The translations under genes and the position numbers were made by a program. Source: Methanobacteriaceae archaeon (lineage in GTDB: Archaea > Methanobacteriota > Methanobacteria > Methanobacteriales > Methanobacteriaceae). From it: a stretch of 34,373 nucleotides of DNA. This document shows, piece by piece, positions 1 to 34,373 of this stretch; positions within the stretch are counted from its first letter, which is position 1, and each line of letters begins with the position of its first letter. The stretch spans positions 1-34,373 of the forward strand of contig JAUXXK010000347.1 in the NCBI GenBank assembly GCA_030681145.1, given 5' to 3'. Under the pieces are notes generated by a model that ran no database searches, was not told the DNA's origin, and saw only the letters and a program-made list of their open reading frames with translations.

Positions 1-30
1 ATAACTTCATAACTATTAGGAGGTGGCTAA

Positions 31-450
31 TTGGCACGTAAAGAATTTATGTATCGCGGTTACACATTGGAAGAATTACAAGAAATGCCTATGGATAATG
101 TTATTGAAATATTACCATCCCGACAGAGGAGATCTCTGAAAAGGGGATTCTTGCCAAGACAAAAAAAGATACTAGACAAAATTAGAAAATTGAAAAATGA
201 AGGAAAACAAGGTAATAAGGGTGGAAAACCTCAAATAATCAAAACTCATTGTAGGGACATGATTGTTCTACCAGAAATGGTTGGAATGATTTTTGGAATT
301 TATAATGGTAAAGTATTTGTTCAGGTACAAATTCAGCCAGAAATGATTGGTTGTTACTTTGGGGAATTTGCACCTACACGACAGAAAGTTGCTCACGGAG
401 ACCCAGGTATGGGAGCTACCAGATCATCTATGTTCGTGCCTCTCAAATAA
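31..450 (+). CDS. rps19p: 30S ribosomal protein uS19
   Basis: 139-aa [20 protein letters not shown]-terminus and GEFAPTR...[13 protein letters not shown]-terminus are uS19 signatures. TTG start lies after a GGAGGTG SD. It precedes uL22 as in archaeal S10 operons. Confidence 0.95.
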
Positions 451-462
451 GGAGAATAAACT

Positions 463-924
463 ATGGCTAAAATTAAATATGCTTTTAACGAAGACAATAA
501 GGCCAAAACTGCTAAAGCTGTTGGGAAATCTTTAAAGATTTCTCCTAAACATGCTGTGGAGTTATGCAGGGAACTTAGAGGGAAAAAAATAGAAAGCGCC
601 AAAGTTTATTTGGAAGATGTTATTAATATGGAAAAACCAGTTCCTTTCAAACGTCACAACAAAAAAGTTGGACACCGAAAAGGACTACAAGGTTGGCCTA
701 CTGGTCGGTACCCTGTTAAAGCTGCTACTCAAATATTAAAAGTTTTGGAAAACGCTGAAGCTAATGCAGAATACAAAGGATTGGATGCTGAAAATCTGAA
801 AATCATGCACATTTCCAGTCACCGTGGATTTATAGTAAGAGGCTGGACTCCCCGTGCTTTTGGAAGAGCAAGTCCGTTTAACACACCCACAACCCACGTA
901 CAGATTGTCCTAGGGGAGGCCTAG
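463..924 (+). CDS. rpl22p: 50S ribosomal protein uL22
   Basis: 153-aa ORF with the archaeal L22 pattern ([16 protein letters not shown]...HISSHRG...RAFGRA). Lies between uS19 and uS3. Confidence 0.95.
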
Positions 925-930
925 ATTTAC

Positions 931-1770
931 ATGATAGAAAAGGATTTTGTCACAGAGGGCTTGAAAAGAACTAAAATTGATGAATACTTACAAAGTGAAT
1001 TAGAACGAGCCGGTTACGGTGGAATGGAAGTTCAAGTTACTCCTCTCGGCACTATGGTTGTTGTTTACGCTGAAAGACCAGGAATGGTTATTGGTAGAGG
1101 TGGAAAAACAGTCCGTGGCATAACTCAAAACTTAAAAACCAAATTCGATCTGGAAAATCCCCAGGTAGAAGTTAAAGAAGTAGATGTTCCTGAACTCAAC
1201 CCTAAAATCATGGCTTATAAAATTGCAAATATGCTACAAAGAGGCATGCATTTTAGAAGAGTGGCCTACACAACCATAAGAAGAATTATGGGTGCTGGTG
1301 CTCAAGGTGTAGAAGTAACTATCTCTGGTAAAATTAGAGGGGCAAGATCTGCCACTGCTAAGTTTTCTGATGGTTACATAAAAAAATGTGGTGAACCTTC
1401 CATCCGTCTGGTTAAACAAGGATTTGCTACTGTGCAACTCAAACCAGGTGTTTTAGGAATTTATGTTAGAATAATGCCACCGAATGTTGTTTTACCAGAT
1501 AAGGTTGATATCTTAGCTCCGGTCATTGAAGAAACTGTAACCGAAGAAATTGTGGAATCTGAAGAAATCGAAGAATCTTCAGAATCTGTGGAAGAAGTGG
1601 AAATAGTTGAATCCGAAGAGGAACTAGAAGAACTAGAAGAATCTATAGAAGAGACTGAAGATGCTGAAGAAAAATCTGTTGAAGAAGTTTCTGAAGAGGA
1701 ATCTGAGGAAGTAGTGTCGGAAGAGGAATCTGAAACTAAATCTTCTGAAAAGTCTGAAAAATCAGAATAA
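931..1770 (+). CDS. rps3p: 30S ribosomal protein uS3 with a long acidic E/S-rich C-terminal tail
   Basis: 279 aa. KH-domain core (VVVYAERPGMVIGRGGKTVRGI) is typical of archaeal S3. The last ~80 aa are low-complexity Glu/Ser. Confidence 0.95.
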   Translation: MIEKDFVTEGLKRTKIDEYLQSELERAGYGGMEVQVTPLGTMVVVYAERPGMVIGRGGKTVRGITQNLKTKFDLENPQVEVKEVDVPELNPKIMAYKIANMLQRGMHFRRVAYTTIRRIMGAGAQGVEVTISGKIRGARSATAKFSDGYIKKCGEPSIRLVKQGFATVQLKPGVLGIYVRIMPPNVVLPDKVDILAPVIEETVTEEIVESEEIEESSESVEEVEIVESEEELEELEESIEETEDAEEKSVEEVSEEESEEVVSEEESETKSSEKSEKSE

Positions 1771-1791
1771 TACTTTAAAGGATGAAAAAAA

Positions 1792-1998
1792 ATGGCTATC
1801 TTAAGAAGTAATGATATACGGGAAATGGATGTTGAGGAAATCCAGCAAAAACTGGTGGAACTCAAGGCCGAATTTGCCAAAAACATTTCCAAAAGTTCTG
1901 CATCAGGAGTAAATGAAAATCCTGGAAAGGTTAAGGAACTTAAAAGGACAATTGCTCGCGTTCTTACCATCATGAATGAAAAACAGAAGGAGACATAA
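1792..1998 (+). CDS. rpl29p: 50S ribosomal protein uL29
   Basis: 68 aa. MAILRSNDIREMDVEEIQQKLVELKAE is the L29 pattern. Operon position is after S3. Confidence 0.93.
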   Translation: MAILRSNDIREMDVEEIQQKLVELKAEFAKNISKSSASGVNENPGKVKELKRTIARVLTIMNEKQKET

Positions 1999-2337
1999 AT
2001 GAAAATCTGCGATGTATGTGGTCTTCCAGATGAACTCTGCGTCTGTGAAGAAATAGCACGAGAAGTTCAGACAGTAAAAGTGTTCACAGTGCGAAGAAGA
2101 TTCGGAAAACTTATGACCATTGTAGAGGGCATAGACGAGCACGATATCGACATAAAGGAACTTACCAAGGAATTAAAAGCCCGATGTGCCTGCGGAGGCA
2201 CAGCTAAAAAAGGCCAGATTGAACTTCAAGGGGATCATAAAAGAAAAGTTAAAGAAGTTTTGGCTAATATGGGCTTTTCATCTGATACTATTGAAATTCG
2301 TGAAATCGATAGGAAACACAATCGAAGAAGAAGATAA
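1999..2337 (+). CDS. sui1: Translation initiation factor aSUI1/aIF1
   Basis: 112 aa. SUI1 fold signature ([13 protein letters not shown]...[22 protein letters not shown]-like) with an N-terminal CxxC..CxC knuckle. ATG abuts the L29 stop (TAAATG). Confidence 0.9.
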
Positions 2338-2449
2338 TTTTAATTTGGTATTTTGAAAATTTAGAATTTATAATTATTAAATTATTGAATTTTAATTTTC
2401 ATATCCATTAATTATCAATTCAAAATAATAAAATTATTTCGGGCACGCT

Positions 2450-2731
2450 ATGATAACTCCACAAAATTTATTTCGACATGAACTAATTGGTTTAAATGTT
2501 GAAATTATTGAAAGTTCCCATGAAGGAATTATAGGAATTAAAGGAAAAGTTATTGACGAGACTCGAAATACCATCCGAGTCGAATTAAATGATGGGAATG
2601 AATCCATTATTGCTAAGAATGTCGCAATTTTTCATTTCCAAACTCCTAAAGGAGAAATAGTGGAGATTGATGGTAAAATCTTGGTAAGTCGCCCTGAAGA
2701 TAGAATAAAAAAGAAATTTAGGAAAATTTAA
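2450..2731 (+). CDS. rnp1: RNase P protein component 1 (Rpp29/Pop4 homologue)
   Basis: 93 aa. [33 protein letters not shown] is the archaeal Rpp29 Sm-like core. Conserved location between SUI1/L29 and S17. Confidence 0.9.
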
Positions 2732-2742
2732 TTGGTGATAAT

Positions 2743-3063
2743 ATGGTTGGCATCGAAGTTCCAGAACCTAAATCCGAATGTAATGATCCTAACTGCCCTT
2801 TCCATGGATCTCTGCCAGTCAGAGGACAAATACTGGAAGGAATAGTTACTAATAACAAAGCCGAAAGGACCATTACGGTGGAAAGAAGTTATTACAAGTT
2901 CATTAGGAAATACGAAAGATACGAAAAGAGAAAATCAAAAATTAATGCTCACAAACCAGACTGTATGGAATTACAGGTTGGCGATGCAGTAAAAATAGCA
3001 GAATGCAGACCTTTAAGTAAGACTAAGCATTTTGTTGTGGTTGAGGTAAAGGGAGAGAAGTAA
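2743..3063 (+). CDS. rps17p: 30S ribosomal protein uS17
   Basis: 106 aa. [16 protein letters not shown]...[21 protein letters not shown] is the S17 signature. GGTGAT SD upstream. Confidence 0.95.
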
Positions 3064-3462
3064 ATGAAGGCTATTACATCTAATGTTACTAAAGCTCTAC
3101 CTGTTGGTGCCCGACTACAATGCGTTGACAACACTGGTGCTAGAGAAGTAGAGATTATATCTGTAAAAGGATACAAAGGTGTTCGCAGGAGACTGGATGT
3201 TGCAGGAGTTGGTGACATGATAATAGTCTCTGTAAAAAAAGGATCTGTGGACATGAGAAAAGAAGTCATGACGGCAGTAGTTGTGAGGCAGAAAAAAGAA
3301 TACCAACGGGCTGATGGTCTGCGAATTAAATTTGAAGATAATGCAGCTGTTATTATAAGTCCTGAAGGTGTTATCAAAGGATCCGAAATTAGAGGACCTG
3401 TTGCTAAAGAAGCTGCTGACCGATGGCCTGCTGTTGGAAGTGCAGCTAGTATAATTGTTTAA
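3064..3462 (+). CDS. rpl14p: 50S ribosomal protein uL14
   Basis: 132 aa. [22 protein letters not shown]...DNAAVII is the L14 signature. ATG abuts the S17 stop. Confidence 0.95.
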
Positions 3463-3472
3463 TGGTGATCAA

Positions 3473-3826
3473 ATGTCAAAACAACCCAGAAAACAAAGGA
3501 AATACATTTACAATGCACCTTTACACGCGCGCCATAAACTTATGAGTGTAACCCTGAGCAAAGATCTTCGGGAAGAATATGATAGAAGATCTCTTCCTGT
3601 AAGAACCGGGGATACTGTGCTGATTATGCGCGGCGATTTCAAAGAACACGAAGGAAAAGTTGAAACAGTAGACCTTAAAAACTACAGAGTACGTGTAGAA
3701 GGGGCCACTACTAAGAAACCTGACGGAAATCCAGTTTTCTTCCCAATTCATCCATCTAACTTGATGATTGTGGAAATGGATTTAAAAGACGAAAAAAGAA
3801 ATAAAATTTTAGAAAGGAAGGGATAA
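3473..3826 (+). CDS. rpl24p: 50S ribosomal protein uL24
   Basis: KOW motif ([21 protein letters not shown]). I prefer the ATG at 3473 ([10 protein letters not shown]), 5 nt after a GGTGATC SD, over the track start at 3455, which lies inside L14. Confidence 0.9.
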
Positions 3827-3827
3827 T

Positions 3828-4556
3828 ATGGCAAAGATGGGATCAAGAAAACATCTTAAGCGTTTTAAATCTCCTAAACACTGGCCCATTCATCCAAAAG
3901 AAGATAAATGGACGGTCAAACCTTCTGCTGGACCTCATGCCATTGAAAGTTCATTACCTCTAATGATTGTAATTAGAGATATTCTGGGTATTGCTGATAA
4001 TTCCCGGGAAGCAAAAAGGATCATTAACAATGGTGATGTGCTTGTAGATGGTAGAGCAAGGAAGGACTATAAATTCCCTGTTGGTTTTATGGATGTAGTA
4101 CAGATTCCTAAAAATGAAGGAATCTATAGAGTACTGCCAGATGAAAAAGGAAGATTAATTTTACATCAGATCAAACAGGAAAATGTAGAATTTAAATTAT
4201 GCAAAATTGAAAACAAAACCACTCTTAAAAATGGAAAAACTCAATTGAATCTTCATGATGGCCGTAATGCTATTACTGATGATCAACTCAATGCTGGTGA
4301 TGTAATAAAACTTAAAATTCCTGAACAGGAAGTTATAGAAAGCATCAAATTTGAAGAGAGTACCATTGGTCTGGTCACTGGTGGAAAACACACTGGTGAG
4401 ATTGGTAAAATTAAGGAAATTAATATAACCAAATCTTCCATGCCCAATACTGTGGTAATTGAAACTGAAAATAATAAAACTTTCCTTACTTTAAAAGATT
4501 ATGTTTTCGTAATTGGAAAAGACGAACCTGCTATTTCACTTCCTGGGGGAAAATAG
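3828..4556 (+). CDS. rps4e: 30S ribosomal protein eS4
   Basis: 242 aa. [21 protein letters not shown]...GPH N-terminus is diagnostic for S4e. Confidence 0.95.
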
Positions 4557-5063
4557 ATGAACCCTATGGAAGAAGTAATAATTGCCAAAGCAACCATGAA
4601 TATTGGTGTTGGTGAATCAGGTGAACAACTGGCTAAAGCAGAAAAGCTTTTAGAAAATATGACAGGCCAGCAGCCAGTTCGAACTTATTCTAAAGTAACT
4701 AATCCTGAATTCGGTATAAGAAAAAATCAACCTATTGCCTGCAAAGTATCTTTACGTGGAGAAAAAGCAGAAAAAGCCATAAAATTGATATTGGATGGTA
4801 TAGGTCACAAACTAAAATCAAGACAGTTTGATGCTCAGGGAAATGTGTCCTTTGGTATACATGAACACATTGACATCCCGGGAATGAGATATGATCCAGA
4901 TATTGGTATATTTGGAATGAACTTATCCATTACCTTTGAAAAACCAGGGTACCGAATTAAAAGAAGGAAAATTCAACGGAAAAAAGTTCCAGCAAAACAA
5001 ATGGTTAAAAAAGAAGAAACCATGAAATTTATGCAGGATAAATTCCAGGTTAATATAGTTTAA
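4557..5063 (+). CDS. rpl5p: 50S ribosomal protein uL5
   Basis: 168 aa. NIGVGESGE...[19 protein letters not shown]...DPDIGIFGM is the L5 signature. Confidence 0.95.
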
Positions 5064-5073
5064 GGGTGAGATT

Positions 5074-5217
5074 ATGCCAAGAAAATATGGAAAGGCATCC
5101 AGAAAATGTTCAAGATGCGGAGATCACTCTGCTCTGGTTAGAAGATACGGGCTCATGTTATGTAGACAGTGCTTCAGAGAACTCGCACCGAAAATCGGAT
5201 TTAAAAAGTACAACTAG
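5074..5217 (+). CDS. rps14p: 30S ribosomal protein uS14, zinc-binding type (not in the ORF track)
   Basis: Read manually: [47 protein letters not shown] (47 aa). CxxC...CxxC zinc ribbon. GGGTGAG SD upstream. Expected slot between L5 and S8. Confidence 0.9.
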
Positions 5218-5239
5218 TACATAAAAGAGGTGTTTTACT

Positions 5240-5632
5240 GTGACTCTTATGGATCCTCTTGCAAATGCCCTAACAAATATGAGAAACAATGAACTGCAGG
5301 GAAATGAAAAATGTAATATATCTCCTGCATCTAAATTGATAGGGCGAGTCTTACGGACAATGCAAAAAGAAAACTACATTGGTGAATTTGAATATTTAGA
5401 CGACGGCAAAGCTGGAAAGTTCTTAGTGGACTTAGAAGGTAATATAAACCAATGTGGGGTTGTTAAACCCAGACATGCCGTTAAAAAAGATGAATTCGAA
5501 AAATTCGAAAAAAGATACTTGCCAGCTAAAAATTTCGGAATAATTATTGTTACCACTCCTCAGGGAATAATGACCCACAAAGAAGCTAAAGATAAGGGAA
5601 TTGGTGGCAGATTACTGGCATATATATACTAG
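5240..5632 (+). CDS. rps8p: 30S ribosomal protein uS8
   Basis: 130 aa. [15 protein letters not shown]-terminus and GGRLLAYIY end are the S8 signature. GTG start after a GAGGTG SD. Confidence 0.95.
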
Positions 5633-5640
5633 GTGATATC

Positions 5641-6174
5641 ATGGTTCTAGCAGCTGTACTTCGGGAAGAAGTTGAAGTCCCGGAAGGTGTGAATGTTACC
5701 CTGAAAGATGAAGTAAATGTGAATGGACCTAATGGAAAACTTTCTAGGAAGTTCAATTACCCAAAAATCACCATCAAACAGGAAGAAGATAAAATAGTCT
5801 TGGAAACATTGTTTCCTAAAAAAAATGATAAAGCAATGTTAGGTACTATCAGATCCCATATCACTAACATGATTAAAGGTGTTAATGAAGGATTTACATA
5901 CCACATGAAAATTGTTTATGCTCACTTTCCCATGACCGTTAAAGTGGCCGGTAATAAGGTCATTATAGAAAACTTTTTGGGTGAGAGATATCCTCGTAAT
6001 GCTAAAATAGTAGGCAGTTCCAAAGTTCAGGTTAAAGGGGATCAAGTAACTATAACTGGCATTGACAAAGAAGATGTGGGCCAAACAATGGCTAATCTGG
6101 AACAAGCCACTAAAATTAAGGGAAGAGATCCTAGGGTTTTCCAGGATGGTATTTACCTTACAAGTAAAAATTAG
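5641..6174 (+). CDS. rpl6p: 50S ribosomal protein uL6
   Basis: 177 aa, two-domain L6 pattern ([11 protein letters not shown]...[11 protein letters not shown]). GGTGAT SD. Confidence 0.95.
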
Positions 6175-6191
6175 GGCTATTGGTGATTTCA

Positions 6192-6518
6192 ATGAAGAAA
6201 AAATTCAAAAGACAGGAATACGCCAGATACCAGAAACTTGGCCAAAAATGGAGAAGGGCTCGGGGAAAAACCAGTAAAATGCGGAGATATGAAAAAGGTA
6301 AACCTGCCATGCCAACTGTTGGTTATGGATCTCCCAAAGCTACAAGAGGTTTACACCCGTCTGGTTATCAAGATATTCTGGTTTGTAATGTGAAAGAATT
6401 AGAAAATCTAGATCCAAGTATACAGGCTGGAAGAATTAGTTCCACTGTTGGAAAAAGAAAAAAGGAAATGATGTTATTAAAAGCAAAAGAACTTGGCATT
6501 AAAATATTGAACAAATAA
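6192..6518 (+). CDS. rpl32e: 50S ribosomal protein eL32
   Basis: [28 protein letters not shown]...GLHPSGY is the L32e signature. ATG at 6192 follows a GGTGAT SD. The track start at 6180 (TTG) lies within that SD. Confidence 0.9.
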
Positions 6519-6927
6519 TGCCCAGTTTTTGAGCAATGTCCAAATTTGGAATTTTTAAAATAATTATAATTAATTATTTATAAGAAATTTAAAATTGAAT
6601 CTAAAAATTAAAACGGATTTATTATAAAAAAATCTGTCATTTATAAATTCAAAATTATAAAGATAATTGGACATATGGATCTGATTAAAAGGAAAATATA
6701 GATATTTCAGGAAAATAATGGATTTATTGAATTTAAAAAATTCAGCTTTCTATTATTTCTTTGTTAAAATCAGGTCCAATGAAATGTGAAATATCATTTC
6801 ATGATAAAGGGTACACTTGAACCATAGGGATTATTAAAATAATGATTATCTTTCGATAAAGATTTATTATAATGATGCTGGTTCTGGTCATTTTATCAGC
6901 TCAACGCTGAAAAAGGAGGTTTCTTAA

Positions 6928-7374
6928 ATGAATCTTACTACTCAGAAAAGATTAGCTGCAGATATCCTGAAAGTAGGGGTAAATCGTGTATGGATCGACC
7001 CTGAACAAATAGAAGAAGTTTCACGGGCCATAACTAGGGAGAGCGTGAAGCAGCTAATAAACAATAAAGTAATCAGGGCTAAACCTCAACAGGGTATAAG
7101 CAGTTATAGGTCAAAGAAAATAGCTCAGCAAAAAAGTAAAGGGCGAAGAAAAGGCAGAGGTAGTATAAAAGGAGCAAAAGGTGCTCGAAGACCCAAGAAA
7201 GAAGCTTGGATGACTACCATCAGAGCCTTAAGAAAGGATCTTAAACAAATGAGGAACGACAGGGAAATTAATACTACTACTTATCGTAAACTCTATAGAA
7301 TGGCTAAGGGCGGTGCCTTCAGAAGTAAATCTTACATGAAAACATATGCACGCGACCATGACATGCTCAGGTAG
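6928..7374 (+). CDS. rpl19e: 50S ribosomal protein eL19
   Basis: 148 aa. NLTTQKRLAADILKVGVNRVWIDPE is the L19e N-terminus. AAGGAGG SD upstream. Confidence 0.95.
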   Translation: MNLTTQKRLAADILKVGVNRVWIDPEQIEEVSRAITRESVKQLINNKVIRAKPQQGISSYRSKKIAQQKSKGRRKGRGSIKGAKGARRPKKEAWMTTIRALRKDLKQMRNDREINTTTYRKLYRMAKGGAFRSKSYMKTYARDHDMLR

Positions 7375-7385
7375 GAGGAATTAAG

Positions 7386-7967
7386 TTGGCACACGGATCA
7401 AGATATAAAGTAGCATTTAGAAGAAGAAGAGAAGGTAAAACTGATTATCATGCCAGACTAAGATTAATAGATCTGGACAAGTCAAGATTGGTTGTCAGAA
7501 TATCTAATAATCATGTTATTGTCCAAATAATCAATGTGGCAGAACAAGGTGATGAAACTGTTGTTTCAGCACATTCCAAAGAATTACAAAAATTGGGTTG
7601 GTTAGCTGGAACTAAAAATACCTCAGCAGCTTATTTAACTGCATATCTATGCGCTAAAAAAGCTTTAAGCAAAGGTGTTGAAGGTGCTGTTCTTGATATT
7701 GGTTTAAAATCATCAATTAAAGGATCAAAAGTTTTTGCAGCACTTAAAGGCGCATCTGACGCCGGTTTATATGTTCCTCATGGAGAATCTATTCTTCCTG
7801 ATGAGAGCCGCATAACCGGTGAACACATATCTGAATATGCAAAATCACTGGATGAAGAAGAACTCAAAAAGAAGTTTTCCCAGTATTTAGATAAAGGACT
7901 TTCACCTGTTGATTTACCAGACCACTTTGAAGATATGAAGAAAAAAATTGACGAGGCTGAGGTATAA
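7386..7967 (+). CDS. rpl18p: 50S ribosomal protein uL18
   Basis: 193 aa. [21 protein letters not shown] is the archaeal L18/L5e signature. TTG start after a GGAGG SD. Confidence 0.94.
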
Positions 7968-7969
7968 TC

Positions 7970-8614
7970 ATGAATTACAAAAAGGAAGATTGGGAGCCTA
8001 AAACAAATTTAGGGCGATTGGTTAAGGAAGGAGTAGTATCCAATATTGACGAAATCTTCGAAAAAGGACTTCCTATAATGGAATTGGGAATTGTCGATAC
8101 TCTTCTCCCTGATTTGGAAGAAGAAGTAATGGACGTTAACTTGGTTCAGAGGATGCACAAATCCGGAAGAAAAGTAAATTTCAGGGTTATTGTAGCTGTT
8201 GGAAATAAAGATGGTTATGTTGGTCTCGGACAAGGTAAAGCCCGAGAAGTTGGTCCTGCTATTAGAAAAGCAGTTGATGATGCCAAATATAACATTATAA
8301 AAGTTAGAAGAGGATGCGGAGATTGGGGTTGCGTATGTGGAAGAACACATACTGTTCCATTCAAAGTTTCTGGTAAAAGTGGAAGTGTCAGGGTTACTCT
8401 AATGCCTGCTCCTGGAGGAGTAGGATTAGCCATAGGAAATGTGGGTAAAACTATAATGAAACTTGCAGGTATAGATGATTTATGGTCACAAACCAGTGGA
8501 CAAACTCAGACTACCGTTAACTTTGCCAATGCAACCTTTGATGCCTTAAAACAGTTGAGCAGGGTTAAAGCCCAAGAAAAAGATCTTAAAAATTTGGGTG
8601 TTTGCTCCAGCTAA
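7970..8614 (+). CDS. rps5p: 30S ribosomal protein uS5
   Basis: 214 aa. [28 protein letters not shown]...[16 protein letters not shown] is the S5 signature. Confidence 0.95.
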
Positions 8615-8636
8615 TACTAGTTAAATGGTGATAAAA

Positions 8637-9095
8637 ATGTTAGCAGTACTAAGAGTAAGAGGTACAGTTGGTGTTAAAAAAGACATCGCTTATACCATGG
8701 ATATGTTAAAACTCACCAGGATTAATCACGCCGTTCTAATCAATGAAAACCCCAGTTACAAAGGTATGCTCCTTAAATCCAAGGATTATATTACCTGGGG
8801 CGAAATCGATCAGGAAACTTTAACTCAACTTATCACTAAAAGAGGACGAGTTGTGGGCGGAGAAAAAATCACTGATGATTATATAAAGAATAACACGGAA
8901 TATTCTTCAATAGAAGAATTTTCAAAGGCAATTCTCGAATCTGAAATAACATTTGAGGATGCTAATATAAAACCAGTATTCAGATTACACCCTCCTAGAA
9001 AAGGATATGAAGGTGTAAGAACAGCTTTCCAGGAAGGCGGAAGTCTTGGATACAGGAAAGAAGAAATTAGGGCACTCATCAAAAAGATGGTGTAA
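8637..9095 (+). CDS. rpl30p: 50S ribosomal protein uL30
   Basis: [17 protein letters not shown]...TMDMLKL is the L30 N-terminus. ATG at 8637 follows a GGTGAT SD. The track ATG at 8625 is part of that SD. Confidence 0.9.
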
Positions 9096-9238
9096 TCGCC
9101 TTAATTTATTTATATTCAACGATTAATCTATAATCAATTCTGAAGATGGAGAATCATTATTTCCATTTATTTCCACTTTAAGGAACAAATTAATGGATTT
9201 AATTGATCTCCCAATGATTATAATCCGGAGAATTTAAA

Positions 9239-9676
9239 ATGATCAGAACTAAACGGAAAATAAACAAAATGAGAGGTTCCCGAACCATAGGCGGGGGTTG
9301 TTCCAAGAAAAGGAGAGGAGCAGGCCATCGTGGTGGAAGAGGGATGGCTGGAGGCCACAAACACAAATGGTCTTGGATTGTCAATAATGATCCAGATCAT
9401 TTCGGTAAATACGGTTTCAAAAGGCCCCAAAAATCAATTAAAAAGGTTAACCCTGTTAATTTAAGTTACTTAGATGAAAATTTAGAACAATTGCTGGAAA
9501 AAGGTTTGGCCACCACAGAAAATGATGTTATTGTAATTGATATCACTGACCTTGGATTCAATAAAGTATTAGGTCGTGGCAAAATAACAAAACCTCTTTT
9601 AATAAAAGCTCCTGAGTTTTCTGGATTGGCTGAAAAGAAAATCCAGAAAGCTGGTGGCGAATCAGTAACTCTCTAA
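9239..9676 (+). CDS. rpl15p: 50S ribosomal protein uL15
   Basis: 145 aa. Gly/Arg-rich N-terminus (GAGHRGGRGMAGGHKHKW) is typical of L15. Precedes secY. Confidence 0.94.
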   Translation: MIRTKRKINKMRGSRTIGGGCSKKRRGAGHRGGRGMAGGHKHKWSWIVNNDPDHFGKYGFKRPQKSIKKVNPVNLSYLDENLEQLLEKGLATTENDVIVIDITDLGFNKVLGRGKITKPLLIKAPEFSGLAEKKIQKAGGESVTL

Positions 9677-9719
9677 TTTATTTTATCTTTCATATTCAAT
9701 TGTATAAGGAGTGAAATAA

Positions 9720-11063
9720 TTGATAGAGAAACTTCAGCCTATTTTTTCTATTTTACCCCAGGTAAAAAATCCTGAGCACAGAATTGCATTTAAAGAAAAA
9801 TTGAAATGGACAGGAATTATATTGATCCTGTACTTTTTACTTACCCAAGTACCATTATATGGTCTTAGTCCCTTAGCTGTGGATCAATTTTCTCAGCTAC
9901 GTGCTGTTTTAGCTGGCAGCTTTGGTTCAATTCTTACTTTGGGAATAGGACCAATTGTATCCGCATCCATTGTGCTTCAGCTTTTGGTTGGCGGTAAAAT
10001 TCTTAAATTAGATTTATCACGACATGAAGATAAGGCTTTGTTTCAAGGAGCTCAAAAACTCCTAGCTATCATTTTTACACTCTTTGAAGCTATTGTGATG
10101 GTACTTACGGGAGCTATAGCTGCTGAATCTTCACAATTCATTTGGATACTTATATTTCAAATGACTATCGGAGGAATTTTAATAATTTTCCTTGATGAGG
10201 TCGTTTCTAAATGGGGATTTGGAAGTGGAGTAGGACTGTTTATTGCAGCGGGCGTATCTCAGGAAATTATAGTGGGTTCATTTAATATATTATCATCTCC
10301 TACTCAACCAGGTGTACCTGCTGGTAAAATTCCAGCGTTTATATATTCATTAACTACAGGATCACCATCTTTTGATTACTTAATTCCTGTTATAGCAGTA
10401 ATTGCAGTATTTTTGGTGGTAGTATATGCTGAGAGTATGAGGATAGAAATTCCTTTATCTTCTGGTAGGGTGAAGGGAGCTCGAGGAAAGTATCCATTAA
10501 GATTTATATATGCTAGTAATATGCCAGTAATTCTGGCCAGTGCATTGTTATTGAATGTTCAGTTATTTGCCAATCTTTTCCAAAAAATTGGTTATCCTAT
10601 TTTAGGAACTATTGTCAATGGGCAAGCGGTTAGTGGATTGGCGTATTTATTAACTCCTCCTCGTAGTTTAGATGTTTTATTTACAGATCCACTACATGTA
10701 ATTGTATATGGTGTAGTATTCATAGCAATGTGTATTGTCTTCGCGATTTTGTGGGTAGAATTAAGTAACATTGGGCCAAAAGCTGTGGCAAAACAGCTAC
10801 ATGATATGGGTATGCAAATTCCTGGATTTAGAAGTAGTCGAAGACAGTTTGAAAAGATAATGAAGAAGTATATTCCTGCTATGACTGTTTTAGGTGGTGC
10901 TTTTGTAGGTCTTCTTGCATTCGGGGCAGATCTTACAGGTGCTCTTGGTGGTGGTACTGGTGTTCTACTAACTGTAGGAATTGTATACCGACTTTATGAA
11001 GAAATTGCACAGGAACAGTTGATGGATATGCATCCAATGCTAAGAAAATTCCTGGGAGATTAA
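9720..11063 (+). CDS. secY: Preprotein translocase subunit SecY
   Basis: 447 aa, about 10 hydrophobic segments, conserved SecY motifs (GIGPIVSASIVLQLL, YASNMPVILA). TTG start after an AAGGAGTGA SD. Confidence 0.95.
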   Translation: MIEKLQPIFSILPQVKNPEHRIAFKEKLKWTGIILILYFLLTQVPLYGLSPLAVDQFSQLRAVLAGSFGSILTLGIGPIVSASIVLQLLVGGKILKLDLSRHEDKALFQGAQKLLAIIFTLFEAIVMVLTGAIAAESSQFIWILIFQMTIGGILIIFLDEVVSKWGFGSGVGLFIAAGVSQEIIVGSFNILSSPTQPGVPAGKIPAFIYSLTTGSPSFDYLIPVIAVIAVFLVVVYAESMRIEIPLSSGRVKGARGKYPLRFIYASNMPVILASALLLNVQLFANLFQKIGYPILGTIVNGQAVSGLAYLLTPPRSLDVLFTDPLHVIVYGVVFIAMCIVFAILWVELSNIGPKAVAKQLHDMGMQIPGFRSSRRQFEKIMKKYIPAMTVLGGAFVGLLAFGADLTGALGGGTGVLLTVGIVYRLYEEIAQEQLMDMHPMLRKFLGD

Positions 11064-11101
11064 ATTTATCTTAATTTTGAGTGAACAAGGAGTATGGTAA
11101 G

Positions 11102-11659
11102 ATGAAAGTAGCTGTTATGGCGGGAATTCCCGGATCCGGAAGTACTACGGTTTTAAACCAAGCATTAAAAGACCTTGATTACATTAATGTAAACTATGGT
11201 GATGTAATGCTCCAGATTGCTCAGGAAAAAGGATTAGTTGAAGATAGAGATGCTCTAAGGAGGTTATCTCCATCTGCGCAAAAAGAAATTCAAAAAGGAG
11301 CAGCAAAAAGTATAAGAGAAAGGTCGAAGCAAAATAACATAATCGTTGATACCCACTGCACTATTAAAACACCTGCTGGTTTTTTACCGGGGCTTCCTAA
11401 ATGGGTTTTGGAAGAACTTCAACCTGATATTTTCTTGTTAATAGAAGCTGATGCAGATGAAATTTTACTTCGGAGAATCAGTGATACTTCACGCACTAGG
11501 GATTTAGAAATGATGAAGGAAATAAATCTTCATCAAGAAATGAATCGAGCTGCTTCTATGGCATATGCCGTGCTTACTGGCGCCACTGTACAGATTATTG
11601 AAAATCACGATAATCAGCTTGAAAATTCTGTAGTGGAAATGGTGGAAACACTAAAATAA
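11102..11659 (+). CDS. adkA: Adenylate kinase, archaeal type
   Basis: P-loop GIPGSGSTT at the N-terminus. Archaeal AdkA family layout and position after secY. ATG at 11102 (MKVAVMAG) preferred over 11081. Confidence 0.88.
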   Translation: MKVAVMAGIPGSGSTTVLNQALKDLDYINVNYGDVMLQIAQEKGLVEDRDALRRLSPSAQKEIQKGAAKSIRERSKQNNIIVDTHCTIKTPAGFLPGLPKWVLEELQPDIFLLIEADADEILLRRISDTSRTRDLEMMKEINLHQEMNRAASMAYAVLTGATVQIIENHDNQLENSVVEMVETLK

Positions 11660-11806
11660 AATAAAAATAGTTAGAAATTTAATTAAATTTATATATTTAT
11701 TTATATAATCTAATAAAAATATAAACTAATTTATAATAATCTATTATGAATTTGATATTCAGATAAAAAAATATCTAACTATGATTTTAAAGAAGAGGAA
11801 ATAAAA

Positions 11807-12373
11807 ATGTTTGATTTAATCTATGGGGTTTTGAATGCAATATTTGGACCTGTAATTGCACTTGATCCCAATCCCAATAATCCCATATTCACAATTTTCC
11901 TGATTTCTACATTAGTGGCATTCTTCATTACTCTAGCCAATAAGTTACTGGTAGATCAGGACAAAATGGAATCTATAAAAAAGGAAATGCAAGAATTCCA
12001 GCAAGAAATGAGGGAAGCTCAAAAGTCTGGTGACCCTAAAGTTATGGAAAAAATGCAAAAAAAACAAATGGAGTTTATGGGCAAACAGAAAGACATGATG
12101 ACCATGTCATTTAAACCCATGATTGTAACCATGTTACCCATTCTTATTGTATTCTGGTGGATGGCCCAGGAACCACACATAGCAAATACGGTAGTAATGC
12201 TTCCACAAGTAACATATTATGTGCTTTTAGTACCTATATGGCACATGTTTTACCAGCCTCTCGCTAGTACACCTGTTGGTGCTATTGAATGGTTAGGATG
12301 GTATGTATTATGTTCATTTGCTATGTCTCAGTTATTCAGAAAATTAATGGGACTTAAAAGTGGTGGAATGTAA
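11807..12373 (+). CDS. DUF106-family membrane protein (archaeal YidC/Oxa1/EMC3-like insertase candidate)
   Basis: 188 aa. TM1, then a long Lys/Glu/Met-rich coiled coil (KMESIKKEMQEFQQEMREAQKSGDP...), then two TMs. This topology and the secY-adk neighbourhood match the MJ0480/DUF106 family. Confidence 0.75.
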   Translation: MFDLIYGVLNAIFGPVIALDPNPNNPIFTIFLISTLVAFFITLANKLLVDQDKMESIKKEMQEFQQEMREAQKSGDPKVMEKMQKKQMEFMGKQKDMMTMSFKPMIVTMLPILIVFWWMAQEPHIANTVVMLPQVTYYVLLVPIWHMFYQPLASTPVGAIEWLGWYVLCSFAMSQLFRKLMGLKSGGM

Positions 12374-12545
12374 GTACTAACATTAATTTAATTCGAATAA
12401 GTTTCATAAATAAATACACTAATTTATATTATAAACTATTCAAATAAATTATATCTAAATAAAGTAAGATATTATCATATCTAATTTTTAGAGTATATTG
12501 TTAGTAACGAAATTTTTATATTAATTAATAATTAGGAGAGATAAA

Positions 12546-12812
12546 ATGCCAGCATTAAGATATAGATCCAGATCATACAAGAGGACTTTTAAAAGGACTC
12601 CTGGTGGAAAAACGGTCTTAAGATATAAAAAGAAAAAACCAAGTAAGCACATATGTGCAGAATGTGGTAAATTACTCCATGGTGTTCCTCGTGGAAGGCC
12701 ATATGAAATTAATAAATTAGCAAAAACTAAAAAACGACCTAACAGACCTTACGGTGGACATTTATGTACTGAATGCACCCGTAAATTATTTAAACAAGAG
12801 GCAAGGTCTTAA
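12546..12812 (+). CDS. rpl34e: 50S ribosomal protein eL34
   Basis: 88 aa. [16 protein letters not shown]...C.ECGK.L.GV is the L34e signature with 4 Cys. Confidence 0.93.
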
Positions 12813-13330
12813 TGATTATTACCATCGGTGGATTAGCAGGTAGTGGAACAACCACTACGGCTAAAATATTGTCTCAAAATTTAAACATTCCTTTCGTATC
12901 TGTAGGTGACATATTCCGGCAGATGGCGAATGAAAAAGGAATGGATATATTAGAATTCAGTAAACTCGCCGAAAATAATATAGATATTGACACTGAAATT
13001 GATCGTAGACAGTCTGAAATGGCTAAAAAGTCAAAAAATCTTATTGTGGAAGGAAGACTTTCTGCATATTTTGTGGATGCTGATATAAAAGTATGGATGA
13101 TTGCCCCATTAGATGTTCGTGCTGAACGGATTTCTCAGAGGGAATCTAAACTATTAGAAACAGCAAGAAAAGAAATCAAAATACGTGAAGATAGTGAATC
13201 GCTCCGATACAAGGAGATTCATGACATTGACATCAATAGCCTAGACATTTATGACATAATCTTGAATACGAATAGTTTTCAAGCTAATAGCGTCGCCGAA
13301 ATAATAGAAAAAGTTACAAAGGTGATTTAA
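12812..13330 (+). CDS. cmk: Cytidylate kinase, archaeal type
   Basis: 172 aa. P-loop [14 protein letters not shown]. Start overlaps the L34e stop (TAATG). Conserved L34e-cmk-L14e arrangement. Confidence 0.88.
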
Positions 13331-13557
13331 TGCCAGCAATAGAAGTAGGAAGAGTATGTGTTAAAACCGCAGGTAGAGAAGCGGGAGAAAAGTGTGTTGT
13401 AGTAGATATTATTGATGAAAAGTTCATAGAAGTTGTAGGATCATCTGTAAAAAACCGCAGATGCAACATTCAACATCTGGAACCTTTAGATCAAAAAATC
13501 GAAATAAAATCAGAAGATCCTGAAGAGATCAAAAAAGAGTTAGAAGCTCTAGAATAA
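13330..13557 (+). CDS. rpl14e: 50S ribosomal protein eL14
   Basis: 75 aa. KOW-like [24 protein letters not shown]. Start overlaps the cmk stop. Confidence 0.9.
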
Positions 13558-13560
13558 TGA

Positions 13561-13568
13561 TCTTTTTT
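13561..13568 (+). terminator. Oligo-T tract (candidate archaeal terminator) after eL14
   Basis: TCTTTTTT lies 4 nt after the stop and is followed by a 200-nt spacer. Confidence 0.4.
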
Positions 13569-13757
13569 GGCGTTGTATGTGTTTAGCTTATTAGTATTTT
13601 ATTCAAATTAAAGATGTTATGAAATGATTATTGGTTCATAACTAAGATTAGGTGGCAAACTATATTCCACATTATCTGAATTTTTAATTCAAAAAATCTA
13701 AAAACATTATTCATGGATTTTATCAACGCTTAAATCAACGCCTAGCAGGTTATTTAG

Positions 13758-14720
13758 ATGGAAAATTTAATTATTAAAGCCGAAAGTGAAACCAATCCGG
13801 AGTATGGTTCCTGTCCGGATTCACGCCCAATTAAAGAACACCTTAGCAAGGGAATTATTAATCTGGACAAAACGTCTGGCCCTACTTCTCATGAAATTGA
13901 TTCATGGGTACGCATAATTCTTGACGCTCAAAAGACGGGGCATGGTGGAACTTTAGACCCTAAGGTCACAGGCATATTGCCCATAGGAATTGATAAGGCT
14001 ACTAGGGTAATGCAATTACTACTGGCAGCTGAAAAAGAATATATCTGTCTGATGAGACTTCACCGTGAGATTGATGAGCCTCAAATTCGTGATATATTCT
14101 CTGAATTCCAGGGTAAAATTTTCCAGACCCCTCCCCTGAAATCTGCAGTAAAGCGAGAACTAAGGGTTAGAAATATTTACTATGCTAACATTCTTGAAAT
14201 TGAGGGGCAAGATGTTCTTTTCAGAATTGGATGTGAAGCTGGTACTTATATTCGAAAATACTGCCATGACATTGGTGAAGCTCTGGGTATTGGTGCACAC
14301 ATGGCTGAACTGCGAAGAACAAAGGTTGGCTCTTTTAAAGAGGATGAAACAGTCACTACTTTACACGATCTTACTGATGCTTACTACTACTTGAAAGAAG
14401 ATAGTGACGAATCTTTAATTAGAAAATGTGTGCTTCCAATGGAAAAAGCAGCATCCCATCTTCCCAAAGTAGTTGTCAGGGATTCTGCCGTTGATGCAAT
14501 TTGTCATGGTGCAAAATTAGCTTCTGGCGGTATCTTGAGATTAGATGAAAACATTAAAAAAGGAACAACAGTGGCTGTTGAAACTCTCAAAGGAGAACTC
14601 ATTGCGGCAGGCGAAAGTCTGGAAACAGCTGAAGAAATTGTAGAATCAGAAAACGGTATTATGGTGGATATAAAAAAGGTATTTATGGAACCTTCAACAT
14701 ATCCTAAATTGTGGAAATAA
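13758..14720 (+). CDS. truB: H/ACA RNP pseudouridine synthase Cbf5 (TruB family)
   Basis: 320 aa. Catalytic motif GHGGTLDPKVTGILPIG and a C-terminal PUA-like region (VVVRDSAVDAICHGAKL). Confidence 0.93.
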   Translation: MENLIIKAESETNPEYGSCPDSRPIKEHLSKGIINLDKTSGPTSHEIDSWVRIILDAQKTGHGGTLDPKVTGILPIGIDKATRVMQLLLAAEKEYICLMRLHREIDEPQIRDIFSEFQGKIFQTPPLKSAVKRELRVRNIYYANILEIEGQDVLFRIGCEAGTYIRKYCHDIGEALGIGAHMAELRRTKVGSFKEDETVTTLHDLTDAYYYLKEDSDESLIRKCVLPMEKAASHLPKVVVRDSAVDAICHGAKLASGGILRLDENIKKGTTVAVETLKGELIAAGESLETAEEIVESENGIMVDIKKVFMEPSTYPKLWK

Positions 14721-14868
14721 AGTAAATGATATATTTTTTTAATTTCAAACTATTTTTATTAAAATAGATGAATAATTTATATCAATTTTATAAATAATTT
14801 TCTGAAAATTAAATAAACTCTTTAAATACCAAAAACTATAAACCATAAAAAAATGAAATAGTTTTTTA

Positions 14869-14898
14869 CTATTTATAAGATAGCTATTTATAAAATAG
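14869..14898 (+). promoter_or_regulatory. Tandem TATA-box-like elements upstream of tRNA-Ser
   Basis: CTATTTATAA occurs twice (14869-14878 and 14884-14893). A third TTTATAAG is at 14920-14927. No TSS can be assigned from sequence alone. Confidence 0.3.
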
Positions 14899-14942
14899 TT
14901 TAATATTGCATTGCTGAAGTTTATAAGACCATATTATCTATG

Positions 14943-15029
<87 letters not shown>

Positions 15030-15191
15030 ATTGGTATATATGTAAGTTCTAAAGAATATTTTTTAGTTCTTACCCCTATGACAATATTTGCACATTAAAA
15101 AAAGAAATATGAAAAAACAGACATTAGTTAATGTCTTGAATTCGCACATTTCCCGTCTGTGGATTCGCTCTGTATTTGGAGGTTACATAAA

Positions 15192-15647
15192 ATGGATGAA
15201 GATTTTAAGCACTTAGTTCGTATTGCCAGAAAGGATGTAAATGGTAATAAAGCTATTATAAATGCTTTAACAGATATTAAAGGTGTTGGAAACGGATTAT
15301 CCAAAGCAATAATCATTGCTATGGGTTTTGACCTTGAGCAAAAAATGGGTTACCTTTCTGATGAAGATGTTTTAAAAATTGAGGAAGCATTAAAAGATCC
15401 TCAAAAATACGATATCCCCGAATGGATGTTAAACCGTCGTAACGATTACGAAACTGGTGAAACTAAACATTTAATTGAATCTGATCTTGTAATGTGTCTT
15501 CGAGATGATCTAAATAGAATGAAGAAAACTCGAAGTTACAAAGGACGAAGACATGAAGTTGGTTTACCTGTCAGAGGTCAAAGGACCAAATCTACCTTCA
15601 GAAAAGGTTCTTCTGTTGGCGTAAGAAGAAGGAGAGGAAGACAATAG
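15192..15647 (+). CDS. rps13p: 30S ribosomal protein uS13
   Basis: [18 protein letters not shown]...GVG...RGQRTKS is the S13 signature. ATG at 15192 sits 8 nt after GGAGG. The track start at 15159 adds an unlikely 11-aa leader. Confidence 0.92.
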
Positions 15648-15699
15648 GTCATAAGATCATTGTCATTGTCAGATAAAACAATTATAAGGAGATATGGTT

Positions 15700-16233
15700 A
15701 TGGGACACCCAAGAAAAGCAAGGAAAAAGTACGATACTCCTCCACACCCATGGAATGCAGATAGGATTAAGGAAGAAAATAAACTTACATCCAAGTACGG
15801 CCTAAAAAATAAGAAAGAAATTTGGAAAGCCGAAACCATGGTGCGAAGATACAGAAGAGATGCTAGATATTTACTAGGTCTTTCCACTGAACATACAGAA
15901 GGGGAAAGAAAAGAATTATTAGGGCATCTGATAAGATTTGGAATTTTAGGAGAAAAAGCTCATCTGGAAAATGTTTTAGATCTTACCGTTGAAGACGTTT
16001 TAAGAAGAAGATTACAAACTATGGTTCACCAGAAAGGTCTTTCCCGAACTGCTAAAGAAGCAAGAATCTTTGTTGTGCACGGACACATTGCCTTAAATGG
16101 TAAAAAAATTGATTCACCAAGTTACATTGTAAAAAGAGGAGAGGAAGATAGTATAGGATACTATGCTTCATCCCCAGTGGCCAAACAATTCCAAACTAAG
16201 CAAGAAACTAAACCTGCTGAGGAAAAAAATTAA
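15700..16233 (+). CDS. rps4p: 30S ribosomal protein uS4
   Basis: [18 protein letters not shown] is the archaeal S4 N-terminus, followed by an S4 RNA-binding domain. The second ATG is better spaced from the AAGGAG SD. ATG at 15694 is also possible. Confidence 0.92.
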
Positions 16234-16248
16234 TTAAGAGGCGTTATA

Positions 16249-16641
16249 ATGGCTGAAAAAGAAAAATGGGGTATTGCTAATATTTACTCATCATTTAACA
16301 ATACAATAATAACCATTACTGATATCACAGGAGCAGAAACCATTACCCAATGGTCTGGTGGTAAAGTTGTACGGGCCGACAGACAGGAGTCATCTCCTTT
16401 TGCGGCAATGGAAGCTGCCTCCAGAGCTGCCGATGATACTAAAGAAAAGGGAATCGTAGGATTACATATAAAAGTACGTGCTCCCGGTGGAAACGGACCT
16501 AGAACTCCTGGGCCTGGTGCTCAAGCTACAATTAGGGCTTTAGCCAGAGCAGGTATTCGAATTGGTAAAATTGAAGATGTTACTCCTATACCTCACGATG
16601 GTACCGGAAGGCCTGGAGGTAAGAGAGGAAGAAGGGTCTAA
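16249..16641 (+). CDS. rps11p: 30S ribosomal protein uS11
   Basis: 130 aa. [18 protein letters not shown]...[15 protein letters not shown] is the S11 signature. Confidence 0.95.
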
Positions 16642-16642
16642 T

Positions 16643-17434
16643 ATGGAGATTCATGTCCAAAAGAAGAATGAGATTGAACTTGTTTTTACGATCAGCGGTG
16701 CGGATATGTCTTTTGTCAATGCCATTCGTAGAGTGTGTATGATGGAAGTTCCTAAAATGGCAATTGACGACGTGCACATAATTAAAAATGACTCCGCCAT
16801 GTTCGATGAGGTTCTTGCCCATAGATTAGGATTATTACCACTGGTATCTGATTCTGAATCTATTGATGGTATGATATTACCTGAAGAATGTGACTGTGAG
16901 GAATACTGCCCAAAATGTAGTGTTTCTATGGTTCTAAAAAAAGAAGGACCTGGAGTTGTTTATTCCAAAGACTTATCTTCAGAAGACTCAAGGATAAAAC
17001 CAGTTTATGATACTATACCTCTTCTAAAACTCAAAGACGATCAAGAAGTTGAATTAGAGGCAACAGCCCAGTTAGGAATAGGAATGGAACATGCTAAATG
17101 GGAACCTACTACCGCATGTGCCTATAAATTCTATCCACAAATAACTATTGGTGAAGATTGCCAGTCCTGTCAAAAATGTGCTGAAGCATGTCCAAGAGGA
17201 GTTCTTGAATTCGATAAAAAATCTGAAAAGATTAAAGTAGTCGATGAATTGAACTGTTCTATGTGTAAGAGCTGCTTTAGAGTATGTGAATCTCGCACAA
17301 TTGATATAGGATTTGATGATACTAAATTCATTTTTACGATCGAAACTGACGGTTCAACACCTCCGGAAGAGGTTTTAATCAAAGCTTGTGATGTATTATC
17401 AGAAAAAGCGGACAAGATTATTGACATTTTGTGA
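16643..17434 (+). CDS. rpoD: DNA-directed RNA polymerase subunit D (Rpo3) with a ferredoxin-like double 4Fe-4S domain
   Basis: MEIHVQKKNEIELVFTISGADMSFVNAIRR is the RpoD/RPB3 N-terminus. ATG lies 1 nt after the S11 stop. Contains CQSCQKCAEACP and CSMCKSCFRVC motifs. The track start at 16562 overlaps S11 and is rejected. Confidence 0.92.
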   Translation: MEIHVQKKNEIELVFTISGADMSFVNAIRRVCMMEVPKMAIDDVHIIKNDSAMFDEVLAHRLGLLPLVSDSESIDGMILPEECDCEEYCPKCSVSMVLKKEGPGVVYSKDLSSEDSRIKPVYDTIPLLKLKDDQEVELEATAQLGIGMEHAKWEPTTACAYKFYPQITIGEDCQSCQKCAEACPRGVLEFDKKSEKIKVVDELNCSMCKSCFRVCESRTIDIGFDDTKFIFTIETDGSTPPEEVLIKACDVLSEKADKIIDIL

Positions 17435-17447
17435 AGGAGGCTAATCA

Positions 17448-17813
17448 ATGGTAAGAAAAATTACCAAGACTAACCCTAACATAATTGAACTTATAGGGAC
17501 TCTTAAGAAAAAATCTAATTCAGAAGAAGCAGCAATCTGGAAGGATGTTGCAAAAAGATTGGAGAGATCTACCCGTAGAAAATCTCAAGTTAACCTATCT
17601 ACTATCAACAGACATTCCAGCGCTGATGAAACAGTATTAATACCTGGAAAAGTTTTAGGAAGTGGTGAAATTAACCACAAAGTAAATGTAGTAGCTCTTG
17701 GATTCTCTCAATCAGCTCAGGAAAAAATTGAAAGTGCAGGCGGAGAGTGCCTGGATATTGGTACCGCTCTGGAAAAAAATCCCAAGGGTAGCAACATCAG
17801 AATATTAGAATAA
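17448..17813 (+). CDS. rpl18e: 50S ribosomal protein eL18
   Basis: 121 aa. Archaeal L18e pattern (TNPNIIELI..LKK...IWKDVAKRL...VNLS.I) after rpoD. Confidence 0.92.
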   Translation: MVRKITKTNPNIIELIGTLKKKSNSEEAAIWKDVAKRLERSTRRKSQVNLSTINRHSSADETVLIPGKVLGSGEINHKVNVVALGFSQSAQEKIESAGGECLDIGTALEKNPKGSNIRILE

Positions 17814-17835
17814 TTAAAAATAACGTGGTGTTTTT

Positions 17836-18258
17836 ATGATTATCGATGGAGACGGACACATCATGGGAAGACTTGCCAGTGTAGTAAGTAAAAAACTTCT
17901 CGATGGAGAAAATGTTGTAGTTCTCAATGCAGAGAAAATAATTATCACTGGATCGAAGGAATGGGCTTACGCCAGATACAAACAAAGACTCGACAGGGCT
18001 AGTATCTCCAACCCCCGAAAAATGGGTCCTAAATTTCCTAAACGGCCAGATGATATATTTAGAAGAACAGTAAGAGGAATGTTACCTTATAAAAAACCTA
18101 CTGGAAGAAAAGCTTATAAAAGCCTTAAAGCTTTCGTAGGCATCCCTCGTGAGTTTTCAGATATAGAAACTTCCAATGTTCCAGAAGCTCAAGCAAAACA
18201 TATTAAGAAAAATACTGATCTTGGAGAAATTTCTAAGCTTTTAGGAGCCAAGTTTTAA
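17836..18258 (+). CDS. rpl13p: 50S ribosomal protein uL13
   Basis: 140 aa. [31 protein letters not shown] is the L13 signature. Confidence 0.95.
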
Positions 18259-18292
18259 TCTCAAAGATTAATTTTATGCAGGATGTGTAACG

Positions 18293-18694
18293 ATGAAAAA
18301 AGTTGTTCATACAAGTGGAAAAAGAAAAACTGCCATTGCTAGAGGCACATTACATGAAGGGAAAGGCAGAATCCGTATTAATAAGTCTCCTGTAGAGTTA
18401 TACGATCCGGAGTTAGCCCGCCAAAAAATTTCAGAACCCTTAACTTTAGCTGGTGATATCATTAACGATATCGACATTGACGTTAAAGTTATTGGTGGTG
18501 GAGTAATGGGTCAAGCTGAAGCTGCCCGTATGGTTATTGCAAAAGGCCTAGTTCAATGGACTAATGATATGGATCTTAAAGAAAAATTCTCTCAGTATGA
18601 CAGAACCATGCTGGTAGGAGACCCTCGACGTTCCGAACCTAAAAAATATGGTGGAAAAGGCGCTCGAGCTAGAAAACAGAAGAGTTATCGTTAA
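18293..18694 (+). CDS. rps9p: 30S ribosomal protein uS9
   Basis: 133 aa. [11 protein letters not shown]...GGG..GQAEAAR and a KSYR C-terminus are the S9 signature. Confidence 0.95.
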
Positions 18695-18753
18695 TCGATA
18701 ATTTTTTCATATTTTTATTAAATTTATCTTTAAAAAAAAATTGATGATCTGTT

Positions 18754-18921
18754 ATGATTCCAATAAGATGTATAAGCTGTGGTAAAGCAGTATCAGCATA
18801 TTTTGATGAATATCAAAATAGGACGGTCGAAGGAGAAGATCCTAAGGCAGTGCTGGATGATCTGGGTGTTACCAGATACTGTTGTAGAAGAATGTTAATT
18901 TCCCATGTTGAGACATGGTAA
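18754..18921 (+). CDS. rpoN: DNA-directed RNA polymerase subunit N (Rpo10); not in the ORF track
   Basis: Read manually: MIPIRCISCGKAVSAYFDEYQNRTVEGEDPKAVLDDLGVTRYCCRRMLISHVETW (55 aa). Zinc motif CxxC...CC is typical of RPB10/RpoN. Confidence 0.92.
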   Translation: MIPIRCISCGKAVSAYFDEYQNRTVEGEDPKAVLDDLGVTRYCCRRMLISHVETW

Positions 18922-18958
18922 GAGGGACCGTAGGGTAGCTTGGTCCATCCTCCCAGCC

Positions 18959-19067
18959 ATTGAATAAGTTTAAAAGTATGCATAAGCTTACAGCTTGTAG
19001 TATAAACAGATTCTAGTATTTAATGTATTCTATATGAATATCATATACTTGGTTCTTTCAACTGGAA
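18959..19067 (+). other. tRNA-Pro intron 1 (109 nt, between positions 32 and 33)
   Basis: hBHBh' motif. Outer helix 18945-18952/19069-19076 (8 bp, one G-U). Central 4-bp helix CCAG/CTGG. 3-nt bulges CCA (18957-59) and AAC (19066-68). Inner helix TTGAA/TTCAA. Confidence 0.7.
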
Positions 19068-19072
19068 CGGGG

Positions 19073-19118
<46 letters not shown>

Positions 19119-19126
19119 TCCCATCC

Positions 19127-19131
19127 TTTTT
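19127..19131 (+). terminator. Oligo-T tract after tRNA-Pro
   Basis: TTTTT begins 4 nt after the discriminator base. Confidence 0.35.
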
Positions 19132-19279
19132 ACTTTAAAGCTAAGCTTAAAAAACATAGATCCTGTTAAGTTTAATAACTTAAAAGTTTAATAATTATAT
19201 ATCTCAACTCAAGATTCTATGAATTTATATTCTAACTTAAAGCATTCATGGACTATATTATGAACATGGAGGAGAGATT

Positions 19280-19453
19280 TTGGTATCAAGTAAATTAACT
19301 CGATTTGAAAGAGCTAGAATTATAGGTGCGAGAGCTCTTCAGCTTGCCATGGGAGCAAAACCAATGGTTAAAGTGTCTGGAGCTATGGACCCTATAGATA
19401 TAGCTACTTTAGAACTTAAAAAGAAAGTTATCCCTTTAGATGTAAGAAAATAA
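19280..19453 (+). CDS. rpoK: DNA-directed RNA polymerase subunit K (Rpo6); not in the ORF track
   Basis: Read manually: (M)[56 protein letters not shown] (57 aa). LTRFE.AR.IGARA.Q is the RPB6/RpoK signature. TTG start 7 nt after GGAGG, with no in-frame ATG. Confidence 0.88.
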
Positions 19454-19492
19454 CCACTAATTAACCACTATTTTTTCATAAGAGGTGTTTTT

Positions 19493-20743
19493 GTGGATAG
19501 CGTTATTGAAGACGTACGTGTACGTAAAATTTTAGATAGTAGAGGAAACCCTACTCTGGAAGTTGATGTAATAACTTGGAATGGCTTTGGTCGAGCTGCT
19601 GCACCAAGCGGTGCCAGTACTGGATCCAAAGAAGTTGTAGCATTTCCTGAAGGAGGGGTAGATAAAATAATTGGTGAAGTCGAGGATGTGATCTCTTCTG
19701 AGCTAATTGGTATGGATTCTGAAGACCTGCGGGATATTGATATGGTCTTAAAGGAAATTGATGGAACTGATAATCTTTCCTCAATTGGTGGTAACACTAC
19801 CGTGGCTGTGTCTATGGCTGTAGCCAAGGCAGGCGCATCATCGTATAATATGCCTCTTTACAAGTTTTTAGGAGGCAATATGTGTACGGAATTACCATAT
19901 CCTTTAGGAAATATGATTAATGGAGGAGCACATGCTGGTAAACATGCACCGGATATTCAGGAATTTTTAATTGTTCCGGAGGGTGCTAGTAATATTACTG
20001 AAGCAGTTTTTGCTAATTCCAATGTTCATAAAAGACTAAAAGAATTTATTCAGACTAAAGATAAGAGTTTCACTGGTGGAAAAGGCGATGAAGGTGGTTG
20101 GGCTCCTAATATTACTAATCATGAAGCTTTAGAAATTCAGTCCAAAGCTTGTGAAGAAGTTGGTGATGAACTAGGTATAAAAATCAGACCTTCTTTGGAT
20201 TTAGCCGCCAGTGAAATCTGGGATGCTTCACAGAAAAAATATATCTATGCTCAAGATAATATTGCCAGAGATACTGGTGAACAGATTGAATTTGTAAAAG
20301 AAATTATTGAAACTTATAAAATGTTATTTGTGGAAGATCCACTTGATGAATCAGATTTTACTGGTTTTTCAGAATTAACTGCTAAAGTCGGCGATAAATG
20401 TTTGATTTGTGGTGATGATCTTTTCGTTACCAAAAAATCAATATTACAGGAAGGAATTGATCAGAAGTCTGGTAATGCTATTATTATAAAACCTAATCAG
20501 GTTGGAACTCTCACAGATACCTACGAAACTGTAAAACTTGCCCATGAAAATCAATATGTTCCTGTGGTTTCCCACCGTTCTGGAGAGACTACTGATGAAA
20601 CTATAGCTCATCTAGCAGTTGCTTTTTCTGCCCCTCTAATTAAAACAGGAGCTTTAGGTGGAGAAAGAATAGCTAAACTCAATGAACTTATACGTATTGA
20701 AGAAGAATTATCTAATCCATCAATGGCCCGATTGGATAAATAG
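19493..20743 (+). CDS. eno: Enolase (phosphopyruvate hydratase)
   Basis: 416 aa. [23 protein letters not shown] and IKTGA motifs. GTG start after a GAGGTG SD. Confidence 0.95.
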
Positions 20744-21053
20744 AGATATTGGATTAAATGGATAATTATCAATAAATATTATTACATATTCATTAATCTC
20801 TTATTTACCCATATTAAAAAAACTATAATTTTTCAGCTATTTGGGCTTATTACGTACTATAACGTAATATTAATTTATATAATTTAAATAGAATAAAGAT
20901 AATCTATAAAATAATTTTAATGATCGGAATTAAGGATATTTTACAATATTTTTTTCCAGGTTATTTAAAAATCGTTAAACTGTATTAAATTACTCTATCA
21001 ATCTATTAGATTACAAGAGCCAATTAAAAAAATTTTAAAAATGAGGTGATATT

Positions 21054-21650
21054 TTGTCAGAACTTTTAATCCCACTTGATAAGTACTTAGCAGCTGGTTT
21101 ACACATAGGAACTCAACAGAAAACTGGAGATATGGAACGCTACATTTATCGTGTAAGATCCGACGGTCTATATGTTTTAGATGTTCGAAAAACCAATGAT
21201 AGAATTATAGCAGCATCCAAATTCTTAGCAAAATATGATGTTGATGATATTCTGGTTGTATCCACCCGACAATATGGGCAAGCCCCAGTAAAGAAATTCG
21301 GAGAAGTTACTGGTGCAATGACTATTCCTGGACGCTTCATCCCTGGAACTTTAACCAATCCTAATTATGGTAAATTCATAGAACCTAAAGTAATAGTTGT
21401 TACTGACCCTAGATCCGATTCCCAGGCCATTATAGAAGCGAAACAAATAGGAATTCCTGTAGTTGCTTTATGTGATACTGAAAACTTATTAGGTAATGTC
21501 GATCTTGTCGCTCCAGTTAACAATAAAGGTAGGAAAGCTATAGCTCTTGTTTATTGGTTATTAGCCACTCAATTATTACGTGAAAAAGGGATAATTAAAG
21601 AAGATGAAGATCTCGATATTCCAGCTACAGAATTTGAGCTGAAAATATAA
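21054..21650 (+). CDS. rps2p: 30S ribosomal protein uS2
   Basis: 198 aa. [28 protein letters not shown] is the archaeal S2 signature. TTG start after a GAGGTGAT SD. Confidence 0.94.
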
Positions 21651-21771
21651 TCTAAAATCTTTAAAAATTTTTTTATAAAAATATACTAAATTAGTATATT
21701 TTTAAGCTACCATTTTTTTATAATATAATAAATAATGAATTAGGATAATTAACTTAAATGGCCGTGATTTT

Positions 21772-22611
21772 ATGATAAGAAGACCTGCAGTGGCAGGAAC
21801 TTTCTATGAAAGCCATCAAGAATCTCTAAAAAAGAGAATAGAATGGTGTTTTAAACATGAATTAGGTCCGGGGAAACTTCCTAAATTTGGTGCTAAACGG
21901 GAAATTAAAGGTGTTGTCGCGCCACACGCAGGATTTATTTATTCTGGTCCAGTTGCAGCCCATTCTTATTACGAAATAGTAAAAGATGGATTTCCTGAAA
22001 CTTTTGTGATTTTATGTCCTAATCACACTGGAATGGGGTCTGGAGTTGCGGTGGCCACTGAAGAAAAATGGAACACCCCTCTTGGTGATGTGGAAATCGA
22101 TCATGAATTTGCTAGTCATTTATGGAAAGAATCTGGTATAATTGATTCTGACAGCAGCGCTCACTCTCAGGAACATAGTTGTGAAGTTCATCTTCCTTTT
22201 TTACAGTATTTCAGCAATAATTTTCATATAGTACCCATTTCCATGGGAATGCAAGATTTGGAAACATCTAATGAAATTGCTAATGCTATAAATAAAGTTG
22301 CTTTGAAGTTAAATAGGGATCTGGTTGTAATTTCAAGTACTGACTTTACCCATTATCAACCACAAGATATAGCATCGCGAAATGATAATTATGTGTTGGA
22401 ATCAATAAGATTACTTGATGAACAACAGATGATGGATAGAGTTTTTGATTTAAATGTTACTATGTGTGGATATGGTCCTGTAGCAACCAATATTCTATTT
22501 TCTAAAATGAGGGGTGCTTTAAAAGGAGAAATCCTAAAATACGCTACCAGTGGAGATATCACTGGTGACCATTCCTCGGTGGTAGGTTATGCTTCGGCAA
22601 TTTTTCGATGA
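21772..22611 (+). CDS. MEMO1-family protein (AmmeMemoRadiSam system protein B-like), function unknown
   Basis: 279 aa. RRPAVAGTFY, VAPHAGFIYSGPVAAHSY, CPNHTG and EHSCEVHLPFLQ motifs are typical of the MEMO/UPF0103 family. Confidence 0.85.
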   Translation: MIRRPAVAGTFYESHQESLKKRIEWCFKHELGPGKLPKFGAKREIKGVVAPHAGFIYSGPVAAHSYYEIVKDGFPETFVILCPNHTGMGSGVAVATEEKWNTPLGDVEIDHEFASHLWKESGIIDSDSSAHSQEHSCEVHLPFLQYFSNNFHIVPISMGMQDLETSNEIANAINKVALKLNRDLVVISSTDFTHYQPQDIASRNDNYVLESIRLLDEQQMMDRVFDLNVTMCGYGPVATNILFSKMRGALKGEILKYATSGDITGDHSSVVGYASAIFR

Positions 22612-22816
22612 TTATCTAGTGCCTTTTGTATTTATTATCTCCATTTATTATTTCAAATAAACTAATGAAATTTCAAAAGATTAGATGAGAGCGCAAGATA
22701 TCAATTAATACATTTAATAATTACATATTTTTTTAAAAAATTAGAATATTATAAATTCATTTGAATTAATGGACGGATGTTGCATAATTATTTAATTAAT
22801 ACTACGAGTGGTTAAA

Positions 22817-23797
22817 ATGACTCAATCTACAGCTTCTGCACCTGGTAAGACTATTCTTTTTGGAGAACACGCAGTTGTGTTTGGTAAACCGGCTATAGCT
22901 GCTGCTGTAGATAGAAGAGCTATAGTGACTGTTAATTCAAAAAAGAGTAATATAAATTCAAATATCACTTTCCAATCACGCAGTCTTGATTTAAAAGCAG
23001 AACTGGATTTAGATAAAGGCCATATAAAATTAATTAGGGGTCAATCGGGCATATTAAATTATGTAATGGAGACTCTTTTTAAAAAACATGATGGATCTCC
23101 GATTGATATTCAACTGGAAATGAAAATGCCAGTTGGTGCAGGATTGGGGTCATCCGCCGCAGTTACGGTAGCTACTATCGCTGCTCTGGATGATTTTCAT
23201 AATAGAAAAATTGAAATTTCTCAGATAGCTAAAGTTGCTCATAAAGTAGAATTAACTGTTCAAGGGGCAGCCAGTCCTTTGGATACAGCAGTAAGTGCTC
23301 ATGGGGGCTTGATTTTTTTATCTAAAAATTTTGAGATTGTTCCCTTAAAATCGGATTTGAAAGATTATATTGTGATTGGATATACTTCTAACAGAGGCAA
23401 TACTGGTGAAATGGTGGCTGGGGTGAAAAAAAGACGAGATTTACATCCTGAAATCATGGATCCAATTATTAATTCAGTTGAAAATATTACATTAAAAGCA
23501 AAGGACATGCTTGATGTTGAGACATTAAATACAGAAAAAATGGAGATTCTTGGAGAATTGATGAATATTAATCAAGGTCTTCTAGATGCCATGGGTGTAA
23601 ACATATTGGAACTTTCAAAAATGGTTTATATTGCTCGTGATGCTGGAGCTATAGGATCAAAAATTACAGGGGCTGGTGGTGGGGGTAGCATTATTGCTCT
23701 GTGCCCTGGAAAAACAAAAGATGTTTTGAATGCTTTAAAAATAATTGAAAATGCCATTCAAGCAGATTTTTCAAAAAAAGGCATTATTATCCACTAA
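22817..23797 (+). CDS. mvk: Mevalonate kinase
   Basis: GHMP kinase motifs: APGKTILFGEHAVV (N-terminus), PVGAGLGSSAAV, KITGAGGGGS. ATG at 22817 preferred. GTG at 22808 is possible. Confidence 0.92.
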   Translation: MTQSTASAPGKTILFGEHAVVFGKPAIAAAVDRRAIVTVNSKKSNINSNITFQSRSLDLKAELDLDKGHIKLIRGQSGILNYVMETLFKKHDGSPIDIQLEMKMPVGAGLGSSAAVTVATIAALDDFHNRKIEISQIAKVAHKVELTVQGAASPLDTAVSAHGGLIFLSKNFEIVPLKSDLKDYIVIGYTSNRGNTGEMVAGVKKRRDLHPEIMDPIINSVENITLKAKDMLDVETLNTEKMEILGELMNINQGLLDAMGVNILELSKMVYIARDAGAIGSKITGAGGGGSIIALCPGKTKDVLNALKIIENAIQADFSKKGIIIH

Positions 23798-23912
23798 ATT
23801 CTATAATTAATGTCAAAATTGAATTAAATTATAATCAATAATTATATCACTATTAAACTATTCACTAATAATCATAATCTGTCAAATACTAAATAGATAC
23901 AAGGTGTTTTTT

Positions 23913-24740
23913 ATGATGATTTTAAAGCTTGGTGGGAGCATAATAACAGAAAAAGGTGCTAAAACACCTACTATAAATAATAATAACTTAAAAAGAATTG
24001 CTAAAGAGATTAAAAATGCTTTAAATTATCAAAAAACTAGTAAAGATTTTAATAATGGATTAATTATTGTTCATGGGGCTGGATCTTTTGGACATCCTTT
24101 TGCCAGTGATTACGAAATTGGTAAACCATTTAATGGATCTGAAGATTTGGAAAAAAAGAAAAAAGGATTTTCTTTAACTCAAAGCTGGGTTAAAAAATTA
24201 AATAGTTTAATATGTGATGTGTTAAGAGAGGAAAATATAAATTCAGTTTCTATACAACCTTCTTCTTTTGTTATAACTCGAAATAAACGAATAGAGCATG
24301 CAAATTTGGATTTAATAAATCAATACTTGGAAACTGGTTTTGTACCAGTTTTATATGGTGATGTAGTTTTGGACTTAGAAAAAAGCATTAAAATGGCAGT
24401 GCTTTCCGGCGATCAAATAATTAATTATATTGCCAAAAAATTAGTTCCAGAAAGAGTGATTTTAGGTACTGATGTGGATGGTGTATTTAATAAAAATCCT
24501 AAAAAAGATTATAATGCTCAATTAATCACAGAACTAACTTCTTTGAAAGATCTGGAATCTATGGATGCCACTACTAATATTGATGTTACTGGAGGTATGG
24601 TGGGAAAAATTAAAGAACTTCTGGAATTGGCCCATATTGGAATTGAATCAGAAATTATAAATGCTGAATGCGAAAATTTGATTGAAAAAGCTTTATGTGG
24701 TCAAAAAGTTCGTGGAACTATCATAAAAAAAAATAAGTAA
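23913..24740 (+). CDS. ipk: Isopentenyl phosphate kinase (amino-acid-kinase fold)
   Basis: LKLGGSIIT...VHGAGSFGH...GDVV...GTDVDGV...DVTGGM motifs match archaeal IPK. ATG follows an AAGGTG SD, and the track GTG lies inside that SD. Confidence 0.88.
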   Translation: MMILKLGGSIITEKGAKTPTINNNNLKRIAKEIKNALNYQKTSKDFNNGLIIVHGAGSFGHPFASDYEIGKPFNGSEDLEKKKKGFSLTQSWVKKLNSLICDVLREENINSVSIQPSSFVITRNKRIEHANLDLINQYLETGFVPVLYGDVVLDLEKSIKMAVLSGDQIINYIAKKLVPERVILGTDVDGVFNKNPKKDYNAQLITELTSLKDLESMDATTNIDVTGGMVGKIKELLELAHIGIESEIINAECENLIEKALCGQKVRGTIIKKNK

Positions 24741-24786
24741 ATATATTACTTATTGTAAAATTTAATTTATAAAAATGAAATATCTA

Positions 24787-24793
24787 TTTTTTT
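24787..24793 (+). terminator. T7 tract with a weak upstream hairpin after ipk
   Basis: ATGAAA(24775-80)/TTTCAT(24791-96) stem overlaps a TTTTTTT run, about 50 nt after the stop. Confidence 0.35.
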
Positions 24794-25177
24794 CATATTT
24801 AATTAAAATTAACCCCTAATTTCTAGCAAAAAATTGTATTAAAAGTTAAAAAATGCTTGATATAATTCACACCATTCATACCTACTTGAAAGGAAAATAT
24901 ACTAGTAATAATCAATATTATATGCTAAGTGTTACTAAATAATCTAAAGGACAATAAAAGGAAAATTTGTTTTACTTAAATTTTGATATTTCATGAAAAT
25001 AATCATCGAAAAATGGGTTTATAATGGATTTCATTATATTATTATTCAATAGAATAAAAAATTAAATTATAATACTAAAATAACGCGCATATAAATGTTT
25101 ATTTTTAAAATAGGCATTTTATTCACCAATTTAAGATAATTAGAAGAAAAGATTTAAGTATGAAAGGGAATGTTAAA

Positions 25178-26230
25178 ATGATTTCAGATAGGAAATTAGA
25201 ACATTTATTGTTATGTGCACACTGTGATGTGCAGTATAAACATAAAAATACGGGTTTTGATGATATTGAGTTTATTCATCGAGCATTACCCGAAGTAAAC
25301 AAAGAAAAAATTGATTTAAGCACGGAAATTTTAGGGAAGGAGATGAAATCTCCCATTATTATTTCTGCTATGACTGGCGGACATCCTTCAGCTTTAGCCC
25401 TAAATAGGGAACTTAGTCGGGCTGTTAATAAAATGGAAATAGGGATGGGCCTTGGAAGTCAGAGAGCTGCTATTGAAAACCCGGATTTAGTTAATACTTA
25501 TGACATTGCTCGAAAAGAAGCACCTTCATCTCTTTTAATTGGAAATATCGGTGCTCCTCAGATAGAATATGCTCCACAGGCTGTGGAGATGATTGATGCT
25601 GATGCATTGGCCATTCATTTAAATCCTTTACAAGAATCTATTCAGCCAGAAGGGGATATTGATGCCTGCGGTTTTATTGATTCCATAGGTGAAATAGTTA
25701 AAACAGTGGATGTGCCAGTAATTGCTAAAGAAACTGGTGCGGGAATTTCTTTTGAAGATGCTGTTTTATTGGAAAATAAAGGTGTTGATGCAATAGACGT
25801 TGCTGGTTCTGGAGGTACTAGCTGGGCTGCTGTAGAAACTTATAGGGCAGAAGATGATTATATGGGTAATTTATATTGGGATTGGGGAATACCTACTGCT
25901 GTTAGTACTGTGGAAGTAACTCAATCTGTTAATATTCCAGTAATATCTTCTGGTGGAATTAGAAGTGGATTGGATGCTGCTAAAGCAATTGCTCTAGGTT
26001 CAGAAGCTGTGGGAATAGCGTTACCTGTATTAAAAGAAGCTTATGTTGGTTATAAAGAAGTTGTAAATGTCATTGAACGATTCAATGAGTCTTTGAAAGC
26101 AGCAATGTTTTTAGTTGGTGCATCTAATCTAGATGAATTAAGATCATCTAATTTGATTATAAGGGGTCAAACTCGAGAATGGTTACATGAAAGGGGATTT
26201 AATACACAAAAATACGCAAGGAGGTCATAA
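25178..26230 (+). CDS. fni: Isopentenyl-diphosphate delta-isomerase, type 2 (FMN-dependent)
   Basis: [14 protein letters not shown]-terminus. TIM-barrel FMN motifs (ISAMTGG, GSQR, AKETGAG, SGGIRSG). The track start at 25160 adds 6 aa. Confidence 0.92.
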
Positions 26231-26231
26231 T

Positions 26232-27581
26232 TTGGCTGTAGAAGTTATTGCCATCGGCGGATATCAGGAAGTTGGAAAAAATATGTCTGTTGTTAAGGTG
26301 GGCGATGATGTAGTCATATTTGATATGGGGATCCACCTTGATCGATTACACCTTCATGAAGATACGGATATATCAAGGATGCACAGTTTAGATTTAATTC
26401 AAAGGGGAGTCATTCCTGATGATACATTAATGAAAGACGTAGATGGGAAGGTTAGGGCCATTGTATGCACGCATGGGCACTTGGATCACGTTGGGGCAGT
26501 GGCCAAATTGGCCCACCGATACGAATCCCCTATTATTGCTACACCATATACTATGGCAATTATAGAGAGTACCATAAAAGGGGAGAAGAAATTTAAAGTT
26601 AACAACCAGCTTCAAGTTTTAAATTCTGGTGAAAAATGTCAAATATCTCCTGATATAACTTTAGAATTTATAAATTCCACACATAGTATTCCTCAAACAG
26701 TTATTGCTGCATTACATACATCTGAAGGAATAATTATATATGCTAATGATTTTAAATTTGATAATCATCAGAAGATATCTTCTCCACCGGATTACAGCCG
26801 ACTCAGAGAATTAGGCCGAAAAGGAGTTTTGGCACTTATTGTGGAGACTACTCGGGCAGCAGAGACTCATGAAGTCAAAACTCATTCTGAAAGAGTTGCT
26901 AAAATGGTATTAGAAGATACCTTAATAGGTCCATTAGAAGAGAAAAATGGACTGGTTCTAACAACTTTTGCATCTCATATTGAGCGTATTCAAGCCATAA
27001 GCGATATAGCTAGTCGTAGTGATAGAAAAATTCTACTTTTAGGTAGATCTATGGAAAAATATTGTTCTCTTGCAGAATCCATGGGTATTCTTAAACTACC
27101 TCCAAATGCCAGTATGTATGGAAGTCCTAAAGCTGTTAATAAAGCTCTTGCACAGGCTGAAGATAAAAGAGAAGATTATTTATTAATAACTACCGGTCAC
27201 CAAGGAGAGCCAGATGCTTTACTGCCACGTATATCTAATGCTAAAACTCAATTTAATATTCAGAGAGGAGATAATGTAGTAATATCTGCCCCTGTTATTC
27301 CTAACCCTATGAACATAGCCAATCGTAATCTTATGGAAAGAAGATTAAATTCTAGTGGGGCGCGTATATACACCAATGCTCACGTTTCAGGACACGCAGG
27401 TATAGAAGACCATCGTGACTTTATTAAGATGCTAAATCCTGTTAATATAATTCCTGCTCACGGAGAACTAAATATGTTGGGTGCATATGCTGAGTTGGTA
27501 GAACAAGAAGGTTATAAAATTGGTAATGATGTTCATCTACTACGAAATGGACAAGCACAAGTTTTTGATGGAGGAATCTGA
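26232..27581 (+). CDS. rnj: Ribonuclease J (beta-CASP metallo-beta-lactamase)
   Basis: HGHLDHVGA motif plus beta-CASP region, archaeal RNase J length. TTG at 26232 sits 7 nt after GGAGG and 1 nt after the fni stop. The ATG at 26187 would overlap fni by 44 nt. Confidence 0.85.
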
Positions 27582-28570
27582 TGAATGATGTAATTCAAAT
27601 TCTAAAAAAGTATTCAGAAAGTATTGATAATGAAATTAACGAGTCACTGTCTACTATTAGTCCCCAAGCACTGCGTGATTCATCAATTCACCTTATTAGT
27701 GCGGGCGGTAAAAAATTAAGGCCATCTCTGGTTGTTTTGAGTTGTGAAGCTGTAGGTGGAAAACCTGATTATTCATTTAAAACAGCATCAGCTATGGAAT
27801 TGATCCATACCTTTTCTCTGATTCATGATGATATAATGGATAAAGATGATATGCGAAGAGGAGAGCCATCTGTACATGTTCTTTGGGGAGAACCAATGGC
27901 CATTCTTGCCGGAGATACACTATTTTCTAAAGCATTTGAAACCGTTTTAAGGACTGAAATTGAAGAATCTTTTCACAAAAGGATCAATGAAACTCTAGCA
28001 GTCGTTGTTGATTCATGTATAAAAATCTGTGAAGGCCAAGCATGTGATATGAGTTTTGAAGGAAACTTCGATGTTAAAGAATCGGAATACATGAACATGA
28101 TTTACAAAAAAACAGGGGCATTAATAGCCGCATCCACAAAAGCAGGAGCTATAATGGGCGGGGGGACATCTGAACAGGTAGATGCTCTATTTGAATATGG
28201 TAAATTGATTGGACTTGCATTTCAAATACAAGATGACTACCTAGATGTAGTCAGCGATGAGGAATCTATTGGAAAACCAGTGGGTAGTGATATTGTTGAG
28301 GGTAAAATGACTCTCATGGTTGTTAAAGCTCTGGCCGAGGCTTCTGAGGATGATAAGGATACTTTAATTACTATTTTGAAGGAAAATAATCCTCAAAGGG
28401 TAGATGAAGCGATTGCTATATTTAATAAATATGGTTCCATTCAATATGCTCATGATATTGCCCTTTCAAATGTAAAGAAAGCAAAAGAACTACTAAATAT
28501 ATTGGACGACTCTGAAGCAAAAAATGCACTTATATTAATAGCGGATTTTGTGTTACAAAGACAGCATTAA
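27581..28570 (+). CDS. idsA: Short-chain (E)-prenyl diphosphate synthase (FPP/GGPP synthase)
   Basis: 329 aa. First and second Asp-rich motifs ([15 protein letters not shown] and FQIQDDYLD). Start overlaps the RNase J stop (TGATG). Confidence 0.92.
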
Positions 28571-28840
28571 AATTGCAATAAAAATAAAATAAATTTAAGA
28601 AAATATCATATTAGGATTAAATATTCATATTATAAAAATATTATTTCCTATTCTTAAATTTTTATTTTAATTTAAATATATTTTAAGTTAGTGTTTTAAA
28701 TAATATTTCATAAATTAAATTATAAACATTTCTTAAATTTTGAATTAATAGTATATTATTGATATTTTAAGCTAATTTATAATATTTTAATTTATATATT
28801 ATAAATTGATTTAACAGTTATTTTTTTAGCAGGTGATTTT

Positions 28841-30514
28841 TTGAGGGATTTAGAAAAAGTAGTTTATAAATATGCGTTGATTAATGCCATCAAGCATAAA
28901 GGCAATGCTAATGAAGGAGCAGTTGTTGGTTCAATAATGAGTTCTGAACCAGATTTAAGAAGAGAAGCTAAAAATATTGTTCCTCTGGCTAAAAATATCG
29001 TTATTAAAGTTAATTCTATGGAATTAGTGGAACAATCAGCTGAACTTGAAAAATTGGGCGGAAAAATTGAAGAAAAAAAGAAAATTGAAGAAAAAGGATT
29101 GACTCCATTACCAGAACCGCATGAAAATATAGTTTTAAGGTTCGCCCCCAATCCCAGCGGACCCCTTCACATAGGACATGCCAGAGCAGCTGTATTAAAT
29201 CAGGAATATGCTAGAAAATATAATGGAAAATTGGTACTCCGTATTGAAGATACTGATCCGCGAAGAGTCCATATGGATGCGTATGAAATGATTCCTGCAG
29301 ACCTGAAATGGTTAGGTGTGGAATATCAAGAGGTATTTATTCAAAGTGACAGAATCCATATTTATCATGATTATGCTAAGAAACTCATTGAAATGGGTGC
29401 TGCTTACATGTGTACTTGCGATGGTGGGGATTTCAAGAAATTAAAGGATAATTCACAAGCCTGCCCATGCAGAAAATCATCTATTGGGGATAATATCAGA
29501 TTATGGGAACAAATGCCTAAAATGTCAGAAGGAGATGCAGTATTAAGAGTTAAAACTGATATTAACCATAAAAATCCTGCTATAAGAGATTGGGTAGCTA
29601 TGCGAATTGTAGAAGAGGAACATCCTCGCACCGGATTTAAAAACAAGATATATCCTATGATGAATTTTTCAGTAGCTGTAGATGACCATTTGATGGGCAT
29701 AACTCATGTTTTAAGGGGAAAAGATCATCTTGCCAACTCTGAAAAACAAAATTACCTCTACAATCATTTTGGATGGGATATTCCCGTATTTATCCATTAT
29801 GGAAGGCTTAAAATGGATGATGTTGCTTTAAGTACCTCAAAAGCTAGATTGGGAATAGAAGAGGGCAAATACTGGGGATGGGATGACCCTCGTTTAGGAA
29901 CCATACGGGCTATTGCTCGCAGAGGAATCACACCAGAATCGATACACGAATTAATGAATGAGATAGGGGTTAAAATTGCTGATTCCATCATAAGCTGGAA
30001 GAAAGTATATGGTTTAAATCGTAATATTTTAGAGGAGATTGCCAATCGCTATTTCTTCGTACCTAATCCCGAAAATATAAATATTCTTGGAATTCCAGCG
30101 GAGGTTTGCCATACTATTGAAAGGCCATTACATCCTGATTTTTTGGAAAGGGGATATCGTAAAATACCTTTCAATAGTCATGTTTATATCTCCAGGGATG
30201 ATTTAAAATCTGGAAATGTGTTAAGACTCATGGATGCAGCTAATGTTTCTGTTGATAAAGAAGAAATTAAATATCACAGCGATTCCTTGGATGAAGCTCG
30301 TTCTATAAAGGCACAAGTAGTCCAATGGGTTCCGCTCAATGAAAGTATTCTTGCAGAAGTGGTTATGCCTGATGCTACTACTGTTAATGGCTTCTGTGAA
30401 CCAGATTGTGCTAATCTTAAGGTTGGTGATGAGGTTCAACTGGAGAGATTTGGCTTTGTCAGGGTGGATACAACTACTTCAGAAAAGATAAAGTTTTATT
30501 TTACCCATAAATAA
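28841..30514 (+). CDS. gltX: Glutamyl-tRNA synthetase (archaeal type)
   Basis: 557 aa. Class I HIGH motif (PNPSGPLHIGHARAA) and archaeal/eukaryal GluRS layout. TTG start after an AGGTGAT SD. Confidence 0.92.
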   Translation: MRDLEKVVYKYALINAIKHKGNANEGAVVGSIMSSEPDLRREAKNIVPLAKNIVIKVNSMELVEQSAELEKLGGKIEEKKKIEEKGLTPLPEPHENIVLRFAPNPSGPLHIGHARAAVLNQEYARKYNGKLVLRIEDTDPRRVHMDAYEMIPADLKWLGVEYQEVFIQSDRIHIYHDYAKKLIEMGAAYMCTCDGGDFKKLKDNSQACPCRKSSIGDNIRLWEQMPKMSEGDAVLRVKTDINHKNPAIRDWVAMRIVEEEHPRTGFKNKIYPMMNFSVAVDDHLMGITHVLRGKDHLANSEKQNYLYNHFGWDIPVFIHYGRLKMDDVALSTSKARLGIEEGKYWGWDDPRLGTIRAIARRGITPESIHELMNEIGVKIADSIISWKKVYGLNRNILEEIANRYFFVPNPENINILGIPAEVCHTIERPLHPDFLERGYRKIPFNSHVYISRDDLKSGNVLRLMDAANVSVDKEEIKYHSDSLDEARSIKAQVVQWVPLNESILAEVVMPDATTVNGFCEPDCANLKVGDEVQLERFGFVRVDTTTSEKIKFYFTHK

Positions 30515-30611
30515 TTTCCATATAATTAAGAATATATAAATAAAGCTGATTTGAAATCATGAAAATAAATAACGATCTATAAACTAATTAAATAAATAAT
30601 GTAGGGATATT

Positions 30612-31847
30612 ATGCCAGTAAAAATAAATGAAAACTATTTATTGCTCAAAAGCAGTTACATATTTGCTCAAATTAATCAGAAAGTTAATGATTTCCAGGA
30701 AAAAAATCCTGATGCAGAGATTATTAGAATGGGAATTGGTGATGTGACTCGCCCACTTCCAAAAGCTGTAATTGAAGAATTTCACAAAGCAGTGGATGAA
30801 ATGGGATCATCAAAAACGTTCATGGGTTATGGTCCTGAACAAGGATACTCTTTTTTAATAAAAGATATCATAAAAAATGATTTCATACCACGGGGAATAC
30901 AAATTTCCGAAGATGAAGTTTTTATCAGTGATGGAGCAAAATGTGACACAGGAAATATACAAGAAATATTTGGTTTGGAAAATTTAGTGGCAGTGACTGA
31001 CCCAGTTTACCCAGTTTATGTCGAAACAAATGTTATGGCGGGTAGAACAGGATCAATGGGTGAAGATGGAAGGTACGAAAAATTAGCTTACCTTCCTTGT
31101 ACTGCAGAAAATGATTTTGTGCCACAACTACCTGAAGAACCAGTTGATTTAATATATTTATGTTTTCCTAACAACCCTACTGGAACTACCTTAAACAAAG
31201 ATCAGTTGGCTAAATGGGTAAATTATGCTCGAGAAAACAAATCTATAATTCTTTTTGATGCCGCTTATGAATCTTATATTCGGGAAGATGATATTCCTCA
31301 CAGTATATATGAAATAGAAGGCGCAAAAGAGGTGGCCATTGAATTTCATAGTTTCTCTAAAAATGCAGGCTTTACAGGTACTCGATGTGCCTACACTGTT
31401 GTACCAAAAGAACTAATAGCATATGATTCTGAGGGGAATCCTCAACCCATTAATCCTCTATGGAACCGAAGACAAACCACTAAATTTAATGGTGTTTCTT
31501 ATCCTATTCAAAAAGCTGCAGCTGCAGTTTATACTCCAGAAGGACAAAAAGAGATTGGAGAATCTATTGATTACTACATGCAAAATGCCGGTATTATTCG
31601 AGAAAGTTTGATAGAAATGGGATTGAAAGTTTATGGTGGTGTAAACTCCCCTTATATATGGATTAAAACTCCTGAAGGTATTAGTTCATGGGGCTTCTTT
31701 GATCTATTATTAAAAGAGGCTAATGTTGTGGGAACTCCGGGTGTAGGTTTTGGTCCTAGTGGAGAAGGCTACTTCAGAATTACTGCATTCAATACCTTAA
31801 AAAATACAAAAGAAGCAATGGAAAGAATATCTAAACTTTCCATTTAA
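30612..31847 (+). CDS. dapL: LL-diaminopimelate aminotransferase (DapL)
   Basis: 411 aa. N-terminal [21 protein letters not shown]-lysine context [13 protein letters not shown] and NPTG are the DapL-type class I aminotransferase pattern. From memory, it holds the same position as the DapL gene in Methanothermobacter. Confidence 0.85.
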
Positions 31848-31893
31848 TTAATTTTTATTAGTTTTAATTTAAAATAATATGATATTATTACCT

Positions 31894-32304
31894 TTAACTC
31901 ATTTTACTTTTGTTTGAGGGCTTAACATAAGAACCATCTTTATCATGTACTTCACTACCTACCAGTGGTGGGTTGAAAACACATAATAATTTTAAATCAT
32001 TTTCATAAGCACGAAGATAATGTCTGTCATTTTTATCAAGAGCATACATGATACCATTTTTAATGGGATAAATATTCCCATCATCAGTAGTTTCTATTTC
32101 TCCTTCACCTTCAATACAATATACGGCTTCTAAGTGGTTTTTATACCAAATTAAAGTTTCAGTGTTGGCATAAATTATGGTTTCATGAAAAGAAAATCCC
32201 ATGTTGTCTTCTTCTAGAAGGAAACGTTTACTAACCCAATTATTATTTTTAGCAAAAATTTCACGATCAGACCCTTCAATATCCTTAATATTTCTAACTA
32301 TCAT
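31894..32304 (-). CDS. ectC: L-ectoine synthase (cupin)
   Basis: 136 aa. MIVRNIKDIEGSDREI...WVSKRFLL..DNMGFSFHETIIYA.TET.IWYKNHLEAVYCIEGEGEIE is near-consensus EctC. Confidence 0.93.
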   Translation of the reverse strand: MIVRNIKDIEGSDREIFAKNNNWVSKRFLLEEDNMGFSFHETIIYANTETLIWYKNHLEAVYCIEGEGEIETTDDGNIYPIKNGIMYALDKNDRHYLRAYENDLKLLCVFNPPLVGSEVHDKDGSYVKPSNKSKMS

Positions 32305-33577
32305 TATTTAAATCCCCAATCATAGCTTCACGGGTTTCAAGAACAGATTTTATGGAATCTTCTATTATTTGTAACCCCTCTTGAAGGAGATCATTTTCTA
32401 TGGTTAATGGAGGTAAAAATTTAAGTACATTATCGTTTGCACCAGCTAATTCTATTAAAAGGCCTCTTGAAAATGCTTCTTCAGATACATCACTACAAAA
32501 ACCTCTTAAAGGAATCTTAAGACCATATATAAGTCCTTTACCATACACTTCAGCATATATGTCGGGGTATTTATCTTGAATTTCCAGTAATTTTTCTTTT
32601 AATATTTCTTCTTTATTATAAACACTATTGGAGAGATTATCATTTTCCCAGTAGCTTAAAAGTTCAGTAGATGCAACAAAAGCCAGATTATTTCCTCTAA
32701 AGGTACCAGTATGCTCCCCTGGTTTCCATTGGTCTAATTCGGATTTCATAAGCACTATGGCTAAAGGTAAACCACCTCCTATTGATTTAGAAAGTGTGAT
32801 AATATCTGGATTGATTCCAGAGCTCTCGAAACTAAAAAAAGTTCCGGTCCGGCCGTTTCCTACTTGAATGTCATCTATTATTAGTAATATATCGAAATCT
32901 TTGCATATTTGTTCGATTTCTCTTAGCCATTCATCGCTAGCTACTTTAATACCGCCTTCAGCTTGAACGGTTTCTAAAATTATTGCTGCGGGTAAGTCTA
33001 CGCCACTGCTTTGATCCTCAAGGAATTTCCTGAGATATGGGGCAGTGTTAGTATCCGGACCGAAGTATCCATCAAAAGGCATGAAGCTGACATTACTTCT
33101 ATTAATAAATGCTTCATCTCTGTAAAATGAATTAGCAGTAACTGCCATAGACCCCATGGTCAGCCCATGAAATGCATTGGTAAATGCAATAACATTTGAT
33201 CTACCTTTAACCATTCTTACTAATTTTAAAGCTGTTTCAACTGCATTGGTTCCGGTAGGACCTGAAAATTGCATTTTATATTCCATATGTCGTGGTTGTA
33301 ATATAATATCATGAAATTTTTCGAGAAATTGTTTTTTGGCGGTTGTAGCTTTATCTAGACCGTGAATAATTCCATCATCACTTATATATTTTATAAGGGC
33401 TTCTGAAACCATGGGATTGTTGTGGCCATAGTTCAGTGTCCCGGCACCAGCAAAAAAATCAATATACTCTTTTCCTTGTTCATCCCATAATTTAGAACCC
33501 TTAGCTGTTTTAAATATAGCTGGGAAACTTCTAACATAACTTCGTACTTGTGATTCAAGTTGTTTAAATGTTTTCAT
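32294..33577 (-). CDS. ectB: Diaminobutyrate-2-oxoglutarate transaminase
   Basis: 427 aa. LESQVRSYVRSFPAIF...YIDFFAGAGTLNYGHNNP and class III aminotransferase PLP region (TLSKSIGGGLP). Overlaps the ectC start by 11 nt. Confidence 0.92.
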   Translation of the reverse strand: MKTFKQLESQVRSYVRSFPAIFKTAKGSKLWDEQGKEYIDFFAGAGTLNYGHNNPMVSEALIKYISDDGIIHGLDKATTAKKQFLEKFHDIILQPRHMEYKMQFSGPTGTNAVETALKLVRMVKGRSNVIAFTNAFHGLTMGSMAVTANSFYRDEAFINRSNVSFMPFDGYFGPDTNTAPYLRKFLEDQSSGVDLPAAIILETVQAEGGIKVASDEWLREIEQICKDFDILLIIDDIQVGNGRTGTFFSFESSGINPDIITLSKSIGGGLPLAIVLMKSELDQWKPGEHTGTFRGNNLAFVASTELLSYWENDNLSNSVYNKEEILKEKLLEIQDKYPDIYAEVYGKGLIYGLKIPLRGFCSDVSEEAFSRGLLIELAGANDNVLKFLPPLTIENDLLQEGLQIIEDSIKSVLETREAMIGDLNNDS

Positions 33578-33625
33578 ATAATCACTCTATATCCAAAATG
33601 GAATTTTCATGACTTAAAAAATATT

Positions 33626-34120
33626 TTATTTCTCCAATTTGTTTAAAGGCCCTATTCGAAAAAGCAATTCTTCTTCGTGATTTGATTCACCGAATAGATC
33701 ACTGGTAAAAAATGGAAACTTTTCTAAATTTGTATCCAATTGAGAAGCAATTTTTTTAAATAGTGATTTGGATGCTTGATTAGAGGGGGTAACTGTTGTT
33801 TCAATGAAATTAATTGGTTGAATATCTTCTCTTTTAAGAATATCATTTATCATTTTAGTTGCCAGTCCCTTCCCGCGCATATTGGGACTCACTGCTACTT
33901 GCCATACAAAAAGAGTTTCCTTTTGTTTTGGATTAATGTAAGCAGATATATATCCTACAATTTCATTGTTTAATTCAGTTAAAACACTGGTTTGATCAAA
34001 ATGTGCACATATGATCAAATAACTATATAATGAATTAATATCCAGTGGCTGACATTTTTGAACAAGATGATAAATCAAATTTCCATCTTCAATCTGAGGT
34101 TTTCGAATATTTATTACCAT
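33626..34120 (-). CDS. ectA: L-2,4-diaminobutyrate acetyltransferase (GNAT)
   Basis: 164 aa. IRKPQIEDG..IY.LV..C.PLD.NS.Y.YLI.C.HF..TS, LFVWQVAVSP.MRGKGLA, ETTVTPSNQAS..LF and LFRIGP match the EctA family. Confidence 0.9.
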   Translation of the reverse strand: MVINIRKPQIEDGNLIYHLVQKCQPLDINSLYSYLIICAHFDQTSVLTELNNEIVGYISAYINPKQKETLFVWQVAVSPNMRGKGLATKMINDILKREDIQPINFIETTVTPSNQASKSLFKKIASQLDTNLEKFPFFTSDLFGESNHEEELLFRIGPLNKLEK

Positions 34121-34373
34121 ATTTTCATCATTTTAGTCTTATATACTAATTTATTTTTTAATCCTTTAAAAAGTATTCGCTTAAAATAAACTTTATTCGT
34201 GCTCTAAAATAGATTTAAGTCTTAAATTATCTATTTATATTTGGTTCCTGTTTTTAATTTATATTATTAATAATTTCTAATCATGTATTCACATTTTTTT
34301 AATTGCTGTTTGTTTTTTATTTTAAAAATTTTATAAAAAATAAAAAAAAATTATTTGAAATTTTTGAAATCAA

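Follow-up and report, generated by a model that had tools for sequence, protein, structure and literature searches.

Ectoine-biosynthesis genes at the very end of a methanogen contig raise the question of whether they belong to the archaeal chromosome and, if they do, when and from where they arrived. We analysed a 34,373-nt contig from a Methanobacteriaceae archaeon (the window), of which the last part carries three genes that a sequence-only reading had taken for a complete minus-strand ectABC operon. Our analysis makes it very probable that this is an intact, native-looking ectABC operon of a Methanobacteriaceae chromosome, acquired from bacteria long ago and inherited largely vertically since, with a product that is likely a compatible solute.

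The three genes were identified using NCBIfam curated equivalog or subfamily cut-offs as the threshold, and all three encoded proteins exceed theirs, bearing out the sequence-only assignment. Specifically, ectA (33626-34120, minus strand) encodes an L-2,4-diaminobutyrate N-gamma-acetyltransferase of 164 aa with a GNAT fold, which scores 205.7 bits against the TIGR02406 equivalog (cut-off 120.6) and also matches PF00583; ectB (32294-33577, minus strand) encodes a PLP-dependent, class III L-2,4-diaminobutyrate:2-oxoglutarate transaminase of 427 aa, which scores 642.1 bits against the TIGR02407 equivalog (cut-off 552.2) and 655 bits against NF006733; and ectC (31894-32304, minus strand) encodes an ectoine synthase of 136 aa, a cupin, which scores 193 bits against NF009806 (cut-off 128) and 193.5 bits against PF06339 (cut-off 27). 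Each protein also matches solved structures of its own family: 3d3s (E 4.6e-39) and 6sk1 (E 3.5e-31) for EctA, 9s1q (E 2.5e-139) and 6rl5 (E 4.4e-132) for EctB, and 5onm (E 3.6e-43) and 5bxx (E 4.1e-36) for EctC.

Key residues are in place. EctB residue K264 lies within an S-K-S motif and is aligned with the 9s1q lysine; as in class III aminotransferases generally, it is taken to be the Schiff-base (PLP) lysine. For EctC, a Glu/Tyr/His metal triad was used to separate true synthases from solitary EctC-like cupins, and the window EctC has it: E59, Y87, and H95 are unchanged in 8/8 aligned sequences (the window and seven relatives), and the equivalent columns are identical in an alignment with P. 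lautus EctC. Judged by position and by the flanking motifs HxEAVY, MYALD, and RHYL, these residues are predicted to correspond to Glu57/Tyr85/His93, given as the metal-binding residues of S. alaskensis EctC in a figure legend of PMC5924519.

The operon is compact, as had been noted. All three genes share a strand in the order ectA-ectB-ectC; ectA and ectB are 48 bp apart, and ectB and ectC overlap by 11 nt (32294-32304). The A-B-C order is identical in all 81 loci in which all three genes were found. Shine-Dalgarno-like purine-rich motifs precede ectB (GAGTGAT) and ectC (GGGGAT), and the three genes may be transcribed as a single unit. The 11-nt overlap was considered as a marker of the donor lineage and dropped: it arises from the codon choice ATG-ATA-GTT-AG that opens ectC, it recurs in unrelated branches (Syntrophales loci L008, L013, L020, L040, and L058, and Methanoliparum locus L031), and in close Methanobacteriaceae relatives the ectB/ectC spacing is -20, -23, or positive.

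The region upstream of ectA (34121-34373, minus strand) runs to the contig end, where the final bases match the position at which a MIP-channel gene has its stop codon in relatives. An alignment with three independent relatives reveals a nearly invariant block, TAGAGCAC-AATAAAGTTTATTTTAAGCGAATA, that contains a TTTATTTT box ~63-70 nt upstream of the ectA ATG, while a TATATAA box closer to the ATG is not conserved. The region contains a candidate archaeal promoter of ectA, and expression of the operon may be induced by salt. At the other end of the operon, the AT-rich 46-bp spacer between the convergent genes dapL and ectC (31848-31893) has oligo-T tracts on both strands. Oligo-T signals are general termination signals in archaea, and transcription probably terminates in this spacer. 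Rfam and tRNA scans gave nothing in the ect region, the sole match being a tRNA-Ser at 14943-15027. As the sequence-only reading had stated, there is no ectD, ask_ect, or ectR anywhere in the window; nor does the near-identical relative L081 have any over the 8 kb that lie upstream of its ectA, and there is none in the Pfam-annotated flanks of L081, L084, and L085.

The remainder of the contig is archaeal, in agreement with the Methanobacteriales-type context recognised earlier. In particular, archaeal or Methanobacteriaceae families are matched by SecY (NF006341), uS2 (uS2_euk_arch), mevalonate kinase, IPPK_Arch, IDI-2, RNase J, IdsA_Meth, and the archaeal glutamyl-tRNA synthetase (gltX_arch). 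The gene next to the operon, dapL (30612-31847, plus strand), encodes LL-diaminopimelate aminotransferase (633.5 bits against TIGR03542, cut-off 364.7); it is a host gene outside the operon and marks a conserved chromosomal position, the gltX-dapL order being kept in L001, L002, L085, L086, and L087. DapL is 76-90% identical to DapL of Methanobacterium and other Methanobacteriaceae, with HGW-Methanobacteriales-1 (89%) and M. alcaliphilum (86%) as its closest named relatives. The host is a species-level Methanobacteriaceae lineage with its DapL nearest to these two.

The sequence-only reading had named a chimeric contig as an outcome that would overturn it, and the position of the operon at the extreme contig end, with 253 bp of sequence upstream of ectA, could be taken as a sign of a bacterial ect fragment fused to an archaeal contig by assembly or binning. 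MAG labels in this group are also sometimes inconsistent: locus L003 is labelled 'Methanomicrobiales', and one EctC cluster mixes 'Methanoregulaceae' and 'Deltaproteobacteria'. Against such an artefact, the ectC/dapL junction recurs in L081, L082, L083, and L084, which are other contigs from four different samples (ENA ERZ27315057, ENA ERZ27315058, Logan SRR22388168, and Logan SRR11844784); L081 and L084 run on past ectA into archaeal-type MIP, DUF2180, and DUF2193 genes, and L081 further into SelD and SelU; ectABC is tied to the same gltX-dapL neighbourhood in L001, L002, and L085; and composition is even across the junction. The contig is not chimeric, since independent assemblies of close relatives repeat the junction, and we give an artefact practically no credence.

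Composition and selection agree with a long-resident operon. The ect genes have codon-usage scores of z = 0.2-1.0 within the host-gene distribution and GC3 values of 0.20-0.23, versus a host mean of 0.265 +/- 0.046, which upholds by calculation the host-like AT richness and codon usage that had been judged by eye; such compositional amelioration is consistent with an old transfer, one of the two readings that had been suggested from it. Relative to close relatives, dN/dS is 0.07-0.12 for ectA and 0.05-0.10 for ectB, versus 0.04-0.16 for the host genes dapL and gltX, so that purifying selection on ectA and ectB is as strong as on these host genes. The operon looks native in all these respects: host-like codon usage and GC3, purifying selection, and conserved EctC metal-binding residues and EctB PLP lysine. 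Two apparent anomalies were dropped. For ectC, dN/dS is 0.72 versus L081/L082, which could have meant relaxed selection; only two of the differences fall outside the unconserved tail after Y126, and in the alignment with seven relatives EctC variation is confined to the C-terminal tail past that residue. A change in the sign of GC skew at 32-34 kb, considered as a mark of foreign DNA, coincides with the switch of coding strand.

The relatives of the Ect proteins are mostly found within the family. EctC finds its best matches in a large number of Methanobacteriaceae genomes and MAGs (76-97% identical); among them are M. ferruginis, M. petrolearium, Methanobacterium sp. ACI-7, BRmetb2, and HGW-Methanobacteriales-1, as well as at least nine species representatives of GTDB. 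An NCBI nr entry, MDZ4171012.1, 'ectoine synthase [Methanobacteriaceae archaeon]', falls in the same 90% cluster as the window EctC. Trees were built by neighbour joining only, and without the M. formicicum operons. In the tree of concatenated EctABC (691 columns), 13 Methanobacteriaceae operons form one clade with a bootstrap of 96, as they do with EctA and EctB alone (96). Single-gene support for this monophyly is weak (EctA 54, EctB 51, EctC 5), the EctC-only tree (123 columns) being poorly resolved. The rarity of ectABC that the sequence-only reading implied is not supported: carriers are many in this family, they form one clade, and the literature on them dates back to 2014.

In the concatenated tree, anaerobic bacteria (Syntrophales, Leptospirales, and Spirochaetia) surround the family clade, and outside the archaea the closest EctABC sequences are those of Syntrophales/Syntrophaceae, Leptospirales, and Spirochaetia MAGs (EctC 63-73%, EctB 68-78%). 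The backbone around the bacterial sister group has a bootstrap of only 7-48, so that the search for a donor clade that had been proposed yields anaerobic bacteria as neighbours but not a sister group. In relatives with shared flanks, the Ect proteins have diverged in step with the host genes: relative to the window, L085 has Ect proteins that are 72-86% and host genes that are 71-89% identical, and L001/L002 have Ect proteins that are 57-83% and host genes that are 65-83% identical. Because the operons form one family clade and Ect identities track host identities, the favoured history is an old acquisition with mostly vertical descent since then, and the family's operons appear, from these sequence comparisons, to descend from one such acquisition. 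Ect proteins branching within a broad, vertically inherited archaeal clade had been named in advance as evidence against the original interpretation, and that is largely the pattern found.

The genomic position of the operon varies. Beside dapL it is found in three arrangements, with L001/L002 carrying it on the opposite side of a DUF2193-DUF2180-MIP block and L085 having it on the far side of a TRAM gene; the operons of M. ferruginis, ACI-7, and L091 occupy unrelated chromosomal sites. A comparison of synteny downstream of dapL, which had been suggested as a check, finds the window's junction in L081-L084 and no ect genes there in two relatives: none within 8 kb of dapL in the close relative L087 (DapL 90%), and no ect operon downstream of dapL in M. 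alcaliphilum (L086). Given such varied sites and arrangements across Methanobacterium lineages, transfer within the family is inseparable from rearrangement.

This variable region downstream of dapL, with the operon absent there in two relatives, and the bacterial identity of the closest non-archaeal sequences would also suit a fresh bacterial island, recently acquired by this methanogen, for example from a syntrophic partner belonging to the Syntrophales. The codon usage and GC3 of the operon, indistinguishable from those of host genes, speak against this, as do top matches that are Methanobacteriaceae and not bacteria, the monophyly of the family operons, the parallel divergence of Ect and host genes, and relatives' annotated flanks with no integrase, transposase, or repeat signatures. 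A recent acquisition is already largely refuted, and we consider it very improbable. A very recent transfer between domains, hinted at by the mixed 90% EctC cluster of a 'Methanoregulaceae archaeon' and 'Deltaproteobacteria', was likewise dropped: the genes around ectC on the representative contig are bacterial (FtsH, ask_ect), and the 'Methanoregulaceae' label is most likely a binning artefact. To return to the preferred scenario, the operon would ultimately be bacterial, with anaerobes (Syntrophales, Leptospirales, and Spirochaetia) as its nearest bacterial relatives; it would have entered the Methanobacteriaceae long ago and then have been inherited mostly vertically, while being rearranged locally, relocated, and now and then lost.

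The proposed pathway follows established family biochemistry, as set out in PMC5924519 and PMC5796728. With glutamate and PLP, EctB would transaminate L-aspartate-beta-semialdehyde to L-2,4-diaminobutyrate; EctA would convert L-2,4-diaminobutyrate and acetyl-CoA to N-gamma-acetyl-diaminobutyrate; and EctC, as a metal-dependent cupin, would close the ring to give ectoine. The precursor is one that the host would already make to feed its DapL lysine pathway. The absence of ectD is as expected in a strict anaerobe, because the ectD enzyme needs O2. The window organism may accumulate ectoine, a compatible solute that would protect it when salt or osmotic stress sets in.

The enzymes could instead be active with a product that serves mainly non-osmotic ends (alkaline pH, ammonia, temperature, or desiccation), or N-gamma-acetyl-diaminobutyrate could accumulate. 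The nearest named host relatives include the alkaliphiles M. alcaliphilum, M. alkalithermotolerans, and M. movens, no osmosensing regulator gene adjoins the operon, and non-osmotic protection by ectoines is documented (PMC5924519). Against this, that review describes osmotic stress as the principal inducer wherever ect expression has been studied, and Methanocrinis cells grown at 0.6 M Na+ contained ectoine (PMC10598746). We regard a mainly non-osmotic role as unlikely and retain the compatible-solute role. No sequence feature separates the two roles. A broader proposal is speculative and, in our judgement, rather doubtful: that ectoine is a major overlooked solute across much of Methanobacterium, maintained by selection ever since bacteria that were anaerobic, and perhaps syntrophic, passed it on in a single ancient transfer, and that in the window's subclade the operon stays linked to the DUF2193-DUF2180-MIP (aquaporin-family) block, the two making up a small island for osmoadaptation downstream of dapL.

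That Methanobacterium carries ectABC is already known, having been reported in 2014, 2016, and 2018. Our additions are modest: the wide spread of the operon among Methanobacteriaceae MAGs and isolates, far beyond the three M. formicicum strains counted in 2018, and its apparent single old acquisition. If expressed, the operon would mean ectoine synthesis by a hydrogenotrophic methanogen, with relevance to methanogenesis in the saline or alkaline subsurface and in saline or high-ammonia digesters. Cultured carriers of this operon type include M. ferruginis, M. petrolearium, Methanobacterium sp. ACI-7, and M. alkalithermotolerans.

Comparison with known systems places the window operon among several ect clusters. 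Nitrosopumilus maritimus, like the window organism, has an archaeal ect cluster of bacterial origin; its ectABCD is salt-induced, and its EctC is biochemically characterised (Widderich et al. 2016, as cited in PMC5924519). It differs in being aerobic, in having ectD, and in belonging to another phylum; in that review, the nearest neighbour of its EctC in the clustering is a planctomycete protein. The Methanotrichaceae (Methanothrix/Methanocrinis) are, like the window organism, methanogens with ectABC and no ectD, but they are aceticlastic members of the Methanosarcinales. A 2023 study detected ectoine by chemical means in Methanocrinis strain Mx, the sole direct chemical evidence of ectoine made by a methanogen (PMC10598746, which also lists M. 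alkalithermotolerans as an ect carrier); the sequence-only statement that functional evidence in methanogens is scant therefore stands for the Methanobacteriaceae specifically but not for methanogens as a whole. Methanotrichaceae EctC sits elsewhere in the tree, together with sequences of Gammaproteobacteria type (PMC10598746 and PMC5924519), and the Methanotrichaceae ectABC is an acquisition separate from that of the Methanobacteriaceae.

Syntrophales-type bacterial clusters (L092, L004) have the closest bacterial sequences (EctB up to 78%, EctC up to 73%) and the same gene order as the window, often with overlapping ectB and ectC. They differ in having FtsH and, in L092, a dedicated aspartokinase (AA_kinase + ACT) downstream of ectC, which the archaeal operons are without. 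The best-documented relative is M. formicicum: ectABC of strain BRM9 (BRM9_2205-2207) was published in 2014 (Kelly et al. 2014, PMC4335013), and three strains are catalogued in the census of Czech et al. 2018 (PMC5924519). BRM9 and the other strains are, like the window organism, strictly anaerobic hydrogenotrophic Methanobacterium with ectABC and without ectD. M. formicicum EctC clusters with strictly anaerobic bacteria, Deltaproteobacteria included, according to that review, and the window EctABC has similar neighbours. M. formicicum-type DapL is ~77% identical to the window DapL, and its gene lies in a different chromosomal context; M. formicicum EctC is not among the best 120 protein matches or the best 80 loci and is thus more distant from the window EctC. 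Closer to the window, the ectABC of HGW-Methanobacteriales-1, M. ferruginis, M. petrolearium, and ACI-7 fall in the same tree clade, and the uncultured Methanobacteriaceae loci L081, L082, and L084 have synteny identical to that of the window and proteins that are 92-99% identical.

Three ORFs on the minus strand comprise an ectABC operon: ectA (33626–34120, 164 aa), ectB (32294–33577, 427 aa), and ectC (31894–32304, 136 aa). Each gene was assigned to its family by a score above the curated whole-protein cut-off of an NCBIfam model: ectA, 205.7 bits against 120.6 (TIGR02406); ectB, 642.1 bits against 552.2 (TIGR02407); and ectC, 193 bits against 128 (NF009806; PF06339, 193.5 bits). The products match the solved structures 3d3s (EctA, E 4.6e-39), 9s1q (EctB, E 2.5e-139), and 5onm (EctC, E 3.6e-43). 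The ORFs lie exactly where the sequence-only reading had placed them, and the model and structure matches therefore confirm the ectABC observation far beyond chance. ectA and ectB are separated by 48 bp, and the reported 11-nt overlap of ectB with ectC is present (32294–32304). Judged at the sequence level, the cluster is ectABC by all tests of membership, a category already recognised.

Residue-level comparison is consistent with this assignment. In particular, EctC residues E59, Y87, and H95 are identical in 8/8 aligned sequences, match by position and flanking motifs the metal-binding Glu57, Tyr85, and His93 described for S. alaskensis EctC in PMC5924519, and occupy columns identical in P. 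lautus EctC in the structure-match alignment; EctB retains the S-K-S lysine, K264. The EctC tail past Y126 is hypervariable among close relatives, the core having two residue differences only. Specifically, the last ~10 residues (127–136; window 31894–31926) vary strongly in length and sequence next to a core ~98% identical, and the same is seen in four EctC protein-search matches (P0002, P0005, P0007, and P0008). Pairwise dN/dS for ectC is higher than for ectA and ectB because of this tail. The values for ectA (0.07–0.12) and ectB (0.05–0.10) against close relatives are comparable to those of the host genes dapL (0.04–0.13) and gltX (0.14–0.16).

The remainder of the window is archaeal and of Methanobacteriaceae type. 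It encodes archaeal SecY, enolase, uS2 (eukaryotic/archaeal type), a MEMO1-family protein, RNase J, and archaeal GluRS (gltX), along with mevalonate kinase, archaeal isopentenyl-phosphate kinase, type-2 IPP isomerase, and methanogen IdsA prenyl-diphosphate synthase. ARAGORN and Rfam detected a single RNA gene in the window, a plus-strand tRNA-Ser(GGA) (14943–15027; RF00005, 58.8 bits) inside the ribosomal-protein/informational block. dapL (30612–31847; TIGR03542, 633.5 bits) is convergent with ectC across 46 AT-rich bases, and its product shares 89% identity with the HGW-Methanobacteriales-1 protein, 86% with that of M. alcaliphilum, and 82% with those of M. alkalithermotolerans and M. movens. 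Gene content and DapL identities thus bear out the Methanobacteriales-type block described beside the ect genes. A chimeric contig is ruled out by recurrence of the ectC/dapL junction in four other contigs from four samples (ENA ERZ27315057, ENA ERZ27315058, Logan SRR22388168, and Logan SRR11844784), whose EctC is 92–97% identical to that of the window. In two junction-sharing contigs (L081 and L084), gltX and the same isoprenoid genes follow beyond dapL, with flanking host proteins 95–99% identical to those of the window.

The composition of the operon is host-like, as the sequence-only reading had judged by eye. The codon-usage scores of ectA (0.201, z = 0.3), ectB (0.194, z = 0.2), and ectC (0.239, z = 1.0) fall within the distribution of 39 host ORFs (leave-one-out; mean 0.183 ± 0.055), and their GC3 (0.20–0.23) compares with an average of 0.265 ± 0.046 for the host. 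GC skew changes sign over the operon because the coding strand switches, and for no further reason. Shine-Dalgarno-like purine-rich motifs precede ectB and ectC, and an almost invariant block containing TTTATTTT, a candidate TATA box of ectA, is found in all four aligned relatives ~63–70 nt before the ectA start codon (ATG).

A pattern-based, non-exhaustive scan, in which each GTDB species was represented by a single genome, found 314 relatives. Of the 80 best, at least nine bear the label Methanobacterium or Methanobacteriaceae, and one 'Methanomicrobiales' MAG groups with them. A protein search added M. ferruginis, M. petrolearium, ACI-7, BRmetb2, HGW-Methanobacteriales-1, and many metagenomic clusters, with one EctC cluster member found on 143 contigs. 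Concatenated EctA+B+C sequences (691 columns, 100 bootstraps, M. formicicum left out) give a neighbour-joining tree in which a single clade, supported at 96%, holds the 13 Methanobacteriaceae operons (EctA+EctB alone, 96%; single genes, 54, 51, and 5). This clade is nested among anaerobic bacteria (Syntrophales, Leptospirales, and Spirochaetia) on a poorly supported backbone. Ect identities drop in parallel with those of flanking host genes; in both sets, the HGW-Methanobacteriales-1-type locus (L085) is nearer the window than two other Methanobacteriaceae loci (L001/L002). The broad, vertically inherited archaeal clade that the sequence-only reading had set against its own view is largely what these data reveal, and the old, ameliorated transfer that it proposed is supported by host-like composition and the single clade. 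Read most simply, the sequences suggest that the operon was acquired once, long ago, from an anaerobic bacterium and has descended mostly vertically since, with rearrangement, relocation, and loss; transfer within Methanobacteriaceae could also have occurred.

Labels of MAGs with close EctC relatives are inconsistent (P0049 cluster; the Syntrophales-type loci L092 and L004; L003). One 90% EctC cluster (P0049) contains proteins labelled 'Methanoregulaceae archaeon' alongside others labelled 'Deltaproteobacteria bacterium', its representative contig having a bacterial context (FtsH, ask_ect), and a MAG labelled 'Methanomicrobiales' (L003) falls inside the Methanobacteriaceae Ect clade. These conflicts are probably binning or label errors, not recent inter-domain transfer. 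Separately, the ectABC operons of Ca. Methanoliparum thermophilum and of a UBA8915 MAG labelled 'Halobacteria' (L030/L031) group together (bootstrap 100) as another archaeal clade, apart from that of Methanobacteriaceae. This pair appears from the tree to reflect a further independent acquisition; neither is named among archaeal carriers in the portions of the 2018 census consulted (PMC5924519).

Gene order varies among lineages. The window lineage has DUF2193-DUF2180-MIP-ectABC, then convergent dapL; L001/L002 have ectABC-DUF2193-DUF2180-MIP, then dapL; and L085 has ectABC-small ORF-TRAM-DUF2193-DUF2180-MIP-histidine kinase, then dapL. Adjacency of ect and dapL holds in the junction-sharing contigs L081–L084 and is rearranged in L001/L002 and L085. 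In M. alcaliphilum, dapL adjoins neither ect genes nor the DUF2193-DUF2180-MIP block; in L087 (ENA ERZ25039459 contig_63450, 9237–17236; DapL 90%, MIP 86% identical), the gltX-dapL/DUF2193-DUF2180-MIP neighbourhood is the same and no ect genes lie within 8 kb of dapL, which suggests loss or relocation elsewhere in its genome. The operons of M. ferruginis, ACI-7, and L091, another Methanobacteriaceae locus, occupy other sites amid housekeeping genes, with no mobile-element genes visible around them. The co-oriented block lies 5′ of ectA in three junction-sharing relatives; the final bases of the window align with their MIP stop codon, where the contig simply ends. Across three differently arranged lineages of the subclade, the block (MIP being aquaporin-family) is 0.2–3 kb from ectABC on either side (L081:5552–7937, L084:5395–7938, L001:10811–13159, L002:7987–10335, and L085:11269–13810; in L087, 9991–12498), and it is absent from other Methanobacterium ect loci. 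Block and operon may constitute a small osmoadaptation neighbourhood or reflect historical linkage alone. In M. ferruginis (AP027738.1; L089:7790–11624), P-type cation ATPase and amino-acid permease genes follow ectABC on the same strand, and could represent another ion/osmolyte-handling neighbourhood.

By family biochemistry (PMC5924519, PMC5796728), EctB would convert L-aspartate-beta-semialdehyde to L-2,4-diaminobutyrate, EctA would acetylate this to N-gamma-acetyl-diaminobutyrate, and EctC would close the ring to yield ectoine. Aspartate semialdehyde would be supplied by the host, which already makes it for the DapL lysine route, dapL adjoining the operon. As reported, the window lacks ectD, ask_ect, and ectR; ask_ect and ectR are also absent from relatives' flanks, whereas in a close bacterial relative an aspartokinase gene follows ectC. 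EctD is described as requiring O2 (PMC5924519), so the missing ectD fits a strictly anaerobic host.

The proposed rarity of ectABC in methanogens is outdated, given reports from 2014, 2018, and 2023 and the many Methanobacteriaceae carriers; the window's own EctC is in NCBI nr, and its 90% cluster includes a protein annotated as 'ectoine synthase [Methanobacteriaceae archaeon]'. The window has no special bearing on whether any Methanobacterium accumulates ectoine. The sequence-only description is accurate, and the kind is already known: ectABC was reported in M. formicicum BRM9 in 2014 (PMC4335013); Czech et al. 2018 list eleven archaeal clusters, including those of Nitrosopumilus, three strains of M. 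formicicum, and five Methanosarcinales (PMC5924519), and ascribe them to lateral transfer, with anaerobes lacking ectD (PMC5924519; PMC5796728); Methanothrix MAGs of saline reactors carry the cluster (PMC9128505); and Khomyakova et al. 2023 named M. alkalithermotolerans and ANME-1 as carriers and used HPLC to measure ectoine in Methanocrinis strain Mx (PMC10598746).
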